The position numbers and the translations under genes are program-made. A stretch of 64,000 nt of DNA, from positions 52,678 to 116,677 of the forward strand of contig CAVTQD010000057.1 in assembly GCA_963736745.1 (NCBI GenBank). Reading direction: 5' to 3'. Under the pieces are notes generated by a model. That model did not search any database, had not been told where the DNA came from, and saw only the letters and a program-made list of their open reading frames with translations. Positions 1 through 64,000 of the stretch are shown here, one piece after another; positions within the stretch are counted from its first letter, which is position 1; each line of letters opens with the position of its first letter. The DNA comes from an uncultured Verrucomicrobiae bacterium. Lineage in GTDB: Bacteria; Verrucomicrobiota; Verrucomicrobiia; Chthoniobacterales; JAFAMB01.

Positions 1-1279
1 TCGCCTTCAACGTATTTAAAAGTACTTCCATCGCCTCGAGGGCAGGCAATTGCGCAAGTTTTTTCCGCAAGAGGGTCACGCGCTGGAATTCGTCAGGATG
101 ATAAAGCAGGTCATCGCGGCGAGTTCCCGATTTCAAAATATGAATCGCCGGATAAATCCTTTTTTCCACAAGAGTCCGGTCCAGGTGCAGCTCCATGTTG
201 CCGGTACCCTTGAACTCCTCGAAAATGACCTCATCCATGCGGCTCTCGGTTTCAACGAGGGCAGTTGCCAAGATCGTCAGGCTGCCTCCCTCCTCACAGT
301 TTCGAGCGGCGCCGAAGAAACGTTTGGGTTTGAGCAAAGCCTTGGCTTCAACGCCACCGGACATGATACGACCTTTACCGGGTTGAAGCGCGTTATAACC
401 GCGTGCAAGCCGGGTGATGCTGTCCAGAAGGATCACGACATCCTTCTTGAGTTCGACGAGACGCTTTGCCCTTTCGCTCACCAATTCCGCGACCTGGACA
501 TGGCGTGTCGGGCTTTCATCAAAGGTGGAACTGAATATTTCGCAATCCAGGCATTGCCTGAGGTCCGTCACCTCTTCCGGACGTTCGTCCACCAGTAACA
601 AAATCAGATGCACGTCAGGTGAATTCGCCCGTATCGCGAGTCCGATATCCTTGATCAGGATCGTCTTGCCGGTTCGGGGGGCTGCGACAATCAAGCCCCT
701 CTGCCCGCGTCCAAGAGGAGCAATTAAATCGACCGCTCGCGCGCTAACGCTTCGACTTCTCGGATTTTCGAGCAGGATCCGTTTGTCTGGGAAAAGAGCC
801 GTTAATTGATCGAAATGCTTTGGTTCGCTCCAGGATTCCAGCGGGATACCTTCGATGCTTATGACCTGCTCCATGGCCATAAACTTTTCTTTTTCCTTGG
901 GTCCCCGGATGTATCCCCGGATTTTGTTCCCGGGCCGAATGCCGTGCTTCTTGAGAATCGCGGCCGACACGTACACATCCTCGGGGCACGGTGTAAAATT
1001 GTAACGTTCCCAGCGAAGGAACCCGTAGCTTTCGCTGGTGATTTCCAGCATCCCTTCGCCGATCAACTGGACCCCTCGGGTTGAGTAGGCCTTGAGCAGG
1101 TCGAAGATTAGCTGGTGACGGGTCCGTTCGTGTGAGACCCGAAGGTTAAACTGTCGGGCCAGCTCTAGAAGAACAGGGTGGCTAAGTTCGTGCAGCCTGT
1201 TTAGATCAAGAACATTTCCGCTTTCGTTAAAATATTCTGAACCCGGCAATACCGTTGGTTCAGCGCCTGGCTCCTCCAT
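1..1279 (-). CDS. rho: Transcription termination factor Rho (last ~10-20 codons run off the window start)
   Basis: Absent from the ORF track because there is no stop inside the window. The minus-strand frame is open from ATG 1279 to base 1. My translation reads [17 protein letters not shown] (RNA-binding domain), Walker [13 protein letters not shown] (~nt 664-699), [11 protein letters not shown] and [19 protein letters not shown]. Plus-strand ORFs 50..598, 414..809 and 806..1084 are antisense shadows. The ATG overlaps the coaE stop by 20 nt. Confidence 0.93.
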
Positions 1280-1895
1280 AACGTCCAATGACCTCTTGAG
1301 ATATCAGATTAACTTGTTGAGCGGTGATTTCCGGCGGACAATCGGTCCACACGACCCAATCTGCCCGACGAATCTTTTCTTCGAGATCCATCTGGGCCTG
1401 AATGATTTGTTCCGCGAGCTCTTTTAATAATCGACGTTCAACTACAATCCGTTCAACTTGCGAGGCGCGACTGCAGGCAGTCACGATTATTCGATCAAAA
1501 TAAGATTCGGCCCCTGTCTCATACAATAATGGTATTTCCGCTAGGAGCAGCCCATCTCCTCCGGTCCGGCTTATCCACGCCTCTCGTATCCGGGGATGGA
1601 GAATCGATTCCAGAACCTTTCGCGCCGTACCATCGTGAAATACTAAATCCCGCAGCCGGTCTCGTACTAGATTGCCTCCGGAGTCAAAAACTTGAACTCC
1701 AAAGGCCGCTCTAATCTCCTCTTGTACAACTAAATCGCTATCCGTCAATCTTCTGGCTTCGAAATCTGAGTTGAAAAGTTCAACCGGAACATTCCGCTGC
1801 AGCAACTTTAACAGGTGACGGGCGACCGTTGACTTCCCGGTTGCAACCCCGCCAGTTATTCCGATGCTCGGCATCCGCTCTTCCGTCTTGAGCAT
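1260..1895 (-). CDS. coaE: Dephospho-CoA kinase
   Basis: 211-aa ORF with N-terminal P-loop IGITGGVATGKST and typical CoaE length and layout. An alternative start (MPSIG) lies at 1874. Confidence 0.88.
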   Translation of the reverse strand: MLKTEERMPSIGITGGVATGKSTVARHLLKLLQRNVPVELFNSDFEARRLTDSDLVVQEEIRAAFGVQVFDSGGNLVRDRLRDLVFHDGTARKVLESILHPRIREAWISRTGGDGLLLAEIPLLYETGAESYFDRIIVTACSRASQVERIVVERRLLKELAEQIIQAQMDLEEKIRRADWVVWTDCPPEITAQQVNLISQEVIGRYGGARR

Positions 1896-1956
1896 TGAGT
1901 TTGCCGCGAAAACGACATCACTGGACCATCCAATCCAGAACTCAGACCTCGACCCC

Positions 1957-2919
1957 TTATGCTGCCAATTTTGTCCTGAAATAATCGATCGTTACGCGGA
2001 TTCCTTCGTCAAATTCAACCTTCGGCCCCCAATTGTTCAGCTGGGTTCGGGCACGCGTAATATCTGGCTGGCGCACCTTTGGATCGTCCACAGGGAGTTC
2101 TCGGTACTCGATGCCGGACTTGGCGCCCGTAATCTGGAGAATCTTTTCTGCAAATTGTTTGATCGTCATTTCGACCGGATTCCCAAGGTTCACCGGCCCG
2201 TGATGCTCGCTCATCGCGAGTCGAAAGATCCCTTCGATTAGGTCCGACACATAGCAGAAGCTCCGGGTTTGACTGCCGTCGCCAAACACCGTCAGAGGTT
2301 CATTGTTCAACGCCTGGCTGATAAACGCCGGCACGACTCGACCATCGCGCAGCCGCATCCTCGGGCCATAAGTGTTAAAGATCCGGACGATCTTCGTGTC
2401 GATACCATGGAAACGGTGATAAGCCATGGTCATCGCCTCGGCGAATCGTTTGGCCTCATCGTAAACCCCGCGCGGCCCGATCGGGTTGACGTTGCCCCAA
2501 TAATCTTCGCTCTGCGGATGGACTAGCGGATCGCCGTAACATTCTGAAGTGGAGGCCAGCAGGAATTTTGCGGACTTATCCTTGGCTAAACCCAGCGAAT
2601 TGTGCGTTCCGAGCGCGCCGACTTTCAACGTCGGAATCGGGTGTTCCAGGTAATCGATCGGACTGGCCGGAGAGGCAAAATGAAAAACGAAGTCAACCTT
2701 GCCGGGCACAAAGATAAATTCAGATACGTTGTGCCGGATAAAGCGAAAATCCGGATTGCCGGCCAGATGCGCGAGATTATCCGGAGATCCGGTGATGAGG
2801 TTATCAATCGCGATGACGCGAAAACCTTCAGCCAGTAAACGGTCGCTGAGATGAGAACCGAGAAATCCGGCACCTCCGGTCACCACAGCGATCTTTTTCG
2901 AGAGCTTTGATTCGAACAT
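1957..2919 (-). CDS. UDP-glucuronate decarboxylase / UDP-xylose synthase-like NAD-dependent epimerase-dehydratase
   Basis: 320 aa. Rossmann motif [17 protein letters not shown] (YxxxK) and extended-SDR layout closely resembling UXS-type enzymes. Confidence 0.85.
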
Positions 2920-3030
2920 TCGTAAACTTTGTCACCTCTAAGCGGAGAGTCTCAGAAGTCGAGAGAAAAATTCAGGTAATAGCATAGCCAGGCGCCCTTC
3001 CAAGCGACCATCGATTCAACCCAACCGCTA

Positions 3031-3723
3031 TTATTCCTCTTGGGCAGCGCCAAAGGTATGGCGAATGTCCTCGGCTTGTTCCCGCCAGAAAGCATCTTCG
3101 CCAATGTTTGTCGCGTGATCTCCGATGCGTTCAAGAGCGCGCGCGATAAATATGATATTCAGGTACGTGGGTACCTGGTCCGGATCAACCCCCATTCGTT
3201 CCGCCAGTTTGTCGTTGAGCCCTGAATTCAGGGTATCCAGGTAACGGTCTCGTGGCTTCAGCTGCAAAGCGAGTTCTGCCTCTCCGTCCACGAAAGCACG
3301 AAGACTATCACGGAATATCCCAATGGCCTCCCGGTAGAGAGGCTCAAGCAAAAAAGTTTCGGGAACCATCGGACGCAAATTCAGCTTCTTCGCCCGCCGA
3401 GCGATCACCACCGATTGATCGGCTATTCTTTCCAGGTTCGAGCTCAGCTTCATCGTGGAGATCACCTGCCGCATATCGGAGGCCACAGGGTGGAATCTGA
3501 TCATTATTTCTACCCCCTCTTTGTCGATTTGCTTTTCCAGCACGTCCACCTCTTCATCATCGGCAATCGCGAGGTTACAAAAAGCGTTATCCCGCTTTAA
3601 AAGGCCTTGAATCGCATTTTCCAACAACCGCTCCGCAAGACTCGACATCATGAGAGCGTCGTTCTTCAGGCTATTGAGCGCTGCGTCGAAACTGGTGCTT
3701 ATATGTCTGCCGCGGTCCAACAT
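3031..3723 (-). CDS. phoU: Phosphate signalling complex protein PhoU
   Basis: 230 aa with two PhoU repeats carrying ERIADQ and ERIGDHATNI motifs. No pst genes are adjacent. Confidence 0.9.
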   Translation of the reverse strand: MLDRGRHISTSFDAALNSLKNDALMMSSLAERLLENAIQGLLKRDNAFCNLAIADDEEVDVLEKQIDKEGVEIMIRFHPVASDMRQVISTMKLSSNLERIADQSVVIARRAKKLNLRPMVPETFLLEPLYREAIGIFRDSLRAFVDGEAELALQLKPRDRYLDTLNSGLNDKLAERMGVDPDQVPTYLNIIFIARALERIGDHATNIGEDAFWREQAEDIRHTFGAAQEE

Positions 3724-3775
3724 ACTACTGTCAGTGGCAAATAAACGCGATATATCTCCGCTTTCCAGTGGCGGA

Positions 3776-5479
3776 CTACATTTTTTCAGGGACCCGAATT
3801 CCTAACAGCTCGAGCCCGGACTGCAAAACCCTGGAAAAAACCTCGCATAACATCAGCCTGGTCTCGCGCACCGCAGGCTCCGCAGAGAGCACCGGGCAGG
3901 ATTCATAAAACCCGTGAAATTCCGCGGCGAGTTCGTACAAGTAATTGGCAAGGATATTCGGCTTAAATCCATCCAGGATCGCAGGTACAACATCCGGAAA
4001 CAGAAGTATTTTTTTTGCGAGATCCAGTTCCGCTTTTTCTCTGAGAGGAACCGGTCTCGCTGCCGAGTACGGCGCAGGAAGCTTTCGAAAGATTGAGCGG
4101 CACCGGACATAAGCGTTTTGGAGGTAGGGCGCAGTGTTGCCTTGGAGCGATAGCATTTTGTCCCAGGAGAATATATAGTCGCTCATACGATGCTGGGAAA
4201 GTTCAGCATACTTGACCGCTCCGATTCCGACAATCCTTCCAATCGCGAGACGATCCTGCTCCGACAATTCCGGATTTTTCTCGGCTACGATCGTTGTAGC
4301 GCGGGTAATTGCTTCATCCAGCAAGGCCCGGAGTGGAACCGATTCTCCTGACCGAGTACGCATCAGCTTACGGTCCTCCCCTAATATGCTTCCGAAAGCG
4401 ATGTGTTGAAGATCGACGTCGTATCCCAAGCGACGCGCAAGGCTGAACAACTGCTGAAAATGAAGCTGTTGGGGCGCGCCAACAACATACCAGATGGCCT
4501 CTGCCCGCCAGCGATTCAAGCGATACTCAATCGTCGCGATATCTGTCGTGGCGTACCCAAATCCTCCGTCGGATTTCCGAATGATAAATGGATCTTCACT
4601 CAGTACTCGATCCCAGACAACGACAGCTCCGTCGCTAACCTCTGCGAGTCCGCGCTCCTCGAGTTCCTGCACAACCCGCAACAATTCCGGGTTATAAAAG
4701 CTTTCACCAAGCTGATAGTCAAAACGGACGTTGAGGAGACCGTAGACCTTGGAAAATTCCTCAGTTGAAAGCTCAACGCACTGTTGCCAAATCCGCCGAT
4801 TTTCGTCATCCCCCTGCTGGAGTTTAACCAGTTCCTGGCGACATTCTTGCAGTATTTCGGCGTCTTTTTTTGACGCCGTGTCCGCTTCGCGATAGATCCG
4901 AACGAGCTCCGCAACCGGGTCTAAATCGAGATTTTCCGGACGCAACAAATGTTTCCAACCGTAGATCACCTTCCCGAACTGAGTCCCCCAATCGCCGATG
5001 TGATTATCAGTAACCACGTTGTGCCCCAGAAACCGGGTGATCTTTGCCAAAGAGTCCCCGAGAATCGTCGATCGGATATGCCCGACATGCATCGGCTTCG
5101 CGATATTCGGCGAGCTGAAGTCGATGACGACAGTTTTCGGCTTGTCCGTCCGTTCCACGCCAAGGCGGACATCCAAAGCAAGTTCGTGGAGGCGATACGC
5201 GAGAAACTCCGGAGAAAGCCTGAAATTGATGAACCCGGGCCCGGCGACTTCGGGCGGCGTTCCGATGTCGTTCACCGATAGATTCGCGACAATCAGGCCC
5301 GCGAGATTTCTGGGTTTTTGTTTAAGCTTCTTGCCTAACACCATCGCCACGTTTGTCTGGTAGTCGCCATGCTGCGGATCTGTCGTCGGGGCTATTTGGG
5401 GCGGTTCGTCGATTGCGATGCCAATCGCTTGAAGAGCATTTTGCAAACGCTCTCGCAATATTTCGGAGACCGTCGCCAT
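3776..5479 (-). CDS. argS: Arginine--tRNA ligase
   Basis: 567 aa. HIGH-type motif PMHVGHIRS, full-length class-I ArgS layout and the characteristic C-terminal Met. Confidence 0.95.
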   Translation of the reverse strand: MATVSEILRERLQNALQAIGIAIDEPPQIAPTTDPQHGDYQTNVAMVLGKKLKQKPRNLAGLIVANLSVNDIGTPPEVAGPGFINFRLSPEFLAYRLHELALDVRLGVERTDKPKTVVIDFSSPNIAKPMHVGHIRSTILGDSLAKITRFLGHNVVTDNHIGDWGTQFGKVIYGWKHLLRPENLDLDPVAELVRIYREADTASKKDAEILQECRQELVKLQQGDDENRRIWQQCVELSTEEFSKVYGLLNVRFDYQLGESFYNPELLRVVQELEERGLAEVSDGAVVVWDRVLSEDPFIIRKSDGGFGYATTDIATIEYRLNRWRAEAIWYVVGAPQQLHFQQLFSLARRLGYDVDLQHIAFGSILGEDRKLMRTRSGESVPLRALLDEAITRATTIVAEKNPELSEQDRLAIGRIVGIGAVKYAELSQHRMSDYIFSWDKMLSLQGNTAPYLQNAYVRCRSIFRKLPAPYSAARPVPLREKAELDLAKKILLFPDVVPAILDGFKPNILANYLYELAAEFHGFYESCPVLSAEPAVRETRLMLCEVFSRVLQSGLELLGIRVPEKM

Positions 5480-5485
5480 TCCTTC

Positions 5486-5962
5486 TCAGCTTGCCTGGGA
5501 ACGGGTGGCCTTATTGTCGAAAATGCTCAGGATCTCTTCGGACGATTCTGCCTTCGCAAGCTGTTCACGGACTGACTTGTCGTTCAGAAATTTAGCGATC
5601 GCGGCCAGCGTACGGAGATGAACCTGAAACTGATCCTTGGGCACAACAAACAAGACGATGAAGCGAACGGGAGAATTGTCGAGTGAATCAAACTCGATCC
5701 CGGAGGAAGATCGCCCAAACGCCGCGACCACCTCACTTACACAGTTCGATGAGGCGTGGGGAATCGCAATCCCGAATCCAATCCCGGTGCTCATCGTCTC
5801 CTCGCGTTGGCGCAGGGCGGCCAAAATCGAATCTCGGTCAGACGCCCGAACCCGGTTCTTTTGCACCAACAGGTCGATCAGCTCCACGATTGCCGCCCAC
5901 CTTTCGGTTGCCTTCATCTCGGGGATGATTTGATCTACTGATAAAAGGGAGCCCAATGTCAT
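5486..5962 (-). CDS. ptsN: PTS IIA-like nitrogen regulatory protein (EIIA-Ntr)
   Basis: ORF 5486..5986 (GTG) trimmed to ATG 5962 (MTLGSLL). Has the EIIA fructose/mannitol-type fold with the active-site region GIGFGIAIPHA. Confidence 0.8.
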   Translation of the reverse strand: MTLGSLLSVDQIIPEMKATERWAAIVELIDLLVQKNRVRASDRDSILAALRQREETMSTGIGFGIAIPHASSNCVSEVVAAFGRSSSGIEFDSLDNSPVRFIVLFVVPKDQFQVHLRTLAAIAKFLNDKSVREQLAKAESSEEILSIFDNKATRSQAS

Positions 5963-6133
5963 AGCTCTCGATCGAGAATGCCGCACCTTACCAAGTCGCC
6001 GTCCTTTGACAAGAGTCTTTCACTTGAAACATGCAAACGCTATTTGTAAGGCGGAACACCAAATCTGCCCTTTCGATTCAATGTTGAGATTCGACCGTGT
6101 TACCAATAACCACCTATACTCTGATTCTATTGC

Positions 6134-7582
6134 ATGAAGATTTTAATGGCAACCAGTGAGTTCTCCCCTCTCGGTTCGACCGGTGATCTAGGGGATCAGG
6201 TTCGTATTCTGACCATCGAACTGAGGAAACTTGGCCATGACGTCAGCGTCGTCATGCCTTTTTATCGGTCCATTCGCGAAGGCAATTACATTGTCCGCCC
6301 GACCGACGGCGAGTTCCAGGTCAACCTGGGAGGCAAACGAGCATCATCCGACATCGTCGAAACCACCAGCCCGGACGGAATTCAGGTCTACCTGGTTCGC
6401 CGCGATGAGTATTTCGATCGACGCGGCATTTATGGCGCGGACGGTAGGAGCTACGAAGATAACGCCGAGCGATTTATATTCTTCTCAAAAGCTGTATTGG
6501 AGCTGGCCCGCAGAATTTCACCTTCTCCGGAACTGATCCATTGTCATGACTGGACCACCGCGCTGGTTCCGGTTTTCGTCCGGGAACGCCAATTGCCATT
6601 TCGCACTGTCCTGACAATCCATAACCTTGAGCATCAAGGGTCGTTCTGGAGCTTCGATTTTTCATTAACCGGTTTGCCAGGCAGCTACTTCGGCCCACGC
6701 GGCCTCGAGTTTTATGGACGGATGAATTTCCTGAAAAGTGGAATCCTGTATTCAGACGCGGTGACGTTGCCCGGCGAAACCGTTCTTTTCGAGGCGTTCA
6801 CCTCTCAGCATGGCTTCGGCCTCGACTCTGTCCTGCTTGAAAATCGCTTTCGACTCTACGGCATTCCTCACGGGGTCGACTACTCCCAAACTAACCCGCC
6901 GATCGACAAGCTTGTCGAAAAACATCCCAAGTCCGAAGCGGGCGACGGAAAATTGCGTTTCCGGGAAGCACTTTTGGCCAATGTCGAGCTTGAAAAAATT
7001 CCGAACGGTATTGTTCTCAATCTGCCAATCGAATCGAATGATGAGGACGCATTCGCCTCTGTGCAACCGATTCTGGATCTTGTCCTAACGGACGATACAT
7101 GTCTAGTGGTGACCGGAAAAGGAACGGACCGGGATCTGGCGGAAATCATTATCACCGAAAGAAAATATCCCAATCGTTTCGCGTACCGCCCAGATCCGGA
7201 CGCAAAGCTGCACAAACTTGGACTGGCCGGTGCAGACGTGGTTTTACTGCCTTCGTCGCTTGGATACCGTGGTACAAACGCGATAGCGGCAATGCGATAC
7301 GGATCCTTGCCTATCGTAAAAATTCACGGCGGTGTGCATCAACTCGTTTCCGACTATGATCCTGCCACAGAAAGTGGCTGCGGCTTCGTCTATAATGATC
7401 ATTCTCCCATGGCGCTTTGGGATTCCATCCGGCGCGCAAACGAGCTTTACCGGCACTCGGAAGAATGGAAGAAACTAGCACAGCGAGCGAAAGCCCTCGA
7501 TTTCTCGTGGACGGAGTCGGCCAAGGCCTTCGCAAAGCTGTACGCCAACCTTTTGCGGCATCGGCAGGCCGCTCCCGCTTAG
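6134..7582 (+). CDS. glgA: Glycogen/starch synthase (GT5) homologue with degenerate catalytic motifs
   Basis: 482 aa, colinear with bacterial GlgA (MKILMATSEFSPL..., GADVVLLPS, MRYGSLPIV, DFSW near the C-terminus). KTGGL is replaced by STGDL and the FEPCGL block by LGYRGT (see finding). Confidence 0.85.
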   Translation: MKILMATSEFSPLGSTGDLGDQVRILTIELRKLGHDVSVVMPFYRSIREGNYIVRPTDGEFQVNLGGKRASSDIVETTSPDGIQVYLVRRDEYFDRRGIYGADGRSYEDNAERFIFFSKAVLELARRISPSPELIHCHDWTTALVPVFVRERQLPFRTVLTIHNLEHQGSFWSFDFSLTGLPGSYFGPRGLEFYGRMNFLKSGILYSDAVTLPGETVLFEAFTSQHGFGLDSVLLENRFRLYGIPHGVDYSQTNPPIDKLVEKHPKSEAGDGKLRFREALLANVELEKIPNGIVLNLPIESNDEDAFASVQPILDLVLTDDTCLVVTGKGTDRDLAEIIITERKYPNRFAYRPDPDAKLHKLGLAGADVVLLPSSLGYRGTNAIAAMRYGSLPIVKIHGGVHQLVSDYDPATESGCGFVYNDHSPMALWDSIRRANELYRHSEEWKKLAQRAKALDFSWTESAKAFAKLYANLLRHRQAAPA

Positions 7583-7652
7583 AGCCGGTGCCGGGCATGC
7601 GGGAACCTGACGCCCAAACGGCACTCGATCGCCGCAAATCAAACCCATTCCG

Positions 7653-9032
7653 ATGCTGCCAGAAATCGTCACTCCCATCCCAGGACCGCGCTCGCGCGAC
7701 CTCGCATCGTCGCTCTCGAAGTACGAAAACCGGAATGTAACCTATCTTGCTCCGGGCTTTCCGGTATTTTGGGAGAAGGCTTCTGGAACGAATGTCTGGG
7801 ATGTCGATGGAAACCGGTTTCTGGATCTCACCGCCGGTTTCGCGGTTGCCGCCCACGGCCATACCCATCCGTCGATTCGCACGGCGATGATCGATCAATC
7901 CGCCAAATTGCTGCACGCCATGGGAGATGTTCATCCCGCCGAGAACAAGCTTCTCCTTTGCCAGAAGCTGAGCCAGATCACATTCGAAAGGTGGGGACTC
8001 GGGATCGGGAAAACTACTCTGTGCAATTCCGGCTTCGAAGCAGTTGAAGTCGCGATCAAGACCTCCCTGCTGCACAGCGGAAAGCCGGGGGTGATCGGGT
8101 TTACCGGCGGATACCACGGGTTGGGATACGGAGCCTTGGAAGTGATAGGTATTCGTTGGTTTCGAGAGCCGTTCCAGCAACAACTCCGCGACTTCGCCAC
8201 CTCTATTCCCTTTCCTAACTGTTATCGGTGTCCGTTTGGAAGACTAGAAGGTTACCGGTTGGACGGATCCCGTTTCCCTAATTGCGCAAGCTCCTGTCTG
8301 AAAGCAATTGAGGATCAAATCGTTCAGGCCATTCGCCAGCGCCCTATTGGATGCATTGTGGTCGAACCTTGTCAGGGGCGGGGCGGTGAAGTGGTGCCTC
8401 CGCTCGATTTTCTGCGAATGCTCCGCCAGCTTTGTGACGCGTACAAGATTTTGCTGGTATTCGACGAAATATATACTGGATTCAATCGCACCGGCGCGCT
8501 TTTTGCCAGTGATCAGTTCGGAGTGTATCCGGACCTCCTATGTCTTGGTAAAGGGATGACGACGGGTTTTCCTATGGCTGCCTGCGTGGGACGGGCAGAG
8601 ATTATGGATGCCTGGCCGCGATCGACCGGCGAAGCACTGCATACCACCACCTTCCTTGGAAATCCGATAGGCTGTGCTACTGCGCTTGCTTCCATAAAAC
8701 TGCACCTGGAGAACGGCGTCGGAAAACGAGTTCAAACGGTTGGAAAACGTCTTCGCGACCATCTCAAAGAAATGGCTCTGCCCGCGATCGGACATGTGCG
8801 AGGCCTGGGCCTCATGATTGGCGTAGAAATCGTCAGGAAGGACGGTTCCCCCGATCCAGATCTTGCCTTTCAGACAGTTCTGTCGGCACTGCAGGATGGT
8901 CTCATATTTCTTGGAGGCGGACCGAACGGAAACATCTTGTCCTTCACGCCACCCTTCTGTATCGAGGCCGATGAAATCGATTACACGTGCGCCAAAATTT
9001 ACGAATATTTGCGTTTGGGATCGGTCTCGTAG
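7653..9032 (+). CDS. Class-III PLP-dependent aminotransferase (acetylornithine/GABA-type)
   Basis: 459 aa with DEIYTGFNRTG, LGKGMTTGFP and an N-terminal IPGPRS region. The substrate cannot be assigned from sequence alone. Confidence 0.85.
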   Translation: MLPEIVTPIPGPRSRDLASSLSKYENRNVTYLAPGFPVFWEKASGTNVWDVDGNRFLDLTAGFAVAAHGHTHPSIRTAMIDQSAKLLHAMGDVHPAENKLLLCQKLSQITFERWGLGIGKTTLCNSGFEAVEVAIKTSLLHSGKPGVIGFTGGYHGLGYGALEVIGIRWFREPFQQQLRDFATSIPFPNCYRCPFGRLEGYRLDGSRFPNCASSCLKAIEDQIVQAIRQRPIGCIVVEPCQGRGGEVVPPLDFLRMLRQLCDAYKILLVFDEIYTGFNRTGALFASDQFGVYPDLLCLGKGMTTGFPMAACVGRAEIMDAWPRSTGEALHTTTFLGNPIGCATALASIKLHLENGVGKRVQTVGKRLRDHLKEMALPAIGHVRGLGLMIGVEIVRKDGSPDPDLAFQTVLSALQDGLIFLGGGPNGNILSFTPPFCIEADEIDYTCAKIYEYLRLGSVS

Positions 9033-9310
9033 TCCAGAACCACCGAGCTCTGCGTATTCGGCTTGATGGTTTCTTCAATGAATTTTATGTAGACCGGGTC
9101 CGCGACAAACATTGCCATGCGTTCTTTGGAATCGAAGTCGACGGCAAAAAAGAAAGGCCATTCATTGTTCTGGTCGATCCGCCGTCCGCACCGCACGTTC
9201 ATCGCGACCGGAATCTTCAACAACTGCATCCGCGTCTGAATCAACAGTAACTCAATGCGTTCCGGGGTCATCTCCGGTTTGAGTTTATACAAAACAATGT
9301 GATGAATCAT
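8999..9310 (-). CDS. Dabb (stress-responsive alpha/beta-barrel) domain protein
   Basis: 103 aa. The MIHHIVLYKLKPEMTPE... start is typical of Dabb-family proteins. The 3' end converges on and overlaps the aminotransferase by 34 nt. Confidence 0.65.
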   Translation of the reverse strand: MIHHIVLYKLKPEMTPERIELLLIQTRMQLLKIPVAMNVRCGRRIDQNNEWPFFFAVDFDSKERMAMFVADPVYIKFIEETIKPNTQSSVVLDYETDPKRKYS

Positions 9311-9364
9311 GTGCGCGTCCTCTTCTAGAAAGTCGTTCTGCAGTAAGCAAGGAATATCGATTGA

Positions 9365-10198
9365 ATGCTCGTCTGGAGAAAAATAAGCAGCGAAAAATGG
9401 CTCGATTCCTGGCAGGAAAGGTTAGCTTTCCTTGGTTGGGAGCGCCTTGTGAGCACTCAGCTTGCAAGCTCGCATCGAGTCCGCCTGGAAATTTTCGACA
9501 TCACAGCAAACGAATCAACTCTGCTATTGAAACGTTTCGGCGGAGAGACGCGTGATCTGAATCATTCAACCGCAGATTGGGTTCGCAGCGTCGTTCTAAA
9601 GAAACCGATCTCCATTCGGGGACGATTGCGAATAATAAATGACGAACCGGCTCCAGGAAAGGTTTGCGATTCGGGCACGATCTACATTCCGGCCAACCTC
9701 GCGTTCGGAACAGGAGAGCACGCCACGACAGCCGGATGCCTTCGGCTGCTAGCCGATATCGCCCCGAAAACGGGCGATTGGAAATTCCTCGACGCAGGCA
9801 CCGGGACTGGGATTCTGGCGATCGCGGCTCTGCGCCTTGGGGCCAAAAGAGTCCTCGCGTTCGATTCTGATGCGACCGCTCTCAGAGTCGCGAAAAGGAA
9901 TGCTCATCTGAATAGTGCCGCCGGCCTGATCATACTGTTTCGTGCGGATGTCCTGAAGTACCACCCAGAAGAAAGTTTCGATGTGGTAGCCGCGAACCTA
10001 TACGGCGACCTGTTTAGAAAAGCGGCATCAAGACTTTGGTCAGCGATCAAACCGCGGGGCAGTCTGATCATTTCGGGCTTGATGCGTGATCAAGTCGAGC
10101 AGGTCCACGAGAAAATCCACGAACTCCACGGCCAAATTGAAATTAAACGAATTCGCGGTAAATGGGTGACCCTGCTGGCCCGGAGGTTAGAGAGCTAG
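9365..10198 (+). CDS. prmA: Ribosomal protein L11 methyltransferase
   Basis: 277 aa with FGTGEHATTAGCLRLL and the SAM motif LDAGTGTGILAIAA. Confidence 0.88.
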   Translation: MLVWRKISSEKWLDSWQERLAFLGWERLVSTQLASSHRVRLEIFDITANESTLLLKRFGGETRDLNHSTADWVRSVVLKKPISIRGRLRIINDEPAPGKVCDSGTIYIPANLAFGTGEHATTAGCLRLLADIAPKTGDWKFLDAGTGTGILAIAALRLGAKRVLAFDSDATALRVAKRNAHLNSAAGLIILFRADVLKYHPEESFDVVAANLYGDLFRKAASRLWSAIKPRGSLIISGLMRDQVEQVHEKIHELHGQIEIKRIRGKWVTLLARRLES

Positions 10199-10292
10199 AA
10201 ACCGCGCCTCTGCTTACCAGCCTCTCTCTGTGCTTTCGAAATCCTTGGTTGAAAAGACCGAGTGGCACATGTAGTCCTGAAAACAGTCTTTT

Positions 10293-11456
10293 ATGCAACT
10301 TTCCTCTAGAGCCTCCAGTTTAACTCCTTCTCTTACCCTTTCGATCGATAGCAAGGCCAAGGCGATGAAATCCGAAGGGATCGATGTGTGCGGCTTCGGA
10401 GCAGGCGAGCCGGACTTCGACACTCCCGAACACATTAAGGCTGCCGCCATAGCCTCTCTGGAAGCGGGATTTACCAAGTACACTCCAAGTTCCGGCATTC
10501 CTGAACTTCGTCAGGCAGTTGCCGACAAACTCCTGCTGGACAACGGCATTGATTATAAGCCGTCTCAGATCATCGTCAGCGACGGTGCCAAACATTCCTG
10601 CTACAATGCGATTCTCGCCACCTGCCAGCCTGGCGACGAGGTGATCATTCCGGCGCCTTATTGGCTGAGTTACCCAGAAATGGTGCGTCTCGCGGGAGCT
10701 GATCCCGTCTTCGTTCACACTAAAGAAGAACATGGATGGAAGCTGACCGCCGATGAGTTCGAAAACGCGATGACTCCGCGCACCAAGATGATCATTCTGA
10801 ACAGTCCCGGCAACCCGACCGGAGCGGTCTATACGAAGGAAGAACTGGATTCTCTTGGAAAAGTAGCCGCCGAAGAAGAAATCCTGATCCTGTCGGACGA
10901 GATCTACGAAAAGCTAGTGTACGATGATGCCAGGCACTTCAGCATCGCGTCGCTTGGACAGGAGTATTACGATCTGACAATCACGGTGAACGGATTCAGC
11001 AAAGCATATGCGATGACCGGTTGGCGTCTTGGGTATCTCGGCGCGCCTGAACCAATCGCCAAGGCGATTGACTCTATCCAAAGCCACAGCACTTCGAACG
11101 CTTGCTCATTCGCGCAAAAAGGGGCGCTAGCGGCACTGAAAGGCGATCAGCAACCCGTGGCCGACATGCGCGACGAGTTTAATCTCCGCCGGGAATACAT
11201 GCTTGAACGCTTGGGCAAAATGCCGCACGTCAGCGTGGTGCGTCCAAACGGAGCGTTTTACGTTCTCGTCAACGTTAGTCAGCTTGGACTTACCTCACAG
11301 AATTTCGCAGATCGGCTGCTCAGTAAGGCGAACGTCGCGGTGGTTCCAGGCATAGCCTTCGGAGACGACCGGACGGTGCGCTTGAGCTATGCGACAAGCC
11401 TGGATGTGATCAAGAAAGGGATGGACCGGTTCGAAGAATTCTGCCGCACACTCTAG
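10293..11456 (+). CDS. Class-I (aspartate/aromatic-type) aminotransferase
   Basis: 387 aa with GEPDFDTP, NSPGNPTG and the PLP-lysine block SKAYAMTGWRLGY. Confidence 0.88.
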   Translation: MQLSSRASSLTPSLTLSIDSKAKAMKSEGIDVCGFGAGEPDFDTPEHIKAAAIASLEAGFTKYTPSSGIPELRQAVADKLLLDNGIDYKPSQIIVSDGAKHSCYNAILATCQPGDEVIIPAPYWLSYPEMVRLAGADPVFVHTKEEHGWKLTADEFENAMTPRTKMIILNSPGNPTGAVYTKEELDSLGKVAAEEEILILSDEIYEKLVYDDARHFSIASLGQEYYDLTITVNGFSKAYAMTGWRLGYLGAPEPIAKAIDSIQSHSTSNACSFAQKGALAALKGDQQPVADMRDEFNLRREYMLERLGKMPHVSVVRPNGAFYVLVNVSQLGLTSQNFADRLLSKANVAVVPGIAFGDDRTVRLSYATSLDVIKKGMDRFEEFCRTL

Positions 11457-11483
11457 TGCCCTGTCCCCGAAATAGCAGAGAAC

Positions 11484-11613
11484 AGGAGGTCACGGAGAGA
11501 AATTTTTACCACAGAGACACAGAGAAGACGGAATTTAGGAAACCAATTGCTAGAATATTTTGCTCCGTGTTCTCTGTGTTTCCGCGGTAAATCATTCTTC
11601 TCTGTGGCCTCCT
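11484..11613. repeat. Imperfect ~50-bp inverted repeat built from CACAGAGA-type words (hairpin element)
   Basis: The left arm 11484-11533 (aggaggtcacggagagaaatttttaccacagagacacagagaagacgga) is roughly 80% complementary, with one indel, to the right arm 11563-11613. The loop is ~29 nt. It lies between the aminotransferase stop and the ABC-2 permease start. Confidence 0.6.
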
Positions 11614-11621
11614 ATCCCCCC

Positions 11622-12428
11622 ATGACCTTCCCCATGCGGAAATACTGGACGGTCTACTTGGTGATGCTGCGCAACTCCCTTATCCGGGAGATGAGTTTCA
11701 AGCTGAATTTTCTTTTGTGGATGATCGTGGAATCGCTCTGGTTTGTTGGGCAACTGGTATTTATCGAGGTGATTTTCAGTCACGTAGACCAGATTGGCGA
11801 TTGGACGAAGTGGCAGATGGTTTTACTCGTCGGGACACATCAGATCATCAGCCAGATCTTTCAGGGATTCTTTTATACCAACCTTGTCAACTTACCCGAA
11901 CTTGTCCGAACCGGGAAACTTGATTTCATTCTTTTGCAGCCCTTGGACGGCCAGTTTGCCACTTCAGTCCGGCAATTCGGTCTCGATAGCATCGTCAACG
12001 CATTGGTGGGCGTCGCTATTGTGACCTACTCCTTGTACAGGCTGCATATTATCCCGGGGATCAGCCAGATCATTCTTTACCTGGCGACGATGCTGGTCGG
12101 GGTAACGATTCATTACGCCATTTTGTTCGCCCTTGGAACTGTCAGCTTCTGGATCGTGCGGTCGCAAGGACTGATCTGGGGTTATTACAACATAATGAAT
12201 CTGGCGCGTTATCCCGACGTTGTATTCAAGGGACCGATCAAATTTATCTTCAGCTGGCTAATCCCCGTCATTGTCGTGACAAATGTCCCTGCACGCGTCT
12301 TGATGAATGCCTCTGAGACGCCCTGGTGGCTGATCGCTCATCTTTTGCTGGCTTCCGCTCTGATGCTTATTTTTACCAGAATCCTCTGGCGATTTGCGCT
12401 GAATCGGTACTCCAGCGCAAGTTCGTAG
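11622..12428 (+). CDS. ABC-2 family transporter permease (DUF990-like)
   Basis: ORF 11547..12428 (TTG) trimmed to the first ATG. Multi-pass hydrophobic protein that resembles ABC-2 type permeases by eye. No cognate ATPase is adjacent. Confidence 0.55.
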   Translation: MTFPMRKYWTVYLVMLRNSLIREMSFKLNFLLWMIVESLWFVGQLVFIEVIFSHVDQIGDWTKWQMVLLVGTHQIISQIFQGFFYTNLVNLPELVRTGKLDFILLQPLDGQFATSVRQFGLDSIVNALVGVAIVTYSLYRLHIIPGISQIILYLATMLVGVTIHYAILFALGTVSFWIVRSQGLIWGYYNIMNLARYPDVVFKGPIKFIFSWLIPVIVVTNVPARVLMNASETPWWLIAHLLLASALMLIFTRILWRFALNRYSSASS

Positions 12429-12529
12429 AAGGACGTTAATTCCTCTTGCACGGGTATCCAATTGCCAGTATATGTTCGCCCTCCTAGTTGGGAACGGTTG
12501 GCAAAACAGCATATTCGTTTGTTAAGCGT

Positions 12530-13114
12530 ATGGCGAAACCAAAAGCACAAAAGAAGGACGCATTGTCGGAGAATGGCCAGGATGATTCGGCCGAAATTGA
12601 GAAGCAGGAGCTAACTTCCTCGGGCATTGAGGATGTCGACGAAAAGCTTCCTCCGTTCCTGCGCAAACAAAAGAGCAAGTTGCTTCAACTTCGGGACAGC
12701 CTCCTCGATTCTATGATGGGGGTTTCGCGGGATACACTTCGCTCGCGCGCAGAAGGCAGCGAGGCTTCCGCGTTCGGAATGCATCAGGCAGACGCCGGCA
12801 GCGACGCGTACGATCGCGATTTCGCGCTGAGTTTGCTTTCGCAGGAACAGGATGCTTTGTACGAAATCGAAGAGGCACTCAAACGCGTGGATGCCGGAAC
12901 CTACGGCGTCTGCGAAATGTCGGGAAAACAAATTCCGCACGCTCGGCTCGAGGCGATCCCGTTTGCAAGATTTACAGTCGAATGCCAGACCCAGATTGAA
13001 AAGCAAAAAAAGGCCATGCGTGTCCGGCAGCCTGTCACTTCCCTTTTCGGTTTAACCGATGAAGAAGGTGGTGAAGGAGAAGAAGAAGACACCATTACCG
13101 ATTCGAAAGATTAG
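12530..13114 (+). CDS. DksA/TraR-family protein with degenerate zinc finger
   Basis: ORF 12488..13114 (TTG) trimmed to ATG 12530. The C-terminal [31 protein letters not shown] aligns with E. coli DksA [29 protein letters not shown]. Only 2 of the 4 Cys are retained. The N- and C-termini are K/E/D-rich. Confidence 0.8.
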
Positions 13115-13119
13115 CTGTC

Positions 13120-13293
13120 ATGCCAAGGGACATCATTACGATTGAATGCACGGAGGCGAAGGCGGAAGGCAAACCGGTTTCTCGTTACGTGACCACGCGT
13201 AACAAAAAAAGCCTCAATACGCCGGGCAGACTCGAGAAGAAGAAGTACAATCCTTTCCTGCGCCGACGCACCCTTCATCGGGAGGTGAAATAA
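13120..13293 (+). CDS. rpmG: 50S ribosomal protein L33
   Basis: 57-codon ORF below the ORF-track cutoff (ATG 13120, TAA 13291-13293). [13 protein letters not shown]...[17 protein letters not shown] matches the L33 pattern (compare B. subtilis ITLACTEC...KKYCPRDKKSTLHRETK). Confidence 0.9.
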
Positions 13294-13296
13294 ATC

Positions 13297-13536
13297 ATGG
13301 AACCGAAAAACGCCAAACGTAGATCGAATTTCCGGCGCGCAAACCGGATAATGCCGCGGCGTCGAATCGACATTGCCACAGAGGCCATCGACTACAAAAA
13401 TCCGGACCTGCTGAAAAAATTCGTCACTGAAAGCGGCAAAATTTTGCCTCGGCGCGTTACCGGAATGCCTGCTCATCTCCATCGGAAGATAACCCGCGAA
13501 ATCAAGCGCGCTCGTTCGGTTCTCTTGATGAAGTAA
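13297..13536 (+). CDS. rpsR: 30S ribosomal protein S18
   Basis: 79 aa with [26 protein letters not shown] and [10 protein letters not shown] signatures. It starts 3 nt after the rpmG stop. Confidence 0.93.
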
Positions 13537-13687
13537 ACGTTCAATCGACTTCCGCAAGACTCGCCTTGCGAATAAGGCAAGATCCGGCTAACTTCTCTTT
13601 CCCTCTGATTTCGTAAAGGCGGTCTGTTTTGACCGCCCGAATCAGTTCAATCTAGGCAACCGTGGTTTGTTGGTTTTTGTAAATGTT

Positions 13688-15367
13688 ATGACAGAAATGC
13701 AGGAGCTAATCGCGAAGTCCCTGCGCGATTTTAAAGAAGGCAGCATCGTCAAAGGCCGTGTGCTAGAAATCCGGCCGCGAGAGGTTCTGGTGGATATCGG
13801 CTATAAATCCGAAGGCGTGATCCCCACCTCCGAGTTCGACGACATGAGCGATGTCGAGGTCGGCGATGAAGTTGAAGTGCTGCTGGAAAAGCTCGAAAAC
13901 GAGGATGGAATGGTCGTTCTGTCAAAGGAAAAGGCCGCTCACAAGCAAAACTGGGATAAAATTGTCAAGGTCTTCGAAGGCGACGGCTTGATTAAAGGTA
14001 AAGTTAAAGCCGTGGTCAAAGGCGGCCTGACTGTAAATATCGGCGTCGAAGCGTTCCTCCCTGGTTCCCAGATCGATATCGTTCCGCCGAAGGATCTCCA
14101 GCAATTCGTGGGCAACACCTACGACTTCAAGATCGTCAAGATCAACGATGAACGTAAAAACGTGGTGCTCAGCCGCCGAGAAATCATCGAACAAGAGCGA
14201 GCCGAAAAACGAGCGCGATTTCTTGAGACGGTGAAGCTGGGAGATACCGTTAAAGGGGTTGTCAAAAATCTGACCGATTTCGGTGCGTTTATCGATCTCG
14301 ATGGAATGGATGGCTTGCTCCATATCACCGATATGACCTGGGGCCGACTCACTCACCCGAGCGAACTTCTCAAAATCGGCCAGGAAATCGACGTCGTCGT
14401 CCTCGATATCAACAAAGAAAAAGAGCGGGTATCGCTCGGGCTCAAACAAACGCAGCGCAACCCATGGGATAAGATCGAAGAGCGATTCCCGGTGGGCGCC
14501 ACAGTACACGGCAAGGTGACCAACCTGGTGCCATATGGCGCGTTTGTGGAGATTGAGGAAGGTGTTGAAGGGCTGATCCACGTTTCGGAACTCTCCTGGA
14601 CTAAGCGAATCACCCGCCCGTCCGATGTGCTCACACAGGGCCAGCAGATTGAAGCCGTCGTCCTTGGGGTCAACAAAGAGGAGCAGAAGATTTCACTGGG
14701 TGTTCGCCAGCTGGAGCCCAACCCGTGGGACGTAATCGAGCACAAATATGTCATTGGATCGCGCGTCAAAGGCAAGATCCGAAACATGACTGCTTACGGT
14801 GCCTTTGTTGAACTCGAAGAAGGCATCGACGGCATGATCCACGTTTCAGATCTAAGCTGGACACGTAAGATCAATCACCCAAGTGAAGTACTGAAGAAGA
14901 ACGACGACGTCGAGGCAATCGTGCTGGACATCGATAAAGTGAATCAGCGCATCAGCCTGGGTGTGAAGCAGCTGGATTCAGATCCTTGGAAGGAAATCGA
15001 CCAAAAGTATAAAATTGGCGACCTGGTTCACGGAAAGGTCACAAAGCTCGCTAGCTTCGGTGCGTTCGTCCAATTGCAGGACGATATCGATGGGCTGGTG
15101 CACATTTCTCAGCTCAGCGAAGAGCATGTCGCAAAGGTCAAGGACGTGTTGAAAGTCGGACAGGAAGTCGAAGCTCGAGTGATCAAGGTCGACAAAGCGG
15201 AGCGTCGCATTGGTTTGTCCATCAAGGCGGCTAACTATTCTGACGAGGAACTACGGCGCGAAACAGAGGCATTTGACAGCCTGCGACCAGGCGAAGACAT
15301 GGTTGGCTTGGAACAGGCATTCCAAGCAGCCGAGGAAGAGTACCGGCCAAGCGATCGGCGCAAGTAG
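13688..15367 (+). CDS. rpsA: 30S ribosomal protein S1
   Basis: Six tandem S1/OB repeats (G.V.G.V....GAFV motifs recurring about every 85 aa). ORF 13667 (TTG) trimmed to ATG 13688. Confidence 0.95.
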   Translation: MTEMQELIAKSLRDFKEGSIVKGRVLEIRPREVLVDIGYKSEGVIPTSEFDDMSDVEVGDEVEVLLEKLENEDGMVVLSKEKAAHKQNWDKIVKVFEGDGLIKGKVKAVVKGGLTVNIGVEAFLPGSQIDIVPPKDLQQFVGNTYDFKIVKINDERKNVVLSRREIIEQERAEKRARFLETVKLGDTVKGVVKNLTDFGAFIDLDGMDGLLHITDMTWGRLTHPSELLKIGQEIDVVVLDINKEKERVSLGLKQTQRNPWDKIEERFPVGATVHGKVTNLVPYGAFVEIEEGVEGLIHVSELSWTKRITRPSDVLTQGQQIEAVVLGVNKEEQKISLGVRQLEPNPWDVIEHKYVIGSRVKGKIRNMTAYGAFVELEEGIDGMIHVSDLSWTRKINHPSEVLKKNDDVEAIVLDIDKVNQRISLGVKQLDSDPWKEIDQKYKIGDLVHGKVTKLASFGAFVQLQDDIDGLVHISQLSEEHVAKVKDVLKVGQEVEARVIKVDKAERRIGLSIKAANYSDEELRRETEAFDSLRPGEDMVGLEQAFQAAEEEYRPSDRRK

Positions 15368-15425
15368 TCTTGCCAAAAGATGTTTACAACAATCTCTTCT
15401 CGGATGATCGTCTAACCCAAGAAAT

Positions 15426-15761
15426 ATGGATAAACCGCAAATTGTCGCCTATTTGAAAACCCATTGCGGCTGGAGCGCCGGTGTACGGGCAGTCCTGGCA
15501 AAGTATGGTCTCCCGTACGAAGAAAAGGACATCATCAAGAACCCGGCGTTTCGATGGGAAATGGAGCAGAAGAGTGGTCAACCACTTTCTCCGTGCATAG
15601 AAATTGACGGAACCATGCTCGCCGATATTAGCGGCGAGGAAGTAGAGCACTACCTCGTAGCCAACAGTCTGGTGCAAGCCGACGCTGCGCCGAGCGATGT
15701 TCCGCTGAATGCTCCGTGTCCGCCCGAACAGCACGAGGCGAGCGTTTTTTTTAGAAAGTAG
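15426..15761 (+). CDS. Glutaredoxin-like thioredoxin-fold protein
   Basis: 111 aa. N-terminal KPQIVAYLKTHCGWSAGVRAVLAKYGLPYEEKDI has the glutaredoxin-type beta-alpha-beta start with a CxxS active site. Confidence 0.65.
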   Translation: MDKPQIVAYLKTHCGWSAGVRAVLAKYGLPYEEKDIIKNPAFRWEMEQKSGQPLSPCIEIDGTMLADISGEEVEHYLVANSLVQADAAPSDVPLNAPCPPEQHEASVFFRK

Positions 15762-15877
15762 CAGCCATGGAGCGGGCTGGCCGCGCGGGTTCATATCCGC
15801 AGACAGCCCTGTCACTGGATGATGTCCGCCGCGGCGGGAAGGTGCAAAAGCTCGTTCCCGCGCTGCCTTGGGATTTG

Positions 15878-16760
15878 TCACCCAACAAATTCCAGGTCCA
15901 CTTTATCCGGGATGAGACCTTGCCGGCCGGCCCGACCTAGAAATTCGCGAATTGCGTTTCTGCCTGTCGGACCATAGTCGATTGTAAAATCATTCACATA
16001 CATCCCGATAAATCGATCTGCTCCTTCCCGATCCAGACCGCGCGCCAAAGGCATCGAATGTTCGACTCCCGCTTTTCGGTGTTTCAGTCCGTAGTCGATG
16101 CTCTCCTTTAGTATCTCGGAAACTTCAATCTGGATGGTTCTCGGAATATCTTTCCGGATGACATTACCACCCAGCGGGAGCGGAAGTCCGGTCACCGATT
16201 TCCACCAGAACCCAAGATCGAGCGCCAGATTGAACCCCTGATCGGCATAGGTGATCTGGCCTTCATGAATGATCAGTCCGACGTCCGCCTTACCCGCTTT
16301 CACAGCTTCAAAAATCTCGTCAAATCGAATCGTCACGGTATGCACTTCCGAGGCGAATAAACGAAGCGCCAGATACGCACTGGTTTTTAGCCCCGGAATA
16401 GCAATCGTTTTAGACCTGGAGCCATTCCCGCACCCCGTCTGGGTCGCTTGGGGGTTCCTCCAGAGAGACCAGCATCGGACCGTAGCCATCTCCCATACTT
16501 GCGCCGCAAGGAAGCAAAGAATATTTGTCTGCCAGGTAAGCGTAGGCGTGGATCGAGACAGCCGAGATATGCAGCTCGCCGCGTAAGGCGCGCTGGTTCA
16601 ACGTTTCGATATCCTGCAGAATATGTTCGAACCGGTGCCCGCGAGTATCGATCTTGTGCTGGGCCATCGCATAGAACATGAAGGCGTCATCCGGGTCTGG
16701 TGAATGTCCAAGAAGAAAATCCATACCTCCCATGCTACCCTCTTTCAGGCAGCGGCTCAA
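15878..16760 (-). CDS. mqnD: 1,4-dihydroxy-6-naphthoate synthase (futalosine pathway), reading frame broken once
   Basis: ORFs 16410..16760 (HSPDPDDAFMFYAM..., GASMGDGYGPMLV) and 15878..16489 (KTIAIPGLKTSAYLALRL, GLIIHEGQITY, TGLPLPLGGNVIRKD) together give a full MqnD. The span is 883 nt (3n+1). The break lies at the CCC run 16427-16429. Confidence 0.82.
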
Positions 16761-17767
16761 TCCATGTAGCCATGTGCCCGGCGGACCTCGTCTTGCATTT
16801 CGCGCCAGCGAGAGTGTTTTCTCGGCGCATAAAACAAATAGGTAATACCGCCGGCAATACCAAACAAAACGAAGTACGCGAAGCCCAGAAGCGAAATCAA
16901 AACGCCGATCTCATTTGGGACGTTGCAGAGGTCATTCAACAGAATTCCCAGGAGAGATTCTCGAAAGCCGATGCCGGCAGGCGTGATCGGTAACGAAATA
17001 ATCGACGTCACAATCGGCATGATTGAGCACATATCCAGCAGCGAGACCCCGGCCCCAAGCCCCTTGGAGGTACAATAGAACGCGCCATAGAATGAAAACA
17101 AGACCGGGAAAGAAAGCAGAAATGCGAACAATAACGATTTTTTCGATCGGGCGAACAATTGGTACGCCTCAGAGGTCTCGACCAGGCGATCACGAATTGG
17201 AAAATGCTCCGGCAACCTGTCCACAAGCTTGAAACTGGTCACGGCAAAAGATCCGGCTGTCACAAGCACGAATCCGATCAGCATGCTGATCAGAACCCAC
17301 AGCAAAACCGTTGCTTGAGGAGTCTGTTGGAGCCAGTGCCAGCGAAGAACGGTCGTGAGGAGAGCCGTCAACACCAATGCCGCCATTCCAATGAGACGGT
17401 CCATCACGACCGTGAGAATCGACTCTTTCTTTTTATCCGGAAATTCACGCATCAGATAGTACAGCCGCGCAAAGTCTCCGCCGGTATATCCGGGCATGAA
17501 GAGGTTAAAAAATAGACCGACAAAAAAAAGCATGGTTGCGCGGCGCCAACTCATATACATGCCTTGAACGCGCATCAGAATCTGCCACCGCACGATGTTG
17601 GCGACCTCGCCGACCAATGCCACAGGCAGGCCGATCAGGAGCCAAACGCGATCGGCTTTTGCGATGGCGTCCGCCATTTGCGCACGCTTTTCCGGGCTGT
17701 GGAAGAGCCAAATGAGGATGGCGATTGTAAAGACTGCCTGGAACGTGCGGATGATCGCTTTCTTCAT
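16757..17767 (-). CDS. Flippase-like / lysylphosphatidylglycerol-synthase TM-region family membrane protein
   Basis: 336 aa with ~8 TM segments and N-terminal MKKAIIRTFQAVFTIAILIWLF..., resembling the UPF0104/LPG_synthase_TM family. It has a 4-nt ATGA-type overlap with the mqnD start. Confidence 0.65.
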   Translation of the reverse strand: MKKAIIRTFQAVFTIAILIWLFHSPEKRAQMADAIAKADRVWLLIGLPVALVGEVANIVRWQILMRVQGMYMSWRRATMLFFVGLFFNLFMPGYTGGDFARLYYLMREFPDKKKESILTVVMDRLIGMAALVLTALLTTVLRWHWLQQTPQATVLLWVLISMLIGFVLVTAGSFAVTSFKLVDRLPEHFPIRDRLVETSEAYQLFARSKKSLLFAFLLSFPVLFSFYGAFYCTSKGLGAGVSLLDMCSIMPIVTSIISLPITPAGIGFRESLLGILLNDLCNVPNEIGVLISLLGFAYFVLFGIAGGITYLFYAPRKHSRWREMQDEVRRAHGYMD

Positions 17768-18072
17768 TGGGGAGGATAGGCTCGGGCGAATGCTGCTTTA
17801 GGCAACTACCCGAAAGAGAGCATCCAGTCGTTTCGCAAAACCTTTCCAGGTATGTAGCTTATTCTAATTGCCAACCATAGCTGACCGACCTGCGAGGACA
17901 TCACAAATCTGTTTTCGAAATTCGGATCACTTTACGTCTGGCGCAGAGGATACCGCGTGATGGAAAGGGAAATCAACGGAAGACTCTCAGTGTCCCGCTT
18001 CTATTGGTCAACGCGAACCTATTTTCGCACCCTCTTGCAGACGTTCCATGAGCGGTGCAAAGTGCGGCGCGC

Positions 18073-19359
18073 ATGAAAGTCATCGATCTCCGTGCCGAGC
18101 AGACCAGTCAATGGCGAGAACTTCTGTGTCGCAGATACACTCCCGATGAAATGTTGATCAGCCAGGTATCAACGATCCTTGCGCAGGTGCGGGAACGGGG
18201 AGATAACGCCTTGATCGAATATGCGCGACAGTTCGACCATGTCGATCTCATCCCACAAGATCTGATTGTCTCGGAGCCTGAAATCCAAACCGCAATAGAT
18301 CTCGCCAAACCCGAACTGGTTGCCGCTTTACAGTCGGCACACGCGAATGTGCAGGAGTTTGCGTCTCGCAGCCTGCGTGCAGACTGGATCTGGAAAAATG
18401 CGCAGGGAGCGGAGGTCGGCGAGCGCTTCGACCCTCTCACTAGAGTTGGCATTTACGTGCCGGCTGGAACGGCGCCCCTGGTATCTACCGCAATCATGAC
18501 GCTCTCGCTCGCCGCGGCGGCCGGTGTTCCCGAAATTGTCGCCGTTTCTCCGGTTGGTCCGGATAAAGCAATGAATCCCGGCCTCCTGACGGCTCTGCAA
18601 CTGGCCGGCGCAACCGAGATTTACAAGGTCGGCGGGGCACAAGCCATCGCCGCGCTTGCTTTTGGTACAAAGACAATTCAGCCAGTTTATAAGATCTTCG
18701 GCCCCGGAAATGTCTACGTCACGGAAGCAAAGCGCCAAGTCTTCGGCTATGTCGCGGTCGATTTGGTGCCAGGCCCCAGCGAAATCATGGTTATCGCGGA
18801 TAACACCGCAGTCCCACGTTGGGTTGCAGCCGATCTACTCGCGCAGGCTGAGCATGGTCGCGGAAGCGTGATTTGCCTCGTCGCTCTGGATCTCGAGATC
18901 ATTGAAACCGTGCAACTTGAGATCGCTCAACAGATCGAATCCCTAGCGCGCGGAGCTGCTTTGAGCGAGGTCCTGGCACACAACGCCTTTTTCGTCCTCG
19001 CCAAGGACGAAGAGCAGGCCATAGAGATCGCAAACGCATTTGCGCCGGAACATCTTTCATTGGTAACCCGGCACGGCGAAAAAATGGCTGAGGCAATACT
19101 CAATGCCGGCGCTATCTTCATCGGCAATTTTTCACCGGTCGCCGCGGGCGACTTTTTGGCCGGGCCGAGCCACGAGCTTCCTACCGGCGGCGCGGCGAAA
19201 TCGTTTGGCGGATTGACAGTCGACCAATTCCAGCGAAGGACGAGCATCGTTCGATACGATCGGGAAGCTCTCAGCAAATCCGTCTCGATTATCTCACAGT
19301 TCAGCGAGGTCGAACAGCTAGACGCACACGGTCGATCGGTATCGATTCGTTTCGAATAG
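18073..19359 (+). CDS. hisD: Histidinol dehydrogenase
   Basis: Full-length HisD with FGPGNVYVTEAKR, LLAQAEHG and AGDFLAGPSHELPT. ORF 18055 (GTG) trimmed to ATG 18073. Confidence 0.95.
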   Translation: MKVIDLRAEQTSQWRELLCRRYTPDEMLISQVSTILAQVRERGDNALIEYARQFDHVDLIPQDLIVSEPEIQTAIDLAKPELVAALQSAHANVQEFASRSLRADWIWKNAQGAEVGERFDPLTRVGIYVPAGTAPLVSTAIMTLSLAAAAGVPEIVAVSPVGPDKAMNPGLLTALQLAGATEIYKVGGAQAIAALAFGTKTIQPVYKIFGPGNVYVTEAKRQVFGYVAVDLVPGPSEIMVIADNTAVPRWVAADLLAQAEHGRGSVICLVALDLEIIETVQLEIAQQIESLARGAALSEVLAHNAFFVLAKDEEQAIEIANAFAPEHLSLVTRHGEKMAEAILNAGAIFIGNFSPVAAGDFLAGPSHELPTGGAAKSFGGLTVDQFQRRTSIVRYDREALSKSVSIISQFSEVEQLDAHGRSVSIRFE

Positions 19360-19382
19360 TGTCCTCCCCGAAATAGCATGTG

Positions 19383-20102
19383 ATGGCGCGCAAAACGCGG
19401 AAAAAAGGCCGGCCTTGGGTTCGCGCTGCTATCTTGTTCTCTATCCTGATCGGGCTTATCCCCATCCTTGAGGTTGTCTACGTTCGTTTTTTCAATCCGC
19501 CGATCACCACACTGATGGTTTTTCGACTTGTCGAGGCGATGATCACAAAGCGGTATCATGGCAACATTCAGTATCGTTGGATCCCGCTCGACAAGGTTCC
19601 CGATGATTTTCTCGATGGTGTCTGGCAAATGGAAGATAGCCGTTTCTTCAGCCACGACGGGTTTGACTGGATCGAGATGGAGGAGGCAATCCAGCGCGCA
19701 GAACGTAAACATCGACCGGTACAGGGTGTCTCTACGATTTCCAATCAATGCGCTCGTTCCTTATTTCTCTGGCAGGGCAGATCCTGGATCAGAAAAGGTT
19801 TGGAGGCCTACTATACGTTCTTGATGGAACACCTGCTAAATAAGCAACGCATCCTTGAGCTGTACGTGAATATCATCGAACTAGGCGACGGCATTTACGG
19901 TATCGAAGAGGCCGCCCAACATTATTATCAGCTTCCGGCAAAACAATTAACCCGTTCGGAATGCGCAATGTTGGCTGCGATGCTCCCTTTTCCGCGAGGT
20001 TGGGACCCTCACAATCCTAGTCCAAGGCTTCGAGTGCGTTATAGTCTGGTGCTTCGAAGGATGAATGCCGGTGGCCCAATCGAACGAAAATTAGGGGAGT
20101 GA
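19383..20102 (+). CDS. mtgA: Monofunctional biosynthetic peptidoglycan transglycosylase
   Basis: N-terminal TM anchor followed by GT51 motifs EDSRFFSHDGFD and RKGLEAYYT. About 239 aa, with no transpeptidase domain. Confidence 0.9.
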   Translation: MARKTRKKGRPWVRAAILFSILIGLIPILEVVYVRFFNPPITTLMVFRLVEAMITKRYHGNIQYRWIPLDKVPDDFLDGVWQMEDSRFFSHDGFDWIEMEEAIQRAERKHRPVQGVSTISNQCARSLFLWQGRSWIRKGLEAYYTFLMEHLLNKQRILELYVNIIELGDGIYGIEEAAQHYYQLPAKQLTRSECAMLAAMLPFPRGWDPHNPSPRLRVRYSLVLRRMNAGGPIERKLGE

Positions 20103-20168
20103 CGGCAGGAGGCTTTTCTTCGGTTTGATGGCCAAAGCACGAACGCTGTGGCTCGGAAGACTTTCGCG

Positions 20169-20585
20169 CTAATGTTGCGACCGCCTGCGCCGTTTGAATC
20201 TCAGTTGTGCCAATGAACGAGCTATCGCGCCCTCAATTTCCGACACTTCTTCCGAGTTCAGATCCTTGTTCTGGAGATCAGCTTTCGCGCGGTTGATTGC
20301 TTCTTCTGCAGAAGCCTCATCAACCTCCGTATCGGCCAAGGCCATGTCGGTCAGAATCGAAACCTTAGTCGGAGTAACCTCCACAAAGCCTGTACCCACA
20401 ACCAGCTCGATATGCTTTTGACCTTGCGTAATTCGAACTTCGCCAGGCAGGAGCCGCGTCATTAGCGGTACGTGCAGCGGCAAAATACCAAGTTCACCTT
20501 CCACACCCGGAAGCACGACCATATCCACCTCTTCCGAGAAGGTCTTTGCTTCCGGAGTGACGATTTCAAGCTGCAATTTTGCCAT
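20169..20585 (-). CDS. atpC: F1 ATP synthase epsilon subunit
   Basis: 138 aa with LEIVTPE...VVLPGVEGELGILPLHVPLMTRL. It is the last gene of the atp operon. Confidence 0.9.
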   Translation of the reverse strand: MAKLQLEIVTPEAKTFSEEVDMVVLPGVEGELGILPLHVPLMTRLLPGEVRITQGQKHIELVVGTGFVEVTPTKVSILTDMALADTEVDEASAEEAINRAKADLQNKDLNSEEVSEIEGAIARSLAQLRFKRRRRSQH

Positions 20586-20591
20586 AGGAAA

Positions 20592-22009
<1,418 letters not shown>

Positions 22010-22018
22010 ATTTCGGAG

Positions 22019-22868
22019 CTATCCAACGGCGAGCTGCGCCGTGGTAATTTCAAGCAACTCTGTCGTGATGTTTTCTTGGCGAACCTTGTTGTATTCGAGA
22101 GTCAGGTCCTTGATCAATTCTTTGGCATTATCTGTCGCATTCTTCATCGCCACCATCCGGGCGCTATGCTCAGACGCCCTGGCATTGAGCGCCATCTGAA
22201 ATAACTGAAAAGCAATATAGTGAGGAAGTATCGCATCCAGAACACCATGCACATCGGGTTCGAACAAATACTCGCCACGAGTTTGCTTCCCCCTGGACAT
22301 CGAGCTCTTCGGCAGGGACCGGCAATAAATTTCGCAACACAGGTTGCTGAGTCAAAGTGTTGACAAACCTCGGGTATAACACTCGCACCTGGTCGACCTC
22401 GCCGGAAATGAACTTATCAGCTGCAAATCTTGCGATCGGCCGAATATCGGCAAAATGAACTGAATCCTTCAAAGCGAAGTCAGCGGTCAGATTTCGTCTG
22501 GTGCGAGCGACATATTGCACCGCTTTTCTACCCATCACGGCAAATTCGGTTTTTTGCCGGTCGGTGTCGGCTAGTTCTCTGAAAAGATTGGTGTTCAAAG
22601 GCCCACAAAGCCCCTTGTCCGTCGAAAAGATCAAGATCAACTCTCGTTGGATCGGACGGACTGCCAGAAGCTCATGGCTGGTCGGGTCGACACGGCCTTT
22701 AATGGCGGCCAAAACCCGCGCCAACATTTCCTGGTACGGTCTTCCGGCAAGCGCGGCTGCTTGAGCCTTGCGCATCTTGGCGGCAGCCACCATCTGCATG
22801 GCTTTAGTGATCTGAGCAGTATTCTTTACCGACTTAATTCGCCGGCGCAAATCGAGGGTGCTTGGCAT
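22019..22868 (-). CDS. atpG: F1 ATP synthase gamma subunit, reading frame broken once (+1)
   Basis: ORF 22170..22868 (MPSTLDLRRRIKSVKNTAQITKAMQMVAAAKMRKAQ) and ORF 22019..22300 (EYLFEPD...ASEHSARMVAMKNATDNA...YNKVRQENITTELLEI). The break is in the C5 run 22289-22293. Confidence 0.9.
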
Positions 22869-22877
22869 CGGAATGAG

Positions 22878-24415
22878 TTAGGGCTTGTAAAAACCTTTAA
22901 AATCCTTGATCGCACTGTGGAGCTTTTCCTCCAACTCTTTGTCGATCGCGAGTTTATCAAGAATGACGGCAAGAATATCTTCTTTCCGAGTCTGGAAGTA
23001 CTCCACCAACTTTCCCTGGCAGTCCTTAATCTTGTCGACCGGCACATCGTCAAAATAACCCTTTTGCATCGCGAAAAGGATGACGACCTCCACCTCTACC
23101 GCGAATGGATTATATTGCACCTGCTTGAAAAGCTCGACGATACGTTGACCGCGCTCGAGCTTTTTGCGGGTGCCGGTATCCACATCCGAGCCGAACTGGG
23201 CAAACGCCTGCAGATCCCGGAATTGGGCAAGGTCCAGTTTTGTCGATCCGGCAACCTGTTTGATCGCCTTGATTTGCGCAGCAGAACCAACCCGACTAAC
23301 TGAAATACCAACAGAAATCGCCGGTCTCACCCCCTGATAGAATAGATCCGTCTCAAGATAAATCTGGCCGTCCGTGATCGAGATGACATTCGTCGGAATA
23401 TAGGCCGACACGTCACCTGCCTGGGTTTCGATGATCGGAAGAGCTGTGAGCGATCCGCCGCCATTCGCCTCATTCGAGACGGGCGCTGCGCTCCAACAAA
23501 CGGGAGTGCAGATAAAACACATCGCCCGGATACGCTTCACGTCCGGAAGGCCGTCTCAAAACCAGGGAAACCTGCCGGTACGCTGCTGCGTGCTTGGTCA
23601 GATCATCAAAAACAATCAGAGCATCCATCCCGTTGGCCATGAACCATTCCCCCATCGCAGCACCGGCGTACGGTGCAAGGTATTGGTTAGTCGCGCTCTC
23701 AGAGGCGGGTGCCGAAAGGACGATGGTGTAAGGCAGTGCTCCGGCCTTTTCCAGCACATCGATCGTCCGGGCGATGCTCATGTTTTTTTGCCCTATTCCG
23801 ACATAAATGCAGTAGAGCGGTTTATGGTTCTTGATCTTTCCTTCTTCGGCGGCTTTGTTCAGGCGGGCTTGATTGATAATTGTGTCAATGGCGATCGTCG
23901 TCTTCCCTGTCGCGCGATCCCCAATGATTAATTCCCGCTGGCCGCGCCCGATAGGGATCATTGCGTCAACGGGCAGAATGCCGGTCTGAACCGGCACAGA
24001 GACGCTCTTTCGCTTGATGATCCCGGGAGCAATCTTTTCGACCGGATAAGTCTCGTCCGATTTGACCGGGCCTTTGCCGTCAATCGGTTGGCCCAGAGCG
24101 TTCACCGCCCGACCAAGCAATCCTTTGCCCAACAGGTACGGAAAGCAATCTACCGGTAGTCCGAACTTCAGTCCCTTCCTTGACCTCGGTATAGTCACCC
24201 ACGATAATGGCGCCTACCTCAGTTTCTTCCAGGTTTAGCGCGATTCCATAGAGCCCGCTGGGAAACTCAATCATTTCGTTGAGCATCACGTCGCTCAACC
24301 CCTCGATTTTCGCGACTCCATCCCCGATTTCCCGAACTGTCCCGACATTCGACCGAGTCGTATCGGCCTTCAGCCCGGAAATCGTTGCTTCCAGTTCCTG
24401 CAGAATTGTACTCAT
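22878..24415 (-). CDS. atpA: F1 ATP synthase alpha subunit, reading frame broken twice (+1, +1)
   Basis: Three ORFs (24080..24415, 23470..24198, 22878..23540) tile a full alpha subunit, including the Walker [19 protein letters not shown] and [31 protein letters not shown]. Breaks are at 24128-24130 and ~23476-23483. Confidence 0.93.
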
Positions 24416-24425
24416 GATTCGATTG

Positions 24426-24818
24426 CTAAAGTTGTTCCTGAAGGTGATTCAGGCGCCCCTTGACGGATCCATCCCAGACATCATTTCCTATCTTGATCCT
24501 AAGACCGCCCAGAAGTTCGGGGTTCGTTCTAAACTCTGTCGTTAAATCTTCCCCATACCTGGCCCTCAAACTCGCGACAATTTGATCACCCAGAGATCTA
24601 TTCAGCGGAGTTGCACTTTCGATGACAGCGTGCCGTTTCTCTGCTTCCAGATGAAGCAACCGTTGATAGTCTTTCAGCACGTCGACATAGCGACGCGGTT
24701 TAGTTGCTAATACAGTCTGGACCATTTGCGAAATCTTCTCCTCATCTAATCTCCCTGAGGTAAAACTGTGTCGAAACAACTGACGGGATACCTTCCGGGC
24801 GTCTTTGGTGGCTTTCAT
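24426..24818 (-). CDS. atpH: F1 ATP synthase delta (OSCP) subunit, compact form
   Basis: 130 aa. C-terminal ELLGGLRIKIGNDVWDGSVKGRLNHL is the OSCP signature. It lies between atpF and atpA and is shorter than the usual ~180 aa. Confidence 0.8.
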   Translation of the reverse strand: MKATKDARKVSRQLFRHSFTSGRLDEEKISQMVQTVLATKPRRYVDVLKDYQRLLHLEAEKRHAVIESATPLNRSLGDQIVASLRARYGEDLTTEFRTNPELLGGLRIKIGNDVWDGSVKGRLNHLQEQL

Positions 24819-24835
24819 TGCCGATCAAAAAGAGT

Positions 24836-25345
24836 CTAGGCGGCGATTTCACGCGCCGTCTCTTCACTAATGCGCTGGTGGTCTTCAGGGGTTAAAACCT
24901 TGCCGGTAACTCGGGTTGTTGTATCGACCACCAGACGACCAAGTTCCCGCTTTATCTCTGACATCAGACGATCTCTCTCCAACGACATCGCTTCCTGCGC
25001 CTTCAAGGTGACCTGCTCCGCTGCAGCAATGGCTTCCTGACGCTTCTGCTCTGCCAACCGGTCACCGCTCGCGCGTACCTCCTCGATCAATCGCTGCGCC
25101 TCGGCGTTGGCTTTCGCCAGGATCTCCTCATATTTTGCCTGGGCCACGGCAAGTTGCTTCTTGATATTTTCAGCGTTGATCTGGCCCTCTTCAATCCTGC
25201 GCCGCCGTTCCTCCAGCATCGCGATAACCGGCTTGAATGCGTAGCGCTTCAGAACCCAGTAGACAAAAGTGAAAAGCACCACCTGAGCTATCAGGTTCGG
25301 CCAGTAAACGCCAAATTGTTGAGCCACATTACCCGCTGCGTCCAT
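24836..25345 (-). CDS. atpF: Fo ATP synthase subunit b
   Basis: 169 aa with a single N-terminal TM helix followed by a long charged coiled coil. It sits in the operon position between atpE and atpH. Confidence 0.85.
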   Translation of the reverse strand: MDAAGNVAQQFGVYWPNLIAQVVLFTFVYWVLKRYAFKPVIAMLEERRRRIEEGQINAENIKKQLAVAQAKYEEILAKANAEAQRLIEEVRASGDRLAEQKRQEAIAAAEQVTLKAQEAMSLERDRLMSEIKRELGRLVVDTTTRVTGKVLTPEDHQRISEETAREIAA

Positions 25346-25435
25346 AAATCAATTGAACAGGGAGAGATCCTTATCTGGGGGGATCGCGGAAACTGCAAGG
25401 ACTTTCTTGCCTTACAGTCTCCACAATCTTCGTCG

Positions 25436-25672
25436 TTATTTCGTGAATGCAATAACCAATCCGTAAATTGCAATCGCTTCCGCCAGCGCCATACCGATGA
25501 TCGCCATTGTCAGGATGCTACCAAATGCGCTGGGATTCCGGCCTACGGCTTCGGCGGCTTTGCCTCCGACTATGCCCACACCCACACCTGCACCCAGGCC
25601 GGCAAAGGCCAACGGCAGAAACGGACCGAAATTCCCGGCTTCGGCCGCCAACATTGGAAGAGTTTCTAACAT
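25436..25672 (-). CDS. atpE: Fo ATP synthase subunit c
   Basis: ORF 25436..25819 trimmed to ATG 25672 (78 aa). Two TM helices, a Gly-rich GLGAGVGVGIVGG stretch and the conserved carboxylate context MALAEAIAIYGLVIAF. Confidence 0.9.
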   Translation of the reverse strand: MLETLPMLAAEAGNFGPFLPLAFAGLGAGVGVGIVGGKAAEAVGRNPSAFGSILTMAIIGMALAEAIAIYGLVIAFTK

Positions 25673-25745
25673 GGTTATTTCCTTTCGCTTTCTTTGTGTT
25701 TCCTTCCAGTCGCCCACGCACAGCATGGTCTCGAGCGGAAAAATT

Positions 25746-26603
25746 TTAGTGCGCTGCCTCTCCCTCCTGATGTTCAGTCGACAACTTGATATAGACGGCG
25801 CAAAGCATCGCAAAAACAAAAGCTTGAAGTAAGCCCACTAACAGCTCGAGGAAATAAAATGGAAGGGGAAACAGGATGGAACACAGCCAGTTCAATGGGA
25901 CTGGGAGCTTTCCGCCCAGGTCCGACATCGTGTGCAACAAAGTCTCTCCAGCGTACATATTTCCGAATAACCGGAAGGAAAGTGAAACAGGGCGAATCGC
26001 GATCGAGATCATCTCAATGACCCCGACGAACAGGAAGAGCGGTAACAAAGCAAACCAGAGGACCCCTTTTAGACCACCCTTGGGCGCGAAGTTTTCCTTG
26101 AGAAACCCAATCACCCCGACCTCCTGAATGGTCCAGAACAGCCACCAGGCCATGAAGAAAAGGGCCATACCTAACGTCATGTTGAGATCGGCGTTGGCCG
26201 GTCGCAGCAGGGGTACACTCACCTCCTTTAATGACAGCGGCAGAGCGCCCGGTTCTCCAAACCCGATCGTACCCACGCCCGGAACCAACCCAAACCAGTT
26301 CGCGGCAAGGATGAAGATAAACAACGTTCCGAGCAGGGAGAACACCTTGGGGATCATGTGCTTACCCACGATGCCCTCGAAAGTCATGTAAAGGGTTTCA
26401 ACGACCGCCTCGAACAGATTCTGGATGCCACTTGGAATGAGGGTCATTCTTGCGGTCGATCGGCGCGCCCAGATCACGACCAAAATTGTGACAATCACCG
26501 TGACCAGCATCGAGTCTGTGAACCAACCCGCGTTTGGGATGAGCGGGTTTGCCGTAACCGTGAGCTGTTCCGCAGCCAGTAAATATGTCAGTTCCATAGG
26601 CAT
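25746..26603 (-). CDS. atpB: Fo ATP synthase subunit a
   Basis: ORF 25746..26801 (TTG) trimmed to ATG 26603 (MPMELTY). Multi-TM protein with the essential-Arg motif SLSFRLFGNMYAGE. Confidence 0.88.
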   Translation of the reverse strand: MPMELTYLLAAEQLTVTANPLIPNAGWFTDSMLVTVIVTILVVIWARRSTARMTLIPSGIQNLFEAVVETLYMTFEGIVGKHMIPKVFSLLGTLFIFILAANWFGLVPGVGTIGFGEPGALPLSLKEVSVPLLRPANADLNMTLGMALFFMAWWLFWTIQEVGVIGFLKENFAPKGGLKGVLWFALLPLFLFVGVIEMISIAIRPVSLSFRLFGNMYAGETLLHTMSDLGGKLPVPLNWLCSILFPLPFYFLELLVGLLQAFVFAMLCAVYIKLSTEHQEGEAAH

Positions 26604-26721
26604 ATCCACTCTCCAGCGATCAAGACACGCCTCCGGCAACTCAGGCGGATGGGGAAAAGCAAGTCGAAGATTGGAGGGTGAACAACCATGAAAGCAATGC
26701 CCATGGAGACATGCAAGTCGT

Positions 26722-26741
26722 TTTGTGAAATTTTTCACAAA
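26722..26741. promoter_or_regulatory. CRP/FNR-type palindrome TTTGTGAAA-TT-TTTCACAAA (TGTGA-N6-TCACA)
   Basis: Perfect 9-bp arms. The core is TGTGA 26724-26728 and TCACA 26735-26739. It lies ~120-135 nt upstream of the atpB ATG (26603, minus strand) and ~380 nt upstream of the SWIB gene. Confidence 0.4.
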
Positions 26742-27117
26742 GTCGCCCCTTCTGACCGGCTCTGCTGGAGCTTCCAAGGACCAGTTGAATACATCCTCCA
26801 ACTCCGTTGCTCAAAGCGTTAAAATCCATATCTGTTGAGTTTGCACATTCAAGAAGGGAACAGTCCGGATCAGCCTGGTCACTTTGTCCAATGGTTATTC
26901 AAGAGGCTGGATGTGTTCGCGTTGCCCATCCGCAGGCTCTGGTGCGAGATAGGCAGTCATCAGACGTTAGAAGAAGCAAATGTTCTCTTCGGGAACCTCC
27001 CAAACGGCGGAGAAAGGTGATCCCCACCTTTGGTGAGAGCCGCGCCGAGCCTCGACAAAGGCTTCCCAAGGCAAATTCTGGTTGATTTCCTGGAGAGTCG
27101 TTCTTTACTCCCTACCT

Positions 27118-27375
27118 ATGTCGAACGAAAGCAAAGCGAAAAGCGCATTTATGAAACCGGTTCAGCCCGATGCTGCGCTTGCAAAGATTGTTGGTGCAAA
27201 TCCTCTCCCCAGGACCGAACTGACCAAAAAGCTTTGGGAGTATATCAAAGAGAACAAGCTTCAGGATAAGAAGCTCATCAAAGCCGATGCCGCACTTGAA
27301 ACCGTTTTTAACGGCAAGAAAGAGGTCGACATGTTCGAACTCACCCGGCTCGTCAATACCCATATCGTCAAATAG
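27118..27375 (+). CDS. SWIB/MDM2 domain protein
   Basis: ORF 27082 (TTG) trimmed to ATG 27118 (85 aa). LAKIVGANPLPRTELTKKLWEYIKENKLQD...DMFELTRLV is the SWIB-domain pattern. Confidence 0.85.
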   Translation: MSNESKAKSAFMKPVQPDAALAKIVGANPLPRTELTKKLWEYIKENKLQDKKLIKADAALETVFNGKKEVDMFELTRLVNTHIVK

Positions 27376-27447
27376 GGCTTAGACGGGCGAGCGCGTTCTT
27401 TGTCTCTTGATCGCTCGACGGACCAGGGAGGTCTCCCTAGATAGGTC

Positions 27448-28161
27448 GTGTCCTCATTAACTAAAAAGCTTGTGGTGGCGATCGCGCTTCTGATCGTGCT
27501 TGCGATCGCCTCTTATTTTTTCCCGATCGTCCCGGCGCTTCAGACTCTCTGCACCTGGGTGGGCGGCCTGGGTCCTCTTGGGGTTTTGCTGCTTGCCCTG
27601 TTCCTTGCGATTGGTTCGCTTTTCTTTCTGCCAGCTAGCCCATTTATCATCGCCGGATCGGCGGTTTTCGGGTTTCCTCTCGGAGTTGTAGGAGCGGTTG
27701 CTGGACTCGCTTTGGGAGCTTCCGGCGGTTTTTGTTTGTCCCGCTGGTTCCTGCGCGAAGAAATCTCCTCCCATTTCCGAAAACACGCGACATTTCGAGC
27801 GATCGATATCGCAATCGAAAAAGAAGGATGGAAAATCGTGATTCTGCTGCGGCTTTGTCCCATCCCGTTTGGATTGGCCAATTATCTCTACGGCTTGACC
27901 GCGGTCCGGTTCCGTCCCTATCTGATCGCAAGCCTGATTGGGGGTTTGCCAAGTCTTTTGCTCTTTTGCCAGCTTGGCTCCGCCGGAAAAGCCGGGTTAG
28001 ACGCCATTGCGTCGGGCCACCTCGGTCGCAGCACGGGAGAGCTGATAGTTCTCGCCATCAGTATGGTGGCGACCGTATGCGCGATTGTTTTGATCCCGTT
28101 GTTTGCTCGCAAAGCAGTCCAGAAATACGCCCAGGTGTCGCTCCCCTCGACCCCCTCCTAA
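27448..28161 (+). CDS. TVP38/TMEM64 (SNARE-associated, DedA-related) family membrane protein
   Basis: 237 aa, GTG start, 5-6 TM segments. FLPASPFIIAGSAVFG and ILLRLCPIPFGLANYLYG are typical of the VTT domain. Confidence 0.78.
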   Translation: MSSLTKKLVVAIALLIVLAIASYFFPIVPALQTLCTWVGGLGPLGVLLLALFLAIGSLFFLPASPFIIAGSAVFGFPLGVVGAVAGLALGASGGFCLSRWFLREEISSHFRKHATFRAIDIAIEKEGWKIVILLRLCPIPFGLANYLYGLTAVRFRPYLIASLIGGLPSLLLFCQLGSAGKAGLDAIASGHLGRSTGELIVLAISMVATVCAIVLIPLFARKAVQKYAQVSLPSTPS

Positions 28162-28229
28162 TCGTTCCCTCGTTCTCGTTCTCGATTTTTGACCGGCGGT
28201 TGCCTGCTCTCCAAGAGATCGAGACGATC

Positions 28230-29603
28230 TCAAAATTGGTACTCTTTTCCAGGCTCAGGAACCACCGCCGACACCCCAGGCAATTCCTTTGAGATCCTCG
28301 ATTTAAACCACGAGACGGCGGGGGCGTCCCCGTGCACCAAGATCACAATCTCAGGCGATATTTGTCGGATGTAGTCAAAGAGCAGCTCTCGAGGTGCGTG
28401 GGCGCTAAAGTCAAATTGACTCACCTGACACGTCAATCTTTGACTCGGCAACCCCTCGTCAAGCTGAACCAAATCGCCTGGTTGAGCCGCTTTAAGCCGG
28501 CCACCCGGTGACTCCGGGTCGGCGTAGCCCACAAAAAACACCGATTGCCTGGGATCAGCCAGAAAGCGCTCGGCTAACTGGTTTGACAATGTTTTCTCCG
28601 TCATCATCCCGCTGGAGAGTGCGTAAATCCGTCGCCGGCCAATTTGTGTGGTTTGAATGTCGCGGCTGCTAAGCACATGCGGCCCGACCGAATCCAGAAG
28701 TTGCAGCCCTTCGTATTGCCTCGGCGCGTGAGACGCCAGCTGATCATGTAAAATGGTAATTTTTGTGCTCAGACCACCGATATAGACGGGGACATTCTGA
28801 AGCTCTCCTTGACGCTTGAACAAATGAAGCATAGTCAGAACCTCCTGGGTTTTCCCCAGGGCGAAAACCGGTACCAGGACAGACCCTCCTCTGTCAAAAG
28901 CGTCTCCGATCGCGCCGAGGAACCGTCGCTCCTCTGCTTTACGCGAATAGCCAACTTCGAGCGCTCGATCGCCCCGCGTCGTTTCTATAATTAGAATATC
29001 GATGTCCCCTTCCGGAAAATCGGCGCCTCGCATCAGCGTCTGCTCCAGAAAATTCACGTCGCCTGTGTAAAAGACCTTTTTCCCTTCCGCTCGAAAGAGA
29101 ATCCCTGCAGATCCCAGGATATGACCTGAATCATACATCTCGAACGTCAAATCGTGATCAGGACTAGGAACACGCTCTCCGTCGACCGTCCAATACTGCC
29201 GGAAACCGACGCTCTGCCAAAGTTCGGAAGCACGGTCCGCTTCGCGGTGGGTAAAGAGCGGGTAATTCGGGATCCTCAGTTCGTCCCGCTGTCGCGACAT
29301 CACGTTCACGGAGTTATGCAACATGACATCCGACAGCTTCGCGGTCGCGTGCGTCATGAATACCCTCGCTTGCGGCTGCCTGCGCATAAGTACCGGCAGC
29401 GAGCCAATATGATCCTGATGCGCATGCGAGATGAGTATCGCGTCGAGCGAACCATCCGGAATCGATCTATAAAAGGGCAGAGCCGCGTCGCCCTCTTGCT
29501 TAGGATGTAAGCCCGCATCTAGCACCAGTTTCCTGCCGTCCAGCTCCAGGAAATACGAATTCGCGCCAATCTCCGTTTGCCGGGTCAGATTAATAAATCG
29601 CAT
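28230..29603 (-). CDS. MBL-fold metallo-hydrolase with beta-CASP / RNA-metabolising architecture
   Basis: 457 aa with the metallo-beta-lactamase motif ISHAHQDHIGSLP, a downstream beta-CASP-like insertion and a C-terminal VHGD motif. Confidence 0.85.
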   Translation of the reverse strand: MRFINLTRQTEIGANSYFLELDGRKLVLDAGLHPKQEGDAALPFYRSIPDGSLDAILISHAHQDHIGSLPVLMRRQPQARVFMTHATAKLSDVMLHNSVNVMSRQRDELRIPNYPLFTHREADRASELWQSVGFRQYWTVDGERVPSPDHDLTFEMYDSGHILGSAGILFRAEGKKVFYTGDVNFLEQTLMRGADFPEGDIDILIIETTRGDRALEVGYSRKAEERRFLGAIGDAFDRGGSVLVPVFALGKTQEVLTMLHLFKRQGELQNVPVYIGGLSTKITILHDQLASHAPRQYEGLQLLDSVGPHVLSSRDIQTTQIGRRRIYALSSGMMTEKTLSNQLAERFLADPRQSVFFVGYADPESPGGRLKAAQPGDLVQLDEGLPSQRLTCQVSQFDFSAHAPRELLFDYIRQISPEIVILVHGDAPAVSWFKSRISKELPGVSAVVPEPGKEYQF

Positions 29604-29712
29604 TCTCTTCTTTGTGACGATCCAATTTCGCCGAAACCTCTCAGCTGCGGCGACGTCTCCAAATCTAGTGAATTCAGACCGGAAACCAAATCTTACGTCT
29701 TAGGATCTAAAG

Positions 29713-30874
29713 ATGTTATCTTCGATCAGATCCAGTCAATGGGATTTCGACGCCGCCGCTCACCTCCTTGTGCGCGCCGGATTCGGCGAAGATCCAACCG
29801 AGATTCAGAAAGCTTTGGCGCTGGGACCGAAAAAAGCGGTGGATTCACTGGTCAATGCTAAGCCGGAGGACTATCCGCCGCCCGTATGGGCCAAGCCAGA
29901 CGATCAGGACCAACTACGCGCAGAATTTCAGGAAGCTTCCACACCAAAAGAAAAGCAAATGGTCCGCAAGCTCCTTCAAGACAAATTTATCGGCGAAATG
30001 AAGGACCTGACAGGTTGGTGGGTTACCCGTATGGTCAACACCCGCTCACCGTTGATTGAAAAGATGGTATTGTTCTGGCACGGCCATTTTGCCACCAGCG
30101 GTCAGAAAGTGAGACCAGCGTACAAAATGTGGCTGCAGAATGAAACTTTCCGGCAGAACGCGCTTGGCAATTTTCGCACTATGGTCAAAGCGATATCGCG
30201 CGATCCGGCGATGATGATCTGGCTGGACATCGTCCAGAGCAAAAAAGAGAGACCAAATGAAAATTTCGGCCGCGAATAGGAACTTTCGTGCCCACCCAAC
30301 CCCCCCCAAATTTATGAGTTCTGTTTTTTTGTCCGAAGAGTTTTATCGCTCGCAGGCTCGCAATTCGCAGATCAAGAGCCCGATACAGTTTCTGGTCCAG
30401 GCTCTGCGCACCTTGCCAATTCCCATGCCTGACTCAAATCTGCTGGAGTTCGCATTCCGTCAAATGGGTCAGGTTCCCTTTTTTCCTCCGAGTGTAAAAG
30501 GATGGGACGGTGGGAAGAGTTGGATCAATACCGCAACCCTTACTTTCCGCTATAAACTCGCCCATCAGTTAGTCGAAGGCATTAGCCCGCAAGAAATTGG
30601 ACTTCCGAAACCGCCGGCATTGGAAACGACTATCCCACGGCCGACCATGACGCCACCGTTATTAGTCGACAATATCGTCACTCAGGCAGACCGCGCACAG
30701 CCGGATGCGCTGATCCAAAAGCTCTTTATTCGCACATTCCAATGCGCTCCACAAAACGAACTGACAGGCAAGTTCCGGGATTTTTTATCCACGCGCGAAC
30801 TCCCGCTGGACGATAACGCCATCCGGGAATTGCTACTGCTGATGATGACATCTCCGAACTATCAAGTCACCTGA
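29713..30874 (+). pseudogene. DUF1800 family protein, disrupted (in-frame TAG, frame change in a C8 run, apparent internal deletion)
   Basis: ORF 29713..30279 (MVLFWHGHFATS, RPNENFGRE then TAG at 30277-30279) and ORF 30257..30874 (...SEEFYRSQARNSQIKSPIQFLV). The frame changes at the C8 run 30300-30307. The total is ~387 codons, against my recollection of ~450+ aa for this family. Confidence 0.7.
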
Positions 30875-30913
30875 ATCGTCTATGGAACACCATCTCGATT
30901 TAGTCACCATTGT

Positions 30914-32212
30914 ATGCGAGACACTGCACTAGTAACCAGAAGAGTCTTTTTGCGTACATCTATGTTAGGTGCAGCTCTGAGCTGGACGATACCAGTTTTT
31001 TTAGAGCGAACGTTCACTGCTCTGAATGCACAAGCGGCCGACACCTCAATTCAGACGGCGACCGGAAAGGATCATCCAATTCTGATCGTAATACAATTGG
31101 CCGGGGGAAACGATGGGCTAAATACAATTATCCCGTTCGAAGACGATCTTTATTTCAAGTTGCGCCCAAAGCTCGCGATCCCGAAGGAGCAGGTGCTGTC
31201 TCTCGGTGGGTTGACCGGATTAAATCCGAGTCTTGCTCCTCTTAAAAATCTTTATGACGCCGGAAACCTGGCGATAATCCAGGGCGTCGGTTATCCGAAT
31301 CCGAACCGCTCCCACTTCAGATCGGCTGAGATTTGGCAGACCGCCTCTGATGCGCAGCAGAACCTGACAAAAGGGTGGATAGGGAGGTACTTCGACAATT
31401 GCTGCGCGGGCGAAGACCCCACGGTTGGCGTAGTCCTCGGCGAGCAATTGCCAGAAGCCTTCAATGCCGCGAACCCAACCGGCGTCGCCGTTCGCAGACC
31501 GGGTAGCCTCGGCTTCGATCGTGAAAATGATCCTGATGAAGCGCGCCTGTTCGCGGAGTTGAACGGTCTGGAACCCACTTCCATGTCAGGCGATTTCATC
31601 GGGAATTTGTCCGGCCCGAGCAGGTCCGGCATGTCGGCGCTCGAATACTTGCAGCGCACGGCGCTCGATGCGCAGGTGAGCACTGATAAAATTAAGCAGG
31701 TCCTGAAGGGATCCAAAAACGAAACAGCCTACCCGAAAAACCAGCTAGGTAATTCGCTTGCACTTATCTCACGCCTGATATCAGGCGGTCTACCGACTCG
31801 GGTTTATTACGCGAGCCAAGGCGGATATGACACACACGCAGGCCAAATCACCACTCATAAACGACTATTGAATGAATTAGCTGATTCAATCGCCGCTTTC
31901 TGCAATGACTTGAAAGCAAAAGGCATTTTTGACCGAGTGCTCGTCATGACTTTCAGCGAGTTCGGCAGGCGTGTAAGCGAAAACGCCAACGGAGGTACCG
32001 ACCATGGGACAGCCGCTCCCATGTTCGTCTGCGGAGGCGGTGTCCAACCGGGATTGTACGGCGAACAACCACCCCTCAACCGCCTCGATGCCGGAGACTT
32101 ACTCTACAACGTTGACTTCCGGTCTGTGTATTCGACCATTCTCTCCAAATGGATGAAGGCGCCTCCAGCGCTCGTTCTTGGGCGCGATTTTCCGAAACTG
32201 AATTTCGTTTGA
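30914..32212 (+). CDS. DUF1501 domain protein (sulfatase-like, Tat-exported)
   Basis: 432 aa with the twin-arginine signal TRRVFLRTSMLGAALS, plus GGYDTH and FSEFGRRVSENANGGTDHG signatures. It is the usual partner of DUF1800. Confidence 0.85.
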   Translation: MRDTALVTRRVFLRTSMLGAALSWTIPVFLERTFTALNAQAADTSIQTATGKDHPILIVIQLAGGNDGLNTIIPFEDDLYFKLRPKLAIPKEQVLSLGGLTGLNPSLAPLKNLYDAGNLAIIQGVGYPNPNRSHFRSAEIWQTASDAQQNLTKGWIGRYFDNCCAGEDPTVGVVLGEQLPEAFNAANPTGVAVRRPGSLGFDRENDPDEARLFAELNGLEPTSMSGDFIGNLSGPSRSGMSALEYLQRTALDAQVSTDKIKQVLKGSKNETAYPKNQLGNSLALISRLISGGLPTRVYYASQGGYDTHAGQITTHKRLLNELADSIAAFCNDLKAKGIFDRVLVMTFSEFGRRVSENANGGTDHGTAAPMFVCGGGVQPGLYGEQPPLNRLDAGDLLYNVDFRSVYSTILSKWMKAPPALVLGRDFPKLNFV

Positions 32213-32266
32213 ACTTTTTCTTGGCTTCTTCGCTGTTCCTGGGTTTGGTCTTGAGGATACCCCAAG

Positions 32267-33058
32267 GTGAAGCTCCTTCTCACGGCAGATTTTCATTTCC
32301 ACAAACCATGGTTTGAGTGGCTTCTGCGCGTCGCCCATCGCTACGACCTGATCTGCGTTGCCGGAGATCTGCTGGATATGTTTCACCCGGACGGTGTCGT
32401 TCCGCAATTGATTTACGTCTATGAGTGGATGCAGATGCTGATGAAGCTGCAGATCCCGGTTGCCCTTTGCTCTGGCAATCATGATTTGCCCGGGAATCAG
32501 CCAATCCTGATTCCCGGCGTTTCCATTCGAAAAGATAAGCTCTCGATCTTGGGTGAGTTCGCTAAACATCGGCACTGGCTTCACGCGCTGAAAATGAACC
32601 ATCTTGTCGCAGTGGACGATGACTCAAAAATCATCCGTACGCGTACAGAAGAAGCAATTACCGTCGTTTGCCTGCCATACGCCGCAGACGGCCACGTGCA
32701 GCCGCTGTGCCCGGCCGCTCATCCATGCTTGATCCTTCATCATGAGCCGCCGGCTCAAACTCTGATCGCCGAGCCTAAGGCCGGCAGCCGTGAATTCGCG
32801 TTAGTCATTGCGAGACAGCAACCCACCTGGACATTGAGCGGTCACGTTCATTTCACACAAGGCGCCGAGAACCATTTTTCCCAACGAATTGGACAATCTT
32901 GGTGCTTTAATTGCCGCCAGATTCCACCTTCAACGATTTTGCCCCCGGAACCGAACTTCATCGTGTTGGACACAAAAAGCAGAGAGGCAACCTGGATACA
33001 CTGGTTGTCACTCGAAAAGTTTGAAGAAAGCATAGTTACCTTGGAGCCGTGCCAATAG
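32267..33058 (+). CDS. Metallophosphoesterase (calcineurin-like)
   Basis: 263 aa, GTG start, with motifs TADFHFH, VAGDLLD, SGNHD and GHVH. Confidence 0.7.
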   Translation: MKLLLTADFHFHKPWFEWLLRVAHRYDLICVAGDLLDMFHPDGVVPQLIYVYEWMQMLMKLQIPVALCSGNHDLPGNQPILIPGVSIRKDKLSILGEFAKHRHWLHALKMNHLVAVDDDSKIIRTRTEEAITVVCLPYAADGHVQPLCPAAHPCLILHHEPPAQTLIAEPKAGSREFALVIARQQPTWTLSGHVHFTQGAENHFSQRIGQSWCFNCRQIPPSTILPPEPNFIVLDTKSREATWIHWLSLEKFEESIVTLEPCQ

Positions 33059-33090
33059 GGAAGACGTAATGGCGTTTCGGCGAACGCCCT

Positions 33091-34233
33091 TCAGTCCCCA
33101 CGCACACCGATACGCCGACCCGCCGATAGGCCGCCCCGTTTCTCCAAGCCTGGTGCTTCACCTTGGTATCCGGTTAACTCCATGTAGCCAACTCCATCCA
33201 CTGGCTTCCCTGCGCGGCCCCCCTTAAGCCGAATACATCCCTCCCAGTAAACCACCGCCAGGTTTAATTCCTGATCCTCAACTGCCGGAGTCAGTTCCAA
33301 ATCCAGCCCCAATTTTGGAATAGTTAGTTTCCACCCAACCGGATATTTCGCCTGGCTTGCAGGACTCACCCAAAATTTCTCGGGACTCAATTGAAATTCC
33401 TCGGATGTCAGATCCGCAGTCGCCCCATCCGCAGCAATCCATTTCCCATTCGAATGCGAGTCGAAGCCACCATGCCTAAGGCGCATCTGATACAACATGA
33501 TATCGCTTCCATCGGATAGCTGGATCGCAAACCAATTCCAACCCGACTGCTCCGGTGTCAATTGATTCGTGGCCCATTCCCGGTCAAACCAGGAATGTCC
33601 TTCAATCTCATAGTCTTTGTCACCGATCTTTATCGTCCCAGACGTTTTCAGTCGCGTGATCGAATAGTAGTAGGATGCATGACCCGGACCGTCCGCCTTT
33701 TGGCTGAGTCCGTTCTCGCCTTGCAGCACCACAGGCTTCTCGGGCGTCAATTCCAGCTCTATCGAATAATCTTTGGAAGCCGCCTTCAGCCGAAAGTTAT
33801 CGCTGAAATCCAGCTCCCAATCGTCGATCCAGGCCAGTCTCTTCCCGTCTGCGAAGCCAGCCTCCCCATAGGCACCGCGGCTGACACGACTATCAAAATG
33901 GAATTTACCCGCGCTAACATCGGTCACAGCGAAGTGCGCAAACTTAACATCGTTCATGACAAACCTCGAAGCGACGGCTTGCCCGTTGCCCGGTGGTCTA
34001 TAACCATGGCGAAAAAATGTGAGCTGATAGCCAAACGCCTGGCCGTCAACCGATTTCACGTTGCCGGTAAAGTACCACCATTCGGTCCGGAAAGGGTAGT
34101 GAGGGAAAAGATCCTGCGGCAATGTTATTTGATAGCCCGGCAGGGCAACGGCCCATCCATGGTTATCGGTATTCTCCGTCCAAGCCGGAGCGACGACGGC
34201 TAAAACAGCCACGCACGTGATACTAATTTTCAT
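33091..34233 (-). CDS. AttH/CrtC-like lipocalin-type protein (hydroxyneurosporene-synthase family), secreted
   Basis: 380 aa with an N-terminal signal peptide (MKISITCVAVLAVVAPAW) and a WWYFTGNV motif. It has a 4-nt overlap with the upstream FtsX-type permease gene. Confidence 0.78.
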   Translation of the reverse strand: MKISITCVAVLAVVAPAWTENTDNHGWAVALPGYQITLPQDLFPHYPFRTEWWYFTGNVKSVDGQAFGYQLTFFRHGYRPPGNGQAVASRFVMNDVKFAHFAVTDVSAGKFHFDSRVSRGAYGEAGFADGKRLAWIDDWELDFSDNFRLKAASKDYSIELELTPEKPVVLQGENGLSQKADGPGHASYYYSITRLKTSGTIKIGDKDYEIEGHSWFDREWATNQLTPEQSGWNWFAIQLSDGSDIMLYQMRLRHGGFDSHSNGKWIAADGATADLTSEEFQLSPEKFWVSPASQAKYPVGWKLTIPKLGLDLELTPAVEDQELNLAVVYWEGCIRLKGGRAGKPVDGVGYMELTGYQGEAPGLEKRGGLSAGRRIGVRGD

Positions 34234-36752
34234 GCATCCATTCTAATCGCATCGATAATATTCCTCCGCGAAGCCTGGTTTGCCGGCAAAAGACTAGCCA
34301 AAATGGCCGCCGGCAACAGCCAGACGGGCGTCCAAAGAAGCTGGTCCCACGGAATGTGAAAAGGAATGGTCCAGCCAAAAAAGGCCTTGTTTATCACTTC
34401 AGTTAACACCAGCGAAAGAGCAATCCCGGTCACCATCCCAAGCAGAAGGGCCATCATTCCCACTAACACCGATTCCCAGATGATGAGTCCGCGAATTTGT
34501 CTTCGTGAAATCCCAACCGCCCGCAGTGTGCCAATCTCTCTTTCGCGCTCTTTAACTAACACCGTAAAGTTGAGGGCGATCCCGATCACTGCCACTAGGA
34601 CTGCGATCAGCCGAAGAATTTGCGTCACTGCAAAGGTCTGATTGAACACGTTGACCACCGCAGCACGCAACGCCCGGTTCGAATACACTGAATAGTCATG
34701 AGCGTGGGCATAGCCGGTCCGGATGGCCTCAATCTCTTTTTCAACTTGCGCTCCCGGCCGCAGATAGAGTGCGACGGAGTTGATCCGGGAATCGCGCCAG
34801 TATTTCTCGAAATTTGCCCGTTGCATCAGCATGACACCGGAATCCCGGCTGTAGTCATAAAAAACTCCGGCCACTCGGAACGAGCGCGGACCCAATGGCG
34901 TCGCGATCGTCACTGAATCTCCTTGATTCACCTTCAAACGGCGGGAAAGCGGCTCAGATATTGTCACTCTATCTGCCAGTTGGAAAGCTTCGTATTTTTT
35001 GGCATTTTCCCCGCCGACAAATTCCGGGATATTTCGATTCGTTCCGGTCACGACCCCAAGAAAGACCGGTTTACCGCTCACGGTTGCTGTCAGGTAACGG
35101 AAGGTATCGATCGCCTCGACCGTTGGTCGCGATTGCAAAAATTCCATAAAATCTTTAGACACAAAGTTCTCGAACCCAACAATCTCGTTTGCAGCCGGCG
35201 CAACAAACACATCGGCGACAAGACGACGTTCCAGCCACCGATCAACGGTTTTGCGGAACGAAAAAATCATGATCGAAACGCTGACGAGCATCGCTAGAGC
35301 CGATGCCAGCGCCGCTATTGTAATGGCATGCCTATAAAGTGATCGGACCAGATTCTGAGCGGCAAGACGCGCGAGAAGCAGAGAATGAAAAAGCCGGCCG
35401 GTCCATGTACCGAACCGATGGGTCGCGTACGGTGAAAGGCAGCAAAACCCTATCAAGGTGAAGAAAGCGGCCCCGAATCCCGCGCTTGGATAACCACTGA
35501 GCGCAAGTTCACTGGCCCCGCATGCCGCAAGCAGGCACCCTCCGCTCAAGACGATCCAAAACGCTCGCGGTTTCTCGCCGCGCTCGATGAGAACCCCCAT
35601 GTTCAATGCTTGTAACGGTGGAAGGTTCGCACCGGCGTTCGCAGGGATAAACGCGCCGACCAGCACCGATCCCATGCCTGCCAACAGCACCAGCGGTATC
35701 TGCCAAAATGGAAGATAAAAATGATCGATACTGGTGAGCACGTAAAGGTTCGTGACCGTCTTGGAAACCGCGCGCACCAGAAAATTCGCCATCCACACAC
35801 CTCCGACACAGCCCACGGCGCTGCCTATCATTCCGTAGAGTGCCGCTTCCCCCAGGAACAACCATCGAATCTTCGCTCGGCTGGCACCGAGCGCTCTCAG
35901 GATTCCGACTTCGCTTCGCCTTCGCACGACCGAAGCCGTGACCGTGTTATAAATGAGAAAGACGCCAACAAGCAGCGATATCATGCTCAGAGCGGTCAGA
36001 TTTAGTTCAAATCCGGACAGCAAATGCTCAACTTGACCACTCCGCTCCCCCGGTTCCTGGACCACCGCATCCGGTGGAACCAAGTGCCGTATTCGCTCGC
36101 ACACAGGCTCGGGATTATTTGGGTCGTTGATCTGAATCAGCACGCCGGTCAGCTGTCCCTGCAGACCAAACAATTCTTGCGCCCAACCGATATCCATCGC
36201 GGCAAAGTGCGAATCACCATCCCTTGCTTCCAGAACAGAACTCACCACAAGATCGATTTCACGCTCTCCGAATCTGATGCGGATTGGGTCTCCCCGTTTC
36301 AACATGTGCGCGTCGGCAAATTTTTTAGCGACTGCCAGTGACCTCGGGTTACCGAACCAGGCGTCTGCATCGAATGAGTCCGAGCCCGATTTGCTAACTC
36401 TGAAGTTCTCGAACGTTGAATTGGTGAACGGATCAACTCCTAGAATGTGAAGGTAGTCACCCGGCCAACCCGGCAATGTCACAATGCGCTCCACCAGTGG
36501 AGTCGCCGCCGCGACACCTGATGTTTCTCGCAGCTTTGGAAACAAAATATCGTCCAGGGTCCCGCGAACCTCGATGTTTGCGCGCCCTGCGACAACATCA
36601 ATACCAGCCCGGAAGGCAGCAGTTGCGCTCCGGTTCGCGATTTGGACAGCCAGATAGACGGATACTCCGAGAGCAACGCTCAGGATGTTGATTACCGCCA
36701 GAACCCTGTGCGTCAGAGCGTAGCGGACGACATGCTGAATAAAAAATCGCAT
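34230..36752 (-). CDS. ABC transporter permease, double FtsX/MacB-type (AttF/G- or YbbP-like)
   Basis: 840 aa with two FtsX 4-TM modules, each with a large extracytoplasmic loop. No ATPase gene lies upstream. Confidence 0.88.
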   Translation of the reverse strand: MRFFIQHVVRYALTHRVLAVINILSVALGVSVYLAVQIANRSATAAFRAGIDVVAGRANIEVRGTLDDILFPKLRETSGVAAATPLVERIVTLPGWPGDYLHILGVDPFTNSTFENFRVSKSGSDSFDADAWFGNPRSLAVAKKFADAHMLKRGDPIRIRFGEREIDLVVSSVLEARDGDSHFAAMDIGWAQELFGLQGQLTGVLIQINDPNNPEPVCERIRHLVPPDAVVQEPGERSGQVEHLLSGFELNLTALSMISLLVGVFLIYNTVTASVVRRRSEVGILRALGASRAKIRWLFLGEAALYGMIGSAVGCVGGVWMANFLVRAVSKTVTNLYVLTSIDHFYLPFWQIPLVLLAGMGSVLVGAFIPANAGANLPPLQALNMGVLIERGEKPRAFWIVLSGGCLLAACGASELALSGYPSAGFGAAFFTLIGFCCLSPYATHRFGTWTGRLFHSLLLARLAAQNLVRSLYRHAITIAALASALAMLVSVSIMIFSFRKTVDRWLERRLVADVFVAPAANEIVGFENFVSKDFMEFLQSRPTVEAIDTFRYLTATVSGKPVFLGVVTGTNRNIPEFVGGENAKKYEAFQLADRVTISEPLSRRLKVNQGDSVTIATPLGPRSFRVAGVFYDYSRDSGVMLMQRANFEKYWRDSRINSVALYLRPGAQVEKEIEAIRTGYAHAHDYSVYSNRALRAAVVNVFNQTFAVTQILRLIAVLVAVIGIALNFTVLVKEREREIGTLRAVGISRRQIRGLIIWESVLVGMMALLLGMVTGIALSLVLTEVINKAFFGWTIPFHIPWDQLLWTPVWLLPAAILASLLPANQASRRNIIDAIRMDA

Positions 36753-36755
36753 TCT

Positions 36756-36943
36756 GGAATCAGGAGTCAGGACTCAGAAGTTGCAGGAGCTCAGGAGTTG
36801 CAGAATCTGGGGACGATTCGGTCTGCAGGGAAGAACTCTCAGAGGATCCCTTCACTTGTGAGGCTACAATTTTCATTGCGGGTACAGCTATGAGCTCATT
36901 CTGACTCCCGACTCCCGACTCCTGAACTGCAGCTCCTGATTCC
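36756..36943. repeat. Low-complexity inverted repeat: CAGGAGT-type array (36756-36806) facing ACTCCTG-type array (36898-36943)
   Basis: The outer 11 bp, ggaatcaggag (36756-36766), pair perfectly with ctcctgattcc (36933-36943). An inner stem pairs cagaat/attctg plus ggagt/actcc. The spacer is ~91 nt. The element fills the lptFG-stop to FtsX-start interval. Confidence 0.65.
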
Positions 36944-36949
36944 CGCCTC

Positions 36950-38173
36950 CTACCCCGTAAAAGGAATTGGCCGGTTGGTAGCGCGAAGATACAGCAGCAC
37001 AAATCCGAGCAGGAGAAACCCCGCCGCCGGAGTCCACGCCGCGATAAGCGGCGAAATCCTGGATCCCTGGCCAAGCGCGAGGAAAACGTTGCTGGACGAG
37101 AATAAGCCGATAAACAGAAACAAGCCGCCCGCTATCCCGCCCAGCGCTCCCCGACGAGAAAAAGCGATGCAGAGCGGGCTCGCCACAAACACGACGACCA
37201 GCACATTCCATGGCAACGCGAACCGATACCACATCTGGGTCTTGAACTCGGCAAGATTAGCCTCCGGAAAATCGCCGTTCTCCTTCAGGTAATACTCTAG
37301 CTGCGGCACCGTCATGTATTTGCCTTTGAGCGCAGCGCTCGAGAGCCGCCATGGAGTTTCGCTCCAGCCGCTCACCTCTTTTCGAGCGAAAAATTCTTCG
37401 CTGATTACGTTCCCTTGCGGGTCCATATGAGCAATCTTGCCGTTGTAAAAGATCCAGACTCTGCGGGAGCCGTCGTAGGTCGCGTTCTGTCCGTAGATTT
37501 TGGATTGAATCACCCCGTTGCCATCCTGTTGGATCACCTGGACATTCCTAAGCTGTTCGTTCTTGGCATCCAGCAGTTGAATAAACCAGATGCGGAAATC
37601 TCTTCGGTTGGGAAAAACGAGGGCGTCCATCCGGGCGTTTTTGGACTTGCCCTTGATGATTTCGTCAAGCATGTACGCGCTCGCCCACTGACCTTTCGGA
37701 CCGAGCTCATAGTTCAAAAGGGTGCAAGCCGCGGTCAGCAATACTCCAACCAGAATTAACGGAAGCAGCAATCGAGGAACGCTCACTCCAGCACCCAGCA
37801 TGGACACAATTTCGTTACGACGGGACATGCGCGTCAGCACATAAAGCAAACCGAGCAAAACGCTCAGCGGCAGCTGGTTAACAATGATAAACGGGATCTG
37901 AACCAGGTAAAATTGGGATATCGGTTGAAAGCCAAGGTGCGCCTCCTGAAAATCGTTGGCGTGCTCACCAAGATCGTAGACCAGCCAGATCGCAAGCATT
38001 CCGAATAACGAATAGAAGAATGGAACCAGGAAATTCTTGATGAGGTAGCGATCAAATATTCGGAACACGGCCTTTTTAACTTTGATGTTTTTTTGATGTT
38101 TTCGCGCAACTTCATTCCGACCTTGGTCGGACCGCAAATTGTGCGAACGTCGTGCAGAGCCGGCGAAGCCCAT
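36950..38173 (-). CDS. LptF/LptG (YjgP/YjgQ) family permease
   Basis: ORF 36950..38269 (GTG) trimmed to ATG 38173. FRIFDRYLIKNFLVPFFYSLFGMLAIWLVYDL is the family N-terminus, followed by 6 TM segments and a periplasmic beta-jellyroll region. The start is uncertain. Confidence 0.8.
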   Translation of the reverse strand: MGFAGSARRSHNLRSDQGRNEVARKHQKNIKVKKAVFRIFDRYLIKNFLVPFFYSLFGMLAIWLVYDLGEHANDFQEAHLGFQPISQFYLVQIPFIIVNQLPLSVLLGLLYVLTRMSRRNEIVSMLGAGVSVPRLLLPLILVGVLLTAACTLLNYELGPKGQWASAYMLDEIIKGKSKNARMDALVFPNRRDFRIWFIQLLDAKNEQLRNVQVIQQDGNGVIQSKIYGQNATYDGSRRVWIFYNGKIAHMDPQGNVISEEFFARKEVSGWSETPWRLSSAALKGKYMTVPQLEYYLKENGDFPEANLAEFKTQMWYRFALPWNVLVVVFVASPLCIAFSRRGALGGIAGGLFLFIGLFSSSNVFLALGQGSRISPLIAAWTPAAGFLLLGFVLLYLRATNRPIPFTG

Positions 38174-38290
38174 GAAAGTCGCAATACCATAATCAGAGAA
38201 ACTTGCGTCGAAGCGTAGCGCTCTCCATGGTACTGCGCTCCCGGTTTTCGGTGCAAAAACCGGTAGCACGGCTTTAAGCTAAGGACAACA

Positions 38291-40270
38291 GTGATCGCGT
38301 TCCGCAAGGATTTTGACCAACGGTTCTCCCGAGACATTCATGAAATGTTTGGGGAAGGAGGCGTATTGTCCGGCGCGAAGAACTTTGAGTACCGCCCCGA
38401 ACAACAGCAGATGGCCGCGGCCGTAGCAGATGCGCTGGAAGGGAATCACCATCTTGTCGTAGAAGCCGGGACTGGCGTCGGCAAGTCGTTGGCCTACCTC
38501 GTACCGGCCGCCCTCTTCGCTTTGGAACACAATCGCAAAGCAGTCATTTCCACGCATACCATTAATCTCCAGGAACAATTACTGCAAAAGGACATACCGA
38601 TTGTTCGCCGGCTGCTGGATCGACCGTTGGAGGCTGCGCTGCTCAAAGGAAGACAAAATTATCTTTGTCCAAATCGGCTCGAGCGCGCTTTGCAATTGCA
38701 AAAAGATTTGTTTACCAGCTCGGAGCAACAAGAGTTGCTTAGAATCCAGGATTGGAGCCAGAAGACGACCGAGGGAACACTGAGTGACATTGAGGTTGAA
38801 CCCGATTCATCCGTCTGGGCCCAAGTTTGCAGCGAGCCACACATCTGCACTCCGAAAACTTGTGGGTCCGGCAGTCGCTGTTTTTACCAGGAAGCGCGGA
38901 AAAAGCTCCTGACTGCGGATTTGATTGTGGTAAATCATACGCTCTTTTTCCTGGCCTTGGAAAGCATGGGTCTAACCGAGACCAGGGCGTCAGGTTATCT
39001 GTTTCCGAATGATTTTGTTATCCTGGACGAAGCGCACACCATCGAATCTGTCGCGGCGCGACAGATTGGCCTCGGGGTCTCGCAATATGGCCTCAAACAG
39101 GCCCTCTACCGGCTCTACAATCCAAAGTCGAAAAAGGGTCTGTTCACGGTTTTGCGAGCTGAGGGAGCGGTCCGGGAGACTGCCGAATCAATTGAGGTTG
39201 TGGATCGCTTTTTTCAAACCGTTGAACAAGCTGCAGATTTTCGAAAAGGACGGGAGTGCCGGGTGCGCGAACCGGGGCTTGTGCCGGACAGCGTCACGAT
39301 TGCGCTGGCGCGGGTTCAATCCGCTGTTGTGACCGCTGTAAAACAGGTCGAGGATGAAAAGCTTAAATCTGAGCTTCAGGATTTGGGCCGGCGAATCCGT
39401 GAAGCGCGTCGTGGAGTGATCGAATTCTTGCAGCAGACTCCGGAGAATCACGTGTACTGGGTGGAGCGAACGGGAAAAACAGCGCAAAACCTGACGTTGA
39501 ATGCAGCGCCGGTTGATATATCTGCGGTTTTGCAGCGGATGTTGTTTCCGGAGGATCGCATCTGTGTGATGACGAGCGCAACGCTCTCGGTCGGTCGGGA
39601 CGACCTAGCCTATTTTCGAAGCCGAGTCGGTGCTTCCGACGTCAATGCTCTGCAGATCGGCAGCCCATTTGACTACGAAAAGCAGATGCGTCTTTACGCG
39701 GTGAAAAAAATGCCGGATCCACGCAATCCCGACTACGAGGATGCGCTCGAAAAGTGGATTTCCTACTTTTTGATCAAGACGCACGGGCGCGCCTTCGTCC
39801 TTTTCACCAGCTACAAAAGCATGACTAGTCTTGCTCAGCGCATGGAGCCGGAGTTGGATCGTCTCTATACCTTCATGGTCCAGGGTCAGGGCTCATCGCG
39901 CAGCCGCATGCTGGAACGATTCAAAAACTCAACAGACGGGGTTTTGTTCGGGACGGACAGTTTTTGGACCGGTGTCGATGTACCCGGGGAAGCTCTTTCA
40001 AGCGTTATCATCACAAGACTCCCTTTCGCCGTTCCCGATCATCCGCTGATAGAGGCCAAGCTCGAATATATTGAGGCCAACGGCGGCGATCCGTTCACGG
40101 AATATTCGCTCCCCGAAGCGATCCTGAAATTGCGACAAGGAGTCGGCCGCCTTATCCGGACAAAAACCGATGAAGGCATAATCGTTATTTTGGATAATCG
40201 GATATTAAGTAAGAGTTACGGCAAAAGCTTTTTGCAAGCGCTCCCTCCCTGTCCGCTTGAGATGGTGTGA
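38291..40270 (+). CDS. dinG: ATP-dependent DinG/Rad3-type DNA helicase
   Basis: 659 aa, GTG start. Walker A EAGTGVGKS, a DEAH box (ILDEAHTIE), a Cys cluster (CPNRL...CSEPHICTPKTCGSGSRC) consistent with an FeS domain, and C-terminal TDSFWTGVDVPG and QGVGRLIR. Confidence 0.88.
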   Translation: MIAFRKDFDQRFSRDIHEMFGEGGVLSGAKNFEYRPEQQQMAAAVADALEGNHHLVVEAGTGVGKSLAYLVPAALFALEHNRKAVISTHTINLQEQLLQKDIPIVRRLLDRPLEAALLKGRQNYLCPNRLERALQLQKDLFTSSEQQELLRIQDWSQKTTEGTLSDIEVEPDSSVWAQVCSEPHICTPKTCGSGSRCFYQEARKKLLTADLIVVNHTLFFLALESMGLTETRASGYLFPNDFVILDEAHTIESVAARQIGLGVSQYGLKQALYRLYNPKSKKGLFTVLRAEGAVRETAESIEVVDRFFQTVEQAADFRKGRECRVREPGLVPDSVTIALARVQSAVVTAVKQVEDEKLKSELQDLGRRIREARRGVIEFLQQTPENHVYWVERTGKTAQNLTLNAAPVDISAVLQRMLFPEDRICVMTSATLSVGRDDLAYFRSRVGASDVNALQIGSPFDYEKQMRLYAVKKMPDPRNPDYEDALEKWISYFLIKTHGRAFVLFTSYKSMTSLAQRMEPELDRLYTFMVQGQGSSRSRMLERFKNSTDGVLFGTDSFWTGVDVPGEALSSVIITRLPFAVPDHPLIEAKLEYIEANGGDPFTEYSLPEAILKLRQGVGRLIRTKTDEGIIVILDNRILSKSYGKSFLQALPPCPLEMV

Positions 40271-40285
40271 TTCTCCACCTACCCT

Positions 40286-41434
40286 GTGAATCCGATCCAA
40301 TTATTTCTCGCGAATTTTGAAGCGAGCCTGTTCAACGAGCGGTTTCGCAAATTAACTTTGGGTAAGTTTCGGGGTCACCTTGAAGGCTTGGACCATATTT
40401 ATGTCCGTGCTGTCGCCTTGAAAGGCGGAGTGCATTTGAGTTTTCTGCACCGTTATCCGGATCGCGATTTGACTCAAAACTATCTCATACCGGACGGCGT
40501 ATCTTTAGTGCGAGATTGGTTAGGCAAATCTAGTTTGGCGGCGACGCTTTTCACGATCGACCAGCGCCAACAACTCCTATTCAATCGGCGAGGAAACCCA
40601 AGACTTTCGACCAGCTCTGCAGAACCGGTGGAAGCTTGCCTGCAGCATGATCGGGAAAAATCGCGCCTGTTGAAGGACGAAACATTTTTGAAACACCTCG
40701 GGGTCCTCGACACAGCTGGGAACCTGAAGACGAGGATGAGTGACAAATACCGGCAGATTCATCATTTTGTTGAATTGTTGGCGCCGGCTCTCCGAAGCCT
40801 GCCAATCGGAAGACCAATTCGGGTCGTCGATATGGGCTCAGGAAAAGGTTACCTGACGTTCGCGACTTGTGCTTTCCTCATTCAGGAAGGCTACAATGCC
40901 GAGGTCGTCGGCATCGAGAGGCGTCGTGAGCTGGTGGATCTGTGCAATCGGGTCGCTGCGCTGTGCGAATTCGGCGGTCTTCGCTTTGAGGTTGGTGAAA
41001 TTTCAGGATTCACTCTCGAGGGTGTCGATGTGGTGATCGCACTCCACGCGTGCGATACCGCGACCGATGACGCCATTTATCGTGGGATCGCCGCCAATGC
41101 CCAGCTGATATTCCTGGCGCCTTGCTGCCACAAAGAACTCCGGCCACAACTGTTGCCGCCGAAGAACATCGCCCCGTTGTTCAGGCATGGGATACAAGCA
41201 GAGCGAATGGCGGAAGCCATAACCGACGCGCTCAGATGCATGTACCTTGAGGCCAGCGGATACTCGACAACGATCCAGGAGTTTATCGCGTTGGAGCATA
41301 CAAAAAAGAACCTTCTGATCAGTGCCGAGAAAAATCAAAAGATCGCTGACCTCGACCTGCTATTTCAGAAGGCTTCAGACTTTCAGGCGATATTCGGAAT
41401 CACGCACCAACGCCTTGGGGAACTCTTAAGGTAG
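40286..41434 (+). CDS. SAM-dependent methyltransferase (class I)
   Basis: 382 aa, GTG start. SAM-binding VVDMGSGKGYLTFA and downstream VVIALHACDTATD. It starts 15 nt after the dinG stop. The target is unknown. Confidence 0.7.
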   Translation: MNPIQLFLANFEASLFNERFRKLTLGKFRGHLEGLDHIYVRAVALKGGVHLSFLHRYPDRDLTQNYLIPDGVSLVRDWLGKSSLAATLFTIDQRQQLLFNRRGNPRLSTSSAEPVEACLQHDREKSRLLKDETFLKHLGVLDTAGNLKTRMSDKYRQIHHFVELLAPALRSLPIGRPIRVVDMGSGKGYLTFATCAFLIQEGYNAEVVGIERRRELVDLCNRVAALCEFGGLRFEVGEISGFTLEGVDVVIALHACDTATDDAIYRGIAANAQLIFLAPCCHKELRPQLLPPKNIAPLFRHGIQAERMAEAITDALRCMYLEASGYSTTIQEFIALEHTKKNLLISAEKNQKIADLDLLFQKASDFQAIFGITHQRLGELLR

Positions 41435-41448
41435 CCCGCACGCGGGCT
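41433..41448. terminator. GC-rich hairpin between convergent genes (possible terminator, no U-tract)
   Basis: agcccg-cacg-cgggct gives a 6-bp GC stem with a 4-nt loop, directly at the methyltransferase stop. It lacks a canonical T-run on either strand. Confidence 0.3.
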
Positions 41449-41473
41449 CAAAACGTTCCGCTATGGCTATTTC

Positions 41474-41518
41474 CCTCCTGACTCCTACTCCTGCTCCTAC
41501 TCCTGACTCCTGACTCCT
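41474..41518. repeat. Tandem CTCCT(G/A)(A) hexa/heptamer array (~7 units)
   Basis: cctcctgactcctactcctgctcctactcctgactcctgactcc, immediately downstream of the sigma54 regulator stop (41525). It uses the same word family as 36898-36943 and 47762-47782. Confidence 0.7.
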
Positions 41519-41524
41519 TGATCC

Positions 41525-42862
41525 CTACAACTTTTTCTTTCGGCGGTATAACGTGGCCGGATCGACACCGAGAACGGCGGCTGCCTCATCGATGGTCCGC
41601 GAGGTGGCAATCACTCTTCGCATGTGTTCGTTCTCGAGTTCTTCAAGAGTCACATTGCCCCCAAGTCGAAGCTCGGAACGCACCTCGGCTATCTCGGCAA
41701 AATCGTTTGCGCCAATCTCAGCTCCGCTTTCGAGGATAACGGCACGCTCGATGAGATTACGCAATTCCCGAAGATTGCCAGGCCAGTTGTACGATCTCAT
41801 CGTTTCAAGAGCCTCTGCGGAAAAGCCGCTAAATTGTTTCCCTGCTCGATAAGCAAAGAAATCGAGATGCCGTTTCGCAATCCGTTCCAGGTCTTGAAGA
41901 CGCTCCCTCAACGGCGGTAGGCGAACGGTAATCACATTGAGGCGGTAGTAAAGATCCTGGCGAAATCGTCCCTCACGAACGGCCTCCGCAAGGTCCCGGT
42001 TCGTGGCTGAAATGACCCGCACGTTTGCCCGGCGCGGTTTAGCCTCGCCAACGCGATCGTATTCCCGCTCCTGCAAAAGTCGCAGCAGCTTGGACTGGAT
42101 TTCCAAAGGCAGATCGCCAATTTCATCCAGCAAAAGCGTCCCGCCATCCGCAGCGGCAACTTTCCCTTGGGTGTCCGTAAGAGCGCCGGTAAACGCCCCT
42201 TTGACATGGCCGAAAAGCTCACTCTCCAGAAGCTCACGGGAAAGACTCGGACAACTGACCGTCACAAAAGCGTGCCCCTTTCTAGGGCTGCGAGCATGCA
42301 TTCCTCTAGCCAAGACACTTTTGCCCGTGCCGCTTTCTCCAAGAATGAGAACGGTGGCGTCGCTGTTTGCAGCCTTAAATGCCATATCGATCACGGCCTG
42401 CATTGCCGGCGAATCAGTCGTCAAATCGACTTCCGGCGACTCAGCGTTGAGCTGCGACTCCAGTTCGACGACCCGATTCTCCAACCGCTTTGTACGTTCG
42501 ATTCTGGCAAGCACCTGGCGGACCTGTTCCGGAGTGCAGGGCTTTGGGAGATAATCGAAAGCGCCACGGCGCATTGCTTCCACCGCTGTATCGATGGAAG
42601 CAAAGGCCGTGACAATCACAACGGCGGCTTGGGGCGAGAGGCGCAAAATCTCTTCGAGCACATCGAGCCCGCTTTCTTGATGGAGTTTCAGGTCCAGAAA
42701 GACGACGTCGAAACCTGCGTTCTTCAACTCTTTAAAAGCTTCTGCACCGGAGGCCACACAGACGGCATCGTGGTCCATCGACTCGACTGCCATGGCCATC
42801 GTTCGCCTGATATTTTTTTCGTCGTCGACTATTAAGTCCGCATACCCTCTGCATGGACCCAA
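41525..42862 (-). CDS. Sigma54-dependent response regulator (NtrC family: REC + AAA+ + HTH)
   Basis: 445 aa, TTG start. Receiver domain (LIVDDE..., FLDLKL), Walker A GESGTGKS, ESELFGH, GAFTGA-like loop KGAFTGA, and a C-terminal HTH. No sensor kinase is adjacent. Confidence 0.9.
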   Translation of the reverse strand: MGPCRGYADLIVDDEKNIRRTMAMAVESMDHDAVCVASGAEAFKELKNAGFDVVFLDLKLHQESGLDVLEEILRLSPQAAVVIVTAFASIDTAVEAMRRGAFDYLPKPCTPEQVRQVLARIERTKRLENRVVELESQLNAESPEVDLTTDSPAMQAVIDMAFKAANSDATVLILGESGTGKSVLARGMHARSPRKGHAFVTVSCPSLSRELLESELFGHVKGAFTGALTDTQGKVAAADGGTLLLDEIGDLPLEIQSKLLRLLQEREYDRVGEAKPRRANVRVISATNRDLAEAVREGRFRQDLYYRLNVITVRLPPLRERLQDLERIAKRHLDFFAYRAGKQFSGFSAEALETMRSYNWPGNLRELRNLIERAVILESGAEIGANDFAEIAEVRSELRLGGNVTLEELENEHMRRVIATSRTIDEAAAVLGVDPATLYRRKKKL

Positions 42863-42979
42863 TTTGGCAACAGTTCAAAAAATCGCAATTTCTGCGTATC
42901 GCTGCGAAAAAAAGCCTTCCATCAGCAGATGAATCCCTTGCCTGCTTTCGACTCCGGTGTTTACAGGGTCATCGGCAGC

Positions 42980-43273
42980 CTAGTGCACCGTCTCCTAAAT
43001 CCCTTGGGCTTCGTTGCGTTCAAAATGGGTCGTCTGCGAGGCGGGAGGAAGGAGCATATCTTGATCGATACGTGACTGACGACCAACGAAGCAGCCGACC
43101 CATTTTCAACGCAACCCTGTGGGCCGCGGCCGGTGGGCTGTTTTTCCGCGTTGCTCGCTCGACCGCTATGATCCAGAGAGCGGCGCTTTACCGCCAGTCC
43201 GGCTCGGACCGCCTTGAAAAACAGCCAACTGACCTGCGGCGAAGCCCAAGGGATTTAGGAGACGATGCACTAG
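42980..43273. repeat. 294-bp palindromic element: 34-bp terminal inverted repeats enclosing two internal hairpins
   Basis: Arms 42980-43013 and 43240-43273 pair at 33/34 positions (mismatch 42988/43265). The inner stem 43014-43032/43096-43114 pairs at 18/19. A second inner stem 43136-43146/43216-43226 pairs at 11/11. I counted all pairs base by base. Confidence 0.8.
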
Positions 43274-43319
43274 AGTTTCGGCTTTGCAAAAATCTAACCA
43301 AAAAAACCACTCGGTTCGC

Positions 43320-43348
43320 TTGACATGTAAAACGCGGCCCTGTTAATC
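43320..43348 (+). promoter_or_regulatory. Candidate sigma70-type promoter for the sugar ABC operon
   Basis: TTGACA (43320-43325), a 17-nt spacer, then TTAATC (43343-43348), ~40 nt upstream of ATG 43387. This is a pattern match only. Confidence 0.3.
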
Positions 43349-43386
43349 GTTAGAAAGTTCACTCCCACCTGGAAAGGTTTCCCTCG

Positions 43387-44682
43387 ATGCGCTCCCAAAC
43401 AGATTCTCTTAGTCGAAATGCCGTCCGATGGTTCGGCTCACTTGTCATAGCTTCATTAATTACTCCTACCGTTTTCGGCGCCGGTGCTACCATCCGGTTT
43501 GCAGGCGACTCGGACGTTGGAGAAGGCGGTCGTTGGACCAGAAAGGTTGCTGAAGAGTGGGCTCAAAAAACGGGCAACAAGCTCGAATACATCAGCAGAC
43601 CCAATGACGCTTCTGCAACCCTTCAGTTATTTCAACAGTACTGGGCGGCAAAAAGCGGGGACGTCGACGTCTTCATGGTCGACGTTATCTGGCAGGGCAT
43701 CGCCGGCCCGCACGCTGTTGATCTGAAGAAGTATTTCAAAGACGACGAGATCAAGGCTTTCTTTCCGCGCATTATTCAGAACAACACGGTGAATGGGAAG
43801 TTGGTTTCGATCCCATGGTTCACAGACGCCGGATTGCTTTACTACCGCACGGATCTTCTGCAGAAATACGGTTACAAGGAGCCGCCCAAGACTTGGGAAG
43901 AACTCACCGAGATGGCGAAGAAGATTCAGGACGGTGAGAGAAAAGATGGTAAAGCCGATTTTCAGGGCTTTGTTTTTCAAGGAAAAGCCAGTGAAAGCGT
44001 GACCTGCAATGCGATCGAATGGATCTACAGCTATGGCGGAGGCACCATCGTGGAGCCCGACAAAAAAGTCACAATCAATAATCCAAAAGCAATCAAGGCG
44101 CTCGACACCGCGAAGAGCTGGGTAGGAACTATTTCACCTCTTGGTGTAACCACCTACGGAGAAGAAGAAGCCCGCAATATTTGGCAAGCCGGCAACGCCG
44201 CCTTCATGCGGAACTGGCCGTATGCCTACTCGTTAGGTCAAGACCCAAAGAGCTCGATTGCCGGAAAATTTGATGTCACGGTTCTCCCGAAGGGCGGTGA
44301 AGATGGCAAGAACGCTGCATGCCTGGGTGGCTGGCAACTGATGGTCTCCGCCTACTCGAAGGTTCCAGATGTGGCAGCGGATCTGGTAAAATATTTGACC
44401 TCCGCAGATCTCCAGAAGAAGCACGCGGTCGACATCAGTCTCCTTCCAACCATGCCTGCGCTTTATTCTGACTCAGATGTGCTTGCGAAGAATCCATTCT
44501 TCAAAAACCTTCTTCCGGTCCTTGAGAATGCAGTCGCTCGGCCTTCAACGGTCACCGGGGCGGACTACAATCAGATTTCGACCGCCTTCTTCCAAAACGT
44601 GAACAAGGTGCTCTCGGGTGGCTCGTCCGCACAAGACGCAGTCGCAGCCGTTGAGAAGGTTGCGAAACGTATCGTCCGCTAA
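43387..44682 (+). CDS. Sugar ABC transporter substrate-binding protein (family 1, CUT1-type)
   Basis: 431 aa with an N-terminal signal/anchor and full-length SBP_bac_1-like layout ([21 protein letters not shown]). It is followed by two MalF/MalG-type permeases. Confidence 0.88.
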
Positions 44683-44707
44683 ACTTCGGGTTCACAAATC
44701 CTGAAAC

Positions 44708-45595
44708 GTGGCCAGAGAAATTGATCTTCTAGAGCGCCAGAGGCGCTTGGCGTGGTATCTGATCCTCCCCGCGGTATTCGTGGTATTCCTGGTCATCGGG
44801 TTTCCCCTTTTCCAGGTCTTTTACTATTCGTTTTTGAAATACAAGCTCGACGGTGTCACCCCGTCGAGCTTCGTGGGGCTCGACAATTACGCCTTTATAT
44901 TCTCAGACGGCGATTTTTGGCACGCGGTCTGGGTGACTCTGGTATTTTCCTTCTTCTCGGTCACGATTGAGGCCGTTCTGGGGCTGACAGTCGCGCTGGT
45001 CGCCAACTCGAAGTTCAAAGGCCGAACCATTTTGCGGGTCGCTATTTTGATTCCATGGGCGATCCCAACCGTCGTTTCGTCTCAGATATGGAGCTGGATG
45101 TTCAACGACATTTATGGAGTCGTGAACGTGATCCTTGCGAATCTGCACATCATCCCGCATAAGCTCGCATGGCTGTCAAAGCCTGAGACCGCGCTGCCGG
45201 TGATCATCGCGGTGGATGTCTGGAAGACGACCCCCTTTATGTCCCTCCTTCTACTTGCCGGATTGCAGTTGATTCCGGGCGACCTGTATGAGGCGGCGGC
45301 GATTGATGGGGCAACCGGACTTCGTACGTTCTTTGCAATCACGCTTCCGCTTGTTACTCCGACATTGCTCGTTGCTCTTATCTTCAGAACCCTTGATGCG
45401 TTGCGCGTGTTCGACATTTTTTACATCATGGTTGGAGGCCAGGGAAACATGGCGACCGTGGCGGTCTACAACCAACAAGAACTTATCCAGTTCCTGGATG
45501 CAGGGGTCGGTTCTGCGACCTCTGTCGTTATCCTCTTATTCATCATGATTTTCGTGGTGCTTTACACTCGCTTAAGCAAGACCAGCTTTGAATGA
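44708..45595 (+). CDS. Sugar ABC transporter permease (MalF-type)
   Basis: 295 aa, 6 TM segments, EAA loop EAAAIDGATGLRTFFAITLP. Confidence 0.9.
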   Translation: MAREIDLLERQRRLAWYLILPAVFVVFLVIGFPLFQVFYYSFLKYKLDGVTPSSFVGLDNYAFIFSDGDFWHAVWVTLVFSFFSVTIEAVLGLTVALVANSKFKGRTILRVAILIPWAIPTVVSSQIWSWMFNDIYGVVNVILANLHIIPHKLAWLSKPETALPVIIAVDVWKTTPFMSLLLLAGLQLIPGDLYEAAAIDGATGLRTFFAITLPLVTPTLLVALIFRTLDALRVFDIFYIMVGGQGNMATVAVYNQQELIQFLDAGVGSATSVVILLFIMIFVVLYTRLSKTSFE

Positions 45596-46434
45596 AAGAC
45601 CCAGATAACCATCCCTTTTTGCTGCGAGTGTTGTTTTATCTCCTCGTGGCTGTCATTCTCGTTTTTAATCTCTTTCCGTTTCTTTACGCGCTCCTCTCGT
45701 CGTTCCGGCCCAGTAACGATCTTTTCTCAACTGATCTCTGGCCGAAAGCTCTCGGCCTCGATCATTACCAGGCCGTCTTCAAGGATGCTCGTTTTGTCGG
45801 GAGTCTTATTAACTCCGTTATCGTAGCGGGGTCTACCGTATTAATCTCGCTCGCCCTCGGGAGCATATGCGCCTACGCGCTAGGCCGCCTTCCTTTTCGA
45901 TTCAAAGCGCCGGTGCTTTACCTTGTGCTCACGATGACGATGTTTCCGTCGATCTCGGTGCTGTCGGGTTTGTTCGTCATGCTAAAGGCGTTGAGCCTCT
46001 TCAACACGCGGCAAGGACTTGTCGTGACTTACCTGATTTTTACGATGCCGTTCACGATCTGGGTGATGACTCAGTATTTCCGCAGCCTACCGAAAGAGCT
46101 CGAGGAAGCCGCTTACGTTGACGGTGCCTCGCCGCTGACTGTTTTCTGGCAGATTTTGTTGCCATTGACGATGCCCGGCCTGATTTCTACCGGTCTTCTG
46201 GCTTTCATTGCTGCTTGGAACGAATTTTTGTTCGCCCTGACGTTTACCGTCACGGACACGATGAAAACCGTTCCGGTCGTCATCTCCCAATTTAGCGGCA
46301 CGAGCGCATTCGAGCAGCCTTGGGGCTCTATCATGGCAGCTTCCATGGTGGTGACAATCCCGCTGGTAATCCTGGTAATGATCTTCCAATACCGAATCGT
46401 GGCAGGCCTCACCGCTGGCGCCGTAAAAGGCTAG
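45592..46434 (+). CDS. Sugar ABC transporter permease (MalG-type)
   Basis: 280 aa, EAA loop EAAYVDGASPLTVFWQILLP. It has an ATGA overlap with the preceding permease. No ATPase gene follows. Confidence 0.9.
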   Translation: MKDPDNHPFLLRVLFYLLVAVILVFNLFPFLYALLSSFRPSNDLFSTDLWPKALGLDHYQAVFKDARFVGSLINSVIVAGSTVLISLALGSICAYALGRLPFRFKAPVLYLVLTMTMFPSISVLSGLFVMLKALSLFNTRQGLVVTYLIFTMPFTIWVMTQYFRSLPKELEEAAYVDGASPLTVFWQILLPLTMPGLISTGLLAFIAAWNEFLFALTFTVTDTMKTVPVVISQFSGTSAFEQPWGSIMAASMVVTIPLVILVMIFQYRIVAGLTAGAVKG

Positions 46435-46619
46435 TGGCTTTTTCGCGCATCCGAAGCTCCTCGCCGTCGCCCCTTTGAAGCGGTAAGTGGCAACGCCTCG
46501 TTCAGGCCGGCGGGGTTCGGATCGGTAATAGCGCAAGAATTACCGTCGCTATTTTCTTGTTCGCTTTGCTTTGATCGATCCTGTGATCCGTTCCATCTTA
46601 GAAGGGGAGAATCGGAGAG

Positions 46620-47687
46620 ATGGCATTTAGATTTTATAGACAGGAAACCTTCCGGAAAGCGATTCCGCGAATTGCACGGGAACGAATCGATCATGTGATC
46701 GAATCGCTCAGTGCAAAACCGCACCCGGATGCGGATTCAATTCATGAAGCACGGAAGAACCTAAAATCCCTTCGCGCTCTATTGCGGCTGGCACGCGGTT
46801 CGATCGATGACGGCGTTAGAGTCCGCGAGAATAGCTTTTTTCGAGACACCGGGAGATCACTTTCAACCATCCGAGATACTGAAGCGCTTCTGGAAGCATT
46901 GGAGTACTTTCGAAAACGACATCCCGGTAGTTCGAGGCCTTCGACACCGAAGCAGGACTCAATTCGTGCCTTTATCGAAAAAACCCGCGAGGATATTCAA
47001 AAGAACCTGATTGTAGGGCTTGCACCTGGAGCACTCAAAAAGCTCGTGAGGGATCTCCGCGAAGCAAAGCGGCGCACCACTCTCTGGCACGAAGGCGTCC
47101 TGTTACAATCAGAGAATGAATGGGAGACTTTCGTTGGAAACGGACTCAGGCGAACATACCGGAAAGCCAAAAACCTCGTCTGGCAGTTTGAGGTGATTGG
47201 CCACGAAACAGTCGACGACAAAGCTTGGCACGAATTGAGGAAATGCGCCAAGGCGCTAGGCTACCAGTTGCGATTGCTGAAACCGATCTGGCCAGGGATG
47301 TTGAACTCGTTGGGGGACGAGATCGATCAATTGACGGATTGCCTGGGAGATGCCAATGACCTCTCCATTCTTTACGGGCGGATCTTGAACGAACCTTACG
47401 ACCGTTCGGGAACCCAGAAATGGGGAGAGACACGCCGGTTCTTCCTTCAATCCCTCGATGAGAGGAAGCAAAAGCTCCACTCGGAGGCCTTCAACCTCGC
47501 ACGGCTGATCTACACCGAAAAGCCGAGGCAATTTGAACGCCGGCTGGCAGAATATTGGCAGATCTGGCAATCGCAGGTAGAGATGAAAGATACCAGAAAG
47601 CCCGGCAAAGTCGGCCGTCAAGCAGATCGCCAAGAAAACGCAGAGCAAAAAGCCAAGGCAGAAGTGCTGGCTTCCTCCTCTTCTTGA
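46620..47687 (+). CDS. CHAD domain-containing protein
   Basis: 355 aa, all-helical, with recurring His/Arg/Lys motifs HEARKNLKSLRALLRL and WHELRKCAKALGYQLRLL typical of CHAD. Confidence 0.8.
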   Translation: MAFRFYRQETFRKAIPRIARERIDHVIESLSAKPHPDADSIHEARKNLKSLRALLRLARGSIDDGVRVRENSFFRDTGRSLSTIRDTEALLEALEYFRKRHPGSSRPSTPKQDSIRAFIEKTREDIQKNLIVGLAPGALKKLVRDLREAKRRTTLWHEGVLLQSENEWETFVGNGLRRTYRKAKNLVWQFEVIGHETVDDKAWHELRKCAKALGYQLRLLKPIWPGMLNSLGDEIDQLTDCLGDANDLSILYGRILNEPYDRSGTQKWGETRRFFLQSLDERKQKLHSEAFNLARLIYTEKPRQFERRLAEYWQIWQSQVEMKDTRKPGKVGRQADRQENAEQKAKAEVLASSSS

Positions 47688-47761
47688 TCACTACGGATTG
47701 GTAGTCCAGTTTCTGGATCAATTCGAGACCGTACGTAAAAGATGCCGTCCATTTCTCGATG

Positions 47762-47782
47762 CCTGACTCCTGAACTCCTGAG
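47762..47782. repeat. Short CTCCTGA-type repeat (2-3 units)
   Basis: cctgactcctgaactcctgag lies between the CHAD stop and the GGT-family start. It belongs to the same word family as 41474-41518. Confidence 0.5.
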
Positions 47783-47856
47783 CTATGCGAGTATCGGCCC
47801 CGTTTCCCTTTACCGGACCAAAATATGTTCGGACAGCCTCCGCCTGGCTCAATCCG

Positions 47857-49479
47857 ATGGGGCAACATGGGACTGTTACCTCTCCACACTACCTTGCTTC
47901 ACAAGCAGGACTCTCCATTTTGCAGCGAGGCGGTAACGCTATAGACGCGGCAATTGCCGCCGCCTCAACGCTATCGGTTGTCTATCCCCACATGGCGGCT
48001 CTCGGCGGGGACAACTTCTGGCTGATCTACAACTCGAAGACGGGAGAATTGCTCGGCCTGAATGCCAGCGGGCGATCAGGCCAAAAAGCGACAATTGCCT
48101 TTTACGCGAGCAAGCATTTACGGCGAATCCCGCCCCGAGGCTATTATGCGGCAAATACGGTGCCTGGTTGCCCATCAGGATGGGGCGAAGCGTACCGCTA
48201 CAGCAGAAATGCGCTCGGCACACAATTACTCTGGAAGGATCTCTTGGCCGACGCAATCTTATACGCTGAGACCGGTTGCCCGGTCAGCGCTTCGCTTGCC
48301 AAATGGCTGGAAATAAACATCAACACCGCAAACCTGGAACTCAACAACCTGCAACAATTTCCCGGGTTTCGGCAAATTTTCCTGAAATCGGACGGGTCAC
48401 CTTACCAGGTTGGAGAAGTGCTCCGGCAGCCTGACCTGTCGTCAACGCTTCGATCGCTGGCCGAACTGGGTCCAGAAGAATTTTATCAGGGTGAAATCAC
48501 CCGGAAAATCGTCGCTGACCTGGAGGCCCACGACGGAATGCTCTCTCTCAACGATTTCGCGCGTCATCAAGCGGACTGGGTGCAACCTATTTCGGCACCG
48601 TATCGAGATGGAATCGCGTTCAATTTACCGCCCAACTCGCAAGGGATGGCTTCTCTTTCGATCTTAAACATTCTCAATCAATTCGAGCCCGCCGAATCTC
48701 CTGAAGGCTCGGCTCCGTACTATCATCTGATCATCGAAGCGACAAAGGAAGCCTTTCGCGATCGCGACCGTTATCTGACCGACCCTGCATTTCAAAACAT
48801 TCCCTTGAAAGAGGTGCTTTCTCTTGAACATGGACAAATGCAGGCAGCGCGTATTCGCTCTGGCCAACCCGCGGCGGTTGCCGATCTAAAACCGCTCGAC
48901 GCAAACGGTGATACGATTTGGCTTGGCGTCGTTGATCAGGCCGGAAACGCCGTTTCACTAATCCAGAGTATCTATCACGATTTCGGTTCGGCAATTGTGC
49001 CCGCAGGAACCGGGGTGCTGCTGCAGAATCGGGGCTGTTATTTCTCTCTTGAGCCAGAACACGTTAACAGGCTCGAACCGGGCAAACGAACCTTTCACAC
49101 GCTAAATCCCGCAATGCTTTTCAAAGGAGGAAAGCCATTTTTAATCTATGGAACCATGGGCGGCGAAGGACAACCGCAAACCCAGGCCGCAGTCGTGACC
49201 CGTATCGTCGATCACAAGCTCTCGCCTCAAGACGCCATCGAGGCACCGCGGTGGTTATATGGACGAACCTGGGATGCAGCAACAAATAGCGTGCAATTGG
49301 AATCGCGTATTCCCGAGGAAGTTGCAGACGCTCTTCGCCGACTGGGGCATCCCATCTCAATTGTCGAACCTTACGCAAAAATCATGGGCCATGCCGGCGC
49401 GATCCTTATCGACCAGCAAACTCAAATGCAGTACGGCGCCAGCGACCCTCGTAGCGATGGGCTAGCCGCCTGCTATTGA
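47857..49479 (+). CDS. Gamma-glutamyltransferase family protein (no signal peptide)
   Basis: ORF 47785..49479 trimmed to ATG 47857 (MGQHGTVTSPHYLAS). Has the Ntn-hydrolase autoprocessing region DANGDTIWLGVVD and TMGGEGQPQ. The start choice is uncertain. Confidence 0.85.
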   Translation: MGQHGTVTSPHYLASQAGLSILQRGGNAIDAAIAAASTLSVVYPHMAALGGDNFWLIYNSKTGELLGLNASGRSGQKATIAFYASKHLRRIPPRGYYAANTVPGCPSGWGEAYRYSRNALGTQLLWKDLLADAILYAETGCPVSASLAKWLEININTANLELNNLQQFPGFRQIFLKSDGSPYQVGEVLRQPDLSSTLRSLAELGPEEFYQGEITRKIVADLEAHDGMLSLNDFARHQADWVQPISAPYRDGIAFNLPPNSQGMASLSILNILNQFEPAESPEGSAPYYHLIIEATKEAFRDRDRYLTDPAFQNIPLKEVLSLEHGQMQAARIRSGQPAAVADLKPLDANGDTIWLGVVDQAGNAVSLIQSIYHDFGSAIVPAGTGVLLQNRGCYFSLEPEHVNRLEPGKRTFHTLNPAMLFKGGKPFLIYGTMGGEGQPQTQAAVVTRIVDHKLSPQDAIEAPRWLYGRTWDAATNSVQLESRIPEEVADALRRLGHPISIVEPYAKIMGHAGAILIDQQTQMQYGASDPRSDGLAACY

Positions 49480-49553
49480 ACCTTTAGCCCAAAATCAAGG
49501 CTGAAACGCAGATTCCAATATTGATCTCAGAAGACCCCTTTTAAATCCGGACT

Positions 49554-49578
49554 CTTGATGGTTGCTTCGTTCGGCCAT
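49554..49578 (+). promoter_or_regulatory. Weak sigma32-like heat-shock promoter candidate upstream of hsp20-lon
   Basis: CTTGAT (49554-49559), a 13-nt spacer, then GGCCAT (49573-49578), compared with the consensus CTTGAA-N13-14-CCCCAT. It lies only ~9 nt from the annotated TTG start, so either the start or the promoter call is off. Confidence 0.2.
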
Positions 49579-49586
49579 CGCGTCCA

Positions 49587-50039
49587 TTGTGGATCGTGAG
49601 CCGAAAAACCCGTACGTTTCGCCTGCGGCTTCTAGAGGGCCAGATTGGTGAGGTTGCCTACCAGATCACTAAGGTCCATTTCTCAAATTTTCATGATTCC
49701 AGCGTTCAGTGGCGTCCTCCCATCAACGTCTTCCATTGCGCTTCCTGTTTTCGTATCTGCGTTGAATTGGCCGGCGTCGAATCCGACCAAATTGAAGTTG
49801 AAGTCGGGTTGGGCCGGTTATGGATCCGCGGATACCGGGAAGCGCCTGAACCCCTGCGGCAACTGGAGATGCCCCTTTCGACAACCCGAAAGCCGGTGCG
49901 AGTTGTTACCATGGAGATCGACCACGGCCGGTTCGAGCGCGAGGTGGATATCCCTCCTGATTATGATCAAGGAAGAATCACGACCGAGTGGGAAAACGGA
50001 CTTTTGTGGATATTCTTACCTCGAATTGCTCACGCCTGA
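49587..50039 (+). CDS. Hsp20/alpha-crystallin family small heat-shock protein
   Basis: 150 aa. The alpha-crystallin domain runs from WRPPINVFH... to GLLWIFLPR. The start is non-ATG (TTG 49587 or GTG 49596) and is uncertain. Confidence 0.78.
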   Translation: MWIVSRKTRTFRLRLLEGQIGEVAYQITKVHFSNFHDSSVQWRPPINVFHCASCFRICVELAGVESDQIEVEVGLGRLWIRGYREAPEPLRQLEMPLSTTRKPVRVVTMEIDHGRFEREVDIPPDYDQGRITTEWENGLLWIFLPRIAHA

Positions 50040-50107
50040 GTCGCAGCCTCTTTGTGTCCACCCGGTAGGAATAGGTTATATGTATCTCTCCCTTCACTTA
50101 ACATCCC

Positions 50108-52587
50108 ATGAGCTCAGAGCAGCAAGAGCACCAAAATCCACCAGACGTCGTTAGGGGCAAAGCACCTGAAAATAACGCCGATCTCGGTCAAGCACCTGAA
50201 ACAACCCGCTCGACCGGTGCAGGAGCGGATGCGGACAGCCATCAGAACGAAGCCAGTGAGACGCTAGCGATTTTGCCGGTCCGCGGGATCGTTATGTTTC
50301 CCGGAATGGTTGTGCCGCTCACAATCGGACGCCCCACCGCGATTAAGCTTGTCGATTCCGAATTGCCGGAAAACAAGCAACTTGGATTGGTGACTCAGCG
50401 AGACGAACAGCTAGACCGGCCCCAACCTTCCGATCTCTTTCAGATAGGTGTGTCGGCTCAAGTCCTCAAGCTGATTCGCCAACCGGACGGTGTGATCATC
50501 TTGATCGTCCAGGTTCTCAGACGCATCGCGCTGGAATCCTTCGTCCAAACGGAGCCCTACCTCCGCGCCATCGTACGGCCAGTCAAGACGGTCGCTGCCG
50601 GAAAGGGATGACGCCCAGCTGCAAGCTTCCTTTAATAATCTGCGACGAGGCGCTCTCCGTTTGTTGGAACTTTCACCCGAAATACCAGATCAGGCCCGAT
50701 CCGCGCTGATCGGTGTCGAGGATCCGGAGCAGCTGACCGATCTGTTAGCCGGCAATCTCGGAATTGACCTGGCTACCAAACAACGGATTCTCGAAGAGAC
50801 CGATTTGTTGCGCCGGATGCTCGCCGCACAAGAAGCGCTTCAACGCCAACTCGAGATCGCAGAGTTGCAGCAAAAACTGCGCAAAGACGTCGAGGGCCAT
50901 TTTTCCGATTCGCAGCGTCGCGCTTACCTTCGTGAACAACTCCGTGCAATCCAGCGGGAACTCGGCGAAGAGGAAGCGGACGGAGAAGAGCAGGCGGACC
51001 AACTGCGCAAAAAGCTTCAGGATGCCGGGGCAAGCGAAGCCGTCCTGGCTGCTGCAGAAAAGGAGTTGAAGCGTTTGAGCCATATTCCAAGCGCAAGTCC
51101 GGAATACTCCGTGATCATTTCATACGTTGAGATGTTGGCGGATCTGCCGTGGAGTAAGTCAACCGAGGATAATACCGACCTCGAACGAGCCCAGGCAATC
51201 CTCGACCGCGACCACTACGGTCTGGAAAAGGTTAAACGCCGCATCGTGGAATTCCTTGCGGTGCGAAAATTGAATCCAGGCGGACGGAGCCCGATCCTTT
51301 GTTTTCTCGGACCCCCAGGGGTTGGAAAAACAAGTCTCGGCCAGTCTATCGCGGATGCGCTTGGCAGAAAATTTACGCGCATATCCCTCGGAGGGATTCG
51401 TGACGAAGCGGAAATCCGGGGTCATCGTCAGAACCTATATTGGTGCAATGCCGGGGCGCATCATTCAGGAGATTCGCAGACTCGGTGTTCGCAATCCTGT
51501 AATGATGCTGGACGAGGTCGACAAGGTCGGATCCGATATCCGCGGAGATCCGGCCAGCGCACTGCTGGAAGTGCTTGATCCGCGGCAGAATAACACCTTC
51601 GTGGACCGCTACCTGGATGTTCCGTTTGATTTGAGCCAGGTGATTTTCATTGGAACAGCCAACTACATGGAAGGTGTTCCATCCCCGCTGCGCGACAGAC
51701 TGGAAACGATTTCGGTGGCCGGCTATACCGAGATGGAAAAGCTGAACATCGCTCAGCGATACCTGGTTCCGAGACAAATCGAAGAGCATGGGTTGCGGCC
51801 TGAGCAATGCAGATTCGAAGAAGATGCGATCAAGGCAATCATCCAGGAATACACGTACGAGGCTGGAGTTCGCGACCTGGAACGGAAAATTGCCGCCGTT
51901 TGTCGAAGCATCGCTGCAGAAATTGCGCGCGGCATCCAAGCCGACGTCACTGTTTCCGCGAATCTGGTCCGGGGAATTCTTGGAAATTCCGCTCGTAGCG
52001 AGCATGAGCAACGTTTGCCCCGAAGCCTCATTGGCGTGGTGACCGGCTTGGCCTATACGCCGACAGGAGGCGATATCCTGTTCGTCGAAGCAACGAAATA
52101 CCCAGGCAAAGGCGGATTTTTATTGACCGGACAAGTTGGAGACGTGATGCGGGAATCAATGCAAGCCGCATATAGCCTGGTCCGAGCTCGCGCCAAGGAT
52201 CTCGGGATCAATTCTGAAATGTTTGCCCAAAATGATGTCCATATTCATGTGCCTAGTGGCGCGATCCAGAAAGATGGTCCCAGTGCTGGTGTCGCAATCG
52301 CGACCGCGCTCGCCAGCCTTTTCAGTGATTGCCCGGTCCGTAACGACGTGGCTATGACCGGCGAGATCACGCTACGCGGGGTCGTACTCCCAATTGGCGG
52401 TCTCAAGGAAAAGAGCCTGGCAGCTTTGCGCGCAGGAATAGCGGAAATCCTGATTCCGAAGGGCAATGTCAAAGATCTCGACGATATCCCTCTCGAAGCA
52501 AAAGAGCGGCTTCACTTTCGGCCGGTCCAAACGATCGACGAAGTGCTCGCAATCGCTTTGGAAAAGACCACAAGTCAATCGTCCTAG
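50108..52587 (+). CDS. lon: ATP-dependent Lon protease, reading frame broken twice (+1, +1)
   Basis: ORFs 50108..50611 (LON N-domain, [16 protein letters not shown]), 50661..51578 (coiled coil, Walker [10 protein letters not shown], ...EIRGHR) and 51322..52587 ([13 protein letters not shown]..., catalytic [15 protein letters not shown]). The span is 2480 nt (3n+2). Breaks are at ~50590-50600 and ~51426-51430. Confidence 0.93.
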
Positions 52588-52591
52588 TTAG

Positions 52592-52743
52592 TCAGTTGTC
52601 AGTGTCGGTTGCCAGTTGTCAGCAGCAGAATCCGGAAATGAAGTCTGGGCCTTTCGAACACGCCAGGCTGATGCCATGCATGACGACGAAGGCTCGCACA
52701 TTGCCTTCTCCACTGACAACTGCCAACCGACACTGACAACTGA
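52592..52743. repeat. 152-bp palindromic element: 31-bp arms made of degenerate TGACAAC/GTTGTCA heptamers, 90-nt spacer
   Basis: Arms 52592-52622 (tcagttgtcagtgtcggttgccagttgtcag) and 52713-52743 pair at 30/31 positions (C:C mismatch 52612/52723). The element starts 5 nt after the lon stop and ends 20 nt before the convergent DUF3096 stop. Confidence 0.8.
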
Positions 52744-52763
52744 TCCGAATCGGTGCGCGGGTC

Positions 52764-52895
52764 TTATCTGTGCATTAAGCCCAGAAGGCCAACGACAATC
52801 AGATCGATTGCCACGATGAAGTTCAGTAAACGCGGAAAAATCAGAATTAAAATTCCCGCAACCAACGAGACCAGAGGTGAAAGCGCGATAAACAT
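52764..52895 (-). CDS. DUF3096-like small membrane protein
   Basis: ORF 52764..53018 trimmed to ATG 52895 (43 aa): MFIALSPLVSLVAGILILIFPRLLNFIVAIDLIVVGLLGL. This matches my recollection of the DUF3096 pattern. Confidence 0.6.
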   Translation of the reverse strand: MFIALSPLVSLVAGILILIFPRLLNFIVAIDLIVVGLLGLMHR

Positions 52896-53036
52896 CAAAA
52901 AAGCTAGCTGGGGATTCGTTGTTTGCCACGGGGAATGATGACACCCGAAACAAATAGCCGCGGACGGCTCGCTCCAGTGGAACGAGCCCTCCAAGGCATT
53001 CATTCTTGAACCGCCCACCTGCGTCTCAACGCGGCC

Positions 53037-53756
53037 TTACGATTGGAAGGCGGAGTTGCCGGATTGCAAGCAGCAAAACGAGAACGATTCAATAGATTCT
53101 CTGAAAGGCGCGCTGGCATACGCATTCATTCCCCCGAGCAAATGTTGAATGCTGTCGAAGCCATTTGCCTGGAGCCAACTTGCCGCCGCGACACTCTGGT
53201 ATCCGTCCTGGCAGACCACTACGAGTGGATTGGAAAAAGAGAGCTCTGAAACGCGCTCTGCAAGTTGCACAAGCGGGATGTTCATGGAACCGCAGATGCC
53301 GTTCGATTTCCATTCGCCGGTCGACCTGACGTCAAGAATCGCAGGTTTACCTCCCCGGGACAGCGTCGAATGCAGGTCAGCGACGCTCAATTGGGTAAGC
53401 CGATGCAGTACCGTGAGATCGCCGGCTTCGACAAATCCAAGAACGTTATCGAATCCCACACGTGCCAGATCAGCTTGAGCCCCACTTGCTTCCTCCGGGT
53501 TATCCACAATCAGTAAAATCCGGCTCTGTTTGGGCAATAACGTACCGACGCAGGCAGCAAACATGCGATTGGCCAGCCCAACGCTTAAACTGCCCGGAAA
53601 ATGCCCTTCCGCAAACTGTGTTCCAACCCGTACGTCGACGACTGCGGCTCCGGAAGCAGATCTTATTTTCAGTTCGTCTTCAGTAATCCTCACGGGCTTC
53701 GAAGACTCGTGAGCCAACCCCTTCAGGTGAAATCGTTTCAAAAACATCTTGGCCAT
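53037..53756 (-). CDS. Tandem rhodanese-domain sulfurtransferase
   Basis: ORF 53037..53819 trimmed to ATG 53756. The first domain is inactive-type (LLIVDNPEEAS). The second has the active-site loop VVVCQDGYQS. Confidence 0.78.
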   Translation of the reverse strand: MAKMFLKRFHLKGLAHESSKPVRITEDELKIRSASGAAVVDVRVGTQFAEGHFPGSLSVGLANRMFAACVGTLLPKQSRILLIVDNPEEASGAQADLARVGFDNVLGFVEAGDLTVLHRLTQLSVADLHSTLSRGGKPAILDVRSTGEWKSNGICGSMNIPLVQLAERVSELSFSNPLVVVCQDGYQSVAAASWLQANGFDSIQHLLGGMNAYASAPFRESIESFSFCCLQSGNSAFQS

Positions 53757-53965
53757 TCTCCTTTGTTCCGCCTCAGCTGTACCACGGTTCTGCGAGCTTG
53801 ACCACCAACTGCGACTCATCCGTTCGGGTAGGGTCCGGCAGAGCCAGCCAGCCGGATCGGCTAATCTGCGCTGCAGTTAAGCGTGGCAATCGTTCTGTGC
53901 TCACAATTTGTTCTCGTTTGTTTTCAAGAACTTGACTCCTTCTATCGCAGGTAAAGATTCTTTTT

Positions 53966-54955
53966 ATGCTAACTGTACCAAAAAGAAAATTGGGAGAGCT
54001 CACCGTCTTTCCGCTTGGGCTTGGCTGTATGGGAATGTCGGCGTTTTACGGAGGTCGCGATGAAAATCAGTCGCTGGCAACGCTTGAGCGCTCAATTGAA
54101 CTCGGAATTGATTTCTTTGATACGGCTGACATGTACGGCTTTGGAGCCAACGAAGAGTTAGTAGGTAAAGCTCTGAAACCGGTTCGCAACCGGGTCGTCA
54201 TTGCTACGAAATTTGGGAATACTTGGAACAGCAGAAATGAGAGAACCGGAGTCAGCAACGATCCGCGGTACATCAAGGAAGCTTGCGACAGCAGCCTGCA
54301 GCGACTCGGTGTTGACGTCATCGACCTCTATTATATGCATCGGCGAGCAATCGATGTGCCCGTGGAGGATTCCGTTGGAGCGATGAAAGAACTCGTTTTG
54401 GCAGGCAAGATTCGTTTTCTGGGTCTTTCCGAAGTCTCCATTGAAACCCTGAGAAAAGCTCACGCAGTTCATCCCATCGCGGCCCTGCAGACGGAATACT
54501 CGCTGTTCAGCCGGGAAGTCGAAGCTGACGTCCTGCCGGAATGCCGTAAGCTTGGCATCGGTTTCGTGCCGTATAGCCCCCTGGGCCGTGGCGTGCTCAC
54601 GTCGGGCCTCCGCAACTTGGATCAATTGGATGCAGATGATTGGCGACGGAGCATTCCTCGGTTCCAGGAAGCGAATTTTGCCAGAAACCGTGAAATCGTT
54701 AAGAAACTGGATGATTTCGCTCGTGCCAAGGGATGCACAACGACTCAGCTCGCCCTGGCCTGGGTACTCGCTGCGGGCGATGATGTCGTTCCGATTCCCG
54801 GGACGAAAAAGGTTCGATACCTTGAAGAAAATTTCGGTTCGCTCAAGATCCAGCTCACGGCCGAAGAACATTCCCAATTGAGCGCCTTGTCCCCGCCCGG
54901 GTCCGTCGCCGGTGAGCGTTATCTGGCCGAGGGCATGTCTCTTGTTAATCGTTAG
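53966..54955 (+). CDS. Aldo/keto reductase
   Basis: 329 aa with [17 protein letters not shown], the LYYMHR region and full AKR (Tas/YghZ-like) layout. Confidence 0.92.
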
Positions 54956-55070
54956 TGCCTGCCCCCGAAACAGTATATATTTTGTTGTGATCAAAATGGG
55001 CCGTCGGCTGGCCGGCGCATCGGCGTCTCGACGAAGTTGATGACGCGTTGCAAACGCCGAAACGTTCGCC

Positions 55071-55415
55071 CTACGGCTCCAGCCTCACAACCAGCGTCGG
55101 TTCCCGAAAGGCCGCCACACGGCCAGTCGTGTCAAACTCCAGCTGTACCGAGTCGCGCACCGGTTGGGGCGCCTCCGCCGCGTGTTTTATCAAGGCGGAT
55201 ATCACCCAGTCGGAGCAACCGGCCTGCTTAACCCACCAATCAAACTCAAGGCGATAAGGAACAAGTCGATGCTCGATCCACCGTAGGCTCGCTTTTCTCA
55301 CCTCCTGGCGCCACTGCTCGACTGTGCGCTGCATGAAATGTGACGGATCTCGCGTGCATTCCCAGTAGTCGACCCATTCAAATACTTCGGCCGACGCGGA
55401 AATCTGGTCTGCCAT
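55071..55415 (-). pseudogene. C-terminal remnant of a class-I SAM methyltransferase (no SAM-binding domain)
   Basis: The frame of ORF 55071..55664 encodes ...HGRFVMADQ...WECTRDPSHFMQRTVEQWRQEV...LEFDWWVKQAG...PVRDSVQLEFDTTGRVAAF..LVV. This resembles only the post-motif C-terminal half of Methyltransf_11-type enzymes. The upstream part of the frame overlaps the well-conserved 3' end of the neighbouring phosphoesterase gene. Confidence 0.45.
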
Positions 55416-55470
55416 GACAAATCGACCGTGAGGAAAACAGGCGACGAATTCGGTGTTAACCCCCTTAGCA

Positions 55471-55986
55471 TCAAGAAAATCTCTCGTCGAGACGAAAGAG
55501 TTCGACAATAAACTCTCGCTCTTTACAAGCCACCTTCGCGAACGAGACCGGCAAGCTAAATCGCCTGGGACCAATGCTCCCAGGGTTAACGTAAAGAACG
55601 CCACGTCGGCGATCGATTTTGGGTTGGTGCGAGTGGCCTGAAACCACCATCGCGACACCGGCAACCGCAGGATCGAGGTCCAGCTGACTCAGATCGTGAA
55701 GGATGTAAACCAGTTGCTCGTTCACGGAAATCAGTTCTGTCGGAGGCAGGCAGTCAAGCTCATCGTCAACGTTTCCGCGGACGGCGACGACAGGTGCAAT
55801 CGTTTCCAGGCGTTGCAGCAGGCTGCGGGGCCCGACGTCTCCGGCATGAACGATAAGGTCAGACCGCTTCAGCGCTTCGGTCACCGAATCACGCAAGAGC
55901 CCGTGAGTATCGGAAACAAGTGCTAGAGTTTTTATCGAGTCGAACTGCCGGAGCGAGCCGGCATCAATGTGAGCAATTTTGGCCAT
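55471..55986 (-). CDS. YfcE/MJ0936-family metallophosphoesterase
   Basis: ORF 55471..56016 trimmed to ATG 55986. Motifs are VSDTHG, VHAGD, RGNVD, SGHSH and NPGSIG. Confidence 0.85.
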   Translation of the reverse strand: MAKIAHIDAGSLRQFDSIKTLALVSDTHGLLRDSVTEALKRSDLIVHAGDVGPRSLLQRLETIAPVVAVRGNVDDELDCLPPTELISVNEQLVYILHDLSQLDLDPAVAGVAMVVSGHSHQPKIDRRRGVLYVNPGSIGPRRFSLPVSFAKVACKEREFIVELFRLDERFS

Positions 55987-56043
55987 ACCCTCAATCCGGC
56001 ACGCCGGCCCAATCATCCGAGCGGGTCGTACATCGAGTTCGCC

Positions 56044-56811
<768 letters not shown>

Positions 56812-56843
56812 TCACGATTTAGTTGTACACACCTTAGCGAACG

Positions 56844-57887
56844 ATGAACCTCGAAGCCAGGAGTCCCAGCAAGTTATCGTTCAGCACATCGCCGCGCTCT
56901 GCGGTTGCATCTTGGATCCTCGCGGCCATTGCTTTGTTCCTGGTGCTTAAACTGCATTTGCTCTCGGCTTTGCTGGCTGGCCTTCTGACGCATGAACTGG
57001 TTCGTCTGCTGGCTCCTCTGGTTGAAAAACGGCTGACCAGCAAGGCCGCTCGTCTGGTTGCATTGGCTGCGCTATCGATCCTCACAGTCGCTCTTCTCAT
57101 TTTGTTAACTTTCGGAATATTCGCTTTCTTCAAGAGCGATACAGGAAATCGACAGTCTCTCCTTGATAAAACAGACCATATCCTAACTGACGCGCGCACC
57201 AAACTGCCACCCTGGATCGTTGAAAATTTGCCCAGTGACGTGGATACCCTGAAATCGCTTGCCGGCGGATGGGCCGACGAACATTCCAAAGAGATTCAGC
57301 ACGCCGGAAGGGAAGTCATCCATTTCTTCGTCCGCGGTCTGGTAGGAATGGTGATCGGGGCGCTGATTTCTTTGCATGAAGATGGTCCGGCAGACCGCCA
57401 AATGCGCCCCTTCGCCGCAGCTCTCACCTTGCGCGTGTCCCGGTTCGCCCATTCTTTCCGGCAAATAATCTTCGCCCAAGTGAAAATCTCCGTTCTTAAC
57501 ACCATTTTCACTGGCGTATTTCTGGTAGGAATTCTCCCCGCCTTCGGGATTCATCTGCCTCTGACAAAGACGCTTATCGCCTTCACTTTCCTCGCGGGCC
57601 TGCTTCCGGTGATAGGCAATCTGATTTCGAACACTCTCATCTTCATCGTGGGTCTTTCTATTTCGATTTACGTCGCAATCGCAGCCCTGACTTTCCTGGT
57701 GGTTATTCACAAGCTGGAATATTTTCTTAATGCAAGAATTGTTGGCACGCGAATTCGAGCCCGCGCCTGGGAACTCTTGCTCGCCATGATCGTCCTGGAA
57801 GTGGCATTCGGTATAGCCGGACTTATTGCTGCTCCGGTCTACTACGCATACATCAAGAACGAGCTTACGGATGCAGGTCTGATTTAG
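56844..57887 (+). CDS. AI-2E family transporter (PerM/UPF0118)
   Basis: 347 aa with ~8 TM segments. The layout and C-terminal region (LEYFLNARIVG...) resemble the AI-2E family. Confidence 0.8.
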   Translation: MNLEARSPSKLSFSTSPRSAVASWILAAIALFLVLKLHLLSALLAGLLTHELVRLLAPLVEKRLTSKAARLVALAALSILTVALLILLTFGIFAFFKSDTGNRQSLLDKTDHILTDARTKLPPWIVENLPSDVDTLKSLAGGWADEHSKEIQHAGREVIHFFVRGLVGMVIGALISLHEDGPADRQMRPFAAALTLRVSRFAHSFRQIIFAQVKISVLNTIFTGVFLVGILPAFGIHLPLTKTLIAFTFLAGLLPVIGNLISNTLIFIVGLSISIYVAIAALTFLVVIHKLEYFLNARIVGTRIRARAWELLLAMIVLEVAFGIAGLIAAPVYYAYIKNELTDAGLI

Positions 57888-58009
57888 GGCGGTCGCATGC
57901 TGCGTCGCTCAAAACAGACCCCTTCGTCCTCTGCGGGGGGAAACGATAGATTTTCGCGGCGAAGCGGGCGTCACTCGCCGTTATCGGTCCTGCCCGCCCT
58001 TCCACCCGG

Positions 58010-58198
58010 TTAATGGCTGAATCTGTCAATGCTGTACTGCATGAGATGCACCTGTCCCGAAAGCCAGATCATCAACGAAAGGTAGATCACCAGCAATACG
58101 GCCGCCATTCCGAAGCCTGCTGCCGGCACCGCTAAATGTTCCCGATAGAACTTCTTAAATTCATCTTTATTCATGAGATCACAATCATGCTGCCTCAA
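58010..58198 (-). CDS. Hypothetical small membrane protein
   Basis: 62-aa ORF (or 54 aa from MNKDEF at 58174) with one clear TM helix (AAGFGMAAVLLVIYLSLMIWL). I recognise no family. Coding status is unverified. Confidence 0.35.
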   Translation of the reverse strand: MRQHDCDLMNKDEFKKFYREHLAVPAAGFGMAAVLLVIYLSLMIWLSGQVHLMQYSIDRFSH

Positions 58199-58314
58199 AC
58201 GCGATTGTTCGGCCCTCTGGGGAACAATGGCGAATTTTCGGTATCGTCAAGTTCCCGGAAGATATAGTCAACCATCGAATCGGATTGCCTTCAGTCATCT
58301 AAACAAAAAAGACT

Positions 58315-58548
58315 TTGAACAGAAGGTAGCAAAGGAAACGAAGGTATAGATATCGAGTCCGAGTTGAGCTTCGGCAGCGGCTTCTGCGACGATCGAACCT
58401 TTGGTTTCTCGGCTTTTTTCAGTCCTGTCGTCAAGGACCATGCCGGTCGAACGTCACCCCCGCAAAGGGCAGTTTGTTGAATTACCGCGGACAGACCCGA
58501 AAGCCCAATCATGATCCCGCTTCGTTTCCTATGCTACCTTCTGTTCAA
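58315..58548. repeat. 234-bp palindromic element: 29-bp arms, 176-nt spacer
   Basis: Arms 58315-58343 (ttgaacagaaggtagcaaaggaaacgaag) and 58520-58548 pair at 28/29 positions (A:A mismatch 58332/58531). It lies in the divergent region between the small ORF and the CPBP protease gene. Confidence 0.8.
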
Positions 58549-58638
58549 TGTCCTCTTCTTTTCACTTCTCTTTCCTCCTTGTGTGTCTGGTATTGTTCCC
58601 TGCCCATCCACTTGGAAACACTCCCGGAGGGCCTTGCT

Positions 58639-59565
58639 ATGAGCCTCGAAGCGGCAGATTCAAAATCGATTGACGCAAAAGCAATTTGTCTATTTTACGG
58701 TGTCGCCTTCGCATTGGGCTTGTCTATCTCTTTACCGCTTTGGGAAAGCGGTCAGGGATTACTCCTGCCAACGGCGCGCATCCTTCTAACCGCAACGATG
58801 TTTGCGCCGGCAGTCGGCGTGCTGGCAGTCAGGCTTTTCTTGCCAAAATCCATTGTACCAATGGTACAGACCACGGGACTTGGAATCGGCCGCTGGCCGC
58901 AGAGTCTCGGATACTGGCTTTTTGGTTGGTTTGGCCTGACCATGATCGGCCTGGCAACGCCCTTTATCGGAGCGCTCCTGGGAATGTTCCATCTCGACCT
59001 TGGAACTTATTCCGGGTATCACCACCTCTTGTTGCAACGCCCCGGCGGCGACGCAGCGTTGGCGCGATTTCCTGTACAAACGTTGGCTCTCTTCCAGTTG
59101 GCATCCCTCCTTATTGCGCCTGGAATAAATGCAATATTCGCGTTTGGCGAAGAATGGGGTTGGCGCGGGTTCTTGTTGCCAAAGCTCTTGCCGTTAGGTC
59201 AATTGCCGGCGTTGCTGTTGACCGGAGTCTTGTGGGGACTCTGGCATTCGCCGGTCATTTTACTTGGGGACGATTATCCATTTCATCCGAAGTTCGGTAT
59301 TGTTTTGATGACCATTTTCTGCGTGATCTTCGGCGTTCTCCTCGGATGGCTGCGCTTGGCTACCGGAAGTATCTGGCCGGCCGCGATCGGGCACGGCGCC
59401 CTCAATGCCGTCGGTGGTTTTCCGTACGTCGTGGCGGATGTGGACCAGACGATCGATACCGCGCATGTCACGATTCTCGGTTGGACAGGCTGGATATTGC
59501 CTCTGTTGGTAATTCTTCTCCTGGTTGTCCTGAAACGCCTTCCGGTGCCTGAACCAAGATGCTGA
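58639..59565 (+). CDS. CPBP family intramembrane glutamic endopeptidase (CAAX protease-like)
   Basis: ORF 58474..59565 (TTG, which starts inside the palindrome) trimmed to ATG 58639. Motifs are FGEEWGWRGFLLP (EExxxR), LWHSP and AIGHGALNAV. Confidence 0.83.
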   Translation: MSLEAADSKSIDAKAICLFYGVAFALGLSISLPLWESGQGLLLPTARILLTATMFAPAVGVLAVRLFLPKSIVPMVQTTGLGIGRWPQSLGYWLFGWFGLTMIGLATPFIGALLGMFHLDLGTYSGYHHLLLQRPGGDAALARFPVQTLALFQLASLLIAPGINAIFAFGEEWGWRGFLLPKLLPLGQLPALLLTGVLWGLWHSPVILLGDDYPFHPKFGIVLMTIFCVIFGVLLGWLRLATGSIWPAAIGHGALNAVGGFPYVVADVDQTIDTAHVTILGWTGWILPLLVILLLVVLKRLPVPEPRC

Positions 59566-59575
59566 GGCCAAGACG

Positions 59576-60244
59576 CTACCAGGGATAGAAGACCACCGGC
59601 GGACCGTATGGAGGAAACCCGGGCGCGTACCCATCGTCAATGATAATGATTCTTCGGTACCGGGTTCTAGCGGAGACTCTATGCGATCTGTGATGCGCTT
59701 CCTGGCTCGCGCTTCGGTGTAGCTTTGAGCCATGAGCAAAAGCCCGCACGGCCGAAGCCCTGCCTCCATAGACCTCGCGTATTTTAGCCTCTTCGTATGC
59801 ATCAATCGAGGACTTCAATTTTGGATCGAGCTTTCGCATTCGAGATGCCACGTTAACGTAGTAGGCTCGGAGATAAGTACGCCGCGAGGCAGAATTCGAG
59901 CTGTGCTTCGCACGCCTCAACAGATGAGCAGCGCGGGAGTCGCTCATCGCCAAAGATCGAATCTGCTCAAATCGGTCATCCTTTTCGAGCACCTGCCGCG
60001 ACGATGCTTGGGCCGGTGACAACTTTCCAGGCAGCCCCGCCGGCGGGCGAGCCGGAAGTTCGCCCGATTCCGGTAATAAACCTGGCTCCGAATTCGAGGG
60101 ACCAGACTCAGACGTCGGAAGAGCAGGCTCCTCCGTTTCGCTTGTGCCCGTGCCTGGCGATGGCGATTGCGAATCTTCAGCGTTTGCCACCGCCAAAGCG
60201 GCAATCAAAGCGAGTAAGATGGTTGCCTGCGATTTCATGTGCAT
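59576..60244 (-). CDS. Hypothetical secreted protein (signal peptide, P/S/E-rich linker, basic C-terminal region)
   Basis: 222 aa. MHMKSQATILLALIAALAVANA is followed by low-complexity SPSPGTGTSETEEPALPTSESGPSNSEPG, a helical basic region and the C-terminus IIIIDDGYAPGFPPYGPPVVFYPW. I recognise no family. Confidence 0.55.
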   Translation of the reverse strand: MHMKSQATILLALIAALAVANAEDSQSPSPGTGTSETEEPALPTSESGPSNSEPGLLPESGELPARPPAGLPGKLSPAQASSRQVLEKDDRFEQIRSLAMSDSRAAHLLRRAKHSSNSASRRTYLRAYYVNVASRMRKLDPKLKSSIDAYEEAKIREVYGGRASAVRAFAHGSKLHRSASQEAHHRSHRVSARTRYRRIIIIDDGYAPGFPPYGPPVVFYPW

Positions 60245-60406
60245 GCATCAAGGAATCCCAGCACATTGCCGGATTTGTCCGCAGACCGCAAGACGGGGAT
60301 CGGGATACTTAAACGGGATTCCCCACCAGGAAGATTATCGACTCTGGCGATTGGCTGCGCTACTCTGGCGAACTTGTTGCGGCAGACGCGCCCAATTTCG
60401 CTGATC

Positions 60407-61195
60407 ATGATTTCGAAAAAATTACTTCGTCCGGTACCTCTGGCCGCAGCAATATGTCTGAGTTTTATTACGCCGGCTCCTAAAATACTGGCCGACGACA
60501 TTAGCAAGGCTGTCGATGCTTTCGATCGGGATCTCGGCCTGGAACGTTTGGGGCCGGATATCGTTAATATTGACCAGCAGAGCCCAGCCGCAGCAGGATC
60601 GAACTCCGTACCGACCGCGAAAAACAATGGGCATCAACGGAAATCGCCAGTCTCCCTTCCCGCCCTCTCTTCGGACATCCTGACCTTCCGTTCAAGCCAG
60701 AGAGTGACCGACAGCGTGCGCGGCTTCATGATTGCGAAGGTGACACAAAACGATATGACGGCAATTCCCGCCGTCGAAAAACGGTTTGCTGATGATGCCC
60801 TCCTGCATCGATTCGACCGCAAGTTTTCGCTGTACGGCTTTTCGAGCCAGAACCTGGGAGACACAGTCGCGGGTTACTTAATCGCCTCATGGGAGATCAT
60901 CAACAACACCGATGCCTCCGGGAACGGTGAAGGAATTCGTCGGGTTCGAGAGGCCGTGCGGAGCCGTATGAAGCAGAAAGGAAAAGTCACTGCACTATCT
61001 GACCCCGACAAACAGCGGTACTCTGAAATCTTCAAATATGTCACGGTCCTGATGATCGACCAGATGAAGGAACTGAAACTGAAACATAACGAAGGCGGAC
61101 AACGCCAATTGCGGAAGCAGGCCGCTAAGCCCCCGCTAAAAATCGGACTCGACCTCCGGAGGATGCGTCTGACTGATCACGGGTTTGTCAAGTAG
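60407..61195 (+). CDS. Hypothetical secreted protein
   Basis: ORF 60239..61195 trimmed to ATG 60407 (MISKKLLRPVPLAAAICLSFITPAPKILADD, signal-peptide-like). 262 aa, with no family recognised with confidence. Confidence 0.55.
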   Translation: MISKKLLRPVPLAAAICLSFITPAPKILADDISKAVDAFDRDLGLERLGPDIVNIDQQSPAAAGSNSVPTAKNNGHQRKSPVSLPALSSDILTFRSSQRVTDSVRGFMIAKVTQNDMTAIPAVEKRFADDALLHRFDRKFSLYGFSSQNLGDTVAGYLIASWEIINNTDASGNGEGIRRVREAVRSRMKQKGKVTALSDPDKQRYSEIFKYVTVLMIDQMKELKLKHNEGGQRQLRKQAAKPPLKIGLDLRRMRLTDHGFVK

Positions 61196-61498
61196 GCGCG
61201 CCCTCCCCAAAACGGGATTTACGCCGCACAATTCGTATTTTTTGACTAATATCGCGCTCCGTCATAATGTCGGGGGCGATAAGGTGAGGATTGATTGTTA
61301 GGCAGTGACCGGTGGAAAGACGGCTCTCCACCTAACTGGCCGTTCCCGTACCATCCTTACCGCACTAACCCCCTGAGATCCCCGCATACAGCAACGATTA
61401 GAATCTTGTCTTGCCATTCCATCCCCCTGAGCGACGTGCTCGCCCGGGAAATTTTTCCTGCTAGGCGCGACAAGTATAACCCCAGACAAAAAATCCAA

Positions 61499-62596
61499 AT
61501 GAAAAAGTTAGATCGTTTCTCCCAGAACACAGAAGGAAGCGCAGGTTTGTCCCGGCGCGAAGCATTGCGACGTGCTGCTACCGCGGGCGCGTTGCTCTCC
61601 CTCTCTTCCCTCGGACTCGGCATGCCCTCAAACGCAGAAGCGGCTGAAGGCGAGACCGTCGGCAAATATCCGAAGCATCCAAAGTGGAAATTCACTTTCG
61701 TGAATCACGTCACCACCAACCCTTTCTTTGTCCCAACTCGGTACGGCGCGGAGGACGCCTGCGCGCTTCTGGGCTGTACTTACCAATGGGCCGGCTCCGA
61801 GAAATCAATCGCCACCGATATGGTCAATGCTCTGAATACTGCGGTCTCTGCGGGTGTCGACGGTATCGCTGTCAGCCTGGTTGACCAGGCTGCCTTTAAT
61901 GACCCGGTCGAAAAGGCCCTCAAAGCTGGTATCCCCGTAGTGTCGTACAACGCAGACGTTCAAAGCAACAAACGACTATGCTATATCGGCCAGGATCTGT
62001 TTGTATCGGGCAAAGGATTGGGTCAACGCATTGTTGAATTAGTGCCGGAAGGCGAAGTCGTTGGCTTTATTGCTACCCCTGGACAGCTGAACATCCAACC
62101 CCGCCTGGACGGCGCAAAGGCCGCGATCAAGGAGTCTGGCAAGAATATTAAATTGAGTGAGGTATCCTCTGGAGCAGCCTTGAACGACGAAGTCTCCGCG
62201 GTCGAAGCCTACTTCGCAGGTCATCCCGACATTAAAGGTATGTTTGCGGTGGACGCGGGCAGTACCGCGGCGGTGGCGAAGGCGATGGCGGGCCATCAAC
62301 TTCAGTCCAAAGGCGTTCATGCGGGAGGTTTTGATCTTCTGCCGACCACGATGGAGGCAATAGCAAAGGGAGACTTGGACTTCACGATCGATCAACAGCC
62401 GTACCTCCAGGGGTTCTACACCGTCCTGGTGCTCTTCCTTTACAAAATTTCTGGCGGATTGACCGGACCGGCCGACATCAATACCGGCCTCAACTTCATC
62501 ACGAAGGCCAACGTAAACCCGTTCCTTAACACTCAAAGCCGCTATCAGGGTAATTCCAGTGAAGAAAAGGTTTTGACACGGTCAGGCGCCATATAA
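61499..62596 (+). CDS. Sugar ABC transporter substrate-binding protein (periplasmic binding protein type I, ribose/xylose-like), Tat signal
   Basis: ORF 61295..62596 trimmed to ATG 61499. It has the twin-arginine signal LSRREALRRAATAGALLSL and a PBP-I fold pattern (FVNHVTTNPFF, VSYNAD, GFDL). It is followed by its permease and ATPase. Confidence 0.83.
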   Translation: MKKLDRFSQNTEGSAGLSRREALRRAATAGALLSLSSLGLGMPSNAEAAEGETVGKYPKHPKWKFTFVNHVTTNPFFVPTRYGAEDACALLGCTYQWAGSEKSIATDMVNALNTAVSAGVDGIAVSLVDQAAFNDPVEKALKAGIPVVSYNADVQSNKRLCYIGQDLFVSGKGLGQRIVELVPEGEVVGFIATPGQLNIQPRLDGAKAAIKESGKNIKLSEVSSGAALNDEVSAVEAYFAGHPDIKGMFAVDAGSTAAVAKAMAGHQLQSKGVHAGGFDLLPTTMEAIAKGDLDFTIDQQPYLQGFYTVLVLFLYKISGGLTGPADINTGLNFITKANVNPFLNTQSRYQGNSSEEKVLTRSGAI

Positions 62597-62611
62597 CGAT
62601 CAAAAGACACA

Positions 62612-63643
62612 ATGGCGACCGACAAAGCGGCTACCTTGCCGCAACGACAGGATAGCCCCCAGCGCGCAGAGCGCGGGGGCTGGTTGCGCCGACTGGGATC
62701 ATCCGTGCTCCGCTCCCGGGAATCGAGCGTCGCGATCGCCGGGATTGTGCTCATAATTTATTTCCAGAGCACCGCGCCTGCATTTCTGTCTGCCGGCAAC
62801 GTGGCTAATCTTGCGGGGTATGCCGCGACGACCGCCATTATAGCTGCCGGCGAGGTGTTCGTGCTGATTTCCGGTGAAGTGGACCTGTCGGCTGGACAGG
62901 TATACGCGCTGTCCCCATTCGTGATGTTTTACGCCCAGCAGGCGGGAATTCCTTTCTTTTTCGCGATTGTGATTGGACTGATTCCGGCCGCGATCATCGG
63001 CTTAATCACTGGGTTGATCACCGTGGTTTTCGAGATTCCATCTTTTATTACCACACTTGGCACACTCTATCTGATCAACGGCCTGACCCTGACGATTTCA
63101 GGCGGTTTTCCCGTTCAACCGAACGCGGGCCCAACCATCGCCGGCCTCTTCGGCGGGAATGCGCTGTCCCAGATTATCTGGGCACTTGGAGTTATGATCC
63201 TTCTCCAGTTCGTACTGGTCAAGACTCGCTGGGGAATGCACACCATAGCCACCGGGGGCAATCTCGTCGGCGCAAAAGAAGTCGGCATCAAGACCGGTCT
63301 GGTAAAGACCGGAAATTTCGTTCTCTGCAGCCTCTTGGGCGGGTTGGCCGGAATATTGGATGCTTTTCGGATCGGTTCTATCGATCCGTTGGCCGGCGGG
63401 ACCGAGATCATGTTCATGGCCATCGCGTCCGCGGTCATCGGCGGAACGCTTCTGATCGGCGGTTCCGGCACAATCATAGGCGCATTCCTCGGCGCCATCG
63501 TGCTTGGCATTTTAAAAGATGGATTTACGCTTTCCGGCGTCAGCGCCTATGCCTTTGACATGATCTTGGGCGGCGCCATTCTCATAACGATGCTCATCAA
63601 CGTGCGCCTTAGCCGCCTGCGCGCGGCAGGAGGTAAAAAATGA
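62612..63643 (+). CDS. ABC transporter permease (RbsC/BPD_transp_2 type)
   Basis: 343 aa with ~9 TM segments and GEVDLSAGQVYAL, typical of ribose/xylose-class permeases. Confidence 0.88.
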   Translation: MATDKAATLPQRQDSPQRAERGGWLRRLGSSVLRSRESSVAIAGIVLIIYFQSTAPAFLSAGNVANLAGYAATTAIIAAGEVFVLISGEVDLSAGQVYALSPFVMFYAQQAGIPFFFAIVIGLIPAAIIGLITGLITVVFEIPSFITTLGTLYLINGLTLTISGGFPVQPNAGPTIAGLFGGNALSQIIWALGVMILLQFVLVKTRWGMHTIATGGNLVGAKEVGIKTGLVKTGNFVLCSLLGGLAGILDAFRIGSIDPLAGGTEIMFMAIASAVIGGTLLIGGSGTIIGAFLGAIVLGILKDGFTLSGVSAYAFDMILGGAILITMLINVRLSRLRAAGGKK

Positions 63644-64000
63644 GTGAGGAAATGTTGCGTTGCGAGCACCTCTCCAAATCCTTCGGCCAAGTCACAGCTC
63701 TTAAGGACACCTCGATCCGGCTGGACAAAGGTGAAGTTCTTGGACTTCTCGGCGACAACGGTGCCGGCAAGTCCACGCTCTTGAAGATCCTGACCGGGTT
63801 TCACCAGCCGAGCAGCGGCAAAATCTTATTTCCAAGGCAAAGAACAAGTGCTCAGGTCCGTCAGTTTCGCGCGCTCACTGGGAATTGAACCGGTCTACCA
63901 GGATCTGGCTCTTATTAACGAATTGAGTGTTTACCGCAACATGTTCCTGCGAAGGGAAATCATGTTTGGCGGATTTCTGCGTATCCTCAATGACGGCGCG
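63640..64000 (+). CDS. Sugar ABC transporter ATP-binding protein (partial at window end), reading frame broken once (+1)
   Basis: Walker A GDNGAGKST lies in ORF 63640..63888. After ~63829-63835 the conserved continuation QGKEQVLRSVSFARSLGIEPVYQDLALINELSVYRNMFL is in the +1 frame. It has an ATGA overlap with the permease. Confidence 0.85.

Follow-up and report, generated by a model that had tools for sequence, protein, structure and literature searches.

Glycogen synthase GlgA is a GT5 protein of GT-B fold, and for the E. coli enzyme (GS) the residues that contact donor and acceptor have been tabulated, with Glu377 among the donor contacts (PMC6210743). Alpha-glucan can also be made by way of maltose-1-phosphate, through the GlgM-GlgE route (PMC7935935). 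In plants, the sections of PMC12954377 that deal with SS5 describe it as a GT5 member that has no enzymatic activity, keeps the GT5 glucan-binding subdomain and takes part in granule initiation beside active synthases; according to the same sections the whole GT1 subdomain is missing, and an N-terminal coiled coil serves for dimerisation and MRC/PII1 binding. SS5 is also treated in part of PMC10801857, which cites Abt et al. 2020. By analogy, SS5 is the closest precedent for the GlgA-derived pseudo-synthase that we predict here. A search of the literature, in which few subscription journals are covered, yielded no description of a bacterial pseudo-GlgA of this kind.

The gene of interest lies in a 64,000-nucleotide stretch of DNA (the window) from an uncultured Verrucomicrobiae bacterium of soil, whose family (hereafter the host family) probably belongs to the order Chthoniobacterales (Verrucomicrobiota). 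It occupies positions 6134..7582 of the plus strand, as do all of its features given below by window position, and runs from an ATG through an unbroken frame (P0001) of 482 amino acids plus stop. The N-terminus is that of canonical GlgA (MKILMATSE...), with no extension. Pfam profile PF08323 (Glyco_transf_5) matches residues 2-234 (E 7.9e-65, 219 bits), PF00534 matches weakly (E 6e-07), and in phmmer residues 1-474 of the protein pair with 1-477 of E. coli GlgA (2qzs; E 6.3e-53). An earlier reading of this DNA from its letters alone (the sequence-only reading) had called the frame unbroken and colinear with GlgA, with conserved GADVVLLPS, MRYGSLPIV and C-terminal DFSW blocks, and all of this is borne out by the alignment to the E. 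coli protein. That reading had also proposed a comparison with solved GlgA structures. The AF2 model (pLDDT 74.9, pTM 0.72) has the two-Rossmann-domain GT-B fold and is matched best in Foldseek by 1rzu, 2qzs, 3d1j, 3cop, 6gne and 4hln (E 1e-28 to 1e-32), glycogen synthases 1rzu and 2qzs among them; with the model as query, TMq was 0.65 for 1rzu and 0.53-0.62 for the E. coli GS entries. Profile matches, identity and dN/dS distinguish an N-terminal Rossmann domain (residues 1-245, 6134..6868; PF08323), corresponding to the acceptor or glucan-binding half, from a C-terminal one (residues 246-455, 6869..7498; PF00534), corresponding to what would formerly have been the nucleotide-sugar-binding half.

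It is in this second function that the protein departs from GlgA. Twelve of the 14 positions that contact ADP-glucose in E. coli GS (PMC6210743) are changed when mapped through the phmmer alignment. The three motif changes listed by the sequence-only reading are all real by phmmer against E. coli GlgA: KTGGLADV reads STGDLGDQ (Lys15 to Ser15, Gly18 to Asp18), within residues 13-22 (LGSTGDLGDQ; 6170..6199), which replace the KTGGL loop; PSRFEPCGLTQ reads PSSLGYRGTNA, so that residues 373-382 (PSSLGYRGTN for PSRFEPCGLT; 7250..7279) carry Gly377 for Glu377; and TGGLADTV reads HGGVHQLV, within residues 397-404 (IHGGVHQL for TGGLADT; 7322..7345). Beyond that list, His246 replaces Asn246 (6869..6871) and the adenine-stacking aromatic residue (Tyr355) is missing. 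The Arg300/Lys305 stretch SRLTSQKG has become LPIESNDE, part of an acidic segment, residues 293-306 (IVLNLPIESNDEDA; 7010..7051), that replaces (S/T)RLxxQKG and in which Arg300 and Lys305 are lost; residues were mapped by sequence alignment, and the phmmer and MAFFT alignments disagree by three positions at this stretch, but neither alignment places a basic residue anywhere in 293-306.

To see how far these changes extend, we counted residues in 12 host-family sequences from six genera. Lys or Arg at position 15 was found in one sequence, a basic residue at the Lys305 column in three, and Gly18, Asn246, Arg300 and Glu377 in none. The Tyr355 column held an aromatic residue in 0/12 of them, as against 18/21 canonical orthologs and 10/10 outgroups. 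The loss of Glu377, which we take to be the acidic residue that retaining GT-B enzymes have in common, is agreed on by HMMER and MAFFT, and Gly stands at this position in all 12 sequences. A Lys and a Glu were sought by alignment at the catalytic positions of the 482-residue protein, and Ser15 and Gly377 were found there instead. Among representatives of ten genera, nine have Gly377 and the tenth, genus g132, has a rewritten loop. We considered whether g132 had retained Glu377, as an E aligns at this column, and rejected this reading, as the loop is rewritten (PQLTEREY) and g132 is nested inside the host-family tree. The degenerate state recurs in 12 further loci that add five genera, one of these loci being truncated by a contig end ahead of the C-domain motifs, and the loss of the donor site is common to all 11 sampled genera of the host family.

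Not every one of these changes speaks of lost catalysis. Among 27 GT5 proteins of other Verrucomicrobiota that are fully canonical in other respects, 16 also have Ser15, and canonical-looking orthologs of the same order likewise have GG(L/V)xQ(I/L) instead of GGLADT, the Gln form being order-wide rather than specific to the degenerate clade. Neither change is therefore diagnostic of donor-site loss, and the sequence-only reading, correct in noting them, went too far in taking them as signs of lost catalysis. The diagnostic losses, as far as alignments can tell, are those of Glu377, Arg300, Lys305, Gly18, Asn246 and Tyr355.

Could the alignment be misleading, and the protein be an ordinary, active ADP-glucose glycogen synthase? 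The sources annotate it as a glycogen or starch synthase, and it reaches the NCBIfam cut-off of the TIGR02095 subfamily (342.5 vs 328.45 bits). However, it falls below every GlgA equivalog cut-off (the best being NF001903, with 329 vs 616 bits, and NF001899 giving 295 vs 459) and about 200 bits below the canonical orthologs of the order on GlgA profiles. When three host-family members were compared with three of the order's canonical orthologs, they scored 305-342 vs 518-541 bits on TIGR02095 and 273-295 vs 472-509 bits on NF001899 (cut-off 459). As HMMER and MAFFT also agree on the loss of Gly18, Asn246 and the Arg300/Lys305 stretch in addition to Glu377, we regard an ordinary synthase as very improbable. 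TIGR02149 (GT4) was absent among the NCBIfam matches of the protein. Judged from sequence, then, the product of 6134..7582 is a GT5/GT-B ortholog of GlgA with a degenerate donor site.

The acceptor site presents the opposite picture. In the host-family sequences, Glu9 (6158..6160), an acceptor-binding residue by the contact table, is kept in 12/12, as are Leu19 and Tyr100, the latter being the equivalent of Tyr95, one alignment step off. Asp139 (in HDW, residues 138-140, 6545..6553), the equivalent of E. coli Asp137, which contacts OH2/OH3 of the acceptor, is kept in 11/12. Our protein thus keeps the equivalents of Glu9, Leu19, Asp137 and Tyr95 of GlgA. His163, equivalent to His161, is also kept, within HNLEHQG (residues 163-169, 6620..6640); its column holds His in nine and Tyr in three of the 12 sequences. 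The Glu166 of this motif is family-specific, and position 167 (Tyr165 equivalent) is aromatic or His in 10/12 and is variable in canonical orthologs too.

We quantified this contrast by column entropy, with one sequence per genus, over 12 donor-site and five acceptor columns. In the host family the donor-site columns had a mean entropy of 1.68 vs 1.12 for all columns, and only 1.6% of 10,000 random column sets were more variable. The same donor columns in canonical orthologs gave 0.65 vs 1.16 overall. For the five acceptor columns, entropy was 0.45 in the host family vs 0.46 in canonical orthologs. Identity between the host family and canonical families was 0.50-0.56 in the N-domain (0.56-0.67 among canonical families) and 0.33 in the C-domain (0.54-0.57 among canonical families). 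The dN/dS of the host family was 0.07-0.11 for the N-domain and 0.09-0.19 for the C-domain. Thus, the N-terminal domain is as well conserved as that of canonical enzymes, and the C-terminal domain is relaxed yet under purifying selection. Some residues of the cleft show family-wide conservation (the S-L-G377 loop, Pro298, Asp303 and Glu166), and together with the purifying selection on the C-domain they indicate that the cleft or domain closure may still have some role.

These data bear on the different donor chemistry that the sequence-only reading had suggested among its options. The protein may still be an active glycosyltransferase or phosphorylase that uses another donor or chemistry, for example glucose-1-phosphate or maltose-1-phosphate. 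Such donors would need no adenine, ribose or distal-phosphate contacts, and the genome carries the maltose-1-phosphate pathway. An intact acceptor site, a GT-B fold with both domains under purifying selection, and conservation of Arg/His379 along with the cleft residues just named would all suit such an enzyme. The donor contact Glu377 (PMC6210743), however, is replaced by Gly, and the pocket has turned acidic (Asp18, Glu166, Glu300, Asp303), which disfavours phosphorylated donors. Furthermore, the former donor columns rank with the most variable ones of the host family; at position 300, for instance, ten genera have E, Q, N, H, D, Q, Q, T, E and D. A newly tuned pocket would be expected to show conservation, so this hypervariability makes one unlikely, and the suggestion of a different donor chemistry loses ground accordingly. 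We consider it unlikely, though well short of negligible.

What remains, and what we consider the probable explanation on the strength of these alignments, is a pseudo-glycogen-synthase kept by selection with its glucan binding retained. Polymerisation of glucose from ADP-glucose has most likely been lost, and what the protein still does probably relies on the acceptor groove of its N-domain, which is intact (Glu9, Leu19, Tyr100, Asp139). The AF2 model has pLDDT < 50 at residues 96-109, 165-197 and 376-378, acceptor-groove loops among them, so retention of glucan binding is deduced from residues and not from structure. Nor would glucan binding be a general rule among degenerate GT5 proteins, since in two other degenerate lineages of the order, f16 and f8, Asp137 is lost as well.

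Preservation of the gene is evident at several depths. An intact GT5 ORF was found in 40 of 43 host-family genomes (11 genera sampled). Intact ORFs are 469-484 amino acids long in 10 of the 11 genera, the sole sequence of the eleventh (g133, L187) being cut at a contig end, and more than 100 distinct metagenomic homologues of 56-86% identity are all full length. Whole-gene dN/dS was 0.08-0.14, at dS of about 0.7-1.2, for five of six close host-family pairs and one wider pair, the sixth close pair giving no dS; canonical pairs gave 0.06-0.15. Slow decay of a gene that has so far acquired no stop codon would be in keeping with the roughly two-fold relaxation of the C-domain relative to the N-domain, and with the fact that members of the order can do without the GT5 gene, which was found in 0/11 genomes of f13, 2/11 of f12 and 0/4 of g12. 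Decay is effectively refuted by the selection data, though, and the ORFs intact across ten genera and the full-length metagenomic homologues leave it scarcely tenable. The view of the sequence-only reading that the protein is maintained and not decaying, and catalytically divergent or inactive, is upheld by the 40/43 intact genes and by these dN/dS values and, as a prediction from sequence, by the 12/14 changed donor contacts.

That reading had also called the gene a paralogue, and here the data disagree. In a sample of 121 genomes of the order, 94 had one GT5 match and none had two; within the host family, 40/43 genomes had one strong PF08323 match and none had two. The search for a canonical glgA in the source genome, which is 75.9% complete, returned none, and 6134..7582 is the only GT5 gene found there; because of this level of completeness, the single-copy argument leans on the relatives. 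Upstream of the gene lie a divergently transcribed PTS EIIA(Ntr)/PtsN-like gene (5486..5986, minus strand), a conserved syntenic neighbour that serves as orthology anchor, and argS (3776..5479, minus strand), a second syntenic anchor. The order argS / ptsN-like / GT5 is common to the host family and to family f7, whose GT5 gene is canonical, placing our gene in the genomic slot of the order's canonical orthologs. In an outgroup-rooted tree, the host-family clade (100% SH-aLRT) is nested among canonical sequences on a stem of 0.44-0.48 substitutions per site. The gene, present in single copy, is thus orthologous by synteny to the canonical glgA of sister families and has been changed in place. 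We also considered whether the degenerate lineages of the order all go back to one ancestral loss, and rejected this, as f10 and f4, which are canonical or semi-canonical, are interspersed with these lineages in the rooted tree; that tree may be affected by long-branch attraction among its fast-evolving rows. Weak matches in two 0.9-Mb genomes (G009 and G024) were not counted as GT5 remnants; they cover the C-domain only (E about 1e-21) and may be other GT-B enzymes.

The gene surroundings also allow a role through protein-protein contacts to be weighed, in which the pseudoenzyme would act as scaffold or regulator of GlgM-type, GlgE, GlgC or phosphorylase proteins or of the PtsN-like neighbour. 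Some active glycosyltransferases have a non-catalytic GT-B partner, as streptococcal GtfA has GtfB, and selection does maintain a protein here without a donor site. Throughout the host family the divergent ptsN-like gene is a conserved neighbour, but this synteny also occurs where GlgA is canonical (f7) and is therefore not specific to the degenerate state. Moreover, no glucan-enzyme gene adjoins 6134..7582, and the residues specifically preserved are those of the glucan acceptor site. A role of this sort seems to us quite improbable, and a pseudo-synthase that retains glucan binding remains our preferred reading.

How the source organism would make alpha-glucan is suggested by the rest of its genome. 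The sequence-only reading had proposed a search for glgB, glgC, glgP and glgE; it yielded two glgC, a GlgE, two GT35 phosphorylases and a GH57 branching-enzyme-like ORF scoring below equivalog cut-offs, none of them adjoining the GT5 gene. The GlgE ORF was identified by Pfam architecture, with no NCBIfam match at E 1e-10, and the classical GH13 branching enzyme TIGR01515 was not above cut-off in this genome, at its 75.9% completeness (best 65.6 bits). The genome also encodes a TIGR02149 protein (GlgM or 'GlgA_Coryne'; 531 bits), which is GT4 and not GT5. Both parts of this route are near-universal in the order, with TIGR02149 in 113/121 and the GlgE N-domain in 115/121 genomes. The GT4 GlgM-type enzyme and GlgE are, on this evidence, a likely functional replacement for the catalysis of GlgA.

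We propose that glucan synthesis runs from GlgC through the GT4 GlgM-type enzyme to GlgE, a redundancy that would have freed GlgA from its catalytic task. The ADP-glucose site would have been lost along the stem of the host family, with the phosphate clamps Arg300 and Lys305, Gly18, Asn246 and the adenine-stacking aromatic residue, and Glu377 would have gone on the same stem in all host-family genera but one. The protein would persist as a non-catalytic GT-B binder of alpha-1,4-glucan chain ends or malto-oligosaccharide primers, with a putative role in priming, in protecting chain ends or in organising granules.

The parallel with SS5 is instructive in this respect. Both are GT5 proteins in which the glucan-binding half is kept, the loss of activity being a prediction from sequence in the 482-residue protein. 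Unlike SS5, however, this protein has two Rossmann domains of canonical length and lacks an N-terminal coiled coil, and it is the only GT5 gene of its genome, whereas SS5 is a paralogue beside SS1-4. More tentatively, and by analogy, we suggest that it could be a bacterial counterpart of SS5: a GlgA converted in place, after takeover by GlgM-GlgE, into a non-catalytic chain-end- or primer-binding factor controlling initiation, chain-end access or granule organisation, a conversion that may have been repeated in f1, f6, f16, f8, f9 and f2 of Chthoniobacterales and elsewhere in Verrucomicrobiota. This wider proposal is speculative, though we do not think it far-fetched.

The priming and organisation of glucan synthesis by the GlgE pathway are, to our knowledge, an unsettled question. 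The order offers a natural experiment, in that two alpha-glucan routes coexist in it and the synthase of one family, with its acceptor site intact, has long been kept without a donor site. If our interpretation is correct, this question would become testable through a GT-B protein dedicated to glucan binding and devoid of catalysis, and the idea of a pseudo-synthase would extend from plant starch (SS5) to bacteria. There is a practical side as well: the public names 'glycogen synthase' and 'starch synthase' for host-family proteins would be misleading, and because of such GlgA-like naming and the passing of TIGR02095, metabolic reconstructions of abundant soil Verrucomicrobiota would wrongly infer a working GlgC-GlgA pathway.

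A promoter scan of 5900-7800 returned two sigma-70-like sites vs 1.3 ± 1.0 in shuffles, which is not above chance. A weak sigma-70-like site, with 9/12 matches, lies at 6091-6120 on the plus strand.

P0001, encoded at window:6134-7582 on the + strand, is a full-length GT-B protein of GT5, and its ORF runs uninterrupted for 482 codons from an ATG start, as the sequence-only reading had described in reporting an intact frame. The GT5 starch-synthase catalytic domain (Pfam PF08323) covers residues 2-234 (E 7.9e-65), with a weak match to the GT1-type C-terminal domain (PF00534, 6e-07). The protein narrowly passes the broad NCBIfam glgA subfamily model (TIGR02095; 342.5 bits vs a cut-off of 328.45) and scores far below all GlgA equivalog models (329 vs 616 for NF001903, 295 vs 459 for NF001899). 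Against PDB sequences, phmmer paired residues 1-474 of P0001 with 1-477 of E. coli glycogen synthase (GS; 2qzs, E 6.3e-53). An AlphaFold2 model built from 56 family sequences (mean pLDDT 74.9, pTM 0.72) was of low confidence at 96-109, 165-197, 263-270 and 376-378, and is thus weak in some acceptor-groove loops. Its top Foldseek matches were bacterial glycogen synthases (1rzu, E 1.6e-32, TMq 0.65; E. coli GS entries, TMq 0.53-0.62).

The donor site of this protein is largely gone. We mapped P0001 by sequence alignment onto the E. coli GS ligand-contact tables of PMC6210743. Only two of the 14 ADP-glucose positions listed there (K15, G18, H161, N246, V297, S298, R300, K305, G354, Y355, H356, S360, E377, T382) are kept, namely His161 (His163 in P0001) and Val297 (Val294). 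Among the five glycogen positions (E9, L19, Y95, D137, Y165), Glu9, Leu19 and Asp139 (for D137) are retained, Tyr100 lies one alignment step off Tyr95, and residue 167, at the Y165 site, is His. HMMER alignment to E. coli GS contains all three substitutions noted earlier: KTGGLADV to STGDLGDQ, PSRFEPCGLTQ to PSSLGYRGTNA, and TGGLADTV to HGGVHQLV. As signs of lost catalysis, the changes at Gly18 and Glu377 hold, but Ser15 and the GGxxQ form also occur in canonical relatives, that is, those keeping the GlgA donor-site motifs. All 27 GT5 proteins taken from Verrucomicrobiota outside this order (L156-L182) have GG, Asn246, Arg300, Lys305 and Glu377, yet 16 of these otherwise fully canonical proteins carry Ser at position 15 (ASTGGL), which suggests that Lys15 is not indispensable in this phylum. 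Canonical-looking orthologs within the order have Arg15, and GGLxQI in place of GGLADT. Because Ser15 and GGLxQI occur in canonical proteins, the diagnostic weight falls on Glu377, Arg300, Lys305, Gly18, Asn246 and Tyr355. The Arg300/Lys305 stretch, SRLTSQKG, reads LPIESNDE in P0001. That a normal enzyme is disguised here by a misleading alignment is very improbable; phmmer and MAFFT place this stretch three residues apart, and by either method 293-306 contains no Arg or Lys.

The sequence-only reading had called P0001 a paralogue, a label that its distribution contradicts. At E <= 1e-10, 94 of the 121 genomes in the order sample had a match, never two per genome, with four partial or weak (G043, G030, G009, G024). 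In the window's family, f1, one strong PF08323 match was found in 40 of 43 genomes (11 genera), split across two contigs in one of them, and two strong matches in none; the other three, incomplete genomes (61-84% complete), gave a weak GT4 cross-match only. The window's own genome (5.84 Mb, 64 contigs) is 75.9% complete. Every f1 locus with sufficient flank has argS and a ptsN-like gene divergent from GT5, an order shared with four loci of family f7, where GT5 is canonical. P0001 is thus an ortholog of canonical glgA, changed in place, not an extra paralogue. The PtsN-like (PTS EIIA(Ntr)) gene (window:5486-5986, - strand), at the same site beside glgA in f7, is 85-98% identical across f1, far above its neighbours; it may be tied to glucan metabolism through regulation. 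A class-III aminotransferase gene (window:7653-9032, + strand) follows the GT5 gene in the window, 70 bp away and co-oriented. Some f1 genera share this adjacency, but prmA takes that place in others, so a conserved operon of the two is unlikely.

Whole-gene dN/dS (Nei-Gojobori) in f1 was 0.08-0.14 for six pairs with usable dS, which was near 1 in the pairs used (0.7-1.2 in five close pairs, 2.7 in one wider pair; a seventh gave no dS), and 0.06-0.15 in eight canonical pairs. With these values and a strong match in 40/43 f1 genomes, the earlier claim of maintenance stands, and slow decay of the gene is hardly credible. By domain, dN/dS was 0.07-0.11 (N-domain) and 0.09-0.19 (C-domain) in f1, vs 0.05-0.12 and 0.06-0.16 in canonical pairs; a C-domain value of about 0.15 argues that the GT-B body is still needed in its entirety. 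N-domain identity of f1 to canonical families is 0.50-0.56 (0.56-0.67 among the latter), and C-domain identity 0.33 (0.54-0.57). The decisive evidence on selection is the contrast in entropy between donor and acceptor sites, with one sequence per genus (f1, 10 genera; canonical orthologs, 14). Mean entropy over all columns was 1.12 in f1 and 1.16 in canonical orthologs; over 12 donor-site columns it was 1.68 vs 0.65, and over five acceptor-site columns 0.45 vs 0.46. In f1, 98.4% of 10,000 random column sets were equally or less variable than the donor site, whereas in canonical orthologs only 1.9% were as conserved. The f1 donor pocket thus appears abandoned rather than re-tuned, with the acceptor groove apparently still held.

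We consider P0001 probably a pseudo-glycogen-synthase that would no longer use ADP-glucose and would be retained for binding alpha-1,4-glucan ends or primers via its N-terminal acceptor groove. A changed donor or chemistry is a rather unlikely alternative in light of the donor-site entropy, though some residual cleft function should not be dismissed, mainly given the f1-conserved SLG377 loop, Pro298, Asp303 and Glu166. A protein-protein role unrelated to glucan seems less likely still, given an acceptor site as conserved as in canonical orthologs. In its way of working, the putative pseudo-glycogen-synthase would be furthest from GlgA and nearest to plant SS5, a pseudo-starch synthase described in PMC12954377 as inactive, with the GT5 subdomain only, and acting in granule initiation through MRC/PII1. 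Compared with that description, P0001 retains both Rossmann domains, lacks a coiled coil and represents an in-place change of the ortholog, whereas SS5 is an extra paralogue; we therefore rejected SS5 membership. No bacterial equivalent was found in the literature searched, where most subscription journals fall outside coverage.

Gene content suggests how glucan is made instead. The window's genome encodes two full-length GlgC paralogues (C58:16177-17340 and C52:18699-19850; 447 and 440 bits, TIGR02091 cut-off 425), a GT4 'glgA_Coryne'/GlgM-type protein (TIGR02149, 531 bits), GlgE with N/S, amylase and GLGE_C domains, a GH57 branching-enzyme-like ORF and two GT35 phosphorylases. Across the order sample, TIGR02149 was found in 113/121 genomes and the GlgE N-domain in 115/121, including families without detected GT5 (f13, GT5 in 0/11). 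We infer that a GlgC-GlgM-GlgE route, as described for mycobacteria (PMC7935935), carries glucan synthesis in this organism. Directly upstream of glgE on contig C61 lies a 382-aa APH-family kinase ORF (L041:300-1448, + strand) with weak AmgK-like matches, a candidate maltokinase or unrelated sugar kinase. Two 0.9-Mb single-contig reduced genomes of f9 (G009, G024) retain the GT4 GlgM-type gene and GlgE; a full GT5 gene was not found in either, the P0001 query giving a weak C-domain-only match.

Loss of the donor site extends beyond P0001. In a motif table of 50 orthologs, the canonical motifs R-TGGLGD, NGAD, (S/T)RLxxQK and (R/H)FEPxG were found in f5, f7, f3, f11 and f10; in f14 they were mostly present, in f4 partly. 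Within f1, all 12 first-sampled sequences were degenerate (donor-site motifs lost), as were 12 further loci adding five genera, one of them truncated by a contig end ahead of its C-domain motifs, and 11 near relatives from genome contigs, two of which duplicate those further loci. Motif tallies of 117 full-length metagenomic homologues (56-86% identity) likewise gave divergent forms. Trees built in IQ-TREE (LG+G4, quick search, support from SH-aLRT only) recovered f1 as monophyletic (100%), and its stem, at 0.44-0.48 substitutions per site, ranked with the longest inner branches. When ten sequences from other phyla, each canonical save for Ser at position 15 in one, served as outgroups, canonical families were basal and f1 derived. 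Genus g132 has E at column 377, in a rewritten loop (PQLTEREY), and is nested within f1; ancestral Glu377 retention was rejected. Other families have degenerate versions of their own: f16 (L060, L062), f8 (L065-L069), f6 (L070-L072), f9 (L063), f2 (L064) and f12 (L073). Family f8 keeps Glu377 and lacks Arg300/Lys305 and Asp137; loss of acceptor Asp137 (QAHNW, HxHGW) affects some of these degenerate non-f1 families, f8 and f16 among them, and pairwise dN/dS among degenerate orthologs outside f1 was 0.12-0.32. Since canonical f10 and semi-canonical f4 interleave with degenerate families in the tree, GT5 likely degenerated independently several times within the order, subject to long-branch effects.

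When 1.84 billion cluster representatives were searched with a profile, the top 150 matches included 25, some of them fragments, that had no Glu at or beside column 377; GT5 proteins without Glu377 are thus not rare. Outside the order, a MAG labelled Verrucomicrobium spinosum (L087) and representative P0258 carry a strongly degenerate homologue (SPDSHATAGT, SLSVPTGG) without Arg300/Lys305. Long GT5 forms of 969-1162 aa were also seen (representatives P0153, P0175, P0180 and P0242; loci L156 and L174), with the canonical GT5 domain C-terminal in P0153, P0175 and P0242 and N-terminal in P0180.
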